Shown here in pieces: positions 1 to 64,000 of a stretch of 64,000 bases of DNA. The stretch comes from Pseudomonadota bacterium (GTDB lineage: Bacteria; Desulfobacterota; Desulfobacteria; Desulfobacterales; RPRI01): positions 32,001 to 96,000 of the forward strand of contig JBDRRF010000079.1 in NCBI GenBank assembly GCA_043825875.1, written 5' to 3'. Within the stretch, counting starts at the first letter, position 1. Each line of letters starts with the position of its first letter. A program made the position numbers and the translations under genes. Below the pieces are notes generated by a model. That model was not told the DNA's origin, made no database searches, and saw only the letters and a list, made by a program, of their open reading frames with translations.

Positions 1-1283
1 AACCTCCCAAAGTGTTGATAAAAGCGTTTCAATGGAAGCCGTGTCGGAAGTACGGAATGCATACAATCGTAGAAACGGTAAGGATCACAAATAAATTTAT
101 TTTTATTGTCATACCATGACTTAGTGCCTGGTGAAGGCGATAGAACAGTAAAAGTAACTTCAGCCGGACATAAGTTTTTAACTTCTTTTTCAAGCCGCTT
201 AAAATCATCAGAAGTAAATTCAGGATGAACTATAAATGCCGCATGAAGCGTTATTCCGATTTGTCTTAAAAGTTCGATTGCCTTCCTGTTTGTATCAACA
301 TCTGTCCGTTTTGAATACTCGTCCAAACGTTTTTTATCCATAGATTCAAGCCCCACATAAACTAATTCAAGACCTGCTTTTTTCCAAAGTTCAATGACTT
401 CAGGATATTTGATTATAGTATCACTTCTTGCCCAGCTTATATATTTCTTTTTAATACCACGCTCTATAAGAAGTTCGGCAATTTTAGTAACTCTTTCAGG
501 ATTTAAAAACATTTCATCATCAACAAAATAAATATGCTCTTCCAAAATGCCTGCTATCTCATCTGCAACATCTTCCGGACTTCGCTGTAAGTATTTACCA
601 TGCATAAGAAAGGGAATAACACAGAAAGAGCAGGCAAAAGCACAGCCAACAGATGTCCTGATACTCGCAACTCTTGGAAACATAGTATCAAGCTTTTTAG
701 ATTGGCTTGATGTCCATACACAAAAGTATTTTGATCTTTGAACAAGATCTCTTCTGGGACGGGGTATATGTTCAACAGATGGATAAACCGGAGGCGGAAG
801 ATTAGCTTTTATCTTAAATTCAGGATCTTTCGGAGATAAAGCATGATTATCATAATGCAATGTTTCACCTTTTTTAAAACGGGCAAGCATTTCTTTTAAA
901 ACCGTTCCACCCTCTCCTCTTACTATAATATCTATCTCTTTTACAGCATAATCATCGGGAAGAAGTGTAGCATGAACTCCTCCTACAAAAGTTATAGTGT
1001 ATGGATCATGGCTTCTAACTGTTTTTGCAAGGCTTTTTACAACATCTAAGTTTGTACTGTATCCAGTAATACCAACCATATCCGGTGAGATAGAAACCAG
1101 CTTGCTCCAAAAAACTTCAAGCGGATTGTGCTCTATACTCAGATCCAGAATAAATACTTCATCTTCTGCCGGAACCCCGCCTGCAACTATTTCAAGCTCA
1201 AGAGGTTCAAGATGCAAAAAACCTTCCTGAAGACGCTTTGCAACCAAAAGCTCTGTATAAGGTTTTACAAGCAGTATTTTCAT
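1..1283 (-). CDS. B12-binding radical SAM protein (partial, runs off left edge)
   Basis: Absent from the ORF track; translated manually from ATG 1283, which overlaps the upstream TGA (ATGA). MKILLVKP...VGGVHATLLP...RGEG (B12 domain), RTSVGCAFACSFC (CxxxCxxC), YFVDD, VGLES. Confidence 0.9.
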   Translation of the reverse strand, partial: MKILLVKPYTELLVAKRLQEGFLHLEPLELEIVAGGVPAEDEVFILDLSIEHNPLEVFWSKLVSISPDMVGITGYSTNLDVVKSLAKTVRSHDPYTITFVGGVHATLLPDDYAVKEIDIIVRGEGGTVLKEMLARFKKGETLHYDNHALSPKDPEFKIKANLPPPVYPSVEHIPRPRRDLVQRSKYFCVWTSSQSKKLDTMFPRVASIRTSVGCAFACSFCVIPFLMHGKYLQRSPEDVADEIAGILEEHIYFVDDEMFLNPERVTKIAELLIERGIKKKYISWARSDTIIKYPEVIELWKKAGLELVYVGLESMDKKRLDEYSKRTDVDTNRKAIELLRQIGITLHAAFIVHPEFTSDDFKRLEKEVKNLCPAEVTFTVLSPSPGTKSWYDNKNKFICDPYRFYDCMHSVLPTRLPLKRFYQHFGR

Positions 1284-2467
1284 AAATTTTTCCCTGACAA
1301 GTCATTAACAGCCGCAAGCCCGGCTTGTTCGCCGGTTGATATGCATGTCCCCATAACCCTTGCTGATCCGAGAGCCTCATGTGATACGGAAATACAGCGC
1401 CCTGCTCCATACAGGTTTTTAATATTTATGGATTTTAAGCACCTCAAAGGAATTTCATAATAATCGCCGGTTTTAATATACTGATAAGTTGGCCCTTTAT
1501 CCTGATCCCATAATTCTATAGGCCAGGCATTTTTTATTACACCATCAGGAAATTTTCTTGCAGAAAGCACATCTTCTTTTGTAAGCATATATTGTCCAAC
1601 CATCCGCAATCCTTCACGTTCGACAATTTCAGAAGACATTTCTGCTATATAAGAGTTTTTAAATGAAACAATTGAATCAGAAATAATATCATGAACTTTA
1701 GCAGCAAGCTTTTGGATATCCTGTGTTTCTTCAAAACCACTTTTAAGAGGAATATTTATAAGACAAAAGCCTTCATCATCATTATTTCCGGAATAATATT
1801 TTGTGTACTTTAAATAAGGGGGAAGTTTCTTTTCGTTTACTTCACGAAATATGTAATAAGGTACTTTTATTGAAATTTCTTCGGATTGGTTTTTTATTCC
1901 TTTAATTTTGAAGCAAAATCCCGCAAGCTGGCGCTTATCAGAAGTTGATATTTCACAATTTGCACCACTTAAACGGATTACTTCTCCATCACCGCTACAG
2001 TCAATAACAACTTGCGGAAAAATCTTTATCTCTTCGTTAAGTTGTTTTGCTATTGCACACTTTATGTCGCTTTGATCAGTTATTACCAAATTAATTTTCG
2101 TTTCATAAAAAACTTTTAGACCTGTTTGTTTTTCAGTTAAAAGCTTAAAAACTTTTACAAGATTTTTTGTAACAAAAGGGAAAACATAAACTTTTCCAAT
2201 CCTGATTGCTTTTGTTCCAGGGGAAAGTTTTTCAAGTTCAATGCATATTTCTTCTGCGATTCCTCCGTTTAATGTAGCCGCCGGAGCATGTAAATCCGAA
2301 GGATACAGGCCACAGATATATTTGTGCATAGCATTAACAGGAATTCCACCAGGAAAGTTATCTTTTTCGATAAGGAGTGTATTTGCCCCTTCACGGGCAG
2401 CCTTGATAGCAGCAGAAATGCCGGCCACACCTGCCCCAACAACAAGAATATCACAGGAAATTGCCAT
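1280..2467 (-). CDS. FAD-dependent oxidoreductase
   Basis: GAGVAG Rossmann motif, IDCSGDG, YEIPLRCL...GAGRCIS...GEQAG. Confidence 0.85.
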   Translation of the reverse strand: MAISCDILVVGAGVAGISAAIKAAREGANTLLIEKDNFPGGIPVNAMHKYICGLYPSDLHAPAATLNGGIAEEICIELEKLSPGTKAIRIGKVYVFPFVTKNLVKVFKLLTEKQTGLKVFYETKINLVITDQSDIKCAIAKQLNEEIKIFPQVVIDCSGDGEVIRLSGANCEISTSDKRQLAGFCFKIKGIKNQSEEISIKVPYYIFREVNEKKLPPYLKYTKYYSGNNDDEGFCLINIPLKSGFEETQDIQKLAAKVHDIISDSIVSFKNSYIAEMSSEIVEREGLRMVGQYMLTKEDVLSARKFPDGVIKNAWPIELWDQDKGPTYQYIKTGDYYEIPLRCLKSINIKNLYGAGRCISVSHEALGSARVMGTCISTGEQAGLAAVNDLSGKNL

Positions 2468-2470
2468 TGC

Positions 2471-3790
2471 TTATTTTACACCAAGCATGGATCTTAGTAA
2501 ATTCATTATCTCTTCTGCTTCATCGTTTTTCAATATGCCGTCTATGTAAGAAAGTATTATATTCAGCCTTTCATTTGACCGTTGAAAAAATATGCCGATG
2601 CCGGGTGGAATCGGAACTCTTGGCATATGAAACAGGTTAAGCACTTTGCTCGCCATAAAATCATCAGATGTATATATAGCTTCTCCAAGATAAGAAAAGC
2701 TAAAAGAGGCAACCTCTCCTTTTAAATATATTTTCATAAGCCTGCCAAGAAGAAAAAGCGGTGCTATTCTCATCAATAGACTTGCCTTGCATAAATCACC
2801 GGGAAGATCTTCTTTAACTTGATTATACATTTGCTCTTTAATTGAGTTAAGCAAACCGGGGAAATTTTCGGCAAGATCGGCTTTAATCTTGAAAATGAAA
2901 AAAGAAACATTATTAAAAAATTCACTTTTTTGTTCTTTTGCCTGTTTTTTTATATTAACTGAAACAGGAATTACATAGTCACCGGATGTAATTGATCGAT
3001 TTATAAATATCTTATTAAAGCAATAAACCGACACCGCCAGAGCGTATGGCATCAGCATAAGATAACCGGCTTCATTAAATGCTTTTTCAGCAATTTCATC
3101 AGCAGTTTGTTTATCAAAGGATAAAATTTTAAATTTAAAGCCGTTTTTTGAGGCAGGCAGAGGAAACACACGCGGAGGAATTTTGTCTGCTATTTTAAGA
3201 AATGCCCGATTCACACGCTGACCTGCCAAAAATTTTTGTTTCCACAAACTAAGATGGGGCGGCTCCGGGATAATATTGCTATCCGGATATTTTGCATCTA
3301 TCCATTGTTTTTGAAACAATTGGATAAATGCTTCAGCATTTGCTGCATCAAAAATCAGATGATCAAATCTCATCGCAATATAGCTTTTGTTTTCAGAATT
3401 GATCAAAGAAAATGCTAAATGATGCCTTTTGTCTTGAAACGCAGTATTTATCTTTTTTTCAAGAAACTCTATGATATTTTCAAAACCATCATCATATCCG
3501 GCCGTAATGAAATCAAACAGTACTTCTGTCTTTTTTAAAGCCGGGATTTTCCAGTAAGGAGCAAGGTTAATATCCCTTGAAGCATAACCATATAATACAG
3601 GATATTTTTTTATAAAAGCATTTAGACTTTTAAAAAGCTCATCAACATTTACTTTGCCAACTACCTCTATAACTATCTGAGACATAAAGCCTGCGCCGGT
3701 TTCTTTCAATGTCATGTAATTTAATACATGAATAATCCAGTCGATTCCGGTTAAATAACGCTTGGTTTTGGAATATGGCAAAGATAACAT
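2471..3790 (-). CDS. condensation-domain-like / CoA-dependent acyltransferase-fold protein
   Basis: FDHLIFDA resembles the HHxxxDG motif; 439 aa; next to a carrier protein. Confidence 0.55.
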   Translation of the reverse strand: MLSLPYSKTKRYLTGIDWIIHVLNYMTLKETGAGFMSQIVIEVVGKVNVDELFKSLNAFIKKYPVLYGYASRDINLAPYWKIPALKKTEVLFDFITAGYDDGFENIIEFLEKKINTAFQDKRHHLAFSLINSENKSYIAMRFDHLIFDAANAEAFIQLFQKQWIDAKYPDSNIIPEPPHLSLWKQKFLAGQRVNRAFLKIADKIPPRVFPLPASKNGFKFKILSFDKQTADEIAEKAFNEAGYLMLMPYALAVSVYCFNKIFINRSITSGDYVIPVSVNIKKQAKEQKSEFFNNVSFFIFKIKADLAENFPGLLNSIKEQMYNQVKEDLPGDLCKASLLMRIAPLFLLGRLMKIYLKGEVASFSFSYLGEAIYTSDDFMASKVLNLFHMPRVPIPPGIGIFFQRSNERLNIILSYIDGILKNDEAEEIMNLLRSMLGVK

Positions 3791-3795
3791 TTAAG

Positions 3796-4047
3796 TTAAA
3801 TTAATTCTTTTATTTTCAAAGAAAGAGCCTTGATAGTCTTAAAATCGTTTTTGGTTAATCCGGATTCCATCAGCTTGATATTGAATTTATTTTCCATAAT
3901 AACAAGAAGCTCAACAAAACCGAGAGAATCAAGACCCATCTCATGTAAAGGGGTTTCAGGATCAATTGCGCCAATATCTTGCGATAAAATTGCTGCGATC
4001 TCAAGTTTTAGCGCTTCTTCGATAACTTTATATTTTTCTTTGTCCAT
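3796..4047 (-). CDS. acyl/peptidyl carrier protein
   Basis: 83 aa with the GLDSL phosphopantetheine motif. Confidence 0.9.
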   Translation of the reverse strand: MDKEKYKVIEEALKLEIAAILSQDIGAIDPETPLHEMGLDSLGFVELLVIMENKFNIKLMESGLTKNDFKTIKALSLKIKELI

Positions 4048-4070
4048 ATCAATAATTCTTCCAGACTTTT

Positions 4071-4790
4071 TTATTCTTCATCAATGTCATCATCTTCATC
4101 AGCAGCATCAGCATCTTTTGTATTAGGTTGTTTCTTCTGCTTTTTTGCTTTTAGTTCATCTTTTTTTACGCCACCGATTTTTTTAACATCAGGTTTGATA
4201 AATCCAGGGTGTGGAATAGGCCCTATAGTCTCTATTTTAAAAACTTTATCATTTTTGAAAAACACATTAACCTTATGCATGCGCGCATACCAATAGCGCC
4301 AGGCATCACTTGATAATTGGGGTGTTTTATGGGTAGGAGGATATCCATAGGCCATTATAACCGCCTTCTTGCTCATGCCTATAGTAATAATACCTTTTTT
4401 AATATTTTCGATATCGGCTACAGATGCCTTATTATAATCACCGGCACTGAGGTTAATCTGTTTTAAAGAAAAATACCTGTTAAACAGTTTATCAGTACTT
4501 ATAGTACTTGTATTTTTTTGGTTTATAATTGTAAAAAGCTGCCCGCTTCCTTCAGGGGTAAATTGAATTTTGTGGTCTTTTATGCTGTGGATTTTAGCTT
4601 TTGTTCCTATAGGTAAAATATTACCCCTGTGATAATTTGTCGATAAGATCCTGTTGGGTCTTTCATACCAGATATTTACTTTTGTATAATAAGTTTTTCC
4701 TTCAAAGCCTGCTGCAAACAATGAGGAGTAAGTAAAAATTAAAAAAATCCCAAGAATAAGGCCTGCTAGATATTTTCTTTTTACATTCAT
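4071..4790 (-). CDS. exported hypothetical protein with SmpA/BamE-like segment and acidic tail
   Basis: N-terminal signal peptide; IGMSKKAVIMAYGYP...WRYW; GGAG RBS. Confidence 0.6.
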   Translation of the reverse strand: MNVKRKYLAGLILGIFLIFTYSSLFAAGFEGKTYYTKVNIWYERPNRILSTNYHRGNILPIGTKAKIHSIKDHKIQFTPEGSGQLFTIINQKNTSTISTDKLFNRYFSLKQINLSAGDYNKASVADIENIKKGIITIGMSKKAVIMAYGYPPTHKTPQLSSDAWRYWYARMHKVNVFFKNDKVFKIETIGPIPHPGFIKPDVKKIGGVKKDELKAKKQKKQPNTKDADAADEDDDIDEE

Positions 4791-4800
4791 GGCATCTCCT

Positions 4801-5844
4801 TTATTTTTTTATATTGATTATCGAATATTTATCAGACCGGCATATTTTGATACAATTTATTTCGTTTATTTTTTCATCTTGTATCGTAGAGCATAAATTT
4901 ATATTTGTATTATTATCCAAAACAGGGCACTTGTAGAAAAGCTGATTTCTTAGCATCAGACAAGCAGCCGCAAAATTAAATGCGCTTCCTATTATCATAC
5001 TCCCGAAAACAGGCGAATATCCGGATATCGGCAAACCATTATTTGATATTTCTTCATAGCCTGATTCATCACCGGCCATGCCGTCAGCATCAATAATTAT
5101 AATATCAGGATTATTCTTTAATGCCTTTGAAAAAGAAATTTGAGAAACATTACCATAATTATTCTCACATTTTTCTTTAGATAACATTAAAAAAACTGAG
5201 CCTTCGCCCAAAACAGAAACAGGAGAATCCGAAAACATGAATGGCTTTATTTTTCCATCTGCTGCTGTTTTCAGTTTTATCTTGCAGGCATATTCCATAA
5301 CTGCGCTTAATTCATCAACACATCCACATAAAACATGTTCGCATCTATCTTCTTTAAGCCATGCATCGGCAAGAAGCAAAGCATTTTGAAACGGAGATGA
5401 AAAATCCGTAATTGTTACTGTCGGGCCCCGGCTTTCAAGAACAGTTGAAATATAAGAAACAGCAGCATTATGCACAGAGTTTGAAAATTTCGTTGGCGAT
5501 ACATTCGCATCTCCATAATCAAGTATATCATCAATAAAGCTGAATGTTGTTGTATGAGGGCCAAAAGCTGTAGCAAGTACTACTCCAAGCTTTTCATCAT
5601 TATTTAATGTTAAGCCACTGTCTTTGTATGCATCAACAGCTGACAGAACAGCCATTTTGCTGAACTTATCCGCCCTTCTTAGCTTTTTTGATAAAGTTTT
5701 GTCAGATAAAATATCTTTCGATACACGATATGCCGGAAACGAATCTGTCCAAAAAGGGTCTGCCCAACCTTGTTGTAAGGCGTTTTCAAAGCAATCGATA
5801 CCGCGACCGCGTGTAAAAACTATTCCAATTCCGGAAATATACAT
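4801..5844 (-). CDS. beta-ketoacyl synthase chain-length-factor-like protein
   Basis: KS N-terminal fold (LRRADKFSKMA, SPTKFSNSVHN); no catalytic Cys/His/His; follows an active KS. Confidence 0.8.
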   Translation of the reverse strand: MYISGIGIVFTRGRGIDCFENALQQGWADPFWTDSFPAYRVSKDILSDKTLSKKLRRADKFSKMAVLSAVDAYKDSGLTLNNDEKLGVVLATAFGPHTTTFSFIDDILDYGDANVSPTKFSNSVHNAAVSYISTVLESRGPTVTITDFSSPFQNALLLADAWLKEDRCEHVLCGCVDELSAVMEYACKIKLKTAADGKIKPFMFSDSPVSVLGEGSVFLMLSKEKCENNYGNVSQISFSKALKNNPDIIIIDADGMAGDESGYEEISNNGLPISGYSPVFGSMIIGSAFNFAAACLMLRNQLFYKCPVLDNNTNINLCSTIQDEKINEINCIKICRSDKYSIINIKK

Positions 5845-5861
5845 ATCAAAACCAATTCTAT

Positions 5862-7025
5862 CTAAACTTTTTCAACAACAATCGCAGCATTATTTCCCCC
5901 AAAAGCAAGAGAAGTCGATACTGCATAAGAACCGCTTATATTTGTATTAACAGTAACAGGGTTAATAGGTATTTCATCACCTTTGGATATAAAGCCTGCG
6001 CTTGCAGGTATCCATTCCTGTTTAAGCGCTGCCGCAGTATAAGCAGCTTCAATACCTCCTGCACCCCCAAGCGTATGCCCTGTATATCCCTTTGTTGAAA
6101 AATATCTTATATTTTGCCCGAATATTCTCGATAATACTGCACTCTCCACTTTATCATTATCTATAGTACCTGTACCATGTGCATTTACAAAACAAACATC
6201 TTTTGCAGATATACCGGAATCTGACAAGGCTTTTTTTATTGCCGATTCAAGCCCTTTACCATCCGGCCGCGGTGCGGTAAGATGATATGAATCAGCAGCA
6301 GATCCATATCCCGAAAGATATAAAAGCGGGGTACCTCCTCTTTTTATATAAACATCTTCTCTTTCAAGAATAAGTATCCCTGCCCCTTCTCCCAGATTAA
6401 GGCCTGTCCTGTCTTTATCAAAAGGGGCACACAAAGAATTACTCAATATCCCTAAAGATCCGAATCCGCAATAAGGAACACGATTAAGTTCATCTGCTCC
6501 TCCGGCAATAACCATATCACAAATACCGGACCTTAGCCATAAAAGAGCTATACCTATTGCATCAGTGCCTGATGAGCATGCGTTTGCAACCGTAACTGAC
6601 GGTCCGGTTGCTTTTATCAAATGTGCAAGAGCTTCGGAAAGATTACCGCGTAAAAAGCGATCAACCGCCTTTAAGTCGGCATTACCAAATTTACGGAAAG
6701 TACTGTAAAAATCAATATCATTAAGTTGGCTTGCGACTGTTGTCCCCAGGCAAACACCAACATTAAATCCTGAAAGCGGCATTGAAAGTTTTGCATCACT
6801 AAAAGCCTCTTTTGCAGCAGTAAGAGCAAGATAGAAAGTGCGTATTCCTTCCATTTCCTTTTTTTCAGGAAGGTTTTTTACTTCAAAAACAGGATAGGCC
6901 AAGACATTTTGAAAAAGAGAAACCAATCCCGCGTTTCTTTTGCCGTTTTTCATAGAATTGAGGTTTTCTTCCAAATTAAAACCTGCAGCTGAAATTGTTC
7001 CTATCCCGGATATTACTACTTTCAT
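5862..7025 (-). CDS. beta-ketoacyl-ACP synthase
   Basis: NACSSG, AHGTGT, GHTLG, AFGGNN. Confidence 0.93.
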   Translation of the reverse strand: MKVVISGIGTISAAGFNLEENLNSMKNGKRNAGLVSLFQNVLAYPVFEVKNLPEKKEMEGIRTFYLALTAAKEAFSDAKLSMPLSGFNVGVCLGTTVASQLNDIDFYSTFRKFGNADLKAVDRFLRGNLSEALAHLIKATGPSVTVANACSSGTDAIGIALLWLRSGICDMVIAGGADELNRVPYCGFGSLGILSNSLCAPFDKDRTGLNLGEGAGILILEREDVYIKRGGTPLLYLSGYGSAADSYHLTAPRPDGKGLESAIKKALSDSGISAKDVCFVNAHGTGTIDNDKVESAVLSRIFGQNIRYFSTKGYTGHTLGGAGGIEAAYTAAALKQEWIPASAGFISKGDEIPINPVTVNTNISGSYAVSTSLAFGGNNAAIVVEKV

Positions 7026-7058
7026 AAATGATAATATATATTTTTATCTAAATGATTA

Positions 7059-7340
7059 TCAGGTTCTGGTGTTTTCATATACATATTTGGCAAGAGTATT
7101 TATAGAATAAAATATCTCTTTCCCCTGGTTCATATCTTTTACTTCAAGACCGAAGTTTCTCTGAAGCAGTACTACTATCTCGACAGCATCCAAAGAATCG
7201 AGACCAAGCCCTTCTCCAAAAAGGATTTCATCATCACCAATATCATCCGGCTCAATATCTTCTAACGAAAGGCTTTCAATCAACAGCTCTTTGAGCAGCT
7301 TTCTGATATCATCCAGATTCATTTTTTTAACTTCTTCCAT
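7059..7340 (-). CDS. acyl carrier protein
   Basis: LFGEGLGLDSLDAVE; start moved to ATG 7340, which follows AAGGAG. Confidence 0.9.
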   Translation of the reverse strand: MEEVKKMNLDDIRKLLKELLIESLSLEDIEPDDIGDDEILFGEGLGLDSLDAVEIVVLLQRNFGLEVKDMNQGKEIFYSINTLAKYVYENTRT

Positions 7341-7458
7341 CAACCATTCTCCTTCATTACCTTTCACAGCATTTGAATGCATCTTCTAACTGAATATGAA
7401 ACAAAAACACCAATACTTAAAACCCTATTTAATATTTGAAAGTGGCTCTAAGATTCCA

Positions 7459-8382
7459 TTATTCATCTTTCCATATATCATGAAAAAGAAAACACTGATA
7501 CGGATATCTGTTTGCAAATTCCTCCAATATATTGGCATATTGCTGTAGCCAGGGCACAAGCTCAATATCCTTTTTTCTCCTGCTGCATTGCGGATATAGA
7601 ACATTTGTCACATCAACAACATATTCATGAGCTGTGTTTTTTGCAGCAAGCAGTACCACAACCGGACATTTCGCCGATGCTGCTATAGCAAAAGCACTAT
7701 ATGGGAAATATGCATAATCGCCTAAAAAGTTTACTTTAGATGCTTTGGAGCCGTATCTCCTGTCTCCCATTATTGAAACAATATGCCCTTTTGAAAGAGC
7801 ATTCACAATTTCAATCACTCCGCCAAACTCCTGTTCGGGTGATATTATGTTTATGTCTCCTTTTTCATTTCCTACATTAAGAAAATCCCTAACTGCCTGA
7901 TTGTCTTCTTCCCGCATAAGAAGAAATACTTTTTTATCAAGTTTGTTAAGAGCTGTTAGCGCTATCTGCCAATTTCCGAAATGAGACGTAAGTAAAATTA
8001 AACCTTTTTCCGACTCTTGTATAATATTTTTAAGTTTTTCATAACCATTAAGTTTTAAATCAAAAACATCCTTCTTAGAGCAAATAACGGAAAAACGGTC
8101 AATAAGCTGCCTGCCCTGACTTATAAAAAGTCTGTAAATATGAAGATATTTTTTAAAATACCCGCTTTGCGGAAATCTCTTTTCTATATATGGCTTTGCG
8201 GAATATACAGCCTCTTTGTCAAAAATAATATAGTAAAGAGATACAATATACAAAAAGCCGTATGCTCCATAAAGTCCGGAAATACGGATAAACATCTCAA
8301 AAAACCAAAAGCCTAATCTGTTTCCTCTTTTTCTGGTTGCTGGCTTATCAATGTTATTTGTTTTTTGCCGATCCATTTTCAT
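7459..8382 (-). CDS. LpxL/lysophospholipid acyltransferase family protein
   Basis: LTSHFGNWQ, IMGDR, YPYQCFLFHDIW. Confidence 0.85.
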   Translation of the reverse strand: MKMDRQKTNNIDKPATRKRGNRLGFWFFEMFIRISGLYGAYGFLYIVSLYYIIFDKEAVYSAKPYIEKRFPQSGYFKKYLHIYRLFISQGRQLIDRFSVICSKKDVFDLKLNGYEKLKNIIQESEKGLILLTSHFGNWQIALTALNKLDKKVFLLMREEDNQAVRDFLNVGNEKGDINIISPEQEFGGVIEIVNALSKGHIVSIMGDRRYGSKASKVNFLGDYAYFPYSAFAIAASAKCPVVVLLAAKNTAHEYVVDVTNVLYPQCSRRKKDIELVPWLQQYANILEEFANRYPYQCFLFHDIWKDE

Positions 8383-8388
8383 ACTGTC

Positions 8389-9135
8389 TTATAAAGGCGA
8401 TACCATCTTTTTTTTAAATAAGACAAGTTGCATAATACGTTTACCGACAAGTCTTGTATGCATAAGTGATATACGCACATTATCCAAAAATGGTTTAAAT
8501 GCCGATACTCTTTCTTTTGGCTCAGGATACCAAACGCCTATATCTACTGTCTTTAATTTAAGGCCTGCCCATACAGCTCTTGCAAGAACTTCAGCTTCGA
8601 AATCATAATGTGAGCCATAACATTTAATTTTAGATACATACTTTACCGGATATGCCCTGAAACCGCTCTGACAGTCATTAATCGTGACGCCTGTTTCCAC
8701 TTGCAACCAGAACGATGCAAATTTTCTTCCAAAACGGCTTGATCCCGGTACGTTCTTAATATCAAAATCTCTGCAACCCACAATAATACTGGTTTCATTA
8801 TCTTGTAAAAGTGGTATAAATTTTTTTAAATCTTCAGGATAATGCTGGCCATCAGCATCTATTGTTACCATAAAAAGACCGTCTTGTTCTGCTATGTATT
8901 TCATAGCAGTAATTATGGCCTCTCCTTTTCCCCTGTTTTTATCATGTCTTATTACTTTAATTTTTGTTTCTGCAAACATTTTGACAATATCTGCATCAGT
9001 ACTTCCATCATCAACAACAAGAATATTTTTTAAGTATAAACTGCATTGATCGGCAATATTTTCAACCGTAAGGCAATTGTTATAAACCGGAATTACGCAC
9101 CAGATCCGGTCTGATCTAAAATCACTTTCCTGCAT
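8389..9135 (-). CDS. glycosyltransferase family 2
   Basis: VIPVYN, VDDGSTD, NRGKG, DADGQH, DCQSGFRAY. Confidence 0.92.
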   Translation of the reverse strand: MQESDFRSDRIWCVIPVYNNCLTVENIADQCSLYLKNILVVDDGSTDADIVKMFAETKIKVIRHDKNRGKGEAIITAMKYIAEQDGLFMVTIDADGQHYPEDLKKFIPLLQDNETSIIVGCRDFDIKNVPGSSRFGRKFASFWLQVETGVTINDCQSGFRAYPVKYVSKIKCYGSHYDFEAEVLARAVWAGLKLKTVDIGVWYPEPKERVSAFKPFLDNVRISLMHTRLVGKRIMQLVLFKKKMVSPL

Positions 9136-10495
9136 GAAGTCTATGCTTTCTTAGTTTTTTCTCGGATGGAACAAGCATATCCCACAATGATCCGGAATAA
9201 CCAAGCTTGTGCAAAAACTGCAAGCTTCCGTCCATGGCATCCGGAGGAAATACACAAGTCCTGATGCCGGAAAAGCCATCTGTCAGAGTCTTTTCAAGCC
9301 ATTGCCTTTCAATTCCTGGAGCAATATAATACACCGATTCAAGAAGAGAATCATCTTTTGAAACAAGCCCTTCTTCAATCGCAATTTTATGCAGTATAGT
9401 ATTCGGAAGTATCCGTATTCCCATAAAAATAAATGATGCCGTTTTCTTAAGACTTTTTATATTCTCAAGACCCTCAATCACCGTATCCTTGGTTTCTCCC
9501 GGACAGCCAAACATGTAAAAATGTGCTGTTGCCACTTTATGCCTTGCAAAAAGATCATTGCATTCAGCAATATCTTTAAACAAAAATGATTTCCCAAGCC
9601 TTTTTAATGTTGTATCAGTTGATGCGTCTGCTCCTATCTCAACTGCTTTAAGCCCAGTCTCTTTCATAAGCAAAATATCTTTATCTTTTAATCCTTCCGG
9701 TTTAAAAAATGCCGTCCATGGTATATTGATATTTCTCTTCTTCATTTCATGGATAACATCCAGATAGGCACCATCATCATCATTAAATACCGAATCAGTA
9801 AAAAAAATATAACTGGCCTTATGATCATTTATCAAAAGCTCTATATCATCTGCTACCGATACCGGATCACGCATACGAATGGCAGGACCCTCCAAAAGAG
9901 GGTAAGAGCAGTAAATGCATTTATGATTACATCCCCGTTTTGTTTGAACAGAGGCTATATTTCCGCTTTTTAGATAAAACTGCATGATATCCGGATCGTA
10001 GCAGGTGAATGGTATTTCTTTTCCGCTCATAAATTTTGATGCCCGGATGCAGCGTTTTTCCGGATAACTTCCCTTTTGTGCATTATCAGCAAATTGAACC
10101 ATCAGGGCTTCGCCTTCTCCCACTATTCCATAATCTGCACCTACTTTACTTAAAATTGCTTCCGGCATAATTGAAAACCCTGATCCGCCCATAACAACAG
10201 GAACTCCCGTTAGATTGTGGACTCTTTTGACAATCTGTTCTACTGCATCAACATAACGCTGTTCATTTAATAGGTTTACATTATCTATGTTTCTCATTGA
10301 AATTCCGACAAGATCAGGAGTAAATGACCGGATTTCGTTTTCAATCAATTCCAAAGACATATTGCTTTGAAGAAAATCGATTTGACGCACTTTGTGGCCG
10401 GCATTCTTTAATGCCGAAGCAACCATGCCAAGTCCTAATGGATAAACATAATATGGCGTACTTGCTACATTTGCGCTTATCAATAGTATCTTCAT
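9122..10495 (-). CDS. lipid biosynthesis B12-binding/radical SAM protein (TIGR04072-like)
   Basis: MKILLISAN..YPLGL, RNIDNVN, VQTKRGCNHKCIYC, FFTDSVFN. Confidence 0.85.
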   Translation of the reverse strand: MKILLISANVASTPYYVYPLGLGMVASALKNAGHKVRQIDFLQSNMSLELIENEIRSFTPDLVGISMRNIDNVNLLNEQRYVDAVEQIVKRVHNLTGVPVVMGGSGFSIMPEAILSKVGADYGIVGEGEALMVQFADNAQKGSYPEKRCIRASKFMSGKEIPFTCYDPDIMQFYLKSGNIASVQTKRGCNHKCIYCSYPLLEGPAIRMRDPVSVADDIELLINDHKASYIFFTDSVFNDDDGAYLDVIHEMKKRNINIPWTAFFKPEGLKDKDILLMKETGLKAVEIGADASTDTTLKRLGKSFLFKDIAECNDLFARHKVATAHFYMFGCPGETKDTVIEGLENIKSLKKTASFIFMGIRILPNTILHKIAIEEGLVSKDDSLLESVYYIAPGIERQWLEKTLTDGFSGIRTCVFPPDAMDGSLQFLHKLGYSGSLWDMLVPSEKKLRKHRLHAGK

Positions 10496-11766
10496 GGTTT
10501 TATGCCTCTGCTTTTTAATAAATCTCTATTGCGGGTTTTGGCAACAGGAACTTTTTTATATGTTCCGTCACGTTTTTCTTTTTCTATTACTTTAATAAAA
10601 AGCCTGGCCATCTGTATTTCCTTGCACATCTTGGAATAAAATGTTTCCCAGGCATATTCATACATTTTTTGAAGTGCATCAACACTCATTCTGGCAGGTT
10701 TAAATACAACTTCATCAGCAGTATAGTGAATCCAATCATTGTGAAGAATCCTGTTTTCTTTATCAAGCTGTGCTCTTATGGGTGTGTGAGGAAATGGGGT
10801 AAGAATTGTAAATTCAGCAAGATCCAGATCTATTTCCATCAGAAAATCAACAAGTCTTTTGATATAATCTTCATCATGATCATCTGTACCAAGAATAATA
10901 GTGCCTTCTACACCAATACCTCTTTCTTTTAAGCGTTTTATTCTTTTTCTGATGTGATCGGAAGTATCGACAATCGCCTGATAAACATACCAGCACCCGG
11001 CTTCTACAGCAAGATCCAGAATCTCATCATCATCTTTTATAGGATGTGATATCCATTTTCTTTTCAAAGGAATTAAGGCTTTAAACAGGGCTTTTTCCCA
11101 TTCATCATCCTGGGCCAAAGAGTTGTCAACAATAAACAAACGGTTGTTTTCTATACTTTCTATCTCGGCAACTACTGCATCAATAGGACGCGGCCTGAAT
11201 TTTCTTCCTCCAAGATACGGAGTGCAGCAGGGAAAACAGTTAAACCTACAGCCACGGGATGCATGTACAAGATCAACCATTTGAACACCGCGAAAATTAT
11301 AACTCTCACGATTTAATATACTTCTTCTTGCAGTTCCTATTAATGATGTCTCAGGAAAATCATGATAATAATTATATAATTTTTTAAGTTTGCCATCTTC
11401 AAAATCTTTTAAAACTTCATCAAAACGACCTTCGGCTTCTCCAACAAATACTGAATCGGCATGCAGTGCTGTTTCATCTGCATGAAGCATTGTGGCTATA
11501 CCGCCAAATATCACTTTTTTACCCCGCGCCCTGTATTCATCTGCTATTTCCCAGGCACGCGGCATCTGGCATGTGAGCATGACAGACATTGCAATCAAGT
11601 CTGCATCTTCATTAAAATCAAGGGGCTCAATATTTTCATCGCAAAACGATATTTCAATATCATCTCTTACAGCTGCGGCAAAAACTACCGGGCCATGAGG
11701 AGGAAGGTTAAATTCCGGCTGGTTTTTTAATTTTGGCCATTTCGGATAAATCAGTTTTATTTTCAC
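10492..11766 (-). CDS. B12-binding radical SAM protein
   Basis: HASRGCRFNCFPC, FGGIATML, VGEAEG. Start set at GTG 11766 after AAGAGGGA; the ORF-track extension reads through a repeat. Confidence 0.88.
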   Translation of the reverse strand: MKIKLIYPKWPKLKNQPEFNLPPHGPVVFAAAVRDDIEISFCDENIEPLDFNEDADLIAMSVMLTCQMPRAWEIADEYRARGKKVIFGGIATMLHADETALHADSVFVGEAEGRFDEVLKDFEDGKLKKLYNYYHDFPETSLIGTARRSILNRESYNFRGVQMVDLVHASRGCRFNCFPCCTPYLGGRKFRPRPIDAVVAEIESIENNRLFIVDNSLAQDDEWEKALFKALIPLKRKWISHPIKDDDEILDLAVEAGCWYVYQAIVDTSDHIRKRIKRLKERGIGVEGTIILGTDDHDEDYIKRLVDFLMEIDLDLAEFTILTPFPHTPIRAQLDKENRILHNDWIHYTADEVVFKPARMSVDALQKMYEYAWETFYSKMCKEIQMARLFIKVIEKEKRDGTYKKVPVAKTRNRDLLKSRGIKP

Positions 11767-11792
11767 AAAATCCCTCTTATTAATAAACTTTG

Positions 11793-11876
11793 AGGATTCA
11801 AGTGGTCGAGGGTTCAAGATAGATATCAATCACATCTATGCCTTGAGCCCTTGAATCCTTGACCCCTGGAACCCTT
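11793..11876. repeat. inverted array of octamer repeats (AGGGTTCA-type left arm, CTTGAACC-type right arm)
   Basis: AGGATTCA AGTGGTCG AGGGTTCA ... CTTGAGCC CTTGAATC CTTGACCC CTGGAACC. Confidence 0.75.
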
Positions 11877-12557
11877 TCAGCTAAAACAATTTAAATCCGT
11901 TAAAGCTGACACCATCTCATCAAATACTGCTTTTTCTGATGCTGTAACAACATTTTCAAAATTCAAGTTTTTTTTGTTTAATACATTATCTTCTTTTTCC
12001 AAAACAAATGCTATGGCACAAGACTCTTCTGCTTTAACTGCTATCATTGTGGGAGTTTCTTTATCGGTTATGCTTTTTTTTGCAAAATACAACATAGAAG
12101 AAAATTTTCTATCGCTAAAAGACATATGAAGCAACGGGCCGGATAATCCAAAATGAATGGCAGCCTCTGCCATAGGAGTTGACGGCAGCGTATATATAAA
12201 AAGATTTCCTCTGGCAAGTATTCTCCCGCTCTCAATATAATCTTTATAGTAATTAATATTCGATTCAAGGCATCCTTGTTCATTGGTGCCCAAAACCCCT
12301 ATATCACTTTTATCCGCATGTTTTTGGTCATAAGAATAGATTATACCTGCATCTTTTAATGCAAGTGCTACACTAAAGCATGTATTTTTTGATATAATAT
12401 CAAATCTTTTAAAGTTTTTTACAGGGTATGAAAAAATTGATTCATTTTTAAAACAAGCATACAAGGAATCAAACCCTTTATACGATTTTTTATGTTTTCC
12501 GATAGTATATCCGTATTCTTTATCGTCAAGCCAGCCTATGCCCGTTACAACAATCAT
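11877..12557 (-). CDS. short KS N-terminal/CLF-like protein
   Basis: VVTGIG, FKRFD, LFIYTLPS..AEAAIHFGLSGP; no catalytic triad. Confidence 0.75.
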   Translation of the reverse strand: MIVVTGIGWLDDKEYGYTIGKHKKSYKGFDSLYACFKNESIFSYPVKNFKRFDIISKNTCFSVALALKDAGIIYSYDQKHADKSDIGVLGTNEQGCLESNINYYKDYIESGRILARGNLFIYTLPSTPMAEAAIHFGLSGPLLHMSFSDRKFSSMLYFAKKSITDKETPTMIAVKAEESCAIAFVLEKEDNVLNKKNLNFENVVTASEKAVFDEMVSALTDLNCFS

Positions 12558-12565
12558 GAAAATTC

Positions 12566-13690
12566 CTAATTTTTAAGAATAAGCGCAGAATTAACTCCGC
12601 CAAAACCCGAATTGATTGAAAGAGTATAATTACTTTTATAAGATTGAGAAGATGAAAAAACCCAGCCCATTGCTTCTTCATCTACATTATTTAAATTAAC
12701 AGTTGGAGGTGTAATTTTTGTATTCAAAGACTCAAATGAAATTATTATTTCAAGAATACCCGCAGCACCAAGTGTATGACCTATTCCACCCTTAATCGAA
12801 TAAACAGGCAGTTTAGGTTCACCAAAGATTTTTTTAATTGCTTTCATTTCCATAGAATCATTGTATACAGTGCCGGTTCCGTGTGCCGATACGGACCCGA
12901 TTTCATTTTCAGATATTCCGGCAGATTGTAATGAATTAGAAATAGCTTGGCAAAGGCCGCTTCCGTCTCTTGAAGGGCCGGTTATATGGTTTGCATCATT
13001 TGACAAACCCCAACCTGCAACCTCACCCAGTACTTTCACATTATTTTTAACAGACCTTTCTTCACTCATAAGAAGCACATAACCGGCTGCTTCGCCAAGA
13101 CTTAAACCCCGTCTGTTTTCATCAAAAGGTTTTGCCTTGTCAGGATCAAGGGCCATCAGAGAAGAAAAACCGGCAGTAACAAATTCGGAAACACAATCAC
13201 AGCCTATAACTAAAACACTATCATAATCATTGTTTCTAATCAATGAAGCAGCCCTTGATACTGCAATGCTTGATGAAGCACATGCCGATGATACAACCGT
13301 TCCTTTGCCACAGGTTCCGGCAAGCCTCATTATCTTATCAAGCAAATAATCCGGCAGGCTTTCTTTTGCGCTTTGTTCTTCGCCCAAAACAAAGCGTTGC
13401 AGATATTCAATCTCACCATTTGTTGTAGCAAGAATAACAAAAGTATCATCAGGAATTTTTACCGTGTCCTTTGCAAGAAGCGGTCTTATCATCTGCATGA
13501 CAAGAGACTCTTCCTGTCTTATTTTAAGGCCCTCAATAATTCCGGCATTACCGGTTTGCATATTTAATGTGGCAAAACGCTCGATTGGCCGGATTGCGGT
13601 TATACCTGAAAAAAGCCCATCCCAGCATTTATCGGTGCCCCAGCCATAAGATGTAACCATATCGTATGCAACCGCAACAGCTCTTGTCAT
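12566..13690 (-). CDS. beta-ketoacyl-ACP synthase
   Basis: SACASS, AHGTGT, GHTLG, GFGGVN. Confidence 0.92.
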   Translation of the reverse strand: MTRAVAVAYDMVTSYGWGTDKCWDGLFSGITAIRPIERFATLNMQTGNAGIIEGLKIRQEESLVMQMIRPLLAKDTVKIPDDTFVILATTNGEIEYLQRFVLGEEQSAKESLPDYLLDKIMRLAGTCGKGTVVSSACASSSIAVSRAASLIRNNDYDSVLVIGCDCVSEFVTAGFSSLMALDPDKAKPFDENRRGLSLGEAAGYVLLMSEERSVKNNVKVLGEVAGWGLSNDANHITGPSRDGSGLCQAISNSLQSAGISENEIGSVSAHGTGTVYNDSMEMKAIKKIFGEPKLPVYSIKGGIGHTLGAAGILEIIISFESLNTKITPPTVNLNNVDEEAMGWVFSSSQSYKSNYTLSINSGFGGVNSALILKN

Positions 13691-14187
13691 TTAATCTCTC
13701 CTGCCATCCATCTTTTGCGGCATCTTTCAAGAAGTTCGGGGGATGCTATAATAACTTCACCGCTTAAAGCATCTGTAAACATCTGTATAGTATAACCTGT
13801 TGCAGCAATACTTTTATCTTTTTTTGTAATTATAAATTCGGTATTAAGTCTTGCGCCTTCATTCCAGATAAGAGAAGCAGTAACACTAAATTCTTCATCT
13901 AACATCAGCGAAAGATAATAATCTATATGAAGCTGTATTATCGGAGCCCTTAAATTTGAATCATAGAAATCTTTATAAGTAAGATTGCATTTTCTTCCAA
14001 GCGCAGCAGATGCTTCTTCAAAAAACTCTGGATACCTCCCATGCCATGAAATTCCCATAACATCGGCTTCGCTGAATCCGACACGTCTTGTTATACTTGT
14101 CAAAACAGGATCTGGAACACCTTTAACACGTTCGAAATAACCGTTTTTTCTTCTGCGCAATAATGTGCGATCTTTATTTGTATTCAT
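13687..14187 (-). CDS. acyl-CoA/ACP thioesterase (hotdog fold)
   Basis: VGFSEADVMGISWHGRYPEFFE. Confidence 0.85.
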   Translation of the reverse strand: MNTNKDRTLLRRRKNGYFERVKGVPDPVLTSITRRVGFSEADVMGISWHGRYPEFFEEASAALGRKCNLTYKDFYDSNLRAPIIQLHIDYYLSLMLDEEFSVTASLIWNEGARLNTEFIITKKDKSIAATGYTIQMFTDALSGEVIIASPELLERCRKRWMAGEIK

Positions 14188-14188
14188 A

Positions 14189-14560
14189 TTAAACCAATGA
14201 CACTTTCAATTGTATTTCTGCTACCTTTGTATCACCGCTTGTAACAGATGCCTTTATCTTTGATTCTTTTACTTCTTCATTAATTTTTGTGGATACAATT
14301 ATAATTTCCTGATTTACAGTTACCGAAGCAACAAATTTTGCCAGCAAAATCTCTGTTAAGCAAATTTTTTTTCCATGATATTTTTCAAGCATTGCAATTA
14401 CCGACTGAATTTTACAAACACCCGGCAAAATAGGCCTGTCCGGAAAATGACCTTTAAATCCTGTAAATTCAGGCAAAAAAATAAATCGGGCTGTTATACC
14501 ACCTTTACTTTCCGTAAGCTCAAACATGGATTCATTTATCTGTTGCATCAGGATATTCAT
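14189..14560 (-). CDS. 3-hydroxyacyl-ACP dehydratase (FabZ/ApeI-like)
   Basis: FKGHFPDRPILPGV. Confidence 0.85.
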   Translation of the reverse strand: MNILMQQINESMFELTESKGGITARFIFLPEFTGFKGHFPDRPILPGVCKIQSVIAMLEKYHGKKICLTEILLAKFVASVTVNQEIIIVSTKINEEVKESKIKASVTSGDTKVAEIQLKVSLV

Positions 14561-15225
14561 TGCCTGACCTCTTTTAGCCTTAATATCAACCTATAATCAT
14601 ATTTGTAATTATTAAGGATTATTCCGGATGGATGTATTTTGCCACATTTATTCTTATATTCATAATAATTAACACACCATATGACATCATCTTTAACAAG
14701 GTATCTTTTTTTAACAAGAAAATTGTTTTGCCCTGCAAAAACATATTCAGTAGTTAAATCAGCATCTTTTTGGCTAAAAACAATTTCACATTTATTTTTA
14801 TGTACTTTTGAGCCGTTTTCAGGCAGACGATCAAAAAATATTTTCCTTATATCATCTCCCACAGCTTCGGCGAAATTCCCTTTTTTGGTAAATTCTTCGA
14901 TAGCAAATTTTAATATGTTTTTATCCTTTTCACCAACGAGTTCAAAAAGTTTGATTCCAACCGGGTTTATACCTGCTACCGTAAACACTTTATCTTTCGT
15001 ATCAATATCCGAATATCCTATAAATGAAATGGACTGCCCCTTATATTCAAAAACGATAGTATTTATTATCTGAAATTTTTCAGGAAGCACCAGCGCAAAG
15101 TTTTCTATTACACTGTCAGGATCAACATTTTCCATCAAAACACAGGAAGTTTTATTAAAGGGAATATTGCTGCAACCAGCAAATAATAAAAAAATAATCC
15201 CTGTAATAGCAAAATATCTTAGCAT
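14557..15225 (-). CDS. lipoprotein, DUF3261-like
   Basis: Lipobox FAGC; GINPVGIKLF; position typical of APE-like clusters. Confidence 0.6.
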   Translation of the reverse strand: MLRYFAITGIIFLLFAGCSNIPFNKTSCVLMENVDPDSVIENFALVLPEKFQIINTIVFEYKGQSISFIGYSDIDTKDKVFTVAGINPVGIKLFELVGEKDKNILKFAIEEFTKKGNFAEAVGDDIRKIFFDRLPENGSKVHKNKCEIVFSQKDADLTTEYVFAGQNNFLVKKRYLVKDDVIWCVNYYEYKNKCGKIHPSGIILNNYKYDYRLILRLKEVRQ

Positions 15226-17675
15226 TTAATACCTTTTTTTGTAAGCCAAAGCCTGTAAATACATGGTATTGCAATAACAGAGGAAAGAAATCCGACCAGA
15301 AGTCCTGTAAAAAGTATTGTCCCTATTGAAAATAACACAGGGTGTTTTGCAAAAAGCAGAACGCCGGTTCCTATCATACTTGTCAATGCAGCTAGAAACA
15401 CCGCCGTCTCCGTACCTGTATTGTAGTTATGGCAACATTTATAAACCATAAATATTCCGTAGTCACTGCAAAGCCCGACAAGAATCATGATTGCAATCAA
15501 ACATGGAGCATTCAAGCTTAAGCCGACTATGGGAAGAACACCCAAAGCTGCCGCCAGACCCATAAAAACCGGTACAAGCGCAAGGAAAGTCAGCTTAATA
15601 TCTTTTAGTAATATCATCATCAAAATAGGAAGAAAAATTCCTGCAATTATAGATATATATATAATCTCATGTGAAATTACATCTGAAAGAGCTGTTGAAA
15701 TTTGCTTTCTTGATACAATAAATGTATCCTGGTGTACTTTGCTTATTTTTGCAAATTCTGAAATATATGATTCTTCATCAGGAAAAAAAGTTAATACGTA
15801 AAAGCCTTTTTCATGTTTTAGAATAAACCTTTCTTTTATTTTTTTTAAAAATTCATTCTCATCAGTGTTTACTAAAACATCAGTACCATTATAAAGATTA
15901 TCAAAAAAAGGATTAAAAGCATTGTCAGAAAAATTATAAGCCCTGCCCTCTTTTGCAAAAAGCTCTTTTAATTTTGTAACCTTTTCTTTGGTCCAGAATT
16001 TTTCCCAAAAAACGGCATTCTCGCTTCTTGTTTTTAAAGAAGGCCATATAGCAGCAAAACTTGAAATATTGTCATTTCCAAATTTATTAACAGCCTTTTT
16101 ATATATAAGTTCTGTTACAAGAATTGCTTGTTCAGGATTTTTATTAAAAACAACCAGTATTGCAGGATCATCATTTTTTACCCATGCTTTTTTAAATGAA
16201 TCTTCCGCTTTAAATATTTCAGGATTGCTTCCGTCAAATTGCTTTATATCGCTGTCAAACTGAATTTTGGATAAGAAAAAAACCATTATAAGTGCTAATA
16301 ACACCCATATGAAAACCCATATTTTATCATTTATTTTGGCGGTGCTTTTTCTATCATCGGGTTTTGAAAATACTGCTAATCTGTTAAACAGGCCATGCAT
16401 CTTAAATTCATTGTTTGTTTCAACAAAAGGCGGCAGAAAATAAAGTGAGCAAATCAGTGAAAAAATAATGCTGATTACAGAAAACACTGCAAGCTGACGG
16501 TATCCGGGAACATCCGAAAAATAAAAAGCTGCAAAAATACCTATTGTTGTTAAAGTTCCTGCGATTACCGGCTTTTTTACCTGTTTAACGGCATCAAATC
16601 TGTTGCTGCTGCATCTTATGGCAGTATAAACGTGTATTCCGTAATCAACTGAAATGCCGGCTATAGTTGCTCCCATGCCTATAATAAAATAAGATAATTT
16701 ATCTAAAAAAAAGGAAGATAGGCTGACTGCAACCGCAACCGAAGCAAGGGGAATTAAAAAAACCAACCCGGCTTTTATATCACGGAAGAAAAACAAAAAT
16801 ACGAGAAAAAAAGCAACTGATGCAATTATCATTGTAAGCTGTATATCGCTTTTTATAACATCCTCATTGCTTATAGTATGAAGATGAGCAGAAATTATAT
16901 CAGAAGAAATATGAGGGGGAAGTGCATCAAGTTTTTCATGAAGATAAGCTATAAGCTTTCGCGATCCGAAACCATCGCTAACCGCAACCGGGGTTTTTAG
17001 TATCATTAAAGCATGTCTTTTGTCCCGGCTTAATAAATGGCCGTTTTTTATTATTACTTCATAACCGGTTGAAGAAGAAAATTTTTGCAATTTTTTAAGC
17101 AACCCGTTTTTTATTCCGAAAGGATCGGATCTTACAAACAAAGTTGCAAACATGCCAGATGGAGAAATGATCTGCATGTAATTTTTTTTCAAAACCAAAT
17201 TTATTCCATCCGTATTAATTAAAGAATCAATATTTAATAAAGTTTCTTTATCTGTAAGCTGGGGTGTGTATTTTAAAAATTCCAACATATCCTTAAAAGA
17301 TTCGGTTTCCGAAACATTAAAAAACACCTCGGTAATTGAAGGAGGTTCTAAGGATAATGCAAGACGGTCAACTTCTTTTATAAGATCGGTTTCCGTTTTA
17401 TTTACATCATTAAGCTTTAATGAAAGTACTATCTTTTCCGAAAATTCAGACTCTCTTAAAAAACGTATGCTTCTTATAATTTCAGTTTCTTCGGGAAGCA
17501 TCGACTCCATATTGTTGTCAAAAGAAACAAAAAAAAATCCGGCTACAGATATTGCAATAACAAGAAAAAAGATTCCGGTTATAATTAACTTCTTTTTTTT
17601 ATTGTTTATTTCGGATTTTATTTTTATATCATCCGGCAATGGGAATAAGCCTCCATGCGGCAGGTTCAATTTCAA
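15219..17675 (-). CDS. MMPL/RND family exporter
   Basis: Two repeats of TM bundles, GISVDYGIH and GLCSDYGIF; start codon uncertain. Confidence 0.88.
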   Translation of the reverse strand: MKLNLPHGGLFPLPDDIKIKSEINNKKKKLIITGIFFLVIAISVAGFFFVSFDNNMESMLPEETEIIRSIRFLRESEFSEKIVLSLKLNDVNKTETDLIKEVDRLALSLEPPSITEVFFNVSETESFKDMLEFLKYTPQLTDKETLLNIDSLINTDGINLVLKKNYMQIISPSGMFATLFVRSDPFGIKNGLLKKLQKFSSSTGYEVIIKNGHLLSRDKRHALMILKTPVAVSDGFGSRKLIAYLHEKLDALPPHISSDIISAHLHTISNEDVIKSDIQLTMIIASVAFFLVFLFFFRDIKAGLVFLIPLASVAVAVSLSSFFLDKLSYFIIGMGATIAGISVDYGIHVYTAIRCSSNRFDAVKQVKKPVIAGTLTTIGIFAAFYFSDVPGYRQLAVFSVISIIFSLICSLYFLPPFVETNNEFKMHGLFNRLAVFSKPDDRKSTAKINDKIWVFIWVLLALIMVFFLSKIQFDSDIKQFDGSNPEIFKAEDSFKKAWVKNDDPAILVVFNKNPEQAILVTELIYKKAVNKFGNDNISSFAAIWPSLKTRSENAVFWEKFWTKEKVTKLKELFAKEGRAYNFSDNAFNPFFDNLYNGTDVLVNTDENEFLKKIKERFILKHEKGFYVLTFFPDEESYISEFAKISKVHQDTFIVSRKQISTALSDVISHEIIYISIIAGIFLPILMMILLKDIKLTFLALVPVFMGLAAALGVLPIVGLSLNAPCLIAIMILVGLCSDYGIFMVYKCCHNYNTGTETAVFLAALTSMIGTGVLLFAKHPVLFSIGTILFTGLLVGFLSSVIAIPCIYRLWLTKKGIKC

Positions 17676-18303
17676 TATTTACATTTGTGTCAACAAACAT
17701 GAGTGAGGTTGTATCACCGCTTTTTTCCTCAATAAAAATTTTCTGGATGTATTGTTCGTCTTTTCTGAAATCAACTGTTACGCTTTTAATAACATTGCCT
17801 GCAAAGGTTTCAGTCTTTGGAACAAACTTTAGTGATACGGGTTTATCGCAAACAAGGATAACATCATAATCTTTTACCAGCTGTGTGTAAGCGCCTGAAA
17901 ACCATCCCCGCATCTGACCGATAACTGCTTCAAATGCCGGATTTTTTGACAGAGAAATCTTTTGAACCTTTTTTGTATCTTCATCCCACTGGCTGATAGT
18001 ATTTTCGGACATAATCATAATATATTGCAAAGGCTCATTTACACGCCATGCCAGCCGATACGGTTTTTCGATATAAATCATTCCTTTTAATACAACTTTA
18101 CTGTTAAAAACTGCCAGTTCTTTTTCCTGAATAAATGCGGTTTTTAAGGTTTTTATCTTTGCCATCTTTGTTTCAAGCCTTTGCAATACCTCATCTAAAT
18201 CGGTTTTGTTATCAGCCATAGTATTTGTTTGCTCTGCCAATACTGATGCTGCAAATAAAATCATCAGCATTAAAAGAGTAAATATTCGTATCGTTTTAAA
18301 CAT
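17629..18303 (-). CDS. LolA-like outer membrane lipoprotein carrier
   Basis: Signal peptide; FIQEKEL...GMIYIEKPYRLAW; EKSGDTT. Confidence 0.8.
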   Translation of the reverse strand: MFKTIRIFTLLMLMILFAASVLAEQTNTMADNKTDLDEVLQRLETKMAKIKTLKTAFIQEKELAVFNSKVVLKGMIYIEKPYRLAWRVNEPLQYIMIMSENTISQWDEDTKKVQKISLSKNPAFEAVIGQMRGWFSGAYTQLVKDYDVILVCDKPVSLKFVPKTETFAGNVIKSVTVDFRKDEQYIQKIFIEEKSGDTTSLMFVDTNVNIEIEPAAWRLIPIAG

Positions 18304-18315
18304 TGCCTGTTCCTT

Positions 18316-19410
18316 TTATTCCTGATCCGTATTATGCCAGATCTTAATCTCTCCAAAAGCAAGTACTTCGTTATCTCTTTTAATAATCCCTTTTACTATG
18401 CCGAAACCACCAAACTTGGCATACTTAAAAACATAGATAGAAAGTCTATCTCCAACCTTTGCGTTAGAGTTTATAATAAGTTTTTTTCCTCCCAGAAGAT
18501 AACCTTCCGGAGCAGAACCAGTTGCTTCCATATTTCTGAACCCATTGAGTGCGGCAATAGATTGTGCCATCATTTCAAAGTAAGCGACATTATCTATACT
18601 GCCGTCTTTTTCCGCAAAAGGCATCCCTTCTTTGATCAACACAGAACATTTTGCGCTGCGTTCCGCCAATTTGTCAATTGTATCAATAATTCGCATAGGA
18701 GGCATTTGCGGTATTATTCCATCAAGTTGCTGTGGAAGGGAGATAATGTCATATCTGCGTTCTTCATTTCTTTCACATAAAGGGTCTGGCGCAAGATAAT
18801 CTCCTGTAATAAGATACGATCTGCCACGGCATCCATAACATATTTTGGCTTTTTCGCATATGCGACATGGCCCTTTTATTTTATTTTTGTAGTCTTTCAA
18901 ATCGCATAATATTTCACTGTCTTTTATAATATCGCTTAGCTTTTGATAATGGATATTTCCCAAAGGTATTTTAAGCCCCGGACAGGGCAAAACATAACCG
19001 TAAGATGTAACAATGCATGAATATCTATGGCGCATACATAAAGCGGGAGTACTTTTTTCTGAATATGCATTACAAAAACACTGTTCATCCAAGATAGTAG
19101 CATCAATACCAAGACTTTTTGCAAAAGATAAAACATTTTGTATTTTGGGGAAGTATTTAACTCCTTTCCCTGAAACTACAATCACTTTTACCCCAAGAGC
19201 TTTTGCCTCATTGATTATATCGCAGATCTTTTCATCAGAAAGTTTATTTTCCGGCAATGAAACAGGATTAATAAAGGCTGTAGAAAACCCGAAATCAACC
19301 GGATCTCCCAAATATATTTCAAGAGCATAAAGATTGTTTGCCTTATCTTCATTCATATCCTTATTAAAGGAAAACAGGGAGTCGAATATCCGGCTGCATG
19401 ATTCAGCCAT
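18316..19410 (-). CDS. degenerate radical SAM/SPASM domain fused to hotdog dehydratase-like domain
   Basis: SPASM Cys (CMRHRYSC..GYVLPCPG..GPCRICEKAKICYGCRGR..DPLC); C-terminal IPQMPPMRIID..EMMAQSIA; no CxxxCxxC. Confidence 0.75.
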   Translation of the reverse strand: MAESCSRIFDSLFSFNKDMNEDKANNLYALEIYLGDPVDFGFSTAFINPVSLPENKLSDEKICDIINEAKALGVKVIVVSGKGVKYFPKIQNVLSFAKSLGIDATILDEQCFCNAYSEKSTPALCMRHRYSCIVTSYGYVLPCPGLKIPLGNIHYQKLSDIIKDSEILCDLKDYKNKIKGPCRICEKAKICYGCRGRSYLITGDYLAPDPLCERNEERRYDIISLPQQLDGIIPQMPPMRIIDTIDKLAERSAKCSVLIKEGMPFAEKDGSIDNVAYFEMMAQSIAALNGFRNMEATGSAPEGYLLGGKKLIINSNAKVGDRLSIYVFKYAKFGGFGIVKGIIKRDNEVLAFGEIKIWHNTDQE

Positions 19411-20167
19411 CTTTTTTACTTTCCATTATTTTGATCTCATCTATCATTATCTGACGAACTCTGTTTTTTAATTTAAAAGGGCTGTAATTTTTATATTCAT
19501 CATCAGTTATGGTTTTAAGCTTATGTATTTTTATGACCCCGGGTCTTAAAAGAAGGGTTCCTCTTGCCGGAATATTTTCATTTCCTGTAATGCATACGGG
19601 CACAATCGGATATCCTGATTTAAGCGCAACTCTGAACATTGAACTGTGAAACTGCCCAACCGAACCATCTTTAGAGCGGGTCCCTTCAGGAAAAGCAGCA
19701 ATGGATACACCTTCGTTTAAAAGCTCAATAGTTTTTTTCTCAAAATCTTCAAACGGCATTTCTCTTACACTCAAATATCCGGCACTTTTTGCCATAAAGC
19801 CAAGTATCGGGATTTTAAAAGGCCAAATGTTTACTACCTGTATAACTTCTTTATATGGAAGATAAGCCATCAGAAAAGGATCAGAGGCTGATCTGTGATT
19901 ACAGATAAAAATAAACGGCCCCGGATTGTTTGATGCATCAACATCCTTATAAAATATACGCACAAAAGGAAATGGAAGAACCTTGCATACTCCAATACCA
20001 TACCAGGCAACAGCTCTGCGAAATTTTTTCATTGCTTTCCGATGGGAAATAAACAGAGCCTGAATTGCTACAATAAGAGAAAAAAGTGGAATCCCAAAAA
20101 CAGAAAAAACGATAAAGAAAAAATAAAATAGTAAATTGAAAAAAAATAGTGTAAAAAAGTCTTTCAT
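19403..20167 (-). CDS. 1-acyl-sn-glycerol-3-phosphate acyltransferase family
   Basis: NHRSASD, FPEGTRS. Confidence 0.92.
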   Translation of the reverse strand: MKDFFTLFFFNLLFYFFFIVFSVFGIPLFSLIVAIQALFISHRKAMKKFRRAVAWYGIGVCKVLPFPFVRIFYKDVDASNNPGPFIFICNHRSASDPFLMAYLPYKEVIQVVNIWPFKIPILGFMAKSAGYLSVREMPFEDFEKKTIELLNEGVSIAAFPEGTRSKDGSVGQFHSSMFRVALKSGYPIVPVCITGNENIPARGTLLLRPGVIKIHKLKTITDDEYKNYSPFKLKNRVRQIMIDEIKIMESKKDG

Positions 20168-20191
20168 CTTAATTAATAGAGCATTTCTGTA

Positions 20192-20443
20192 TCAATATTC
20201 TGCTTTTAATGTAAATATGAAATTATATATATCCTGAAGCGTTCTTATGGTCTGTATCCTCTCGTCGTTTCGTATTTTTACGCCGAATTTCTCCTGTAAA
20301 GCCACAACAAGATCTACCACATCCAAACTATCTAACCCTAGATCCTGGAATATATTCACTTCCGGTTTTAATAGTTCTTTTTCGATTTCAAACGATTCTT
20401 CAAAAACCTGATTTGTCAGTTTAATTATCTCTTGTTCTGTCAT
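20192..20443 (-). CDS. acyl carrier protein
   Basis: DLGLDSLDVVDLV. Confidence 0.93.
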   Translation of the reverse strand: MTEQEIIKLTNQVFEESFEIEKELLKPEVNIFQDLGLDSLDVVDLVVALQEKFGVKIRNDERIQTIRTLQDIYNFIFTLKAEY

Positions 20444-20467
20444 TTAATATCCCGTTATATTTTATAA

Positions 20468-21691
20468 TTACTTCAATTTTTGGCATATTATTGAAGCATT
20501 GATTCCTCCGAAAGCAAAACAATTTTTAACTATTACATCAATCTTTCTTGTTAATTTTTCAGTTACATGGAAAATACCATCACATTCAGGGCTAACTGTT
20601 TCAAGATTTAATGTGGGATATATACATCCTTTTTCCATCATAATAAGTGATGCTATTAACTCAATTGAGCCGGATGCTCCCAGAGTATGCCCCATATATC
20701 CTTTAAGGCTGCTTACGGGAATATGATCTCCAAATACTTCTTTTATGGCTTCAGCTTCTTCCTTATCTCCATTTAGAGTAGCTGTTGCATGGGCGTTTAT
20801 ATAATCGACTTCACCGGCTTTAATTTTAGCTTCTTTTAGTGTTTGCTTAAAACAGGCTACCATTGAATCCTTGTTGGATTTACTTATATGTACTCCGCTT
20901 CCGCATGTATGATAGCCGGTAATTTCAGCATAAATTTTGGCATTTCTTTTTAATGCATGTTCATATTCTTCAACAAGAAGAATACCACTTCCTTCTCCGC
21001 AAACAAGACCATCTCTTTTTACATCAAAAGGACGGGGCGTTTTATGGGGTTCATTATTGTATCCGGCTGATGTAGCAAAAAGGATATCGAAAGAACCGGT
21101 AACGGTCGGGTGAAGATCTTCTGCTCCACCACATAATACTGCATCCTGTTTTCCGAGTCTTATAAGATCATAAGCAGCACCTATAGCCTGAAGAGCCGAA
21201 GCACATGCCGCCGATGTTGCAAGAACATAGCCTGTAATTCCCAGATACTGTGCTGTATTCATTGCAGCTGTATGGGAGATACATTGAAAAAACTTCATTG
21301 AAGAAAGTTTTGTAAGATCTTTATCGGGAATCATAATTTCAAAAGTATCATTAATACTTTCAGCACTTCCCATGGTAGACCCAATTATGCATCCCAGGCG
21401 ACCTGATGAAAGCAGTTTACGGTCTATACCTGCATCCAAAAGAGCCTGTTCGGCAGCCTGAACCGAAAATATGCTCATTCTTCCCATTGATCTTCTGCTT
21501 GAACGTGGGATAGCCTTTTCATTTACCATCTTTGCAGGTGCCCCCACAAGACTTCTCAAGCCTATATATTTATCCCAACCATCCATGTAACGAACGCCGC
21601 TTTTTCCGGCCTCAATACCGCTGATCATGGCCTGTACATCAGTGCCCAATGGAGAAACAGCTCCTATACCGGTAATAACAACTCTTTTCAA
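20468..21691 (-). CDS. beta-ketoacyl-ACP synthase (FabF/ApeR-like)
   Basis: SAACAS, NAHATAT, GHTLG, FAFGGIN. Confidence 0.93.
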   Translation of the reverse strand: MKRVVITGIGAVSPLGTDVQAMISGIEAGKSGVRYMDGWDKYIGLRSLVGAPAKMVNEKAIPRSSRRSMGRMSIFSVQAAEQALLDAGIDRKLLSSGRLGCIIGSTMGSAESINDTFEIMIPDKDLTKLSSMKFFQCISHTAAMNTAQYLGITGYVLATSAACASALQAIGAAYDLIRLGKQDAVLCGGAEDLHPTVTGSFDILFATSAGYNNEPHKTPRPFDVKRDGLVCGEGSGILLVEEYEHALKRNAKIYAEITGYHTCGSGVHISKSNKDSMVACFKQTLKEAKIKAGEVDYINAHATATLNGDKEEAEAIKEVFGDHIPVSSLKGYMGHTLGASGSIELIASLIMMEKGCIYPTLNLETVSPECDGIFHVTEKLTRKIDVIVKNCFAFGGINASIICQKLK

Positions 21692-23193
21692 CTTTCAAGC
21701 CTTTTTTTAATAAAATCAATATATAAATCTTTTCCGACAACGCTGCGTCCTATTATAAAAGACGAAAGCATAGCACCTACAATTCCGGGAAGCACCGCAC
21801 TTTGCCCGGCTGCATAAACATTTCGTATAGGAAGTTTTCCGAAAAGATTAAACTGCCCGATTTTCTGTTTTATTCCGTATGCAGAACCATCGGGCGAATT
21901 AAGATAATCCTTAAAGGTCAGCATTGATGCCGCATCTAATACCTTGAAAGAATCTTTATATTCCGGGTAAACCATAAATATTCTTTTCATTATGTTTTCA
22001 ATGCGGTCTTTCTTATATTCCTGATATGCTTTAGGACGTTTGCCCAGTTTGGAATCTTTCCAGTCCCTGACATGCTCTGTAAAAGAAAGCTCAAGAGCAG
22101 AAACAACCATATGCTTTTTCCCGTTCACTGTTTCCTGATTCTTCAATATAACAAGAGCCGGATTGCCGGAATATAAGGGATCTATAATCCGATTCATATC
22201 AGTGGTTGAAAAAACCGATAGAATGGTAGGTTCAGAGTCTCTGTCCGTGGGAATGTAATTTTGTACTACTCCAAACAAAGCAAAAAAGCCGGCTGACGAT
22301 TCAAAGGCATTCACCCTATTTATAAATGCTTTCGTAAGATGTTTTTTGGGAAGAACATCTAAAATTGCAGCGGGATGTATAGTAAAAACACATCGGTCTG
22401 CAATAATTTCTTCGCCGGTATTTAACACAAATCTTCCAGCAATATTGTTATTTACATCTGCACATTCTGAAATACAGCTTTCAGTACGTATATCAATATC
22501 ATAATCGATAAACCGCTTTTTAAAAGCCCTGATAAAAGCATCCCCCCCGTCTTTTACCCTTGCAACAGATTCATAAAGCCCGAAACTTACCCTGCTGTGA
22601 TTTGCAAAAGATATTTCCGAAGGTTTTACTCCATAGCACATACAGTATTTTGAAAGCAGTCCTTTAAGCCTGTTATTTTCCGTAAGCTTATTTAATACCT
22701 CCTCTAAGCTGATATAATCTTCATCAATCCAGTGGTGGGAAAGTGAAATATTTCGCAAGTCAAGCGACACTGTTTTGTTGCAGACTTTTAAAATCATATC
22801 GAAATATTGATCAATAGCCTTTTTCTCTCCCGGAAAATACTCTATCATTCTTGCTTTTTTTTCGTCATAGCCAAATGGAAAATCATAAACCGAATTGTCT
22901 TCTTCAAATATTAATCTGATTCCATCATCTTTGGTTATGAATATAGGCTGAATCTGATCTCTTATTCCAAGAACAGCAAGCATGTCAGACAGAATTCCGT
23001 TTTTATAAAATCCTCCCGTAAAGTGAAAGCCGGTATCAAGCGGTATTCCCTGTTTATAAAACCTGGCCATTGAACCGCCGATATTTTTGCTTTTTTCAAG
23101 AAGCAGTACTCGATGACCGTTCATCCCAAGCAAAAGTGCAAGGGTCATCCCGCTTATTCCGCTTCCAACAACAATATCGTCATATTTCTTCAT
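21688..23193 (-). CDS. phytoene dehydrogenase-like NAD(P)/FAD oxidoreductase
   Basis: GSGISG, DTGFHFTG, TFKDYLNSPDGSAYG, PGIVGAM. Confidence 0.85.
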   Translation of the reverse strand: MKKYDDIVVGSGISGMTLALLLGMNGHRVLLLEKSKNIGGSMARFYKQGIPLDTGFHFTGGFYKNGILSDMLAVLGIRDQIQPIFITKDDGIRLIFEEDNSVYDFPFGYDEKKARMIEYFPGEKKAIDQYFDMILKVCNKTVSLDLRNISLSHHWIDEDYISLEEVLNKLTENNRLKGLLSKYCMCYGVKPSEISFANHSRVSFGLYESVARVKDGGDAFIRAFKKRFIDYDIDIRTESCISECADVNNNIAGRFVLNTGEEIIADRCVFTIHPAAILDVLPKKHLTKAFINRVNAFESSAGFFALFGVVQNYIPTDRDSEPTILSVFSTTDMNRIIDPLYSGNPALVILKNQETVNGKKHMVVSALELSFTEHVRDWKDSKLGKRPKAYQEYKKDRIENIMKRIFMVYPEYKDSFKVLDAASMLTFKDYLNSPDGSAYGIKQKIGQFNLFGKLPIRNVYAAGQSAVLPGIVGAMLSSFIIGRSVVGKDLYIDFIKKRLES

Positions 23194-23213
23194 TCAATAT
23201 GTTTCCGTAAGTT

Positions 23214-23948
23214 TTATATTGCAAGGCCGCCATTAATACCTATAACCTGACCGTGAATATACATATTTTCTTCGGTGCATAAAAAATTTACTACTGATGC
23301 CACATCTTCTGGCTTCCCAAACCTGTTAATCGGAATAAGGGGCAGCAATTTATTTTTATCTAAAGATTCAACCATATCAGTTAAAATAAGTCCTGGGGCC
23401 ACAGCATTGACAAAAATATTTCTTTTCCCGATTTCCCTTGCAAGCGCTTTAACAGCTCCTATTAATCCTGCTTTTGAAGCCGAGTAATTTACCTGGCCTG
23501 CCTGTCCGATTTGTCCTGAAGTTGATGAAACAACTATAATACGCCCTCTTTTTTCCCGCAGCATTGGAAAAAGCACTGTGTTTATAACATTATAAAACCC
23601 ATCAAGATTTACAGAAAGGACGGAATCCCATTCTTCTTTTGTCATCCAGACCATCAGATTATCTCTTGATATTCCCGAATTGAACACAACTACATGGGGG
23701 GGATGTTCATCCGACTTTTTTTCAAGAGCGGCTTTTGTGGCATCATGGTCGGAAATATCAAATGCACTGATTTCGCATTTTTTACCTATAGTTTCTATCT
23801 CAGATTTTACCTTATTTGCCGCTTCATGATTGCTTTGATAGGTTAACCAGATATCAAACCCGGATTGCGCAAGACGAAGAGCAATTGCACGTCCAATTCC
23901 CCTGCTTCCACCTATAACAAGAGCTGTTTTCCCATTAGATTCTTTCAT
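23214..23948 (-). CDS. fabG: 3-oxoacyl-ACP reductase
   Basis: GGSRGIG, NYSASKAG, NAVAPGLI. Confidence 0.9.
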   Translation of the reverse strand: MKESNGKTALVIGGSRGIGRAIALRLAQSGFDIWLTYQSNHEAANKVKSEIETIGKKCEISAFDISDHDATKAALEKKSDEHPPHVVVFNSGISRDNLMVWMTKEEWDSVLSVNLDGFYNVINTVLFPMLREKRGRIIVVSSTSGQIGQAGQVNYSASKAGLIGAVKALAREIGKRNIFVNAVAPGLILTDMVESLDKNKLLPLIPINRFGKPEDVASVVNFLCTEENMYIHGQVIGINGGLAI

Positions 23949-24330
23949 CTGCTAATACCATCCCTTAATACGCCAATCGCTATTGATCTTTGAAATATAC
24001 AATAAATACAATTTGTACAGATTATTCATAGTAAGTATTTATTATATCCTGTAAAGCAGAGTTGCAATATGATTAAAAGTTTTATTTAATATAAGTTATT
24101 ACAGAAATCGTCAATATAATAGTTCGGCTGTAAAAGCTGAAATGCCGGATACAATATTTACATTTCTTTATTATTTTAAAATGTTATAAATATAGCACAG
24201 TTATTATTAGGAAGGAATATTTACCGTAATGTGGTTTAGCTGGTTAATCAGTTCATTCAGATTTTATATCGTATCAAGAAATTATTTGCTTTAATGCTTA
24301 TTTTAGCTATGATAAAAAAATGCTTATTTA

Positions 24331-24359
24331 TTGACAACAATAAAATTGTTGATTAAAGT
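24331..24359 (+). promoter_or_regulatory. sigma70-type promoter for the Crp-family gene, with a palindrome in the spacer
   Basis: TTGACA-17-TAAAGT; CAACAAT-aaa-ATTGTTG inverted repeat at 24335-24351. Confidence 0.45.
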
Positions 24360-24423
24360 CGATATATTAGTTTATGGTGTTTTTTGTTAATTTGCCTCTT
24401 TCATTTTTGCCAAATAATATTTA

Positions 24424-25098
24424 TTGGAACTATCAAAAGTGCAACACACAAACATATTAAAAAATATACCGATTTTTTCCTGCCTTGATGAGGATGAACT
24501 TTTTGAACTTACAAGAGTAGCAAACAAAAAGGTATTTCCTAAAAATTCTCTTTTGATTAATGAAGGTGACAAAACCGATTCTCTTTATATTATTACAAAC
24601 GGCAAAGTAAAAGCAGTTATTACAGATGAAAACGGGAAAGAGGTTATACTTTCGATTTTCGGACCCGGAGAATATTTTGGTGAGCTAGCCTTCATAGATG
24701 GTGAAGATAGATCAGCCAGCATAATTACCAGGGAACCCACAGAAGTTTTGATCATATCAAGAGAAGGCATCAGAGATATTTTAGCTTCAAATCCAAATCT
24801 TGCATTTAATTTGCTGATCGGGGTTGTAACAAGGCTTCGCGAAGCTAATAAACAAATAGAAAGCCTTGCTCTTATGGATGTATACGGCCGTGTGGCAAGA
24901 CTTCTTGTCCATCTTGCCAAACCCCTTGGCAAGAAACTATGTATTGAAGAAAAGCTTACTCACCAGGAAATTGCAAACATGACCGGCTCTTCAAGAGAAA
25001 TGGTCAGCCGTATTTTTAAAGATCTTGTATATGGCGGATATATAATCGTAAAAAACAAGCAGATTACTTTAAATAAACAGCTTCCGTATTCCTGGTAA
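24424..25098 (+). CDS. Crp/Fnr family transcriptional regulator (cNMP-binding)
   Basis: YFGELAFID..RSAS cNMP motif; THQEIANMTGSSREMVSR HTH. Confidence 0.92.
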   Translation: MELSKVQHTNILKNIPIFSCLDEDELFELTRVANKKVFPKNSLLINEGDKTDSLYIITNGKVKAVITDENGKEVILSIFGPGEYFGELAFIDGEDRSASIITREPTEVLIISREGIRDILASNPNLAFNLLIGVVTRLREANKQIESLALMDVYGRVARLLVHLAKPLGKKLCIEEKLTHQEIANMTGSSREMVSRIFKDLVYGGYIIVKNKQITLNKQLPYSW

Positions 25099-25160
25099 TC
25101 ATTCATATCCGGTATTTAATTCTTTTGATTCACGCCAATAATTAATCACTTTGCCAAAAG

Positions 25161-25304
25161 TTATAAAAAGTCCCCAAACCGTCATACCGGCGAAAGCCTG
25201 TATCCGGAACATATTGAGATCACTGGATTCCGGATCGGGTCCGGCATGACGAAACAGGCATTTTCCGACTTTTTACGGGATCATCACTTTTTACGAAATT
25301 GTCA
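25161..25304. repeat. REP-like palindromic element within MITE-like ends
   Basis: CGTCATACCGGCGAAAGCCTGTATCC...CTGGATTCCGGATCGGGTCCGGCATGACG (25180-25251), flanked by TAAAAAGTC / GACTTTTTAC; right end partly duplicated. Confidence 0.75.
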
Positions 25305-25497
25305 CTTTTTATTTTCACATCAATATTTATCATGATTGACACCTGCATTTTTCTCGTGTTACTAATTAAAAATTATTAAAATGCTAAAAGCTGCAAACTC
25401 TTTTATTGCTGCAAATTCAGGCAGTAATGGTTTTGAATAACTTACAGTTGTCACATCGGAGGTTATTTTAAAACCTCGTTGCTATAAGGTTGTTACT

Positions 25498-26301
25498 ATG
25501 TCGCAATTCTCTGTTTTAATAAATCCAATTACTGCTCTTGGAAAATGGATAATATTCATAGTCCAGGAAATGGGGCGAATAGCAATTTTCTTTTTCAAGA
25601 GTTTTTATTTGATGTTTTCCCGCCCTTTTCAAATAAAAAAGATTCTTCAGCAAATACATTTTATCGGAGCAAAATCCGTATTTGTAATATGTCTTACAGG
25701 GGCTTTTACAGGTATGGTTCTTGGCCTGCAAGGTTATCATACACTAGTAAAATTCGGCTCATCAGGATTTCTAGGCGCAGTTGTTGCTCTTTCACTTATC
25801 AGGGAGCTTGGCCCGGTACTCGCAGCCATTATGGTTACAGGAAGAGCTGGCTCTGCGATAGCTGCAGAAGTTGGCATAATGCGTATATCGGAAGAAATTG
25901 ATGCTCTTGATACAATGGACATCAATCCTCTGCGGTTTCTAGTAAGCCCCAAGCTGGCTGCTGCGCTGATAAGCATGCCGCTTCTTACTGCCCTTTTTGA
26001 TGTTATCGGTATTATCGGCGGATATATTTCGGGTTCCCTTCTGCTCGGTGTAAGCGGCAGTATATACTTTGCGCGCATAGAAACAAGTGTTGTGATGGCG
26101 GATGTAACCGGAGGTTTTATCAAATCTTTAGTTTTTGCGGCTGTTATTGTAACAATATGCTGTTTTCAGGGTTATTATACACATACCAGAAGTGAAGGTT
26201 TCGGCGCAAAAGGCGTCAGCCTTTCTACTACTTCAGCTGTTGTAATTTCCTGTGTCATTATTCTTATAACTGATTATGCATTAACATCATTACTGCTGTA
26301 G
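25498..26301 (+). CDS. mlaE: Mla ABC permease
   Basis: IRELGPVL..GRAGSAIAAEVGIMRISEEIDAL. Confidence 0.93.
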   Translation: MSQFSVLINPITALGKWIIFIVQEMGRIAIFFFKSFYLMFSRPFQIKKILQQIHFIGAKSVFVICLTGAFTGMVLGLQGYHTLVKFGSSGFLGAVVALSLIRELGPVLAAIMVTGRAGSAIAAEVGIMRISEEIDALDTMDINPLRFLVSPKLAAALISMPLLTALFDVIGIIGGYISGSLLLGVSGSIYFARIETSVVMADVTGGFIKSLVFAAVIVTICCFQGYYTHTRSEGFGAKGVSLSTTSAVVISCVIILITDYALTSLLL

Positions 26302-26306
26302 GGTTT

Positions 26307-27053
26307 ATGAAAGATCCTTTTATTCAATTCAAGAACGTTTATAAGAGCTTTGGTGAAAACCATGTTTTGACGGGTGCCGATCTCAGTATTTATAAAGGTG
26401 AAATCACAACCATTATAGGTAAAAGCGGAGGTGGGAAAAGCGTACTTTTAAAACATATAATAGGACTTCTTGAGCAGGATTCGGGGGCCATACTGTTTGA
26501 GGGTCGCCCTCTCTCGGATATGAAAAAAGCCGAAAAAAAAGCCTTAAAAAGAAAATGCAGTTATATGTTTCAGGGAACAGCTCTTTTTGACTCTTTAACC
26601 ATATATGAAAATATAGCCCTTCCGCTTAAAGAAACAACCCGTTTATCCGATTCCGAAATAAACAAACGGGTAAAAGATAAAATGGATCAGCTGGATCTTA
26701 ACGATATAGATGAAAAGTATCCTTCACAGCTTTCCGGAGGAATGAAAAAAAGAGTAGCTCTTGCAAGAGCTCTTGTAACAGATCCGGAAACTGTTTTATT
26801 CGATGAACCAACTACCGGGTTAGATCCTATCCGTAAAAAATCGGTACATGAGATGATATCGGATTATCAAAAGAAATTCGGGTTTACCGGAGTTGTGGTA
26901 AGTCATGACATACCTGATATTTTTCATATTTCACAACGGGTCGCAATGTTAAATGAAGGTCGCATACTTTTTGAGGGAAGCCCCGAAAATTTGGGTCAGT
27001 CCTCGGATCCTGCAGTTAAGGAATTTATCCAGGGACTTTATACCGGAAAATGA
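26307..27053 (+). CDS. mlaF: Mla ABC ATPase
   Basis: GKSGGGKS, LSGGMKKRVALARA, DEPTTGLDP. Confidence 0.92.
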   Translation: MKDPFIQFKNVYKSFGENHVLTGADLSIYKGEITTIIGKSGGGKSVLLKHIIGLLEQDSGAILFEGRPLSDMKKAEKKALKRKCSYMFQGTALFDSLTIYENIALPLKETTRLSDSEINKRVKDKMDQLDLNDIDEKYPSQLSGGMKKRVALARALVTDPETVLFDEPTTGLDPIRKKSVHEMISDYQKKFGFTGVVVSHDIPDIFHISQRVAMLNEGRILFEGSPENLGQSSDPAVKEFIQGLYTGK

Positions 27054-27112
27054 TAATGGATGCATCCATAAGAAACAATAAAATATATTTAAGCTCTTGA
27101 GTTGGAGGAAAT

Positions 27113-27559
27113 GTGAAGAGAAAATCAATAGAAACATCGGTTGGAATATTTTTTTTACTCGGACTCATATGTGTGGGATATCTTACAATCAAGCTTGGAA
27201 AAATGGAGTTGCTAAGTGACAACAATTATCCGGTCTACGCTAAATTCAACTCCGTTTCAGGACTTAAAAAAGGCTCCCAGGTTGAGATGGCAGGCGTCAA
27301 AATCGGCACCATTGATTCCATTTCTCTGAGTAAAAAAGATGCCAGAGCACTTGTTAAAATTAAAATAGCTAATGGGATTGTTTTAACAGATGATGTTATT
27401 GCTTCGATTAAAACATCCGGATTGATCGGAGATAAATATATCAAGATCTCTCCAGGTGGTTCCGATATAGTTCTTAAATCAGGTGATACCATTACCGAAA
27501 CGGAATCAGCCGTTGATATTGAAGAGCTTATAAGCAAGTATGTTTTTGGCGGCGTTTAA
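27113..27559 (+). CDS. mlaD: MCE-domain lipid-binding protein
   Basis: GLKKGSQVEMAGVKIG, TSGLIGDKYI. Confidence 0.93.
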   Translation: MKRKSIETSVGIFFLLGLICVGYLTIKLGKMELLSDNNYPVYAKFNSVSGLKKGSQVEMAGVKIGTIDSISLSKKDARALVKIKIANGIVLTDDVIASIKTSGLIGDKYIKISPGGSDIVLKSGDTITETESAVDIEELISKYVFGGV

Positions 27560-27590
27560 CAATAAGAGCCAATTTTAATAGGAGAAATGC

Positions 27591-28199
27591 GTGAAAAAAA
27601 TAATAGTTTTTACAATATTAATGATTTTTACTTTTGTTACACTTTCATTTTCTTCCGGCTTAAGCCCTTTAGATTCGCTTAAAGGTCCTGTTGATGAAGG
27701 TTTAAGCCTGTTAAAAGATCCAAAATACAAAGATGAATCTCAAAAAAAAGCCCAGCGTGAAAAAATGTGGGAAATAATTCGCAAAGCCTTTGACTTTAGA
27801 GAGCTTGGGGGTCGGGCACTTGCAGTAAACTATAGAAAATTTTCTCCCCAGCAAAGAAAAGAATTCACCGAAGTTTTTGCAGAAGTCCTGGGCAATGCAT
27901 ATCTTGATAAGATTCAAACAGGATACAGCAATGAAAAAGTAGCATATATTGATCAGGAATTTGTGACAGATAACAAGGCGGTTGTGAAAACAAAAATAAT
28001 ACAGGAAAATAAAGAAATCGCAGTTGACTACAGCATGAAGCTTATCAATAATGAATGGAAAGCATATGATATCAAAATCGAGGGCGTAAGCCTGGTTCAA
28101 AATTACAGGTCTCAGTTCAATGAAATTTTGTCAAAGGAAACCCCGGATGAACTTATAAAACGGCTCAACAAAAAGCTTAAAGACCAGGAAAAGAGTTAA
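27591..28199 (+). CDS. mlaC: periplasmic phospholipid-binding protein
   Basis: WKAYDIKIEGVSLVQNYRSQF. Confidence 0.9.
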   Translation: MKKIIVFTILMIFTFVTLSFSSGLSPLDSLKGPVDEGLSLLKDPKYKDESQKKAQREKMWEIIRKAFDFRELGGRALAVNYRKFSPQQRKEFTEVFAEVLGNAYLDKIQTGYSNEKVAYIDQEFVTDNKAVVKTKIIQENKEIAVDYSMKLINNEWKAYDIKIEGVSLVQNYRSQFNEILSKETPDELIKRLNKKLKDQEKS

Positions 28200-28207
28200 A
28201 AAATATT

Positions 28208-29059
28208 ATGAACAAATTACCAGCCATTATTGCTTTTACCGTGCTTTTTTTCTCTGCTAATTCTCTAATTGCATACGATCCAGATATCTGGTCATCTCCG
28301 GAATATGGCCACAAGACAATTTTAATTGCTTCCGAATCGGATAATTCCTATCAGGATTTTTTAGATGATGAGCCGGATTTTTTAAAAGAAGAACTCGAAC
28401 GGCAAGAAGAGACCATAACTATTGCCGATCCTTTGTATTATTGGAATTTTTCCATGTATTATTTTAATGACAAAATGTATTTCTGGGCTTTAAAGCCAGC
28501 CTCAGAAGCTTACCGTGCTATAACTCCAGCTATTGTAAGAACCGGGGTAGATAACTTTTTTTATAATATTAAAATGCCCATTCGTTTTGTAAATTGTATC
28601 CTGCAGGGTAGAATAGTAATCGCAGGCCATGAGCTTTTAAGATTTATGATAAACAGTACCCAGGGAATTTTAGGTTTTGATGACCCTGCAAATGATTATA
28701 CATGGCTAAAAGAAGGAAAGGAAGACCTGGGACGGACTTTTGCTGTGTATGGAATAGGCGACGGAATATATCTTGTCTGGCCTTTTTTCGGCCCTTCTAC
28801 CCTTAAAGATTCTTTCGGTATGTTTGGAGATAGATTCTTAAACCCTGTTTCATATCTTGAACCAATTGAACTGTCACTTTGTGTTACAGGTTACCAAACC
28901 CTTAACAAAACATCTTTCAAGATTGGAGATTATGAAGCATTCAAAAAAGCTTCTCTTGATCCATATGAGGGTTTAAAAAACGCTTATATCCAGAATCGCA
29001 GGAAAAATATTAATGAATCTCCGCTGAATATGCTTTCCGAAGACTTGCTGGAATGGTAA
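28208..29059 (+). CDS. mlaA: VacJ/MlaA family protein
   Basis: DPL..WN..FND, RFMINST, EDLGRT, GPSTLKD. Confidence 0.9.
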   Translation: MNKLPAIIAFTVLFFSANSLIAYDPDIWSSPEYGHKTILIASESDNSYQDFLDDEPDFLKEELERQEETITIADPLYYWNFSMYYFNDKMYFWALKPASEAYRAITPAIVRTGVDNFFYNIKMPIRFVNCILQGRIVIAGHELLRFMINSTQGILGFDDPANDYTWLKEGKEDLGRTFAVYGIGDGIYLVWPFFGPSTLKDSFGMFGDRFLNPVSYLEPIELSLCVTGYQTLNKTSFKIGDYEAFKKASLDPYEGLKNAYIQNRRKNINESPLNMLSEDLLEW

Positions 29060-29064
29060 AATAA

Positions 29065-29289
29065 TTACTGGTTCCCTAACCCGTTCTGACCTCCACAGTC
29101 AGGGCACTGCCAGGTAATTCCATTACATGACATTCCCCAGAAATTTTCTTCCATGCAGACCTGGCATATGGTGAAACCACACCTGCACCTCCAGCAAAAA
29201 GGAGCTTCCTGTTTGCAGCAGTAACAATTGCTTTCTTTTGCCTTGCGGCGTTTTTCTCTGTATGTTAGTTTAGTCGGATTATTTGTCAT
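29065..29289 (-). CDS. small cysteine-rich putative zinc-finger protein
   Basis: 74 aa with 11 Cys in CxxC-like pairs and a basic N-terminus. Confidence 0.65.
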   Translation of the reverse strand: MTNNPTKLTYREKRRKAKESNCYCCKQEAPFCWRCRCGFTICQVCMEENFWGMSCNGITWQCPDCGGQNGLGNQ

Positions 29290-29302
29290 AGTTATAAAAA
29301 AT

Positions 29303-29407
29303 AGGGTTCAAGGTTTCCAGGGTTCGAGGGTTCAAGTGAGGATTCAGGTGATCAAATATACCTTTTTTTTTCGCTCGAACCCTTGACCACTCGAATCCTT
29401 GAACCCT
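29303..29407. repeat. inverted array of octamer repeats
   Basis: AGGGTTCA AGGTTTCC AGGGTTCG AGGGTTCA ... CTCGAACC CTTGACCA CTCGAATC CTTGAACC. Confidence 0.78.
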
Positions 29408-29457
29408 TAAACTATTACAGCAACAGCGCCCTGTCAAGGTGCTTTGGAGCCTTATAA

Positions 29458-32163
29458 ATGGTTGTTTCTGCCGAAATAAAAAACAAAGATTTAGATAAAA
29501 CCCTTTTTCTTATAGATGGAAGCGCATACATCTATCGTGCTTACCATGCAATAAGAAATCTTTCCAATTCCAAAGGGCTTCCTACAAATGCAATTTTCGG
29601 TTTCGCCCGCATTTTAATCAAGCTTATAGAAGACTGGGCACCCAAATATGTTGTTATGGTTTTTGATGCCAAAGGCCCGACCTTCAGGCATGATCTTTAT
29701 AAAGACTACAAAGCCACACGACCTCCCATGCCGGATGATTTGCAGATACAGATTCCCTATATAAAAGAAATCACAAAAGCTTTTAACCTGCCTGTTATAG
29801 AAATACAAGGTTATGAAGCTGATGATGTTATAGGCACTCTTGCACACCGGGCCGAAGACTCGGGTTTTTCATCTGTTATGGTAACAGGAGACAAAGACTT
29901 TCTACAGCTTGTAACCGATAAATCCATCATCTGGGATCCCATGAAAGACAAAGTAACCGATTTAAATTCCTTTAAGGAAGAATTCGGTCTTATGCCAAAA
30001 CAGATGATCGATGTAATGGGGCTTTCGGGAGATACCTCAGATAATGTTCCAGGAGTTCCCGGAATCGGTCCCAAAACAGCTCTTGATCTGATAAAAAATT
30101 TCGGGAGCATGAAAAACCTTTATGATAATATTGATTCAATTACCAAAAAAAAGCAGCATGAAAACCTGATCCAATTTAAAGAACAAGCGGATTTAAGCAA
30201 AAAGCTTGTAGAAATAGACACAAACGCACCTGTTGATTTTGAGCAGGATGCTTTTTGTTATAAAAAGCCGGACAACCAAAAATTATCCGCGCTGTTTCAG
30301 GAACTGGAGTTTCGACAGCTTCAGCAGAGTTTCTCCGGCCATTCGGATCTTTCAGAAAAAAAGTACAGTATTATTGATGACATAAAATCACTTTCCGAAC
30401 TAGTAGAAAGGCTTAAGACCGCAGACCATTTTGCCCTTGATACGGAAACAACATCTGAAAAACCATTGAAAGCAAAGCTTGTAGGAATATCTGTATCACT
30501 AAAAGCACACGAAGCATTTTATATCCCTCTGGCTCATGAATACGAAGGCGTGCCCAAACAGCTTGGCATGGATGAAACAATTAAAACGCTTAAAACTGTA
30601 TTTGAAAATCCTGATATAAAGAAAATAGGCCAGAACATTAAATACGACTGGATAGTGCTCAGGCGTCACGGCATTGAGCTTGCCGGAGTATATTCCGATA
30701 CAATGGTTGCATCTTATCTGATTAATCCCTCAAAGCGGGCGCACAATCTTGACCAGATAGCTCTTGATTTTCTCGGGCATAAAAAAATAACTTTTGAAGA
30801 AACGGTTGGAAAGAAAAAGCCTGAATCCGGCTTTGCTAACGTACCTTTGGAAAAGGCTGTCTCATATGCCTGTGAAGACGCTGATATCACTCTTATGGCT
30901 CACGAGGTGCTTTTACCAAAGCTAACCGAGATTGGCGTTAAAGACCTTTTTGAAAACGTTGAAATGCCTCTTATCCCTGTTCTTATGAAGATGGAAACAA
31001 ATGGAATATGTGTGGACAGAAACAGGTTATTAGAACTTTCAAAGCATTTTAAACAGCAGTTAGAAGATCTTGAAGAAAATATTTATTCAACTGCCGGAAT
31101 GACTTTTAATATCAAATCGCCACAGCAGCTTGGAGAAGTTCTTTTTGAAAAGCTTATGCTTCCGGTAAAGAAGAAAACGAAAAAAAAGACGGGTTATTCA
31201 ACTGATGTGGATGTACTGACAGAACTTGCAGAAAAGCATGAACTCCCTGCGCTTGTATTAAGGCACAGAACGCTTTCCAAGCTTAAATCAACCTATACTG
31301 ATGCACTGCTTGAAATTGCAGACCCAAAAACAGACAGAATACACACCTCATTCAACCAGACAGTAACAGCTACCGGAAGGCTTAGCAGTTCAAATCCCAA
31401 TCTTCAGAATATTCCTATAAAAACCGATGAGGGAAGAGAGATAAGAAGCGCTTTTGTCCCACAAAATGGCTGGAGTCTTATTTCAGCCGATTACTCCCAG
31501 ATAGAGCTTCGCCTTCTTGCCCATTGCGCGGAAGATGAAATACTGATCAAAGCTTTTTTAGAAGATGAAGATATTCATACAAGAACAGCTATAGAAATAT
31601 TCCAGATTTTCCCGGATTTTATAACACCTGAGTTAAGAAATCAGGCAAAGACAATAAATTTCAGCATTATATACGGGATAAGCGCTTTCAGCCTTGCAAA
31701 GGATCTTGGTATCAGCCATAAAATGGCCCAAACGTATATTGATAATTATTTTGCGGGATACAAAGGAGTAAGCAAATTTATCGAAAAAACCATTAATGAC
31801 GCGCATGAAAATAAAAAAACCTCTACACTTTTGGGGCGCATAAGACTTCTTCACGATATAGATAGCTCCAACAAAATTGTAAAAGCAGCGGCAGAGCGCA
31901 TCGCGGTTAATACTCCTATACAGGGCACAGCCGCTGATCTGATAAAGATTGCTATGATAAATATAGATAAAGCTTTTACACAAAAAAATCTTAAAAGCGC
32001 AATGCTTCTTTCCGTTCACGATGAGCTTGTTTTTGAAGTACCACCGGAAGAACTTGATATGGTCACTGAACTTGTTAGAGATATAATGGAAAATGTCTGG
32101 ACTCTTAAAGTTCCGCTTAAAGTAAATATTTCATCAGGTATAAACTGGGCAAAAGCGCACTAG
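29458..32163 (+). CDS. polA: DNA polymerase I
   Basis: 5'-3' exonuclease (LIDGS, EADD, GIGPKTA), DTETT, TGRLSSSNPNLQNIP, DYSQIELR, VHDEL. Confidence 0.98.
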   Translation: MVVSAEIKNKDLDKTLFLIDGSAYIYRAYHAIRNLSNSKGLPTNAIFGFARILIKLIEDWAPKYVVMVFDAKGPTFRHDLYKDYKATRPPMPDDLQIQIPYIKEITKAFNLPVIEIQGYEADDVIGTLAHRAEDSGFSSVMVTGDKDFLQLVTDKSIIWDPMKDKVTDLNSFKEEFGLMPKQMIDVMGLSGDTSDNVPGVPGIGPKTALDLIKNFGSMKNLYDNIDSITKKKQHENLIQFKEQADLSKKLVEIDTNAPVDFEQDAFCYKKPDNQKLSALFQELEFRQLQQSFSGHSDLSEKKYSIIDDIKSLSELVERLKTADHFALDTETTSEKPLKAKLVGISVSLKAHEAFYIPLAHEYEGVPKQLGMDETIKTLKTVFENPDIKKIGQNIKYDWIVLRRHGIELAGVYSDTMVASYLINPSKRAHNLDQIALDFLGHKKITFEETVGKKKPESGFANVPLEKAVSYACEDADITLMAHEVLLPKLTEIGVKDLFENVEMPLIPVLMKMETNGICVDRNRLLELSKHFKQQLEDLEENIYSTAGMTFNIKSPQQLGEVLFEKLMLPVKKKTKKKTGYSTDVDVLTELAEKHELPALVLRHRTLSKLKSTYTDALLEIADPKTDRIHTSFNQTVTATGRLSSSNPNLQNIPIKTDEGREIRSAFVPQNGWSLISADYSQIELRLLAHCAEDEILIKAFLEDEDIHTRTAIEIFQIFPDFITPELRNQAKTINFSIIYGISAFSLAKDLGISHKMAQTYIDNYFAGYKGVSKFIEKTINDAHENKKTSTLLGRIRLLHDIDSSNKIVKAAAERIAVNTPIQGTAADLIKIAMINIDKAFTQKNLKSAMLLSVHDELVFEVPPEELDMVTELVRDIMENVWTLKVPLKVNISSGINWAKAH

Positions 32164-32198
32164 AAACAGGATCACATAAAAAAGTTGGTGATCCTATA

Positions 32199-32234
32199 AG
32201 GGTTCAAGGGGTCAAGGATTCCAGGATTCAAGTG
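32199..32234. repeat. octamer repeat array, left arm only
   Basis: AGGGTTCA AGGGGTCA AGGATTCC AGGATTCA AGTG; preceded by hairpin AGGATCAC/GTGATCCT. Confidence 0.65.
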
Positions 32235-32283
32235 GAGTAAGGAAAACTTACAAATACTATAAAGAGGTATTAGTAAAGTTGAA

Positions 32284-33060
32284 ATGAGACTTTTTTATAT
32301 TGAACAATCAGAGCTTGCAGGAACAAATCCCTCAATAAGAGGTGTTGATGCAAGACATATTATAAATGTACTTCGATTAAAACCCGGAGACAGTATAGAG
32401 CTTTTTGATGAATCAGGTATAAAATATGAAGCAAAGATTGTTGCTGTCTCTTCTGCAAAAGTTGATGTAAATATTGTAGGACAAAGCAATCATGTTGTTG
32501 AATCGTTTCTTGAGATAGTTGTCGCCCAATCCTTTCTTAAAGAAGGCAAAATGGATAATCTTATCCGGCAACTCACAGAACTTGGCATTACAAAATGGAT
32601 ACCATTCATATCGGAACGTTCAGTTTCAAGACCGGATGACAAACGCCTGCTTAATCGTACAAAACGATGGGAAGCCATAGCAAAAGAAGCAACCAAGCAG
32701 TGTAAACGGGCCAAAAGCCCCAAAATAGGAAAAACTGTTTCCTTTAAAGAAATTTTAGAATCAAAACCAGAATTTGATCTTAAAATAATATTCTGGGAAA
32801 ATGAAAAAAACCTTCTTGGGATAAAAGACCTTGGTGGCAAACATGGGGTTATAAACAAAATCCTTGTAATGCTTGGGCCTGAAGGGGGTTTTACAACAAG
32901 TGAAGTCGAAAAAGCAAAAGAAAGCGGTTTTTTAACAGCCGGTCTTGGCCCCCGAATCTTAAGAGCTGAAACCGCTAGCCTATCAGCATGCACCCTTATT
33001 CAGTTTCTTTTTGGAGATATTGGGCAAAAAATCCTTGACAAGAATGCAGGCATAAAATAG
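32284..33060 (+). CDS. rsmE: 16S rRNA m3U1498 methyltransferase
   Basis: HIINVLRL, TELGI, GPEGGF, LGPRILRAETA. Confidence 0.95.
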   Translation: MRLFYIEQSELAGTNPSIRGVDARHIINVLRLKPGDSIELFDESGIKYEAKIVAVSSAKVDVNIVGQSNHVVESFLEIVVAQSFLKEGKMDNLIRQLTELGITKWIPFISERSVSRPDDKRLLNRTKRWEAIAKEATKQCKRAKSPKIGKTVSFKEILESKPEFDLKIIFWENEKNLLGIKDLGGKHGVINKILVMLGPEGGFTTSEVEKAKESGFLTAGLGPRILRAETASLSACTLIQFLFGDIGQKILDKNAGIK

Positions 33061-33082
33061 ATAAGACTTCTGTTTTTAGTAC

Positions 33083-33158
<76 letters not shown>

Positions 33159-33166
33159 ATAAAATC

Positions 33167-33201
33167 AAGCCTTTAAAGCTTATTTGCTTTAAAGGCTTTT
33201 T
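33167..33201 (+). terminator. intrinsic terminator after tRNA-Phe
   Basis: AAGCCTTTAAAGC-loop-GCTTTAAAGGCTT followed by T tract. Confidence 0.8.
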
Positions 33202-33270
33202 CATTTTAAGGTATTTATGCAAGGCCTTTGCAAGGATTAAAACCATCGTAAAAAAGTTTCTCTTCTGCAT

Positions 33271-33307
33271 TAAAAAAGGCGGATAGTCTCTTACCCGCCT
33301 TTTTTAT
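33271..33307. terminator. bidirectional terminator-like hairpin
   Basis: AAAAAAGGCGG...CCGCCTTTTTT. Confidence 0.65.
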
Positions 33308-33381
33308 CACTACTGGTTTTATTCCTTGACAAGAATTCCTTTAATTAAATATAATATTTATCAAATAAAGGAAGGTTAACC

Positions 33382-33759
33382 ATGAACGAAAAAGAAAAAA
33401 ACATGAATGAGGCTGCTTTTTCGGTCAATATTTTAATCAAAAAAAATGATGATTTATTTGTTGCTCATTGCCTTGAATTGGATATTGTTGCAACCGGGAA
33501 AACCATAGCTGAGGTGCAAAGCGAAATAATTTCTTTAATCTCTGCACAAATAGAATACGCTTTCACCAATAACAACCTTGAACATCTATATCATCCTGCT
33601 CCACCTGAAGTATGGAATGAATTCTTTTCCTGCAAAAAACAGATTGAAAGCAAATACAAAATTAAACCCGGATCTTTAGAGTCAGATAAAAAACATAATA
33701 TCCTTCCGCCATGGCTAATTGCAAAAACATGTCAATCCGGGTCCTCCTGTAATGCCTAA
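33382..33759 (+). CDS. HicB-like antitoxin (RNase H-like fold)
   Basis: FVAHCLELDIVATGKTIAEV; upstream TTGACA-18-TATAAT at 33326-33355. Confidence 0.65.
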   Translation: MNEKEKNMNEAAFSVNILIKKNDDLFVAHCLELDIVATGKTIAEVQSEIISLISAQIEYAFTNNNLEHLYHPAPPEVWNEFFSCKKQIESKYKIKPGSLESDKKHNILPPWLIAKTCQSGSSCNA

Positions 33760-33967
33760 GCGCCCTTATACAATTAGGGAACTTCTAAAAAAACTTAAAA
33801 CATATGGCATTGTAATAATGCCATCAAAACGCGGTAAGGGCTCCGAAGTTATACTATTAAAACCAAACAAACCCGGTTCTAAACAAGGACCGCAAATTCC
33901 AATTAAAAATCATGGCCCTTCAACAGAAATACACTACCCTGTTATCCTGATTGGGGGCATATTTTGA
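33752..33967 (+). CDS. HicA-like toxin, probably C-terminally truncated
   Basis: ATG overlaps the hicB stop; RELLKKLKTYG..RGKGSE..IPIKNHG..EIHYPVI, then an abrupt end. Confidence 0.55.
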   Translation: MPKRPYTIRELLKKLKTYGIVIMPSKRGKGSEVILLKPNKPGSKQGPQIPIKNHGPSTEIHYPVILIGGIF

Positions 33968-34175
33968 CACTTTTACATACTGTGAAAATCGGTGTTTAAA
34001 AAACCTCTTGATTTGATTTAAGTAAAGTGTTACCGGGATTTAAGCATTGTTGATCATTACATAATTTTAAAAATTGAGCCCAGTAATCGGGCAAAAGGAA
34101 GGATTTCGCAAAGGTCTCAATTTATTATCCCAGTTTAGTAATGCATGTAACCGACAGTGCGGAGCTATGAATTCT

Positions 34176-35696
34176 TTAAAAGTCAAGCGGACTTTTGGCT
34201 TCTTTCAGGGTTGTACTTTTGATGGTATGTGTATAAATCATAGTGGTTCTGACATCACTATGCCCCAGTAATTCCTGAATGGTCCTTATATCATAGTTTG
34301 CCTGCAATAAATGACTGGCAAAGCTGTGGCGAAAGGTATGAGCAGTGGCACGTTTTGTAATCCTTGATTTGTCTACCGCCTTTTTTATGGTTTTTTGAAC
34401 AAGGCTTTCATGCAAATGATAACGTCGGTACTCCCCGCTTTTCTTTTCATAAGTTAATTGCATTGCCGGAAAAAACCACTGCCATATAAAATCCTTTGCT
34501 GCATTTTTATATTTTAACTCTAATGCATTTACCAGAAATACTCCGGCATATTTTCTTTCAATGTCCCGTTTATGCAAATCTTTCAATGTCTCAAGATGAT
34601 TTTTAAGTTCAGAAATGATTTTTTCGGGAAGCGGGACTGTTCTATCCTTTTGGCCTTTACCGTCATGAACTGTTAATATCCCTGCATCAAAATTCATACA
34701 ATGCACACGAAGACCCAGGCATTCAAAAAGTCGAAGTCCGCACCCATAAAGCAATTTCACAACAAGATCAAAGGGAGGTTCCAATAATTTCAGGATATCA
34801 TCAATCTCTTCACGAGATAGGACTACAGGGATATATGGTTTCCTTTTTGCTCTTACAACCCCGTCGAGTTTCCCGAATTCCCTGCGTAGAATATGCCGAT
34901 AAAAAAATAACAGCGAATTAAAAGCCTGGTTCTGAGTGGAAGAAGCTACTTTTCGCTTCACAGCCAAAGAGGTTAAGAATTCTTTAACATCGTCTGCTGA
35001 AAGCAATTCCGGGTTCTTGCTTTTTGTAAAAGTCTGGAATTTTCGAACCCATCCTTTATATGTCCTGAGAGTTTTAGGAGAATAATGCCTTACACTTATT
35101 TCATTCTCCAGGCCTGTGTATTCCTTTACCCATGAAGCACCGGTTGCTTGAACAGCGTACTTCTTATTTACCGGTTTGCTGACGGTTTTTAATGAACCGT
35201 TAAAAGTTGGTGATTCCGTAATAACTCCCGAAACCGTCATGCCGGACTCGATCTGGCATCCAGAATTGTTTATAATTTCAGAATGCTGGCTTTCGCTGGT
35301 ATGATGGGGCAAACTATTATCCTGCTTTGCGGGTCCATTAACAGCCTCACGAACAGAAAAAGCTTTGTGGCTTTTAGAAGGAATATATTCCCGATAATTT
35401 ACAGATTGGGTTACGATTTCCTTGTCTGTGAGACCTTTCATCTCAATTACTTCATAATACAGATTTACTGCAATTATTGCTTGATCTTGCTGCTCTTTAG
35501 TCTGTTTTTTTTCTTGCAGTTTACGGACAAACAGTAACAATTTATCTTTATTCGCTGGTGGGTGGCTATACTTGCCGCAAAAGTCCAAATAATAGCGCAG
35601 CCATTTTTTGTAAGCCACTTGTAAATTATTTGGGATTTTTCTTTTTATTAAAATAGCTTCAAATTGTTCCAGTATTTGGGAAGGGATAGCAAGCAT
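34176..35696 (-). CDS. intI: integron integrase (long form)
   Basis: STQNQAFNSLLF, LLYGCGLRLFE, GKGQKDR, IntI-specific patch ALELKYKNAAKDFIWQWFFPA..RRYHLHES, HTFRHSFASHLL, LLGHSDVRTTMIYTH. Confidence 0.95.
   Translation of the reverse strand: MLAIPSQILEQFEAILIKRKIPNNLQVAYKKWLRYYLDFCGKYSHPPANKDKLLLFVRKLQEKKQTKEQQDQAIIAVNLYYEVIEMKGLTDKEIVTQSVNYREYIPSKSHKAFSVREAVNGPAKQDNSLPHHTSESQHSEIINNSGCQIESGMTVSGVITESPTFNGSLKTVSKPVNKKYAVQATGASWVKEYTGLENEISVRHYSPKTLRTYKGWVRKFQTFTKSKNPELLSADDVKEFLTSLAVKRKVASSTQNQAFNSLLFFYRHILRREFGKLDGVVRAKRKPYIPVVLSREEIDDILKLLEPPFDLVVKLLYGCGLRLFECLGLRVHCMNFDAGILTVHDGKGQKDRTVPLPEKIISELKNHLETLKDLHKRDIERKYAGVFLVNALELKYKNAAKDFIWQWFFPAMQLTYEKKSGEYRRYHLHESLVQKTIKKAVDKSRITKRATAHTFRHSFASHLLQANYDIRTIQELLGHSDVRTTMIYTHTIKSTTLKEAKSPLDF
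35189..35341. repeat. REP/MITE copy embedded in-frame in intI
   Basis: 35235-35307 aligns ungapped with the reverse complement of the 25180 element; degenerate outer ends TTAATGAACCG / GGGTCCATTAA. Confidence 0.75.
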
Positions 35697-35894
35697 ATAA
35701 TCTCCTTCTTCCAGATAGTTTGATAAATAATATGATATCTGGAAAGTTAAAAAATATATTATTGCAAATTTCTTGTCAATAGATTATATGTAGTTCAAAT
35801 TTAAATCAAAATAACCCTTGGTCATTTTGTAATTTAACTTAAACATTATAGATTTTTTTCTAAAACTTTGTGTTGATCATACGAAATTACAAGA

Positions 35895-35924
35895 TCACCG
35901 GATCTGGTGAATAACTTGTTAGGT
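35895..35924 (+). other. attI site (core GTTAGGT at 35918-35924)
   Basis: Lies upstream of and divergent from intI; GAATAAC-TT-GTTAGGT immediately precedes the first cassette. Confidence 0.65.
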
Positions 35925-35955
35925 GTCCCCCACACAAAGACGAAAGGATATTATT

Positions 35956-36663
35956 ATGGGTTTCTTTAAAAAAATTTTTGGTAAAGAAAACGCTTCACGA
36001 TCATCAAATTCTGATAAAAATGATAAAGAAAGACAAAGTGAAAAGCGAATCACATTACCGGATGTACTTGCTAAAAAAGGTGATATGAACATTAGAGATG
36101 TAATTAAATCCTGTTCATCAAATGAATTACAAAAAATTATCAATGAATTACCTATTGAATCCCTCATATTAGATTCAACCGCATGTTCAGACGTTAGGCT
36201 GAATGACAGGTTGTTTCAAATTTGTATTCAATTTTCATCAGTTCTTGCGAATTATGATAGTATTAGAAATGAAAATCCTGATTTTAAGTTGCCTGTAGAC
36301 TTACCTGCTTTTGAATTATCAAAAAATTTAATCCCAAGATTTGTAGAACAAATAAAGGCTCAAAATACTTCTGATATTTTCCCCGCAGCTGGTCAAGAAA
36401 TATTCATTTTTGCACAAGACCTGATTAAAGGAGGGTGGAATCATGAGGCATTCGATTGTCTTTCAGTATGCGAGAACATCCCAGGTTTAAATAAAAATGA
36501 AGTTGTATTTTGGTCATGGGCATCTCTCCATAACATTGCCACTAAAACTAAGGTTCGTAAAATTATCAAACGTGCTTTGGAAGCTTCGAAAAAAATACCT
36601 GCTGGCCGTCGTGAAGAAGTTGCAAAGGCTATAGAGTGGGAACGTAAACAATTATTTGGCTAA
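35956..36663 (+). CDS. integron cassette hypothetical protein
   Basis: ATG 35956 after GAAAGGA; begins MGFFKKIFG; stop codon lies in GGCTAAC. Confidence 0.75.
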   Translation: MGFFKKIFGKENASRSSNSDKNDKERQSEKRITLPDVLAKKGDMNIRDVIKSCSSNELQKIINELPIESLILDSTACSDVRLNDRLFQICIQFSSVLANYDSIRNENPDFKLPVDLPAFELSKNLIPRFVEQIKAQNTSDIFPAAGQEIFIFAQDLIKGGWNHEAFDCLSVCENIPGLNKNEVVFWSWASLHNIATKTKVRKIIKRALEASKKIPAGRREEVAKAIEWERKQLFG

Positions 36664-36712
36664 CAAAAAACAGCTGACGCAAAAAGCCGCACCGCTAATT
36701 TTGACGTAGAAG
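36658..36712 (+). other. degenerate attC site
   Basis: GGCTAAC..CAGCTGACGCAAAAAGCCGCACCGCTAATTTT..GTAGAAG; same family as attC 37441 and 40117, but R' lacks GTT. Confidence 0.7.
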
Positions 36713-36724
36713 GAGGAAACTATT

Positions 36725-37420
36725 ATGGGTTTTTGGGGAAAAATATTTGGTAATAAAAATAATAACGATATAAAAATCGTCAAAAATGGAACTCATCACA
36801 ACTGGTATTTTTCAGAGGATAAAAAACGTGGATTGAACCAAATTGTCTTAAATCTCGATGGTCGTTCAGCAACCAAATCGCAATTTGGTAATTTGATTCT
36901 TAATCGTAATAAGTATGGTCCACTTTTTAGTGACCTTGCTGTTGGCTTTTTTGACCTTGATACAAATCCCGGCCCTTTTTTATTGGTTAAAAATTCTAGA
37001 TATGCCAAAGAACTTGCAAATGAGTCTATTACCATTGCATTTACATTTTGTCACATGCCATCGGGTCCACTATTCGCAATTTTCATGTATCCAAATTCAA
37101 AACAAGAAAGACTTCCTCCAGGAGCTTGCTTTACTGACCAAGTTTACAATATTAATGATTTTAAAGATCTAATTACAGGGTCATTTAAGAAAGATAAAAT
37201 GACTATTGTTTTTGCACAGGGTGGTGGCATGGCTGGTATAGATTGCCTTTTTGATGTGGAATATATTTTTAACAATTCACTTCATGAAAAATTTATAGAA
37301 CAATGGTCTAAACTTATTGAACACGGAAAGTCTGTACGTTCAATTTCTTTTGAAGCAAGTAGAGAAGAACTTTATGCCCGAACTCCAACCAATGAATCTC
37401 CAATTCTTAGGTTAAAATAA
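36725..37420 (+). CDS. integron cassette hypothetical protein
   Basis: AGGAGG RBS; begins MGFWGKIFG; followed by an attC. Confidence 0.8.
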   Translation: MGFWGKIFGNKNNNDIKIVKNGTHHNWYFSEDKKRGLNQIVLNLDGRSATKSQFGNLILNRNKYGPLFSDLAVGFFDLDTNPGPFLLVKNSRYAKELANESITIAFTFCHMPSGPLFAIFMYPNSKQERLPPGACFTDQVYNINDFKDLITGSFKKDKMTIVFAQGGGMAGIDCLFDVEYIFNNSLHEKFIEQWSKLIEHGKSVRSISFEASREELYARTPTNESPILRLK

Positions 37421-37440
37421 TGAGCGAGTAGCCCAAGAAC

Positions 37441-37500
37441 ACCTAACCAGGCTAATTCAGCCGACGCAAAAAGCCGCGCGGCTGATTAGCGGCGTTCGGC
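37441..37500 (+). other. attC site (60 bp)
   Basis: R'' ACCTAAC, GCTAATTCAGCCG / CGGCTGATTAGC stem with one extrahelical base, R' GTTCGGC. Confidence 0.9.
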
Positions 37501-37660
37501 AGGAGGCACTATTCTATTTGGGATTTTTCAGTCAAAAGCCATGTTCGAAGAACTTGAAACATTGAAAAAGAGCTATGACCAAATTAAAGAAAGCAAAATG
37601 GAATGCCTATTATGTATTAGTAGACATTATAAGTTGAACCTGAATTGAGAAAGGAGAAAC

Positions 37661-38209
37661 ATGAGAAAAACAATGGTGGTTTACATGTTGATTTGTTGTT
37701 TGGCGGTTTTAGTTAGCTGTCGACATCAAGGTGCATATGTCCCATACACTCCAGACCCGCAAGAGACATGGAGTTACAGTTCAATAACAAGCCCAGTAGT
37801 CACTAATGATTACACCATATCTATTGTGCCTGAATATTGGGGGAGTTACCGCAGAAATTTCGGATGGCAATGTTTTGCGCTTTCCGTAGAAAATAAGACG
37901 GATAAAAATATCGAAATTGTGTGGGACAAAACCCTTTTTGTAACAAAAGGTTCAACGAGTGGCAGATTTATGTTTGATGGCGTGATTTACAAAGATCGCA
38001 ACAATCCAAAACCCAACGATATTGTATTTGGAAATACCACACTTACCAAGTTAATTTTACCCAATAACCTCTTGGAATATATTAGGGGGTCTTCGATGGG
38101 GTGGCTTCATAATATAATACCACAAGGTGAAACTGGTATATATATTACCATTAAGATAGATGAAAAAGAAATTGGCGAAAAAGTGATAGTTAATATAAGT
38201 AAGGAATAA
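37661..38209 (+). CDS. integron cassette lipoprotein, hypothetical
   Basis: AAGGAGA RBS; lipobox LVSC. Confidence 0.8.
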   Translation: MRKTMVVYMLICCLAVLVSCRHQGAYVPYTPDPQETWSYSSITSPVVTNDYTISIVPEYWGSYRRNFGWQCFALSVENKTDKNIEIVWDKTLFVTKGSTSGRFMFDGVIYKDRNNPKPNDIVFGNTTLTKLILPNNLLEYIRGSSMGWLHNIIPQGETGIYITIKIDEKEIGEKVIVNISKE

Positions 38210-38278
38210 AGTAAGTTGCTTACAACCAGACAGTTTGGGAAGAAGCGGGACGTTCCAATGAACAACAAGGCAGAAAGC

Positions 38279-38405
38279 GCCGAACAATTTAATACACACT
38301 GACCCCAAGGAGCTATTTTTTCGGCTGTCATTTCGGCTGTAGTTACCATAGTTTCCTGTGTTGTAGTTTTGTGTTTCCTTGGGGCAGGTGATCATGGCGT
38401 TAGCT
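38279..38405 (+). other. attC site (127 bp)
   Basis: R'' GCCGAAC (complement of this cassette's 5' GTTCGGC), CACTGACCCCAAGGA / TCCTTGGGGCAGGTG stem, R' GTTAGCT. Confidence 0.85.
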
Positions 38406-38442
38406 TACGAATGAAAATGAAAACCAGACATCAAAAAAAATA

Positions 38443-38737
38443 GAGTTTTTTGAAGGCAGGCAAAAAAACCCTAAAAAGGAGATTCTTATGGCGGATAAAA
38501 TGAAAGTTGAAACAGGTAGCAATGCTTTTATTATGGAGGCCAGTGATGATACTATGCTTCTTGGCCTGAAGCTTCCGAAATGTCCTCACCCGAAAGGTAC
38601 AATGATTAAAGTTTCTCTTGCTCCCGAAGGAGCAAAAGATGATGGCTCTCTAAAAGGAATATGTTGCGATGGCCTTTGTTGGAGCAACTGATTAAATAAA
38701 CATAAACTAAAAAATTTTGCCTGCCTTCAAAAAACTC
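38443..38737. repeat. perfect 23-bp inverted repeat bracketing the peptide gene
   Basis: GAGTTTTTTGAAGGCAGGCAAAA (38443-38465) and TTTTGCCTGCCTTCAAAAAACTC (38715-38737). Confidence 0.95.
38488..38691 (+). CDS. putative RiPP precursor peptide (C-terminal GICCDGLCWSN)
   Basis: 67 aa, AAAAGGAGA RBS, directly upstream of a radical SAM/SPASM gene. Confidence 0.75.
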   Translation: MADKMKVETGSNAFIMEASDDTMLLGLKLPKCPHPKGTMIKVSLAPEGAKDDGSLKGICCDGLCWSN

Positions 38738-38756
38738 GATATATGGAGTAGAGACT

Positions 38757-40076
38757 ATGAAGTCTTCAATGTTTAATCTCGTTTTTGATCATCAAGGAAG
38801 CATCTATTGCTTCAACACTGCTAGCGGTGCTCTTCTTCCAATCTCTGGAGAAACAAAAAAAATAATTAAGGGGAAAAAAATACATACCGATCAATTGAGC
38901 GTTAATTATCCTGATTTAGTGAAAGGTCGATTTTTTGTTCCACCAGAAACGGATGAAATAAAAAAACTCCGATTTAAATATGAATCCCAACGTTTTAATA
39001 CTTCTATCTTAGCACTAACAGTTTGCCCTACTCTTTCATGCAATTTTGCTTGCCCTTACTGCTTCGAATCGCCCAGTATTCAGCAAGGATACATGAGTGA
39101 AGAAACTATCAATTGTTTAATACAGTTCTTGGAGGCACACTTGCCGTCAAAAAAATCTTTACTGTTAACTTGGTTTGGAGGTGAGCCTTTATTAGGGCTG
39201 TCTATAATTGATAGGCTATCAAAAACAATTATTGAACTTTGTGAAAAAAATGAAGTTGAATACAGTTCCTCTATAATCACGAATGGTTATCTTCTTAACC
39301 GTGAAAATGCCGAAACTCTTCTTGCCAATCAAATAACGAGAGTTCAAGTAACCATTGATGGAACAGAAAATGTTCATAATGCAACTCGCTCCCTTAAAAA
39401 CGGAAAAGGAACATTTAACCGCATTATTACTAACGTTCTTTGTTGTAAAGATATTTTAGATGTTGCTATCAGAATAAATTTACACAATAAAAATGCCTAT
39501 GATATGGATAAGCTCATTGCATATTTAGCGGAAAAGGGCTTAGCGAATCAGGCATATGTGGATCGAGTAACAGATGAGGCACATTCTAACAGATGCTTGA
39601 GTTGTGATGACTTTACTTCATTATCGATAGATGACTTTTCAAAATATGAAACAAGAGCGTTAAATGTATTTGCAAACCAAAGAATACTTGACAGGAAGTT
39701 AAAGCCTAAACCAACTTTTTGTGCGGCCACAACTCTATCAATGTTTGTATTAGATCCAGCCGGCAATATTTTTAAATGTTGGCACAGTGTAGGCAATATT
39801 CATGAGTCCATAGGCAATATACACCAAGAGTCAATTGAATTGAATGAGAACCATATAGACTGGCTCTCCTATCTGCCTTATGACGATGATAAATGTTGTA
39901 GTTGTATTTGTCTACCTATTTGTCAGGGCGGTTGCATTTATCAAAAAATATTAGGTGTAAAAGTATTTGGAGAATGTGATTCTATTCGAAGCAACCTGGT
40001 TGATACATTACGGATTGTAATTGATAATGATTTGAATTCTACAAAGCTATCTCATGATAATGTGGTGACTTGTTAA
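38757..40076 (+). CDS. radical SAM/SPASM domain peptide maturase
   Basis: RRE-like N-terminus (FNTASGAL), CNFACPYC, WFGGEPLL, ITNGYLL, QVTIDG, SPASM FC..GNIFKC..CCSCICLPICQGGC..C. Confidence 0.9.
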   Translation: MKSSMFNLVFDHQGSIYCFNTASGALLPISGETKKIIKGKKIHTDQLSVNYPDLVKGRFFVPPETDEIKKLRFKYESQRFNTSILALTVCPTLSCNFACPYCFESPSIQQGYMSEETINCLIQFLEAHLPSKKSLLLTWFGGEPLLGLSIIDRLSKTIIELCEKNEVEYSSSIITNGYLLNRENAETLLANQITRVQVTIDGTENVHNATRSLKNGKGTFNRIITNVLCCKDILDVAIRINLHNKNAYDMDKLIAYLAEKGLANQAYVDRVTDEAHSNRCLSCDDFTSLSIDDFSKYETRALNVFANQRILDRKLKPKPTFCAATTLSMFVLDPAGNIFKCWHSVGNIHESIGNIHQESIELNENHIDWLSYLPYDDDKCCSCICLPICQGGCIYQKILGVKVFGECDSIRSNLVDTLRIVIDNDLNSTKLSHDNVVTC

Positions 40077-40116
40077 TCCGCTGTTTTGTATTGTACCAAT
40101 CTGAGATAATTGAAAA

Positions 40117-40174
40117 AGCTAACCAATAAATCCAGCGGACGCAAAAAGCCGCGCCGCTGATTTAATCGTTATAG
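40117..40174 (+). other. attC site (58 bp)
   Basis: R'' AGCTAAC (complement of cassette 5' GTTAGCT), TAAATCCAGCGG / CCGCTGATTTA stem with an extra C, R' GTTATAG. Confidence 0.9.
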
Positions 40175-40190
40175 CCAAGAGGAGGAAAGA

Positions 40191-40376
40191 ATGAAGAGAA
40201 TCGGAATACTCGTCTTATTACTTTTGATCATTCTGAGTGGTTGCTCAACGCGGTCAATCTCTAATTCAGGATACAGCCCTGAAAGCTACTACCGCCCCCA
40301 AGCCGATAATCCGTTGTACAAGGGTGAGTTGAGTGAATTCGACGGGGCAGTTTGGGGACGCCCTTTACATTTATAG
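40191..40376 (+). pseudogene. truncated cassette lipoprotein
   Basis: GGAGG RBS, lipobox LSGC; after ~40343 the frame reads into the transposase element end; no attC follows. Confidence 0.6.
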
Positions 40377-41441
40377 TTGACAACCTAAATATTTTATATT
40401 AAAAAGATAACATGCCAAGAAAAGCAAGAGTAGATGCGCCGGGAGCCCTTCATCATATCATTGTGCGGGGAATCGAGCGGGCCAAAATATTCAGGGCCGA
40501 TTCCGATCGTGATGATTTTTTGAACCGGTTTGGAAAACTTATAACCGAAACAAAAAGCCTTTGTTTTGCATGGGCTTTATTATCAAATCATTTTCATTTG
40601 CTGGTAAAAACCGGTAGTGTTCCGGTGTCAACTTTGATGAGGCGGCTGCTTACCGGATATGCGGTTTCATTTAACCGGCGGCATAATCGATCAGGGCATC
40701 TATTTCAGAACCGCTATAAATCCATTTTATGCCAGGAGGATGCTTATCTGCTTGAGCTGGTTCGTTACATTCATCTAAATCCCATCAGGGCAAAGCTTGT
40801 TGAAAATATGGAGGCTTTGGATCATTATATTTATTCCGGGCATAGTAATATCATGGGTAAGATTAAAAGACCATGGCAGGATATAACTGATGTTTTAGAA
40901 TTGTTCGGGAACAAAACAGGAACAGCCCGCAGGCGTTATAAGGCATTTGTTGAAAAAGGTATTTCGGAAGGCACGCGTCCAGATTTGATAGGGGGAGGTT
41001 TGATAAGAAGCAGCGGAGGCTGGGAAGCAGTAAAAGCCATGCGCAAGGCGAAGCTATTCGAGAAATCCGATGAACGCATACTTGGAAACGGAGATTTTGT
41101 TGAGACAGTACTTGCTGAATCAAATGAGAATATGAAACGAAAATATCATTTAAGGTCTAAGGGATTTGATCTTGAAAATGTTGCAGTCAGAGTATCGGAA
41201 CTTACAGGTATTGATAAATCGCAGATATTTCTTTCAGGAAAGGAGCAAAGCCGAGTTATTGCGCGCAGCATATTTTGTTATTTTGCTGTTCGGGAACTTG
41301 GGATAAGCATGTCAGAGCTTTCGAGGAAGATGGATCTTTCTTTATCAGGCGTGAGTTTATCGGTGAAACGTGGTGAGAAAATAGTTGATAAGACAGGTTA
41401 TTGTCTCATTGAAAAATAAAAACTTTGGCTCTAAAGAGCGT
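40354..41441 (+). mobile_element. RAYT/Y1 transposase element with imperfect terminal repeats
   Basis: Left end GGGGACGCCCTTTA (40354-40367); right remnant TAAAGAGCGT (41432-41441). Confidence 0.55.
40412..41419 (+). CDS. REP-associated tyrosine (Y1/HUH) transposase with C-terminal DnaA-like HTH
   Basis: MPRKARVDAPGALHHIIVRG, NHFHLL, GHLFQNRYKS, RYIHLNP. Confidence 0.9.
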   Translation: MPRKARVDAPGALHHIIVRGIERAKIFRADSDRDDFLNRFGKLITETKSLCFAWALLSNHFHLLVKTGSVPVSTLMRRLLTGYAVSFNRRHNRSGHLFQNRYKSILCQEDAYLLELVRYIHLNPIRAKLVENMEALDHYIYSGHSNIMGKIKRPWQDITDVLELFGNKTGTARRRYKAFVEKGISEGTRPDLIGGGLIRSSGGWEAVKAMRKAKLFEKSDERILGNGDFVETVLAESNENMKRKYHLRSKGFDLENVAVRVSELTGIDKSQIFLSGKEQSRVIARSIFCYFAVRELGISMSELSRKMDLSLSGVSLSVKRGEKIVDKTGYCLIEK

Positions 41442-41484
41442 TATTTTCACCCAAAAGACGCAAAAAATAAGATCAAGGGTTAAA

Positions 41485-42630
41485 ATGCCAGGATTTTTTT
41501 CCGATTATGATTTTGTTGAAAATGCAATCGAACAGGAATACAGGAAGGCCGAAAAGAAAAAAGGGTTTATAAATCTTACCGTAAGCAACCCGACTCACGA
41601 AGGGCTGATCTTTCCTTTCGAAGTTTTAAGAAATGCCGCAATATCATATCTTTCAAAACGAAGATATGATCCTGATCCGAAAGGTCTGTATTTAGCACGC
41701 CAAGCTGTTTCAGATTATTACAAAAACCGCATACCTTATATTAAAATTCCAACTGATAATATTACTATTACAGCAAGCACAAGTGAATCATACGGTATTT
41801 TATTCTCTCTTCTTGCCGACCCCGGAGACAATATACTTGCACCGAAAATAACTTATCCTCTTTTTGAGCATCTGGCGGCCATTCATCATATCAAACTGCG
41901 TCCTTATGAGCTTGATGAAAATAACAACTGGCAAATCAATGAAAACAGCATACTTTCAGAATATGACTGCCGAACACGTGCAATCATAATTGTTTCACCG
42001 CATAATCCTACGGGAGCAGTTATAAAAGAATCCGTTTCGGTACTTAATCAACTTGGCCTTCCGGTAATATGTGACGAGGTTTTCGCCGAATTCCCATGTA
42101 TGACTGTAAATATTCCACCATTCGGATCGTTGCATCCCGATCTTACGGTTTTTCATCTTAACGGAATTTCAAAGATGTTCGGACTTCCCGATTTAAAGCT
42201 CGGATGGATTGCATTAAGCGGACCTGCTTCAAAAGATTTTGAGAAAAGGCTTGATCTTTTAAACGATACTTATCTTGGAGCAAATTACATGATACAGTCA
42301 ATGCTCCCATCTATTTTTTCAGATGGCTTGGCTTTTGTTAAACAAATGCAAAAACATATCCGCATTGGCATTGATCTTGCCGTTGAATTGCTTTCTATAA
42401 ACCCCAATATAAGTGTAACCCGGCCGGATGGGGGATATTATTTGTTTCCTGAAATAAAAAACTGGAAAGATGAAGAAAAGCTTGTATTATACCTTTTAAA
42501 AAGCAAAAATGTTTTGGTTCATCCCGGTTATTTCTATGACTGTGATAAAAAAGTGCATATTATGATTTCCTGTTTAACGGAAATAAATAAGCTGGCCGAA
42601 GGAATTAAGCGTATTATTGCCGCAATTTGA
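41485..42630 (+). CDS. PLP-dependent aminotransferase class I/II
   Basis: ITASTSESY, SPHNPTG, CDEVF, NGISKMFGLPDLKLGW; start at ATG 41485. Confidence 0.9.
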   Translation: MPGFFSDYDFVENAIEQEYRKAEKKKGFINLTVSNPTHEGLIFPFEVLRNAAISYLSKRRYDPDPKGLYLARQAVSDYYKNRIPYIKIPTDNITITASTSESYGILFSLLADPGDNILAPKITYPLFEHLAAIHHIKLRPYELDENNNWQINENSILSEYDCRTRAIIIVSPHNPTGAVIKESVSVLNQLGLPVICDEVFAEFPCMTVNIPPFGSLHPDLTVFHLNGISKMFGLPDLKLGWIALSGPASKDFEKRLDLLNDTYLGANYMIQSMLPSIFSDGLAFVKQMQKHIRIGIDLAVELLSINPNISVTRPDGGYYLFPEIKNWKDEEKLVLYLLKSKNVLVHPGYFYDCDKKVHIMISCLTEINKLAEGIKRIIAAI

Positions 42631-42647
42631 TTTTAGGGGTGGGTTAA

Positions 42648-43775
42648 ATGATAGAAGAGTTTAAGAAGATTTATGACAACAGGCATGAGTATATCGGAGA
42701 ATGGAAAGAAAAAAACCCTGATCGCAAGATAATGGGATATATCTGCACATCCATGCCTGAAGAGATAATCTATGCCGCCAATGTTTTGCCGATCAGAATA
42801 CTTGGGGCACATGAATCCCAGAATTTAAGCCAACAGCATATGATGGGAATGTTTTGCCCTTTTTCCCGTGATGTTTTAGCTCAGGGCCTTTTGGGAAGGT
42901 ACGACTATCTTGATGCCATAGGCATTACTCATACATGCCAACATATCTATCAGGCATATGAAAGCTGGGTTTTGCATAAAAATATAAAAAGCTTTTATAT
43001 ACCAACGCCAAACACTTCACAAACGCCACATGCCCTGCCCTATATGAGAGGCCAGCTAAAGATATTTTTGGAAAAGCTTGAAAGCTGGACCGGCAAAAAG
43101 ATAAGCGAAAACGATTTAAGACATGGTATTAAAGTAGTTGATACAACCCGGCGTTTAATGAGACAAATATATGAAATGCGAAAGTCTGAAACACCACCCA
43201 TATCAGGGCTTGAATCCATGCTTATGGTTGTTGCTGCTCAAATGTCAGACAAGGAAGAATTTAACAAAATACTAGAAAATGTTATAAAGGACGAACTCCC
43301 CGGCCGTAAAGCTAAGGAAAATCGGGGAATCAGGTTAATGCTGGTAGGCAGTGAACATGACGATGTGAAATTTATTGAAATGGTGGAAAATCTTGATGCC
43401 ATTATAGTCATCGATGATCACTGTACCGGCAGCCGTTATTTCTGGAATACTACTGAACAAAAAGAAGATGCGCTAACCGATATAGCCAAACGATATATTA
43501 ATAAACCGCCCTGCCCTACCAAGGATTTTCCTGCACGAAAACGTCCGGCTCATATTATCGATTTAGCCAGGAAATGGAACGTCGCAGGAGTAATAGAGAT
43601 TCAGCAAAAATTCTGCGATCCCCATGAGCTTGATAAGGTTGCCGTTTCCAAGGCTTTGGAAGAAGCAGGTTTTCCAATATTGAACTTGGAAGCTGATGTT
43701 ACAATGCCGGCAGGCCCTTTCAGAATAAGGGTTGAGGCTTTTTTAGAGATGCTTGGTTCCCAAGATTTATTTTAG
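42648..43775 (+). CDS. bzdN: benzoyl-CoA reductase BzdN-like / 2-hydroxyacyl-CoA dehydratase subunit
   Basis: MPEEIIYAA, MFCPFSRDVL, DDHCTGSRY, QKFCDPH, RIRVEAFLEML. Confidence 0.7.
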   Translation: MIEEFKKIYDNRHEYIGEWKEKNPDRKIMGYICTSMPEEIIYAANVLPIRILGAHESQNLSQQHMMGMFCPFSRDVLAQGLLGRYDYLDAIGITHTCQHIYQAYESWVLHKNIKSFYIPTPNTSQTPHALPYMRGQLKIFLEKLESWTGKKISENDLRHGIKVVDTTRRLMRQIYEMRKSETPPISGLESMLMVVAAQMSDKEEFNKILENVIKDELPGRKAKENRGIRLMLVGSEHDDVKFIEMVENLDAIIVIDDHCTGSRYFWNTTEQKEDALTDIAKRYINKPPCPTKDFPARKRPAHIIDLARKWNVAGVIEIQQKFCDPHELDKVAVSKALEEAGFPILNLEADVTMPAGPFRIRVEAFLEMLGSQDLF

Positions 43776-43794
43776 AATATGGAGTACAAATATA

Positions 43795-45123
43795 ATGGCA
43801 AAATATAAAACGGAACCTTTAAAGTGCTGGAATAAGGCAAAAGAGCTTAGAAAAGGGATTTACGATAATATAGCAAAAGCAAGGGATGAAGGCAAAATGA
43901 TAATTGCCGGTGGTACCGAAAGCGCTATTTCACTGCCTGCCGGCTTTGATATGGAGTTTTTCGGCGGGGAACCGTATGTCGCCGGTTGCGCTTTCATGGG
44001 GAAAAATGATTCAAGCATATATATGAAGTATTTTGAGGCTGCCGAAGCAGCAAAATATCCAAGAGATCTTTGTGCTTACATGCGGCTTAGTGTCGGGTCA
44101 TTAATTTGTAACAGCTATGCATTCGGAGGAACATATCCGAAACCTGCTTTTAATCTCCAAACCCATATATGTGATACCCAGGGGAAGTGGTATCAGACAA
44201 TGAGCGAACTTGAAGGTGTGCCATATAATGCCTTAGACTTTATACCTTTTGAATGGGAAAGCGAAAATGAAAGCGAGGAGAGCAAAAATCTTAAACATAA
44301 ATATCTGAAAGACCAGATGCTGGATATCATTGACTGGATGGAGGATGTAGGCGGAAAAAAATATGACGATGAAAAATTTATTAGTGCTCTAAATTATGAA
44401 TGCGAATCGGCAAGCCTCTGGGCTCATTGCTGTATGTTAAACCGCAATATCCCGGCGGTTATGGATGAAAAGATGATGCATTCACTTTATGTTATAGCAA
44501 CTCTTATGAGACATAAAAAAGCATCTGTGGATTTTTATAAGGAGCTGTTAGATGAGCTTAAAGACAGGGCAGAAAGAGGCATAGCTGCTTTTGCCAATGA
44601 ACGGTTAAGATTATTACTAGACGGTATGCCACCCTGGCACTCTCTTGAAATATACCGTTATATGGAGGAATTCGGAGGGGTGAGCATAGGTTCTAATTTT
44701 TCATTCGGTGTTTCAGGAGGATGGGCCTATGACAGCAAGCAAGATACACGGGTTCCGGCAAAACCTCCTAAAGAAGCCGGAGTGGAATTGAAAACAAGAG
44801 AAGATGCATGCTCCTGGTATGCAAAGTGGCTGCTTGAAACCAATACTGTCTTGAGATCACTTAGATTTTCCGGCAATGGCAAAAACAAAAATATTCTTGA
44901 TCTGGTAAAAAAATGGAATGCTGATGGAGTATTAATCCATCTTAACCGGGGTTGTGAAGGAACAGCAATGGGACAGATGGAAATGAGATATTTCTTAGCG
45001 GAAAACGACATCCCTGTAATGGCTTTTGAAGGCAATCATGCCGACATCCGCGAGTTTGATTTGCCACGGATAAAAACAACAATAAATACATTTATGGAAA
45101 CACTTGAAATAAAAAAGCTCTAG
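43795..45123 (+). CDS. bzdO: benzoyl-CoA reductase BzdO-like / 2-hydroxyacyl-CoA dehydratase subunit
   Basis: MAKYKTEPLKCWNKAKELR, RDLCAYM, HLNRGCEG; start at ATG 43795 after GGAG. Confidence 0.7.
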   Translation: MAKYKTEPLKCWNKAKELRKGIYDNIAKARDEGKMIIAGGTESAISLPAGFDMEFFGGEPYVAGCAFMGKNDSSIYMKYFEAAEAAKYPRDLCAYMRLSVGSLICNSYAFGGTYPKPAFNLQTHICDTQGKWYQTMSELEGVPYNALDFIPFEWESENESEESKNLKHKYLKDQMLDIIDWMEDVGGKKYDDEKFISALNYECESASLWAHCCMLNRNIPAVMDEKMMHSLYVIATLMRHKKASVDFYKELLDELKDRAERGIAAFANERLRLLLDGMPPWHSLEIYRYMEEFGGVSIGSNFSFGVSGGWAYDSKQDTRVPAKPPKEAGVELKTREDACSWYAKWLLETNTVLRSLRFSGNGKNKNILDLVKKWNADGVLIHLNRGCEGTAMGQMEMRYFLAENDIPVMAFEGNHADIREFDLPRIKTTINTFMETLEIKKL

Positions 45124-45779
45124 AAATAGCGGGTTACTCCTATCAAAGCACCGATAGAATTCACACTCGTATTTCGCTCATCACTTCCTCCGTTGGAAAC
45201 ATGGTGAAACATGGCTTCAAAATCTATTGACCAGCTTTTTTCAAACAGATAGCAAACCCCTATACTACCCTGAGGATTATACTCTATATTATTGCCTATT
45301 AAAATCTGTGAGCGATCTTTGTATGCATCGTTATAAACAATCCCGCCTCCTATCTGGATGTAAGGGAATATACGGTCTGTGCTATAAGGAAGATTATATC
45401 TGAACAGGCAAGTTACACCGCTGATTATATTACCAGGGCCCTCAAATATAAAAGAATGGGTCAGCTCAAATATGAACTCCAGATCTCCATTAAGATTGAG
45501 TTTTTGCAAAGTCAGTTCCGGATTCAAACCCCAGATAAAGCGAAGGTCTGCCATGGCATAATTTATTTCCGGCCTGGAGCTTCTTTTATAAACCGGAGAG
45601 TATATGACTCCGGCAATAGTCTGAACCGAAAACCTGTCTTTAACAATTATATCGAACAAAATATTAGGGTTATTCTTATCTTCCCCACCGGTTTGGCCGT
45701 CAGACCGGGCAAAGCCATTTAAAGGCAGAAATAATAATAACAGATAAACAACTATTATTGCAAAAAATACTCTTCTCAT
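45120..45779 (-). CDS. acyloxyacyl hydrolase / lipid A 3-O-deacylase (PagL-like) beta-barrel
   Basis: Signal peptide, PYIQIGGG, HHVSNGG..N, terminal Phe. Confidence 0.75.
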   Translation of the reverse strand: MRRVFFAIIVVYLLLLFLPLNGFARSDGQTGGEDKNNPNILFDIIVKDRFSVQTIAGVIYSPVYKRSSRPEINYAMADLRFIWGLNPELTLQKLNLNGDLEFIFELTHSFIFEGPGNIISGVTCLFRYNLPYSTDRIFPYIQIGGGIVYNDAYKDRSQILIGNNIEYNPQGSIGVCYLFEKSWSIDFEAMFHHVSNGGSDERNTSVNSIGALIGVTRYF

Positions 45780-45867
45780 GATCTTCTCTCTGCTTCCAAT
45801 CCACATAATAACAAAACATTTTTTTATCCGCGCTACTGTTATAATAATTTTTTACAAAAGCAAAAAA

Positions 45868-46440
45868 TTATTTATCTGTCTGCGTTAAAATTTTCCAGTA
45901 AGCTAACAGCTCATCTCTAGTTACTATTGCTGTTACATTATTAATATGCTCTCTTATGTTATCTATGCCACCTTCCTGCCGGTCAACAAGAATTACTGCT
46001 TTAACAACTTCCATACCTTCGGAACGTGCCCGTTCTATGGCTGTAACTGTTGACCCTCCTGTGGTGGCAACATCATCTATTATGGCAACTCTGCTCCCTT
46101 TTTTCAGATCACACTCTATCCATCGGATAATACCATGATCTTTTATGGCTTTTCTTATTGAAAAAGCATTAATCGGTTTTTCTTTCAATCCTGAGACAAA
46201 AGCTGTTGCAACGGCTATGGGATCTGCTCCAAAAGTAAGTCCTCCCACTCCGGCTATATTTGAATCTTTTATTGCATCAAATACCAGATTGCCGATTAAA
46301 AACATACCCCGCGGGTTAAGAGTAACAGGCTTGCAGTTAATATAAAAATTACTCATCTTTCCTGATGCAAGTTTAAACACCGGCTCTTTGGTGTATTGAA
46401 ATGATTTACGGCACAAAAGGTCAATAAGCTCTTGTTTCAT
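45868..46440 (-). CDS. pyrE: orotate phosphoribosyltransferase
   Basis: [43 protein letters not shown]. Confidence 0.93.
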
Positions 46441-46565
46441 AATAAATAAAAATCCTCTAAAATGTTTAAAAGTTAGAGCCCCATGCAGAACATCCGCGCT
46501 GAAGCTTTATGTAAATACTTATTAAAATATCAATAAAATGTTGATTTTAATCTGTTCTTCAGGGT

Positions 46566-46661
46566 ATAAAAAAGCCCCCGCCGAAACGGAAGAAGCTTTT
46601 ATGGGGACTCGGCAGAGGCTTTGAGTAAGGAAAACTCTAATAAAGCATTCCTTCGGACTCG
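46566..46661 (-). ncRNA. candidate small RNA or pyrE leader (two hairpins, U-tail)
   Basis: Minus-strand promoter just upstream; 14-bp terminator stem with G-U pairs only on the minus strand; no ORF. Confidence 0.5.
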
Positions 46662-46666
46662 TTTGT

Positions 46667-46695
46667 TGTATAGCAATTAATTTTAATCAGGTCAA
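46667..46695 (-). promoter_or_regulatory. sigma70-type promoter of the candidate sRNA
   Basis: TTGACC-17-TATACA with TGn extension on the minus strand. Confidence 0.5.
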
Positions 46696-46765
46696 TGAAA
46701 ACTCTATTGTGTGAGATAGAAGGATTTAAGGCAAGTCTTAGCACTATGACTATGGAGCTTATTGA

Positions 46766-47458
46766 ATGGGAAATGGAAACAATGAAAATTATTTAATAAG
46801 AATGTTCCATGTTTACAGGCGATATGGAAACAAGACAGCCCTTTTTGATATTAACCTGGATGTGAGAAAAAATGAATTCATATATGTAACCGGTCCAAGT
46901 GGCGCCGGAAAGACGACTCTTCTTAAACTTCTTTACCTTGGAGAGCCAATGTCTGAAGGACAGATTATCGTAGATGGTGTTAATCTGGCAAGGATAGCAA
47001 AAAATAAAATGCCGCTTCTTCGAAGAAAATTCGGAATAATATTTCAGGAGTTTAAATTAATACCAACAAAAACCGTATTTGAAAATATTGCTCTTGTTCT
47101 GGAAGCAGCTGGAAAACAAAACAGGTTTATACAAAAAAAAGTGGGGAGCATGCTTAGAGCTGTGGGCATGGAAGACAGGCAGAACTCTTTTCCCCTCAGT
47201 CTTTCGGGAGGAGAGCAACAACGTGTTGCAATAGCCCGAGCAATGGCGGGTGATCCAAAAATAATTCTTGCAGATGAGCCAACAGGAAGCCTTGACCCTG
47301 ATTCTTCGGAACAGGTAATAGAACTTATTAAAGGATTTCATGCCCGTGGCTCAACGATAATTATCACGACTCACGATACCAAACTCATAAAAAAAACAGG
47401 CGGCAGGATGATACATTTAAAACAAGGCCGTTTGTGGTTACCATCAAATCAGCGCTGA
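46766..47458 (+). CDS. ftsE: cell division ATP-binding protein
   Basis: [39 protein letters not shown]; followed by ftsX. Confidence 0.93.
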
Positions 47459-47459
47459 T

Positions 47460-48341
47460 ATGAAACTTCTTTATTTTAAACATGCATTCAATGATATTGT
47501 AAAAAGCAGGTTCTTGCATATCGTTGCAATTATTACACTTGCTTTTTCGGTAATTATTACAAGTTCTATTATTCTTTTTTTCAAAAACACAACCGGCATA
47601 TTTAATATATGGAAAAAAGGAGTAAAGGTAATGGTTTATCTTTCTCCGGAAACAGCCGATGAGGCTATACTTGAAATACAAAAGAAAATTTCAGGAATGT
47701 ATGGCGTTAAGAATGCTATATTCATTCCAAAAGAAGAGGCTCTTAACATACTTAAGCAACAGATGAAAAGGCAACCTTCACTGCTTGAAAATCTCAAAGG
47801 TAATCCGCTTCCCAATGCATTTGAAATACATTTGATTGAATCTTCGGAAGTATGGGAAAAAATAGAAAGCCTTGTTGCTCATCTTGAATTGATACCACAG
47901 GTTGAAGAAGTTGAGTACGGACAAAAGTGGCTGGCCCGATTTGCCGGAATTATTAATATATTCACTTTGTCAGGATATACCCTTGGAATCCTTTTTTTTA
48001 TTGCTTCAGTGTTCATAGTTGCAAACACGGTACGTCTTGTTCTTTATGCAAAACGCGATGAAATAGAAATTATGCGTCTTGTCGGAGCATCTGATAGCTT
48101 TATTAAAACTCCGCTTTATATTGAATGTATTATACAAGGAGCTGCAGGTGGAATTATCGGTCTTGTTCTGCTTTATATTATTTTTACGTCTTTTATCTCA
48201 AATGTTGGCCAGGGCATGACATCAGATCTTATAAATATAAGTTTTTTTTCTTTTAGTGCGTTATCAACAATTTTGATCTGTAGCATGTTTATAGGATGGC
48301 TCGGTTGTTTTCTGTCTTTAAAAAATTTTTTGAAAAATTAG
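47460..48341 (+). CDS. ftsX: cell division permease
   Basis: NPLPNAF, IVANTVRL..RDEIEIMRLVGA. Confidence 0.93.
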   Translation: MKLLYFKHAFNDIVKSRFLHIVAIITLAFSVIITSSIILFFKNTTGIFNIWKKGVKVMVYLSPETADEAILEIQKKISGMYGVKNAIFIPKEEALNILKQQMKRQPSLLENLKGNPLPNAFEIHLIESSEVWEKIESLVAHLELIPQVEEVEYGQKWLARFAGIINIFTLSGYTLGILFFIASVFIVANTVRLVLYAKRDEIEIMRLVGASDSFIKTPLYIECIIQGAAGGIIGLVLLYIIFTSFISNVGQGMTSDLINISFFSFSALSTILICSMFIGWLGCFLSLKNFLKN

Positions 48342-48451
48342 AGAAGAACAAGGATATCAGAGGCCTGCGGTCAGGGATCAGCTCAAGAATTCAAATGCTT
48401 TTCTTTTTGGCTTTCGGTCTATGTTTCCTATAAAATAGTCTGGATTACGGT

Positions 48452-49702
48452 ATGTTGTTTAATAGAGTATCGCTTATTAAAATTTCTGCTCTTTGTGCCG
48501 CAATATTTTTTCTTGTTTTTCTTGCAGGAGTAAACGGCGGTTCTGTTCCTAAGAAAACAGGATCTGAAGATAAGTCTTCTTTAAAGGATTCAAAAGCAAA
48601 ATTATCCCAAGGCATAGGAAAACTGCAACAGAAGGCAATACTTATTGATAATCAAATCGAGCAAAGCAAAATTGAGATTGAAAGTATCGAAAAGAAAGAA
48701 TCACTGGTTTTACACAACCTGAATGAACAGGATATTGCAATTGATAATATAAGAAAGAATATATCTTCCTTAAGAAAAGAACTCGAAGCTGCAAACAGAC
48801 AAATAGTAAAAATCAAAGGGGTAATAGAAAATCTCGATAATGAAATTAAAGAATCGGAACGCTATATTTCAAAGCGTCTTGTTGCTCTTTATAAACTAAA
48901 CCGGCTTGGCAGGATACATGTTCTTGCATCTGTGGATTCCATTTATGAAATTATTCAGCGTAAAATGTATTTTGAACGAATCCTTGACAGCGATAAAAAA
49001 GAGATTGATAAATTATTTGAAAACAGAGACAGATTATGTCAGTTGCAAATCAATTTAAATGAAAAAAATGCCAGTTATAAATCAGGGGAAAAGTCTCTTG
49101 AAGAAGAGATTGCAAAGATCTCTTTTGAAAGACAAAAACGTGCAAAGTTTCTTGATGAAATCCGAAGCAAAAAAACACTTGAGATAGCAGCAGTAAACGC
49201 TCTTGAGAAAGCTGCAAAACAACTTGATGATGCTATACAAAACTTAAGCGCAGAAAAGGACGGAACTGATTTTTTGCAAAATGCTTCCTTTAAGGACCCT
49301 GCATCATTTAAAGGGTTGATTAACCTGCCTGTCAAAGGTAAAATAGTCTCAAGTTTTGGCACTTACCATAATCATAAATATAATACCACCAATTTTAAGA
49401 GTGGTATTGATATTGAATCTGAAATAGGTGAGCCAATAAGATCGGTTATTCCGGGCAAAATAATATACTCCGGATGGTTTAAAGGATATGGAAACATGAT
49501 TATAGTCGATCATGGCAAAAGTTTTTATACTGTATATGCACATCTTGAAGAAAGGTTTAAATCAAAAGGTGATGTGGTAGAAGCTGATGAAGTAATTGCA
49601 TCAGCCGGTGACACCGGTTCTTTAGCCGGTTCCGGGCTTTATTTCGAAATCAGGCATCATGGGAAACCAATCAATCCTATAAAATGGTTTAAGAAGCAAT
49701 AA
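48452..49702 (+). CDS. envC: murein hydrolase activator EnvC (coiled coil + M23)
   Basis: Long coiled coil, GIDI, GYGNMIIVDHG, LYFEIR; follows ftsEX. Confidence 0.85.
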   Translation: MLFNRVSLIKISALCAAIFFLVFLAGVNGGSVPKKTGSEDKSSLKDSKAKLSQGIGKLQQKAILIDNQIEQSKIEIESIEKKESLVLHNLNEQDIAIDNIRKNISSLRKELEAANRQIVKIKGVIENLDNEIKESERYISKRLVALYKLNRLGRIHVLASVDSIYEIIQRKMYFERILDSDKKEIDKLFENRDRLCQLQINLNEKNASYKSGEKSLEEEIAKISFERQKRAKFLDEIRSKKTLEIAAVNALEKAAKQLDDAIQNLSAEKDGTDFLQNASFKDPASFKGLINLPVKGKIVSSFGTYHNHKYNTTNFKSGIDIESEIGEPIRSVIPGKIIYSGWFKGYGNMIIVDHGKSFYTVYAHLEERFKSKGDVVEADEVIASAGDTGSLAGSGLYFEIRHHGKPINPIKWFKKQ

Positions 49703-49713
49703 AAGGAGAAAAT

Positions 49714-51123
49714 ATGGGCCAGAAAAAAAACAACCATATCAGACTTTGGGTTATGGTTATAATTGCTGTCGGTTTTTTAACCATAGGCGCAGGTTTTTAC
49801 CGTAATCTTTCTGCAAATAATGAAGAAACTTATAAGGGATTGAAAATTTTCAGTGATGTTCTTGAAATAATAGAAAATGATTATGTTGATACTGTTGATA
49901 CAAAAGAACTGGTTCAAAAGGCTATTCAAGGTATGATCAGAGGCCTTGATCCGCATTCCGCACTTCTTCCACCGGAAGCCCTGGAAGATTTGCAGATTGA
50001 TTCCGAAGGAGAATTTCCCGGCATAGGTATTCATATAACACTTTTAAATGATCTTGTTACGGTTATTTCCCCAATTGAAGGAACACCTGCTTTTAAAGCC
50101 GGAATAAAAGCAAAGGATAAAATAATTAAAATAGATGGAGTTACTCCCAAAGATTTAAGGGATGCCGTAAGCAAAATGAGAGGCCCGAAAGGCACATCTG
50201 TTGTTGTAACTATATTTCGTGAAGGAGTTACAGACCCGATTGATTTTACCCTTGTGCGCGAAATAATTCCTGTAAAAAGCATCAAATCCATATCAATTAA
50301 ACCCGGATATGGTTATATATGGATTACCAACTTTACAGGAAATACTACCGATGATTTTGTAAAAGCTCTTGATAAACTTGAGTCAGATTCTGTTCCCTTA
50401 AAAGGTCTTATACTTGACCTTCGTGATAATGGAGGCGGTCTTTTAAAACAGGCTTTAAAGATTTCCGATGTTTTTCTTGAAAAAGGAAAGATTTTATCAA
50501 TTGAGGGAAGACATAAGAAGAATTCAAGAGTTTTTAAAGCTCATGCCAATAAGATAAAGCGTACTTACCCTATAATTATTCTTATTAATGGTGGAAGTGC
50601 AAGTGCTGCTGAAATTGTTGCCGGTGCATTACAGGATCATAAAAGGGCACTGTTATTAGGGACAACTTCATTCGGAAAAGGTTCTGTGCAGAGTGTTGAA
50701 CCTTTAAGAGACGGCTATGCTCTCAAGCTGACAATAGCCAGATACTTCACCCCAAGCGGCCGATCTATACAAGCTAAAGGAATTGAGCCGGATGTAGTGC
50801 TACGGCATAAAACAATTGGTGATGAAAGCACTTATGATGATGGAGGCATGCTGAAAGAAAAGGATTTAAAAAACCATCTTAATGCAAATCCTGATGAAGA
50901 TAAAATTGATGGAGAATCCGATTCGAAAATTATAAAAGATAAAGATCCGAAAATAAAAATGGATGAAGATAAAAAAGAGGGCACAAAGAAAAGAAAAATG
51001 CGCGACTTTGATTACAGACTTGGCCCACTTAGTATAGAAGGTCTCCAGTCCGATAATCAGGTGATGCATGCGCTTGAGATTTTATTAAGTTATGAAATAT
51101 TCAAGGATAGATTGAATAATTAA
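49714..51123 (+). CDS. ctpA: carboxyl-terminal processing protease S41
   Basis: LDPHS, PDZ domain, DLRDNGGG, SASAAEI, FGKGSVQ. Confidence 0.9.
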   Translation: MGQKKNNHIRLWVMVIIAVGFLTIGAGFYRNLSANNEETYKGLKIFSDVLEIIENDYVDTVDTKELVQKAIQGMIRGLDPHSALLPPEALEDLQIDSEGEFPGIGIHITLLNDLVTVISPIEGTPAFKAGIKAKDKIIKIDGVTPKDLRDAVSKMRGPKGTSVVVTIFREGVTDPIDFTLVREIIPVKSIKSISIKPGYGYIWITNFTGNTTDDFVKALDKLESDSVPLKGLILDLRDNGGGLLKQALKISDVFLEKGKILSIEGRHKKNSRVFKAHANKIKRTYPIIILINGGSASAAEIVAGALQDHKRALLLGTTSFGKGSVQSVEPLRDGYALKLTIARYFTPSGRSIQAKGIEPDVVLRHKTIGDESTYDDGGMLKEKDLKNHLNANPDEDKIDGESDSKIIKDKDPKIKMDEDKKEGTKKRKMRDFDYRLGPLSIEGLQSDNQVMHALEILLSYEIFKDRLNN

Positions 51124-51201
51124 TGACAGTTTACTGCGGATTGAAAAATCTAAATAGAATAATACGGTTTATAGATACTGTACGGTGCATTGTTTTAAAT
51201 T

Positions 51202-52185
51202 ATGGCTAAAAGAAAAAAAGCGAAAAAGAAAAAAGCGGGATCGAAAAAAGCGAAAAACTTAAAATCTAATATTTTAAAAGCTTGTGCAGGTTTATTGGTT
51301 TTACTGCTTTTAGTGGTTGGGATCGGTTTTTTATATAATTACTATATTGCAAAAATTAAACCTATTCCTATTCCGGCAAAACAACAGACTCCTTTGAAAA
51401 TAAAAATACAAAAGAAAAAAACCGTATCAAAACCGCCTGTTTTTGAGGTTTATCCAAAAGAAGATAAGACATATGCCAAAATTAAACCAAAAGAAATATT
51501 AATCCCTGACCACCATTTGCCTAATGTGGCAATAATCATTGATGATGTTGGATATCATCCTGATCTTGAAAATAAATTTCTGCATCTTGATGCTATCTTT
51601 ACCTTTTCGGTGTTACCTTTCAGTCCGCACAAAAAAAGCATAATTAAAGCAGCACACAAAAAAGGAAGAGAAATAATGCTCCACCTTCCAATGGAGCCGA
51701 AAGAATATCCGGCAATTTCTCCAGGTCCCGGTGCTCTGCTTACAACCATGAATCCCGACCAGCTTATAAACCAGCTTAATAAAGATATTGATGATGTTCC
51801 TTTTATCAAAGGTGCAAATAATCATATGGGCTCAAAAATGACAGCCTCAGATACTCAGATGTATCAGATTGTATCGGTTCTTAAACAAAGGGGGCTTTAT
51901 TTCATTGACAGCAGAACAGGGCCAAAAACTTATGGCAAAGAATCGGCAAAACTATTTAAAATATCTTTCGCAGAGAGGGATGTATTTATAGATCATAAAC
52001 AGGACAAAGAATTTATAAGAAAACAGATCCATGAACTTATTGATATAGCCAACCGGCATGGCGAAGCTGTTGCAATAATACATCCGTATCCTGTAACATA
52101 TGAGGTAATTTCAGAAATGCTTCCTTATATGAAGAAAAAAATAAACCTTGTACCTGCTTCAGCAATTGTTAAAGATTTAAGTTGA
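51202..52185 (+). CDS. divergent polysaccharide deacetylase family protein
   Basis: IIIDDVG, LHLPMEP, NNHMGS, FIDSRT, RDVFID. Confidence 0.92.
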   Translation: MAKRKKAKKKKAGSKKAKNLKSNILKACAGLLVLLLLVVGIGFLYNYYIAKIKPIPIPAKQQTPLKIKIQKKKTVSKPPVFEVYPKEDKTYAKIKPKEILIPDHHLPNVAIIIDDVGYHPDLENKFLHLDAIFTFSVLPFSPHKKSIIKAAHKKGREIMLHLPMEPKEYPAISPGPGALLTTMNPDQLINQLNKDIDDVPFIKGANNHMGSKMTASDTQMYQIVSVLKQRGLYFIDSRTGPKTYGKESAKLFKISFAERDVFIDHKQDKEFIRKQIHELIDIANRHGEAVAIIHPYPVTYEVISEMLPYMKKKINLVPASAIVKDLS

Positions 52186-52219
52186 ATTGAGTACAATCCA
52201 ACAACTCCGGGAAAGACTT

Positions 52220-52762
52220 ATGAATATAATTAAAACTGATCTTGAAGATGTTATTTTAATAGAACCACCTGTTTTTTCCGATAACAGAGGGTATTTTACA
52301 GAAGTATACAAGAAGAGCGTATATGACCCTCTTGGTATAGAAAGAAATTTCGTGCAGGATAACCTTTCCTGTTCTTCAAAAGATGTTTTAAGAGGTTTAC
52401 ACTATCAGATAAAACAAAAACAGGCAAAACTGGTTCAGGTTATTAAAGGGGAAATATTTGATGTTGCTGTTGATCTAAGGCCACATTCAAAAACCTTCGG
52501 CAAGTGGGAAGGTTTTATTCTTTCGGGCAAAAACAACCGCCGACTTTTTATACCTGAAGATTTCGCCCACGGCTTCTGCGTTTTAAGCGATACAGCTTAT
52601 CTATTATACAAGTGCTCAAAGTATTATGCCCCTGGTGATGAAGGAGGTATAATTTGGTGCGATGATATATTAAATATAAAATGGCCTGTAAAAAACCCCA
52701 TAATATCGGAAAAGGACAAACAACTTCCCTCCTTTTCTGAAGTTTTCGGTAAAATAAAATGA
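52220..52762 (+). CDS. rfbC: dTDP-4-dehydrorhamnose 3,5-epimerase
   Basis: DNRGYF, FVQDN, LRGLHYQ, FAHGF; start at ATG 52220. Confidence 0.95.
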   Translation: MNIIKTDLEDVILIEPPVFSDNRGYFTEVYKKSVYDPLGIERNFVQDNLSCSSKDVLRGLHYQIKQKQAKLVQVIKGEIFDVAVDLRPHSKTFGKWEGFILSGKNNRRLFIPEDFAHGFCVLSDTAYLLYKCSKYYAPGDEGGIIWCDDILNIKWPVKNPIISEKDKQLPSFSEVFGKIK

Positions 52763-53643
52763 AAATACTTGTAATTGGATCACAAGGACAGCTGGGCTGG
52801 GATTTGTTAAAAGAAGCTAAAGCTTTCGGTTTTGAAGCTACAGGTTTTGATCTTCCGCAAATCGACATAAGGATCAAATCGGATGTAGAACAAATTATAA
52901 GCGATTTTAGTCCAACTATTGTTGTAAATGCCGCGGCTTATACAAATGTGGATAAAGCTGAAGAAGAAAGGGACGTCTGTTTTGCCGCAAACTGTTTTGG
53001 TCCGGAAAACATTGCTGCTGTTTGCAATAGTCTTTCAATTCCGCTGATTCATATTTCAACCGATTATGTTTTTGATGGAAGCGCAAATACTCCTTACACT
53101 GAAACAGATAAAATATCCCCGATAAATGTATATGGTAAAAGCAAGGCAGAAGGCGAAATTTTGGTAAGAAATATTATAGAAAAGCATATAATAATAAGAA
53201 CTTCATGGCTTTACGGCATACACGGAAATAATTTTGTTAAAACTATTTTAAGACTTGGAAAAGAAAAAGAAGTAATCAGTGTTGTATCCGATCAGTATGG
53301 CTCCCCGACTTTTGCCACTGATCTTTCAAATGCTGTATTAACTATTTCTTCTCAGATCAAAAACGGTAACAGCAATATCTGGGGAACTTACAATTTTTGC
53401 GGCGCAGGAATAACCACCTGGCATGGATTTGCAGAAAAGATAATAGAAGAAGCAAAACAATACATGCAAATAAAAACAACCATGGTAAAACCGATTGCAT
53501 CAAAAGATTATCCTGTAAAAGCCGGAAGGCCTTCTTATTCTGCTCTTGATTGCAGTCTGATTAAAAGGCAATTCGGGATATCTCCAAAACCCTGGCAGGA
53601 AAGCCTGAAAGCCTCAATAAAAATAATTTGCAGTAATACATGA
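52759..53643 (+). CDS. rfbD: dTDP-4-dehydrorhamnose reductase
   Basis: GSQGQLG, NAAAYTNVD, STDYVFDG, YGKSK. Confidence 0.95.
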   Translation: MKILVIGSQGQLGWDLLKEAKAFGFEATGFDLPQIDIRIKSDVEQIISDFSPTIVVNAAAYTNVDKAEEERDVCFAANCFGPENIAAVCNSLSIPLIHISTDYVFDGSANTPYTETDKISPINVYGKSKAEGEILVRNIIEKHIIIRTSWLYGIHGNNFVKTILRLGKEKEVISVVSDQYGSPTFATDLSNAVLTISSQIKNGNSNIWGTYNFCGAGITTWHGFAEKIIEEAKQYMQIKTTMVKPIASKDYPVKAGRPSYSALDCSLIKRQFGISPKPWQESLKASIKIICSNT

Positions 53644-53670
53644 AAGAATTTTCTGCCACGACTCAAGCCC

Positions 53671-54900
53671 ATGTCTAATAAGGTAAACAAAAAAATCGAA
53701 CTCCTTGCCCCGGCCGGGAATTTTGAAAAGCTTGAAATTGCCATCCATTACGGTGCTGATGCGATTTATTTGGCAGGAAAAGACTTTTCTTTAAGAAACT
53801 TTTCAGTAAATTTTACAATTGATGAACTAAACGAAGCTGTCCGGTTTGCCGGTAAAGCCGGCGTAAAAGTGTATGTTGCATGCAATATATTTTCAAGAAA
53901 CAATGAGCAAAAAGCTATAAAAGATTATTTAAAGAGCCTTTCAAAAATCGCACCGGATGCAGTAATTATTGCAGATCCCGGCATATTGCTTGAGGCAAAA
54001 AACATAATGCCTGATATGCCTATACATTTAAGCACACAGGCAAACACCACAAGTTATAAGGCAGCTTTGTTCTGGAAAAATATGGGTGTTTCAAGAATAA
54101 ATACGGCCCGTGAGCTTTCCTTAAAAGAAATTAAAGAAATAGCTTCATTGGGTGAAGTTGAAATAGAAGCTTTTGTTCACGGTGCAATGTGCATTTCATA
54201 TTCGGGGCGCTGTTTGTTAAGCAATTTTATGGAAAATCGTGACAGCAATCATGGCATGTGCTGCCATCCGTGCAGATTTAGCTATGCGGTTGTAGAACAG
54301 ACAAGACCCGGCGAATATATGCCCATAGGAGAAGACAGCCGTGGCACATATATCTTTAACTCAAAAGATTTGTGCATGATCGGCCACATTCCTGAAATGA
54401 TAGATGCAGGCATATCTTCTTTAAAGATTGAAGGCCGCATGAAGGGAATAAACTATCTTGCTTCAACAGTCAGGGTTTACAGGGAAGCTATCGACTCCTG
54501 GTATGAATCTCCGGCAGATTTTGAAGTAAAAGAAGAATGGATAAAAGAGCTTGACAGAATAAGCAACAGAGACTACTGCACAGGCTTCTACTTTGGTAAT
54601 ACGAGAGAAACTGTGCCGAATTATCTTGATATAAAGCCTGCAACCAAACGCACATTTATAGGTAAAGTCATTGGATCTGAAAATGGAAACACGGCAATTA
54701 CACAAGTGCGAAATAAATTATTTTTAAACGACAAGGTTGATATACTTGGCATTAAAGGCCCGGCAAAACATGATACAATAAGAAGAATAACGGATACAAA
54801 TGGAAAACAACTTGATTTTGCCCAACCCGGAAGTATTGTAAATATTCTGTTTGACAACAAATGTGAAATAAATGATCTTGTAAGAAAGATAGAACAATAA
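53671..54900 (+). CDS. U32 family peptidase-like protein (TrhP/YegQ-like)
   Basis: ELLAPAG, HLSTQAN, HGAMCISYSGRC, SLKIEGRMK. Confidence 0.9.
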   Translation: MSNKVNKKIELLAPAGNFEKLEIAIHYGADAIYLAGKDFSLRNFSVNFTIDELNEAVRFAGKAGVKVYVACNIFSRNNEQKAIKDYLKSLSKIAPDAVIIADPGILLEAKNIMPDMPIHLSTQANTTSYKAALFWKNMGVSRINTARELSLKEIKEIASLGEVEIEAFVHGAMCISYSGRCLLSNFMENRDSNHGMCCHPCRFSYAVVEQTRPGEYMPIGEDSRGTYIFNSKDLCMIGHIPEMIDAGISSLKIEGRMKGINYLASTVRVYREAIDSWYESPADFEVKEEWIKELDRISNRDYCTGFYFGNTRETVPNYLDIKPATKRTFIGKVIGSENGNTAITQVRNKLFLNDKVDILGIKGPAKHDTIRRITDTNGKQLDFAQPGSIVNILFDNKCEINDLVRKIEQ

Positions 54901-54916
54901 CCATTGGAGGGAAAAC

Positions 54917-55432
54917 ATGAAAGGTTATATCCAGGTATATACCGGAAACGGGAAAGGAAAGACAACAGCGGCATTGGGCCTGTCAATTAGAGCTGCAGGA
55001 GCCGGTCTGAAGGTTTATATAGCTCAGTTTATCAAGATGGGCCTTTACAGCGAAATAAAAGCCCTTAAAAAGTTTTCCGATCAGATAACAGTAGAACAAT
55101 TCGGACTTGGGCGATTTATTAAAGGCAAACCTTCTAAAGAAGATATTGAAGCTGCCCATAAAGGAATTGCAAAAATAAAGAACTTAATGAGTTCATCTAA
55201 ATACGATATAATAGTTCTTGAAGAAGCAAATTCAGCTTCTTCATGCGGCGTTATATCTGTTGAAGATATCCTTGATCTTATAGCATTAAAACCTGATAAT
55301 ATTGAACTTGTCATAACAGGCCGGGGAGCAGATCCAAAAGTAATTGAAAAAGCCGACCTTGTGACGGAAATGAAAGAAATCAAACATTACTACAATAACG
55401 GGGTACCGGCGAGAGTTGGAATAGAAAAGTAA
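54917..55432 (+). CDS. cobO: cob(I)yrinic acid a,c-diamide adenosyltransferase
   Basis: YTGNGKGKTTAALG, ELVITGR, ADLVTEM. Confidence 0.9.
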   Translation: MKGYIQVYTGNGKGKTTAALGLSIRAAGAGLKVYIAQFIKMGLYSEIKALKKFSDQITVEQFGLGRFIKGKPSKEDIEAAHKGIAKIKNLMSSSKYDIIVLEEANSASSCGVISVEDILDLIALKPDNIELVITGRGADPKVIEKADLVTEMKEIKHYYNNGVPARVGIEK

Positions 55433-55447
55433 TAAATAACAGGACAT

Positions 55448-56713
55448 ATGTCTATGAACAAAAAAATAACGATAATTGCTGTTTCTTTCATCATTATTAT
55501 TAATTCTCTTATTTTTGTCTTAGTTAGTAATAAATCAAAAACTCCTAACAGGATAGATGAAAAGGATTTGACTGCTATTGGTGGACAGCTTTCGGAGGGA
55601 GAGGTACTTAGCAATGTCCTGGCAAAACAGGGAGTAGAGCTATTAGATGTTCGTTTAATAACAAATGCGTTGAATAAGGTTTTTAATCTTAGAAAATGTA
55701 ATGTAGGGGACAAGTGGAAACTTTATCTTGATAGTAAAGGTAATTTTAATAAATTCGAATATTATGACGGGCCCATGGAATTTTATGTAGTGGAACCGGA
55801 TATTAATAATAACACATATATTGCTTCTACACATGAAATAAAAGCCAAAAAAATAATAAGGGGGGCCCGGGGGAAAATAGCAAGTTCATTGTATGAAAGC
55901 ATGACTTCTTTAAATGTTCATTCTGAAGTGGTTGTGCAATTTGCTGAAATCTTCGCTTCTACAATAGATTTTTTTACTGACTGCCGCCCGGATGACGAAT
56001 TCAGCATTCTGTGGGATTCCTATGTTGATAAAGATGGGGTTGTTTTAAAAGATATAAATATATTGGCTGCTTCCTATACAAGATCAGGCTATACATATAA
56101 TGCCTTTTATTATAAAACACCTGATGGAAACGGTAAATATTATGATGAAAACGGGGAAAGTGTTGAAGCGGCATTTTTAAAAGCTCCTCTTAACTACAGA
56201 AGAATATCTTCCTATTTTACCCGCAAAAGATATCATCCCATATTAAAAAAATACCGCCCTCATCTTGGGATTGACTACGCAGCACCGAGGGGCACCCCTA
56301 TTTCTTCCATAGGTGATGGTGTCGTTACTGCGGCTGGAAGAAGAAGAGACGGGCTTGGTATAGCGGTAATAGTAAAGCATCCAAATAATTATAAGTCCTG
56401 GTATGGGCATCTTTCCAGAATAGCAAAAGGTGTCTCAAAGGGCTCCCGTGTAAAAAAAGGCCAGGTTATAGGATATGTGGGAGCAACAGGTCTTGCTACC
56501 GGCCCTCATCTTGACTTCCGTGTGCAAAAGGGCAAGACGTTTGTTAATTTTCTTGCGCTGAAGTTACCCCCTTCTCATCCTCTACCGGACAAGTATCAGA
56601 AAAAATATGAGGTCGCAAAAAATATGTTTATGGAAACAACAGACAATCTAAAACCTGGAGAAGTTACTGTTTTTCAGAATAAAGAGGCAAGAAAACTGTA
56701 TTCGCTGTATTGA
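55448..56713 (+). CDS. M23 family peptidoglycan endopeptidase (MepM-like)
   Basis: RYHPIL..HLGIDYAAP, YGHL, TGPHLDF. Confidence 0.92.
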   Translation: MSMNKKITIIAVSFIIIINSLIFVLVSNKSKTPNRIDEKDLTAIGGQLSEGEVLSNVLAKQGVELLDVRLITNALNKVFNLRKCNVGDKWKLYLDSKGNFNKFEYYDGPMEFYVVEPDINNNTYIASTHEIKAKKIIRGARGKIASSLYESMTSLNVHSEVVVQFAEIFASTIDFFTDCRPDDEFSILWDSYVDKDGVVLKDINILAASYTRSGYTYNAFYYKTPDGNGKYYDENGESVEAAFLKAPLNYRRISSYFTRKRYHPILKKYRPHLGIDYAAPRGTPISSIGDGVVTAAGRRRDGLGIAVIVKHPNNYKSWYGHLSRIAKGVSKGSRVKKGQVIGYVGATGLATGPHLDFRVQKGKTFVNFLALKLPPSHPLPDKYQKKYEVAKNMFMETTDNLKPGEVTVFQNKEARKLYSLY

Positions 56714-56776
56714 GATATGTATAGCAATATTGCCAATATCCTGAATTTCTCTTATATTAAAAGCCTTATGATATCA

Positions 56777-59110
56777 TTATTTTTGTTTATCAATTTTTGC
56801 CCGATATATCTTGGCAATGATTGCCGAAAGGCCTATTACCATTTCAACTCCGTTATCCCGTTCTGAAAATTCAAGCAATACGCGACCAATTACCTCCGGA
56901 TCAAACCCGGAAGCAAGAACCTTGTTTATAGCTTGATCGAGTGTCAATGGCTGCTTTATTTCTGTAGCAAGCTTTGTTTCCAGTTCTTTATCAACATCAG
57001 ATAGTGTTTCTTGAACAACCTCAACAAAAGTAACTTTCGATGGTTCTTTTTCAACCTTTGGCGTTAAATCTTTTGAAGAAACTGTTTCTGCTTCCTTTGC
57101 AGATTGATCTGGTGTCAATGCCGGTTTTTGCGGGGCGACAGGTTTGGCTTCCTGTTCTTTAAAAGTATCAGGTACTTTTTCTTGAGTAATACCAGAAGAA
57201 GAATCTTCAGATTTTTCTTTTTCTATCTCAGGCGCTAAATGTGTTGAAGAAATAGTATTGGCTTCTTTCGCGGCTTCATCGGGTATAATTGTCTGTTTTT
57301 GTGAAGCAACAGCTTTGCTTTCCTGTTCTTTACCTACATCATGCGGCACTTCCTTTCTAACCTCAGCAGGAGTAACTTTCGATGCTTCTTTTTCAACCTT
57401 TGGGGCTAAATCTTTTGAAGAAACTGTATCTGCTTCCTTTGCAGATTGATCGAGTGCCATTGTCGGTTTTTGCGGGGCAACAGGTTTGACTTCCTGTTCT
57501 TTACTTACATCGTGCAGCACTTCCTTTCTGATCTCAACGGAAGTAACTTTCGATATTTCTTTTTCAACCTTCGGGGCTAAATGTGTTAAAGAAGCTTCAG
57601 ACTCTTTTACAGGCTGATCAGATATCAATGGTTGTTTTTCTGGGGAAACAGGTTTGACTTCTTGTTTTTTTCCGGCATCATTTTCTGTTTCTTGAATAAT
57701 CTTTGAAGAAGAAACTTCAGATTTTTCTTTTTCTACCCCAGGCGCTAAATGTGTTGAAGAAATAACATCCGGATTCAAACGCCGTTTAGCCAGAATTTTT
57801 TGACCAATATTTAATTGCAACCATTGCCAGCCAATCTCATCATCAGCTTTTAGTTTGTAAAGTTCTCCGACTGCATTGGCATGGCCAAGGCCGGAAACAA
57901 CCAAGCGATCACCATCTATTTTAACAAAATCCGATTGCACAGAACCAACATCCCAGCTGAATAAATCAGGATAAATAAAACTTTCCGTCTTCAAACCGTT
58001 ACTTATAGCACTCATACGAAAAGCTTCTTCTTCAATGTAGGTTTCATCACAAATTTCTCCCGGCGGGTCATAGTCAGCAACAGAGCCTATAATTGCTCCT
58101 GCCATAGATGAAATACTATCCGTGTCGCTTCCCAGCAGATTAGACCCGACTTCGATTGCTCCGCGCGGGTTGATTTTAAACATCCATGACAAAACAACAG
58201 CTAAGATAGCAGTTTTTGTTCCGGCCCCCCGGTATTCATCCGACATCGCGCCGATTTCTCTGGCCATAGTGGCATATTGTACATCTGAACTGCTTTTCGC
58301 AGTATCGCGGATTAGCTGGATTACCCCTATATCTTTCAGACATTCGTCAGCTAAAGCTCTGCAAGATAATTTAATATTACTTTCTGCGATTTTATCCCAT
58401 GTTGGCAACCAATAATCGCTAAGTTCCGGGATCTTACGGATCATTTCGGGAATCTTGTAAAACATATCAATAAAATTGCGCCACTCATCCGGGCCTGGTA
58501 TTTTCTTGTAATACAGCGCATGAGCAAGACATAATGAATGAAATACCGCCCCTAAAATTCCCCGTGGATGACCATGAGTGCAGATAGCATTGCTTAAGAC
58601 ATCAGGCAAGAAGGCTCCACCTTTCAAGTCACAAGAGGACCAAACATGAGGTTGAATTCTTATGGCGGCACCATTTCCACCGCAATCAACATAACGAGAG
58701 GTCTTGGTATCGAAAAAATTATTGGCCCATGTAGTATCTTTGCGAGTCATTGATACTGCTGCTGATTTAGTTCCTCTGCCGGCACCAAGCGCATACGATA
58801 ACCAAACGGGCAATTCGACTTTGGCAAACGCCTCAACATCAAATTTGCCATCTCCCCGAATGGCTCTACAGGTTGCAAGACGCAATTGTGTATCATCAGA
58901 ATAACACCCGGCTGGCAATTCGACTGTCACTCCTAATTGACCACCAACTTTTCGATTCCAGGGTATAGTTGTAATAATACGAGATTTATCTGTTCTCAAT
59001 TTGAGGCTTTTCTTATCAGCAAGTTCAGTAATAAAACCCAAAGCATCACCATAAGCAGCCCATAACGCCGACTTTCTGATCGCCTCCTGTCTATCTAAAC
59101 CATCATTCAC
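56777..59110 (-). CDS. ADP-ribosylglycohydrolase family protein with C-terminal tandem repeats
   Basis: AAYGDALG, YSDDTQ, GNGAA, THGHP, SDTDSI. Confidence 0.88.
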   Translation of the reverse strand: MNDGLDRQEAIRKSALWAAYGDALGFITELADKKSLKLRTDKSRIITTIPWNRKVGGQLGVTVELPAGCYSDDTQLRLATCRAIRGDGKFDVEAFAKVELPVWLSYALGAGRGTKSAAVSMTRKDTTWANNFFDTKTSRYVDCGGNGAAIRIQPHVWSSCDLKGGAFLPDVLSNAICTHGHPRGILGAVFHSLCLAHALYYKKIPGPDEWRNFIDMFYKIPEMIRKIPELSDYWLPTWDKIAESNIKLSCRALADECLKDIGVIQLIRDTAKSSSDVQYATMAREIGAMSDEYRGAGTKTAILAVVLSWMFKINPRGAIEVGSNLLGSDTDSISSMAGAIIGSVADYDPPGEICDETYIEEEAFRMSAISNGLKTESFIYPDLFSWDVGSVQSDFVKIDGDRLVVSGLGHANAVGELYKLKADDEIGWQWLQLNIGQKILAKRRLNPDVISSTHLAPGVEKEKSEVSSSKIIQETENDAGKKQEVKPVSPEKQPLISDQPVKESEASLTHLAPKVEKEISKVTSVEIRKEVLHDVSKEQEVKPVAPQKPTMALDQSAKEADTVSSKDLAPKVEKEASKVTPAEVRKEVPHDVGKEQESKAVASQKQTIIPDEAAKEANTISSTHLAPEIEKEKSEDSSSGITQEKVPDTFKEQEAKPVAPQKPALTPDQSAKEAETVSSKDLTPKVEKEPSKVTFVEVVQETLSDVDKELETKLATEIKQPLTLDQAINKVLASGFDPEVIGRVLLEFSERDNGVEMVIGLSAIIAKIYRAKIDKQK
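56930..57760 (-). repeat. about five intragenic tandem repeats of ~57 aa (~171 bp)
   Basis: Units begin THLAPGVEKE, THLAPKVEKE, KDLAPKVEKE, THLAPEIEKE, KDLTPKVEKE. Confidence 0.88.
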
Positions 59111-59112
59111 GT

Positions 59113-59679
59113 TTAATCTCCTTTCAGTATTTCTCTGAGGTCAAATAGATTACAAAGCGCTGTAAAAGCCAGCGAATGACGAAATCGACCCGAAGCAATC
59201 TCTTGTCCTATCTCCTTTATACTCATAACGCCAACTACCACGTGCTCACCATCATCAAGCTCAGGGAGCATTGTCTGCTGCACGTTTCTTGCCACCCAAT
59301 GATAACAGCGGTTGTTCAAAAAGGCCGGGTTGGGCTCAACATATCCTAAATACTCCCATTCTTCACTCGTGTAACCTGTTTCTTCTTTCAACTCACGGAT
59401 AGCCGCTTCTTTTGATGTTTCTCCTGATTCAACGATTCCTGCGGGAAGCTCAGTTGTTGTTTCACCAGTTCCAAAACGATGCTGATAAACAACCACCAAT
59501 TCATTCTCTGGGGTCAGCGCTATCACATTTACCCAATCAGAAGATTCGAGAACTGTGGCTTTAACCGTATGAGCATTCCTTGGGTTTCTCATCCAATCAA
59601 ATCTTACGCGAAAAAGCTTTAAGTCAGGTCCTGTCTCAGTTTGAATGCATTCCCAATCTGTCTGTTTTTTGTCGCTCAT
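59113..59679 (-). CDS. NUDIX hydrolase (ADP-ribose pyrophosphatase-like)
   Basis: ELPAGIVESGETSKEAAIRELKEETGY Nudix box. Confidence 0.9.
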   Translation of the reverse strand: MSDKKQTDWECIQTETGPDLKLFRVRFDWMRNPRNAHTVKATVLESSDWVNVIALTPENELVVVYQHRFGTGETTTELPAGIVESGETSKEAAIRELKEETGYTSEEWEYLGYVEPNPAFLNNRCYHWVARNVQQTMLPELDDGEHVVVGVMSIKEIGQEIASGRFRHSLAFTALCNLFDLREILKGD

Positions 59680-59722
59680 AAGTATTCTCCAAAGTTTAGG
59701 CAATTATAGCAAATGGCATAAA

Positions 59723-61483
59723 TTAAGTTCCGTTAGATTTTGAACGATCCATCAGCACCTGCATATCGCTCTTGATGAAATCTTCTCCAATATATGTGCT
59801 TCCGCCTATGGCTTTGATCATGGAGAGTCCATCCAGCAAGGGATTGATGCCCAAATCGACTATCTTTGTGGCTTTCTCCACTTTGTCTCTTTGAGCTATA
59901 GCCATCCAGCTTATGCCCCAGGAGATTAATTTGCGGGTCTTGATAATCATTTCTTCGGTGTTCAAATAAAAGATCTGGTTGTTTTCAGCAGTCATCTCCT
60001 TTCCAAGAGCTTTGAAGTTGGAGTTGCTGCCAAGACTTTTTTTATCAGGCGCATCTATCATACTTTTAAGCAGATTGCGGTTGATAGTCAGGGCAAAATA
60101 TTCTTCTATAAAAGCATAAGCCGGGCTCATATTAGCTCCGGTTGGCAGCATGACGTATTGGACATCGGTTTTCCGGTAAGTCTCATGCTGTATGGGCATA
60201 TTTAATTTCTTTATTTGTTGTTTGATCAATTGACTGACAACATCGGGTTGTTTTACTTCAATAAAAAGAGCAAGTTCAGGAAATGGAAACGGCCCATCCA
60301 TATTGATATCTTTGACCAGCATTCCAGCCTGAGTACCGAAAGCATCCAGAAGAGATTCTATTTCCATACCTGTTTCCTTAACAAAGCTTTGCTTTATCTT
60401 TGACACGGCTTCAGGTGTTATTTCCGGATGATGCTGAATCTCATCCCAATAGACTTTCAGATCAAAGGTATTCTGCCAGTTATAGATCAATGAATCAACC
60501 GGAATATACTTTAAGGTGTGGTTGGCAGCAGGATCAATATCGGTAATACTTTTTAGCCTGTGAGACATCTTTGTTCTGTCGATTCCTGCAATTATTTTTG
60601 AACGTACCAGGGGGCTGCCGTCATCATATTGCACAAAGTTGATGGTCTCAATTCCCTGTAAATTTTGGAACTGATTTATAAGCTGTTTCATACTGGGATC
60701 ATTCTTGGCCTTGTGGCTGAAAGCCTCCTGAAAAAATGTAATAAAATGATCGGCATTTGCAAAGGCAAGAAAATCCGTCTGGCCTGACTTATAAAGATCG
60801 GCACAATGGCGTTGATAGATCTCTGACTGTAACAAAGAAGTACTATCATCTAATGACTGTTTAAGGCAGCGTTTTACAGGCGCTATTGAAAAACCGGCTA
60901 TCATCAGTTCGTTAGTCAACGCATAGTAAACCGGCCGACCGTTTTCCAGAAAGAACTCGCTTATCTCCCATTGTTGATATTTTTGGGTTTTCACGGAAAG
61001 TGTTGAGCCAAACATACTGCTAAGGCTCTCTATAACTTTAACAGACTGTTTGGGCCTTGCCACCAATACTATTGAATCAAGAAGAGTTTCAGGATCAACG
61101 GATTCCAGTTGCCGGGGGTCAAGATTTATATTTAACATTGCAAAAGAAACATCCTGACCCAAAAAGGCATCAAACCAGGAACTGTTAACAGCGGTTTTAA
61201 AATTTGCCACGGCATGTGTGATCTCTGTTCGCTGCTTAGGCGGTATCTCCATAGCAGCCATTAGCTGCGGCAAATCAATACCGCCAAGAGATTGCCCCAT
61301 GCGGCCTTTACCAAATCGCTCGATCTGCTTTTTCAGTTCACATACCCTGATCATGCCTAAAGTATCTTTTGGCAACACAGCTTCAATGGCAGTTTGCCGG
61401 GCAAGTGGTTTATAGAAATAATAATAGGCCCCGGCTGAAATCACCAGAGCAATAATCACCAACACAATAATTGTTTTGCGCAT
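59723..61483 (-). CDS. membrane-anchored hypothetical protein (DUF3352-like)
   Basis: 586 aa, N-terminal TM helix, internal duplication pattern. Confidence 0.6.
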   Translation of the reverse strand: MRKTIIVLVIIALVISAGAYYYFYKPLARQTAIEAVLPKDTLGMIRVCELKKQIERFGKGRMGQSLGGIDLPQLMAAMEIPPKQRTEITHAVANFKTAVNSSWFDAFLGQDVSFAMLNINLDPRQLESVDPETLLDSIVLVARPKQSVKVIESLSSMFGSTLSVKTQKYQQWEISEFFLENGRPVYYALTNELMIAGFSIAPVKRCLKQSLDDSTSLLQSEIYQRHCADLYKSGQTDFLAFANADHFITFFQEAFSHKAKNDPSMKQLINQFQNLQGIETINFVQYDDGSPLVRSKIIAGIDRTKMSHRLKSITDIDPAANHTLKYIPVDSLIYNWQNTFDLKVYWDEIQHHPEITPEAVSKIKQSFVKETGMEIESLLDAFGTQAGMLVKDINMDGPFPFPELALFIEVKQPDVVSQLIKQQIKKLNMPIQHETYRKTDVQYVMLPTGANMSPAYAFIEEYFALTINRNLLKSMIDAPDKKSLGSNSNFKALGKEMTAENNQIFYLNTEEMIIKTRKLISWGISWMAIAQRDKVEKATKIVDLGINPLLDGLSMIKAIGGSTYIGEDFIKSDMQVLMDRSKSNGT

Positions 61484-61556
61484 AAAGACCTCTCTAAAAG
61501 TAAATTATCTATTTCCAAATGCCGGAAAAGTCTATGGGGTTTTGTGGGGCATATTG

Positions 61557-61586
61557 TGTAGGGGCGTATTGCAATACGCCCTTACA
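61557..61586. repeat. GTAG-type REP palindrome
   Basis: TGTAGGGGCGTATTGCAATACGCCCTTACA. Confidence 0.85.
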
Positions 61587-61634
61587 ACTTTCCATCTTTC
61601 CATCGCATTTCATTTAATTTCAAATTCGGATATT

Positions 61635-61955
61635 TTATTTATAATATTTGTCTGTTAACCATTTTAATGGGTTAGTTCTTACATATTCGGATATTTGACA
61701 ATAAGATTTTTCATCACGGATGATATGTTCATAATAATTGCGTTGCCAAACGGAAACGCCGGGTTTGTTCCGCAAAATATTTATTTGTTTGGTCACAGAC
61801 GTTTTATAACCGCGAATAATTGCCCCGATTGTTTGTGATGGCGACCGGAATTTAGTTTTGTTTTCCGAATTCATTGTACCCGTCGTAGGGGCGTATTGCA
61901 ATACGCCCCTACGATCATGTATCGTGCCTGTCGTATCATCATACATCGTACCCAT
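61635..61955 (-). pseudogene. RAYT transposase C-terminal fragment
   Basis: SPSQTIGAIIRGYK, WQRNYYEHIIRDE, EYVRTNP; N-terminal HUH part absent. Confidence 0.8.
61883..61914. repeat. perfect 32-bp GTAG-type REP palindrome
   Basis: TCGTAGGGGCGTATTG|CAATACGCCCCTACGA. Confidence 0.9.
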
Positions 61956-62433
61956 ACGGTTGATTTTAACATCTGCTCCCCGAAATTCCGCTCCGTTTCG
62001 TTCGCTTATACACCGCCAGCGAAGCTTCGGCAGCTATTCGCTCTCTGCACTACTCGAAAAGCTTTTGTAAAGGGCTCAAGTTATGAGAAAAAGGAACATA
62101 TAACCTGAACCAACCCACCCCATCACAATATTCCTGGTGTCCGATCCGATCTTCTTCTGCGATACTATCCGGCACAACTAACATGGAAGTATTGGTTTCT
62201 TTTTTGTGGGCATGTTGGAGACCACCTGATTCTCCTTATAGAGTTTTAAATGTATAACTGGCTAAACCACAAATGAAAAATCTTTTTATACAATATTTGT
62301 ATATAAAATAAGGCATTGCTCGTCAAGGAATTTGAGATTTAATTAATCGGAACAAGCTGATATAAATGTTTACTATGATGACCCATACCATATAGACATT
62401 TGTATAGACATTAAAACCGAAAAGTTTGATAAT

Positions 62434-62925
62434 ATGCTTGTGGATGAGCTAATTATATTTACAGATGGAAGTGTGAATACTAAGTTAAAGGTTGGATACG
62501 GGGCTTACCTCGCTGTATCTGAACCTGGCCTTTCGTTGAATGCTTTAAGAAAGCAAGTAAAAGTTAGGCGCTTTGAACATACTTCTTCAACAAAACTGGA
62601 ATTACAGACTTTATTGTGGGCGTTAAGCGATATTCAGGTAATGGTGAACAACGTAATTATATATACGGATTCCCAAAACATCATGGGTTTGCCGGGAAGG
62701 CATGAGCGGTTAGAAAAATATAATTATTGTTCAAAGAAAAACAGGCGTATAAACAATTATGAGCTGTATCAGGAGTTTTATAGAATAACCGATCAGATAA
62801 ATTGTAAATTTGTTAAAGTTCATGGACATCAGGCATCAAATAAAAAAGATACTATAGACAGGCTTTTTACACTTGTGGATAGAGCTTCAAGGAATGCGTT
62901 GAGAAAAGATATCGGGGAGCAGTAA
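62434..62925 (+). CDS. ribonuclease HI family protein
   Basis: IFTDGS, TKLEL, YTDSQ, KVHGH. Confidence 0.82.
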   Translation: MLVDELIIFTDGSVNTKLKVGYGAYLAVSEPGLSLNALRKQVKVRRFEHTSSTKLELQTLLWALSDIQVMVNNVIIYTDSQNIMGLPGRHERLEKYNYCSKKNRRINNYELYQEFYRITDQINCKFVKVHGHQASNKKDTIDRLFTLVDRASRNALRKDIGEQ

Positions 62926-63012
62926 GTTTAAACCCGGCTCTCTTGCAATAAATGGATTTTTCATGATAGTATTGTGCAAATTATATTTTTATAGAAATAG
63001 AGGAAATGTTGA

Positions 63013-63204
63013 ATGAATGGAAATAACCGCGCTAATATAAAAGTGGGCGCGCAAGTAAAAGTTGTGCAAAAGCAGGATCAGCGTACAGGCAATCTGACCG
63101 AAGGTATTGTGAAGAATATTCTTACAAAATCAGGTACCCATCCGCACGGGATCAAGGTACGCCTGGAAAGCGGTATAGTGGGACGTGTCAAAGAAATTAC
63201 CTGA
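63013..63204 (+). CDS. YwbE family protein
   Basis: VQKQDQRTGNLTEG..ILTKS..HPHGIKVRLESG.VGRV. Confidence 0.88.
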   Translation: MNGNNRANIKVGAQVKVVQKQDQRTGNLTEGIVKNILTKSGTHPHGIKVRLESGIVGRVKEIT

Positions 63205-63324
63205 GCCAATTACAAAACGTCCCATCTTGGCTGTTGACGGGCAAGCAAAACACCATGAAAGTCTGATTAATTGCCGCATTGCGGCTAAATTGAACCAAAG
63301 GATGCAGAGGAGGTCATACATATT

Positions 63325-63537
63325 ATGAAGACAATAAAGCAGGTTCTTGTTTTGACAATCAGTATTTCCTTGGTGCTGATCGTTGTACAAAACACAGCTC
63401 CCATCCAGGCTCGATTCCTATGGTTTACCACAGAAATGCCGGTAATACTACTGCTGTTTCTTACGGCTGCTGGAGGTTTTATATTAGGGTTAATTGTGGC
63501 GCTACTTTCTAAAAGCGGTACTAAATTTAAATCATAA
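63325..63537 (+). CDS. LapA (DUF1049) family membrane protein
   Basis: Two TM helices, VQNT..I..RFLW; GGAGG RBS. Confidence 0.8.
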
Positions 63538-63551
63538 AAAAGGAGAATAAA

Positions 63552-64000
63552 ATGTCTATTATACTACCCGATCTTCCTTACAAAAATGATGCACTTGAAC
63601 CATATATCAGTTCGGAAACTTTGGATTTTCATTATGGAAAACACCATAATGCTTATGTTACAAACCTCAACAAGCTTATTGAGGGTACTGATCTGGCCGG
63701 CAAGACATTAGAGGATATCATTAAAACAACTGCAAATACTGCTGACAAAATCGGTATTTTCAACAATGCCGCTCAGGTCTTAAACCATACCTTTTACTGG
63801 CAATCTATGAAACCAAATTGTGGGGGCTTACCTACAGGGAATATCGCAGAAAAAATCAACTCTGATTTTGGAAGCTACGACAACTTTATTAAAGAGCTAA
63901 AGAATGCCGGTCTTACACAATTCGGCAGCGGATGGGCATGGCTGGTGTTGAAAGATAACAAGCTGGAGATTATGAAAACATCAAACGCTGATACTCCTAT
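63552..64000 (+). CDS. sodB: Fe superoxide dismutase (partial, runs off right edge)
   Basis: Manual translation: [46 protein letters not shown]. Confidence 0.92.

Follow-up and report, generated by a model that had tools for sequence, protein, structure and literature searches.

We identified a bona fide integron cassette in a groundwater bacterium, the whole cargo of which appears to be a two-gene RiPP system comprising a small precursor peptide and a radical SAM/SPASM enzyme that would modify it. We give this explanation, including the expression and cross-linking steps proposed below, a probability of about 70%. The cassette lies in a window of 64,000 nucleotides (the whole stretch of DNA that was analysed), and the features are collected in Table 1. 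It carries a 67-aa ORF and a 439-aa enzyme and nothing else, and each ORF has its own GGAG, 6 nt upstream of the ATG in the peptide (a strong Shine–Dalgarno sequence) and 8 nt upstream in the enzyme, in agreement with a preliminary description of this DNA. With this two-ORF content, no peptidase, exporter or immunity gene was found within the cassette's ORF list, as that description had also held. The function of most integron cassettes is unknown, and resistance, toxin–antitoxin and, lately, phage-defence genes are their best-known contents; the literature searched yielded no account of a RiPP within such a cassette.

Table 1 Features of the integron array and of the RiPP cassette, with positions in the window.
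Feature	Position	Strand	Description
intI (integron integrase)	34176..35696	-	TIGR02249 integrase_gron; Pfam Phage_integrase and Phage_int_SAM_4
attI crossover box GTTAGGTG	35918..35925	+	start point of first cassette unit
Unit 1	35919..37494	+	two paralogous ORFs, function unassigned, 35957-36663 (from ATG) and 36725-37420; repeats D2, D3
attC1	36657-36715	+	between the two ORFs of unit 1; degenerate, R' without GTT
attC2	37440-37501	+	closes unit 1; R'' = CACCTAAC
Unit 2	37495..38399	+	182-aa putative lipoprotein (37661-38209), then long attC (attC3)
attC3	38280..38405	+	closes unit 2 and forms the 5' limit of the RiPP cassette; R'' GCCGAAC, R' GTTAGCT
RiPP cassette	38400..40168	+	1,769 bp; TT of preceding R' to G of own R'
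Inverted repeat, 5' arm	38440..38465	+	26 nt; repeat I6; 25/26 complementary to 38715-38740
Precursor peptide	38488..38691	+	67-aa ORF; ends ...KGICCDGLCWSN; leader includes ...KLPKCPHPKGTMIKVSLAPEG...; putative core ICCDGLCWSN
Inverted repeat, 3' arm	38715..38740	+	ends 4 nt ahead of maturase Shine–Dalgarno
Radical SAM/SPASM maturase, predicted RRE-like N-domain	38757..40076	+	439 aa; PF04055, TIGR04085, AF2 model
attC4	40116..40175	+	closes the RiPP cassette; R'' AAGCTAAC at 40116-40123; R' GTTATAGC

The minus-strand ORF 2.7 kb upstream of the cassette encodes the integrase of a chromosomal integron, scoring 392.2 bits with the curated TIGR02249 HMM (cut-off 265). Its translated frame of 506 aa is open and intact, with the integrase part at residues 196–505 preceded by approximately 190 extra residues. 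After attI there are three mobile units, and the RiPP cassette is the third. The attI box complements the R'' of attC2 in 8/8 positions. Each unit starts, after G|TT, with the complement of the R'' of its own attC (8/8, 7/7 and 8/8 for units 1, 2 and 3); since this rule is true for all three units and a true integrase lies 2.7 kb upstream, the agreement is more than chance. Thus, GTTCGGC at the start of unit 2 (37494–37500) complements GCCGAAC (38280–38286), and the RiPP cassette starts with G|TTAGCTT at 38399|38400, where GTTAGCTT (38399–38406) complements the R'' at 40116–40123. The single cassette with a 5' start complementary to its own R'', as first proposed, was therefore recovered.

Further attC sites were sought by regional scans with a simple attC finder and with a covariance model. 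The R' of attC4, G|TTATAG, lies at 40168|40169 and deviates from GTTRRRY. The bottom strand of attC4, folded as single-stranded DNA, forms a hairpin in which the R boxes are paired and bases are bulged (−14.2 kcal/mol, z −3.5), and one of 200 shuffled sequences folded equally well. The covariance model of this attC type had 14 matches in the genome; 13 of them, attC4 included, were used to train it, so that one further site was found, and the 63.6 bits of attC4 are the score of a site within the training set (attC4 and 12 others). Compensatory changes were observed in 7/8 pairs of the modelled stem.

The attC3 site, at the other end of the cassette, has a 15-bp L stem, two bulged bases on the '' arm and a loop of ~64 nt. 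Taken alone, it folds as its shuffles do (z 0.0), and it was missed by the simple attC finder in the regional scan. Together with the degenerate attC1 of the same array, these properties would suit a pair that is not independently mobile, with attC3 dead and the real unit (lipoprotein, peptide and maturase) spanning 37495–40168, or with the whole array a fossil. Such a unit would also accord with a metagenome contig that covers 37467–40163 unbroken through attC3, and with the lack of excision joints in contigs of three runs, an absence that says nothing on mobility because contigs lose rare variants. Against it stand the exact R''/R' complements on either side of attC3 (7/7 and 8/8), the intact intI frame and the homology of both attC3 arms to a 62-nt attC elsewhere in the genome (contig C68), in which the bulges and the R' are kept too. 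The C68 site looks functional: it is compact, folds strongly (z −4.4) and sits at the end of an ORF, ~2.6 kb from the contig's own intI. Validated by this homology, the 5' limit of the cassette is judged to be a real attC, and we regard an immobile unit or a fossil array as distinctly improbable.

In public contigs from the probable source sample, breaks occur at attC2 and attC4, so that the MAG assembly, together with an even depth (25.7 to 26.7), is the basis for the order of the units. The similarity of the metagenome contigs to other contigs ends exactly at attC borders (37440–45 and 37496–37500). Among sequencing runs listed as containing this DNA there was a single DNA run, probably the source sample, and no RNA run. 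In two RNA runs, matches were confined to attC-like repeats and part of a transposase-like gene, and all were foreign-flanked.

The same gene pair was found on an unrelated and GC-richer metagenome contig of 2.5 kb (L084), where a peptide is followed after 115 bp by a maturase of 432 aa with 35% identity to ours. The two maturases are sisters in a FastTree phylogeny of 121 proteins (SH-like support 98). The L084 peptide ends in ICCDGLCWSK, its leader is ~39% identical to that of the window's peptide, and the core ICCDGLCWS is identical; the presence of this core upstream of the sister maturase indicates a real precursor–maturase pair. Another peptide (P0122) has 80% identity to ours and an unchanged core, so that the public data searched contain three members of the precursor family. 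The core, including its three Cys and the Asp that follows, is invariant while enzyme and leader diverge, which argues for a specific target of the product. As judged by these sequence comparisons, the core and this enzyme lineage are co-inherited.

It had been anticipated that maturase homologs would carry a conserved upstream peptide, and the nearest relative, on L084, bears this out; together with the attC limits, it supports the claim of a self-contained precursor and putative RRE-radical SAM/SPASM maturase on one cassette. It had also been proposed to see whether a CCxxxCW-type ORF upstream and flanking attC sites recur among homologs; L084 has such an ORF, and attC sites were not detected at the homolog loci scanned. 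Neither the attC finder nor the covariance model detected an attC on the 2.5-kb contig of L084, and the cassette-borne state is thus documented for the window's locus only. A crude scan of 79 distant-homolog loci gave a convincing downstream attC at none, and 65 distant-homolog loci run against the covariance model gave 0 matches.

The 67-aa ORF might instead be unrelated or a chance frame, the enzyme acting on another protein or a small molecule. Such a reading would fit a peptide that matched none of the families in Pfam and the curated HMM collection, and whose pairing with the enzyme is known from sequence. Opposing it are the strong Shine–Dalgarno sequence, the retention of the core upstream of a sister maturase on the GC-richer contig, at only 35% identity between the enzymes, and a Cys-rich small ORF directly upstream at 30 of 78 usable homolog loci, a habit of the family. 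We consider a role as non-substrate highly improbable and retain the ORF as the precursor.

An ICCDGLCWS-like motif was found in no frame at any of the 79 homolog loci. Beyond the window's own and the L084 peptides, a profile search of 1.84 billion representatives returned four matches, all judged spurious; two of them were looked up and were long repeat proteins. The single weak match (E 0.007) among 400 other genomes of the phylum fell within a 225-aa frame and was likewise judged spurious. When the peptide was queried against a protein atlas, the nearest clusters were unnamed and at noise level (0.89–0.90).

The precursor cistron is enclosed by the two arms of an inverted repeat. The helix they form is present in both the MFE and the centroid RNA folds (z −5.1), and a long-range helix surrounds the precursor cistron at both loci, in the window and on L084. 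At up to four mismatches, the 4.77-Mb genome holds just these two arms and no other copy, which rules out a REP/REPIN of the neighbouring Y1 transposase-like gene. An invertible DNA switch was also considered and is unsupported, the contigs being free of inversion joints.

The maturase carries a radical SAM domain (PF04055, 53.9 bits) with the CX3CX2C motif CNFACPYC (C95, C99 and C102) and a SPASM domain (TIGR04085, 47.6 bits; cut-off 27) with a set of seven Cys (C322, C341, C380, C383, C389, C393 and C407); the Cys set is invariant in an alignment of 26 sequences (A1). The curated families with the highest scores are without exception peptide maturases, namely TIGR04463 (285.7 bits; equivalog cut-off 525), Clo7bot (271.9; 600), CefB (214; 600), FlmE/OhkG (198), geopeptide (186.3; 400) and PapB (144.7; 340). 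Since the enzyme scores below every curated equivalog cut-off, its chemistry is unreadable from family membership.

An AF2 model of the maturase (pLDDT 81.9) aligned with CteB (5wgg) over model residues 4–425 (Z 28.9), and 5wgg was also the closest PDB chain by sequence (E 1.3e-17). The N-terminal part of the model comprises three strands (7–29) and three helices (31–56), with pLDDT values of ~67–91. It aligned in structure with the domains at the N terminus of CteB and of TigE, and residues 1–95 had no Pfam/PqqD match by sequence; the domain is therefore predicted, from the model, to be RRE-like. A grouping with the sulfatase maturases would have contradicted the initial proposal, and the enzyme falls outside them. 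Anaerobic sulfatase maturase identity was rejected: TIGR03942 scored 99.9 bits (cut-off 349), and anSME, which lacks the N-terminal domain, aligned only from model residue 83. Complex prediction for maturase and peptide, using alignments A1 and A2, gave a score of 0.00, which is uninformative either way. In PADLOC, the maturase had only generic radical SAM (pVip, viperin-model) matches at ~44–45 bits, and six other proteins (the four cassette ORFs, a 61-aa ORF and the transposase-like gene) had no matches.

From these features we infer how the pair might work. Transcription of the promoterless cassette would start at the integron promoter close to attI, with precursor and maturase each translated from its own Shine–Dalgarno sequence, and the 23–26-bp helix closing off the precursor cistron probably sets the precursor-to-enzyme ratio via RNA processing or stabilisation. 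The RRE-like domain would bind the I-x-V-S-L-x-P region of the conserved leader, and the enzyme would cross-link the 10-residue core by means of a 5'-deoxyadenosyl radical. Host factors might see to the removal of the leader and to any export, or the product might stay intracellular.

By analogy with the CteB/PapB relatives, the odds are about even that the cross-links would be Cys thioethers. Candidate thioethers would join C59 or C60 to D61, in the manner of PapB, and/or C64 to a C-terminal residue. A carbon–carbon or ether link at Trp65 has also to be weighed, in which the same pair would make a three-residue cyclophane from W-S-N/K or a link of the darobactin/streptide type, the Cys being otherwise used. 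The triceptide pattern is aromatic-X-X, and both the W-S-N that ends the core here and the W-S-K of L084 would fit it; Trp-modifying SPASM enzymes were also among the matches (DynA, 96.9 bits; YhhB, GrrM and AmcB, 52–61 bits). These scores are, however, far under those of the Cys-peptide maturase families (145–286 bits), and the YhhB, GrrM and AmcB matches are limited to the radical SAM core (residues ~86–264) and lie below the cut-offs of the triceptide maturase families (YhhB 60.6/445, GrrM-OscB 56.7/310 and AmcB 51.7/425 bits). The three core Cys are moreover invariant, and the closest solved structure is that of a thioether-former, CteB. We consider a Trp65 link unlikely and give preference to the thioethers.

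Among known systems, the ranthipeptide enzymes CteB (SCIFF, thermocellin) and PapB (freyrasin) share with the maturase a radical SAM domain and a SPASM domain that has two auxiliary clusters, and their N-terminal RRE has a predicted counterpart in its RRE-like domain. In both full-length structure and PDB sequence the best match is CteB, at an identity of only ~20%. Their substrates are also alike, being short peptides whose genes lie just upstream and whose C-terminal core is rich in Cys. PapB links Cys to Asp/Glu in Cys-Xn-Asp (n = 0–6) and also links Cys to a C-terminal residue (PMC9413430, PMC12373016); the cassette core, with n = 0 or 1, would fall inside the range given there (PMC9413430). 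Unlike SCIFF and PapB enzymes, ours scores only 92 bits with TIGR03974 (cut-off 425) and 144.7 bits with NF047865 (cut-off 340); neither the leader nor the core of its peptide is related to SCIFF or PapA, and the location in an integron cassette is its own. The alignments with TIGR04463, Clo7bot (TIGR04334) and CefB (NF038107) run nearly end to end (residues 12–406, 2–421 and 1–394), whereas the scores reach about half of the equivalog cut-offs, and Cys-rich upstream peptides occur at homolog loci, with an ICCDGLCWS-like motif at none (0/79). To our knowledge, the products of these three families are uncharacterised.

Toxin–antitoxin cassettes are a further example of multi-gene cassettes. In a preprint (bioRxiv 10.1101/2024.07.02.601686), the defence systems Sucellos and Toutatis are described as two-gene integron cassettes. 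They are similar to our cassette as small multi-gene systems within one cassette of a chromosomal integron, and they differ in cargo, which here is putative peptide biosynthesis rather than defence or addiction. A complete peptide-modification pathway in a 1.8-kb cassette would, if true, mean that integrons can also move natural-product biosynthesis between genomes as one unit, with a promoter as the sole need, and the unit is small enough for direct synthesis and testing. A bolder proposal, which we hold to be doubtful, is that minimal RiPP pathways are carried by integrons in general: the product would be a new cross-linked decapeptide, insulation of the cistron by the helix would enable a promoterless cassette to fix its own precursor-to-enzyme ratio in any array, and the product, made without an exporter or protease, would have an intracellular action or serve in stress or defence and would not be a secreted bacteriocin. 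The locus also suggests a mining rule, namely to look for attC-flanked genes of radical SAM/SPASM enzymes that are preceded by a small ORF.

The same genome encodes a geopeptide system (TIGR04280) on contig C66, which is also a two-gene unit of peptide and maturase. Its 41-aa precursor ends in GIMCCSGALAPFR and has G-I-(M)-C-C-x-G in common with our core. The C66 maturase is 31% identical to ours and, with 561 bits, lies above the geopeptide cut-off of 400 bits, whereas ours has 186 bits. A local hairpin follows the C66 precursor, in contrast to the long-range helix of the cassette.

The features of the integron and of the RiPP cassette are collected in the table. The integrase gene and an attI-type box lie to the left of three repeats of about 60 nt with the core GACGCAAAAAGCCGC (attC1, attC2, and attC4). 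An alignment of 13 attC sites of this repeat type, drawn from eight contigs of the host genome, contained compensatory changes in seven of the eight pairs of the modelled stem. A covariance model trained on those sites gave 14 matches in the host genome and none in 67 other loci, the model recognizing only the host genome's attC type. The bottom strand of attC4, folded as single-stranded DNA, adopted the expected hairpin (−14.2 kcal/mol, z −3.5), with the AAC/GTT boxes paired, the spacer unpaired, and the bulged stem bases on one arm. Four integron integrases above the cut-off are encoded in the host genome (contigs C51, C68, C107, and C79) and one attC type is spread across at least eight contigs, with five sites on C109, so the genome holds several arrays or integrase-less cassette clusters.

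Features of the integron, its cassettes and the adjoining genes
Feature	Position	Strand	Remarks
Integron integrase ORF (intI)	34176-35696	-	TIGR02249 392.2 bits, cut-off 265; aa 196-505 aligned
attI-type box GTTAGGTG	35918		right of integrase
Unit 1	35919-37494		start GTTAGGTG (35918), R'' CACCTAAC (37440); 8/8 complementary
attC1	36657-36715		core GACGCAAAAAGCCGC
attC2	37440-37501		core GACGCAAAAAGCCGC
Unit 2	37495-38399		start GTTCGGC (37494), R'' GCCGAAC (38280); 7/7 complementary
attC3	38280-38405		
Unit 3 (RiPP cassette)	38400-40168		start GTTAGCTT (38399), R'' AAGCTAAC (40116); 8/8 complementary
Inverted repeat, 26 nt	38440-38465, 38715-38740		arms 25/26 complementary; brackets precursor cistron
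Precursor ORF, 67 aa	38488-38691	+	GGAG 6 nt before ATG; C-terminus KGICCDGLCWSN
Maturase ORF, 439 aa	38757-40076	+	GGAG 8 nt before ATG
attC4	40116-40175		core GACGCAAAAAGCCGC
61-aa ORF	40191-40376	+	after last attC; lipoprotein signal (LPAM_1, 22 bits)
IS200/Y1-type transposase-like gene	40412-41419	+	just past last attC; DnaA-C-like HTH

In the intI frame, about 190 aa precede the integrase alignment, and the first 95 of these look like a second N-terminal SAM-like domain. Within this extension, 73 nt (35235–35307) are 77% complementary to 25179–25251, 10 kb away, so the 5' region of intI may include a small repeat element.

Each cassette of an integron array includes the six bases that follow G|TT at its start, and these complement the R'' of its own attC. 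All three units obey this rule, which places the limits of the RiPP cassette where the preliminary description had drawn them. The site that defines its 5' limit, attC3, folded no better than shuffles when taken alone (z 0.0), and a crude attC finder gave no call there. In a DNA search of the host genome, the 3' arm of attC3 recurred on C68 at a distance of about 2.6 kb from the intI of that contig, in a compact 62-nt attC at the end of an ORF (fold z −4.4). The two sites have the stem CACCTGACCCCAAGG/CCTGGGGCCAGGTG, the spacer, and the R' GTTAG in common, attC3 being the C68 type with about 64 additional loop nucleotides. Because of this homology to a well-folding site, we accept attC3 as a real attC.

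In a groundwater metagenome, probably the source sample, contigs covered the region at an even depth (25.7, 26.6, and 26.7) and broke at attC2 and attC4, leaving the MAG assembly as the basis for the unit order. Many other contigs carry attC2 too, with divergence setting in exactly at the edges of the site; summed depth at attC2 was 590 versus about 26 elsewhere, with loose ends at 37440–45 and 37496–37500, which fits a community cassette pool sharing this attC type. Unit 1 contains two paralogous ORFs (N-termini MGFFKKIFGKE and MGFWGKIFGNK) with an attC copy between them whose R' lacks GTT (GACGTAGAAGG). The start of the unit is complementary to R'' in the second attC rather than in the first, and unit 1 therefore seems to be a fusion of two cassettes.

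An ORF survey of the RiPP cassette revealed no further substantial ORF beyond the precursor and maturase frames. The maturase comprises a radical SAM domain (PF04055, 53.9 bits) and a SPASM domain (TIGR04085, 47.6 bits, cut-off 27), and its CNFACPYC motif and seven SPASM cysteines were all invariant in a 26-sequence alignment. Among the curated families none scored at or above its cut-off; the best, all peptide maturases of Cys-rich peptides, were TIGR04463 (285.7 bits, cut-off 525), Clo7bot (271.9, 600), CefB (214, 600), FlmE/OhkG (198, 500), geopeptide (186, 400), and PapB (145, 340). Assignment to the sulfatase maturases, the outcome that would have spoken against a peptide substrate, does not hold, with 99.9 bits against a cut-off of 349 and anSME aligned only from residue 83. 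Among 5.8 billion clustered proteins, 1080 of 7999 scored candidates had E ≤ 0.001, the best non-self ones being 31–39% identical. The AlphaFold model (pLDDT 81.9, pTM 0.82) aligned over residues 4–425 with CteB (5wgg; Z 28.9, 402 residues), which also came first in Foldseek and phmmer searches, and over residues 1–438 with TigE. As to the RRE-like N-terminus proposed earlier, residues 1–82 of the model form three strands and then three helices in a layout like that of a leader-binding RRE, although a Pfam sequence search of the N-terminal region detected no RRE.

A word-indexed peptide search returned a single relative of the precursor, P0122, on a 658-bp contig, 80% identical and with an identical core. 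A scan of JGI metagenome contigs gave L084, a 2,493-bp contig with a 67-aa ORF about 39% identical overall, whose leader retains P-K, I-x-V-S-L-x-P, and G and whose C-terminus is ICCDGLCWSK; a 432-aa maturase lies 115 bp downstream. In a quick FastTree of 121 maturases, the window and L084 enzymes were sisters (SH-like 98), both on long branches. The core is identical at 9/9 positions although the enzymes are 35% identical, a pattern that looks like that of a true substrate–enzyme pair under selection on the product. A three-peptide profile run against 1.84 billion representatives gave, beyond the own and L084 peptides, four matches, all judged spurious (the two retrieved are long repeat proteins), and a single match among 400 further genomes from the phylum was likewise judged spurious.

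A scan of genome contigs confirmed 515 stretches as maturase relatives, the best 80 of which (79 loci from many phyla, 29–39% identity) formed a wider-family set. The conserved upstream peptide that the preliminary description proposed to look for is present in L084, with the same core; in none of the 79 loci did an ICCDGLCWS-like motif occur in any frame. A small ORF with at least three Cys in its last 30 residues stood directly upstream in 30 of 78 usable loci, by a mechanical criterion that chance frames can also satisfy. A crude structural scan for attC sites downstream of the 79 loci yielded none that was convincing. Host contig C66 carries a bona fide geopeptide system (L002, 1117–2616; TIGR04280, 561 bits, cut-off 400) with an unannotated-looking 41-aa precursor (C-terminus GIMCCSGALAPFR) followed by a 19-nt hairpin. 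At L081 (2436–2651), L061 (2345–2554), and L064 (1508–1855), more distant maturase homologs are preceded by peptides with nif11-like or nitrile-hydratase-like leaders and Cys/Trp cores, one ending in AGGICWDNCNYQAVLL, reminiscent of GICCDGLCW.

The helix formed by the inverted repeat was retained in MFE and centroid RNA folds (z −5.1). L084 has a helix of different sequence in the same place (arms 733–747 and 1084–1098, 14/15 complementary), whose 3' arm overlaps the maturase start codon and which its MFE fold retains, whereas the RiPP loci L002, L030, and L061 have a local hairpin right behind the precursor in place of a long-range helix. The helix may serve in differential processing or stabilization. 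Membership of the repeat in a REP family is ruled out, since its arms are unique in the host genome, with no REP-like copies.

Promoter-like sites were no commoner in the region than in shuffles (18 vs. 17.3), which suggests that transcription would start from the integron promoter. The leader would be bound by the maturase N-domain and the core cross-linked by its radical chemistry. For the cross-link we favor thioethers, at even odds, because the closest characterized relatives form them and because the core has Cys-Xn-Asp (n = 0 or 1) and a Cys three residues from the C-terminus; a Trp-based link in the core is a possible alternative. PapB, as described in PMC9413430 and PMC12373016, accepts n = 0–6 and can couple Cys to a C-terminal residue. 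A full-text literature search, with most subscription journals outside its coverage, found no report of an integron cassette that carries a RiPP pathway. By term look-up, neither radical SAM nor RiPP is mentioned in two integron papers (bioRxiv 10.64898/2026.03.17.712381 and 10.1101/2024.07.02.601686), nor are integrons in two radical SAM RiPP surveys (PMC10288494 and PMC10114670). Two-gene cassettes are already known, such as Sucellos and Toutatis (bioRxiv 10.1101/2024.07.02.601686).

For the 61-aa ORF no separate attC was found, and it may represent a cassette truncated at the array end. The transposase-like gene scored 65 bits with the REP-associated tyrosine transposase model, below the cut-off of 80; a linkage of lanthipeptide genes with TnpA_REP transposases is reported in a preprint (10.1101/2020.03.09.984088). 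Arrays of an 8-nt-period motif (AGGGTTCA/AGGTTTCC-like) occur on both sides of polA, at 29295–29425 and 32189–32242, in direct and inverted orientation.
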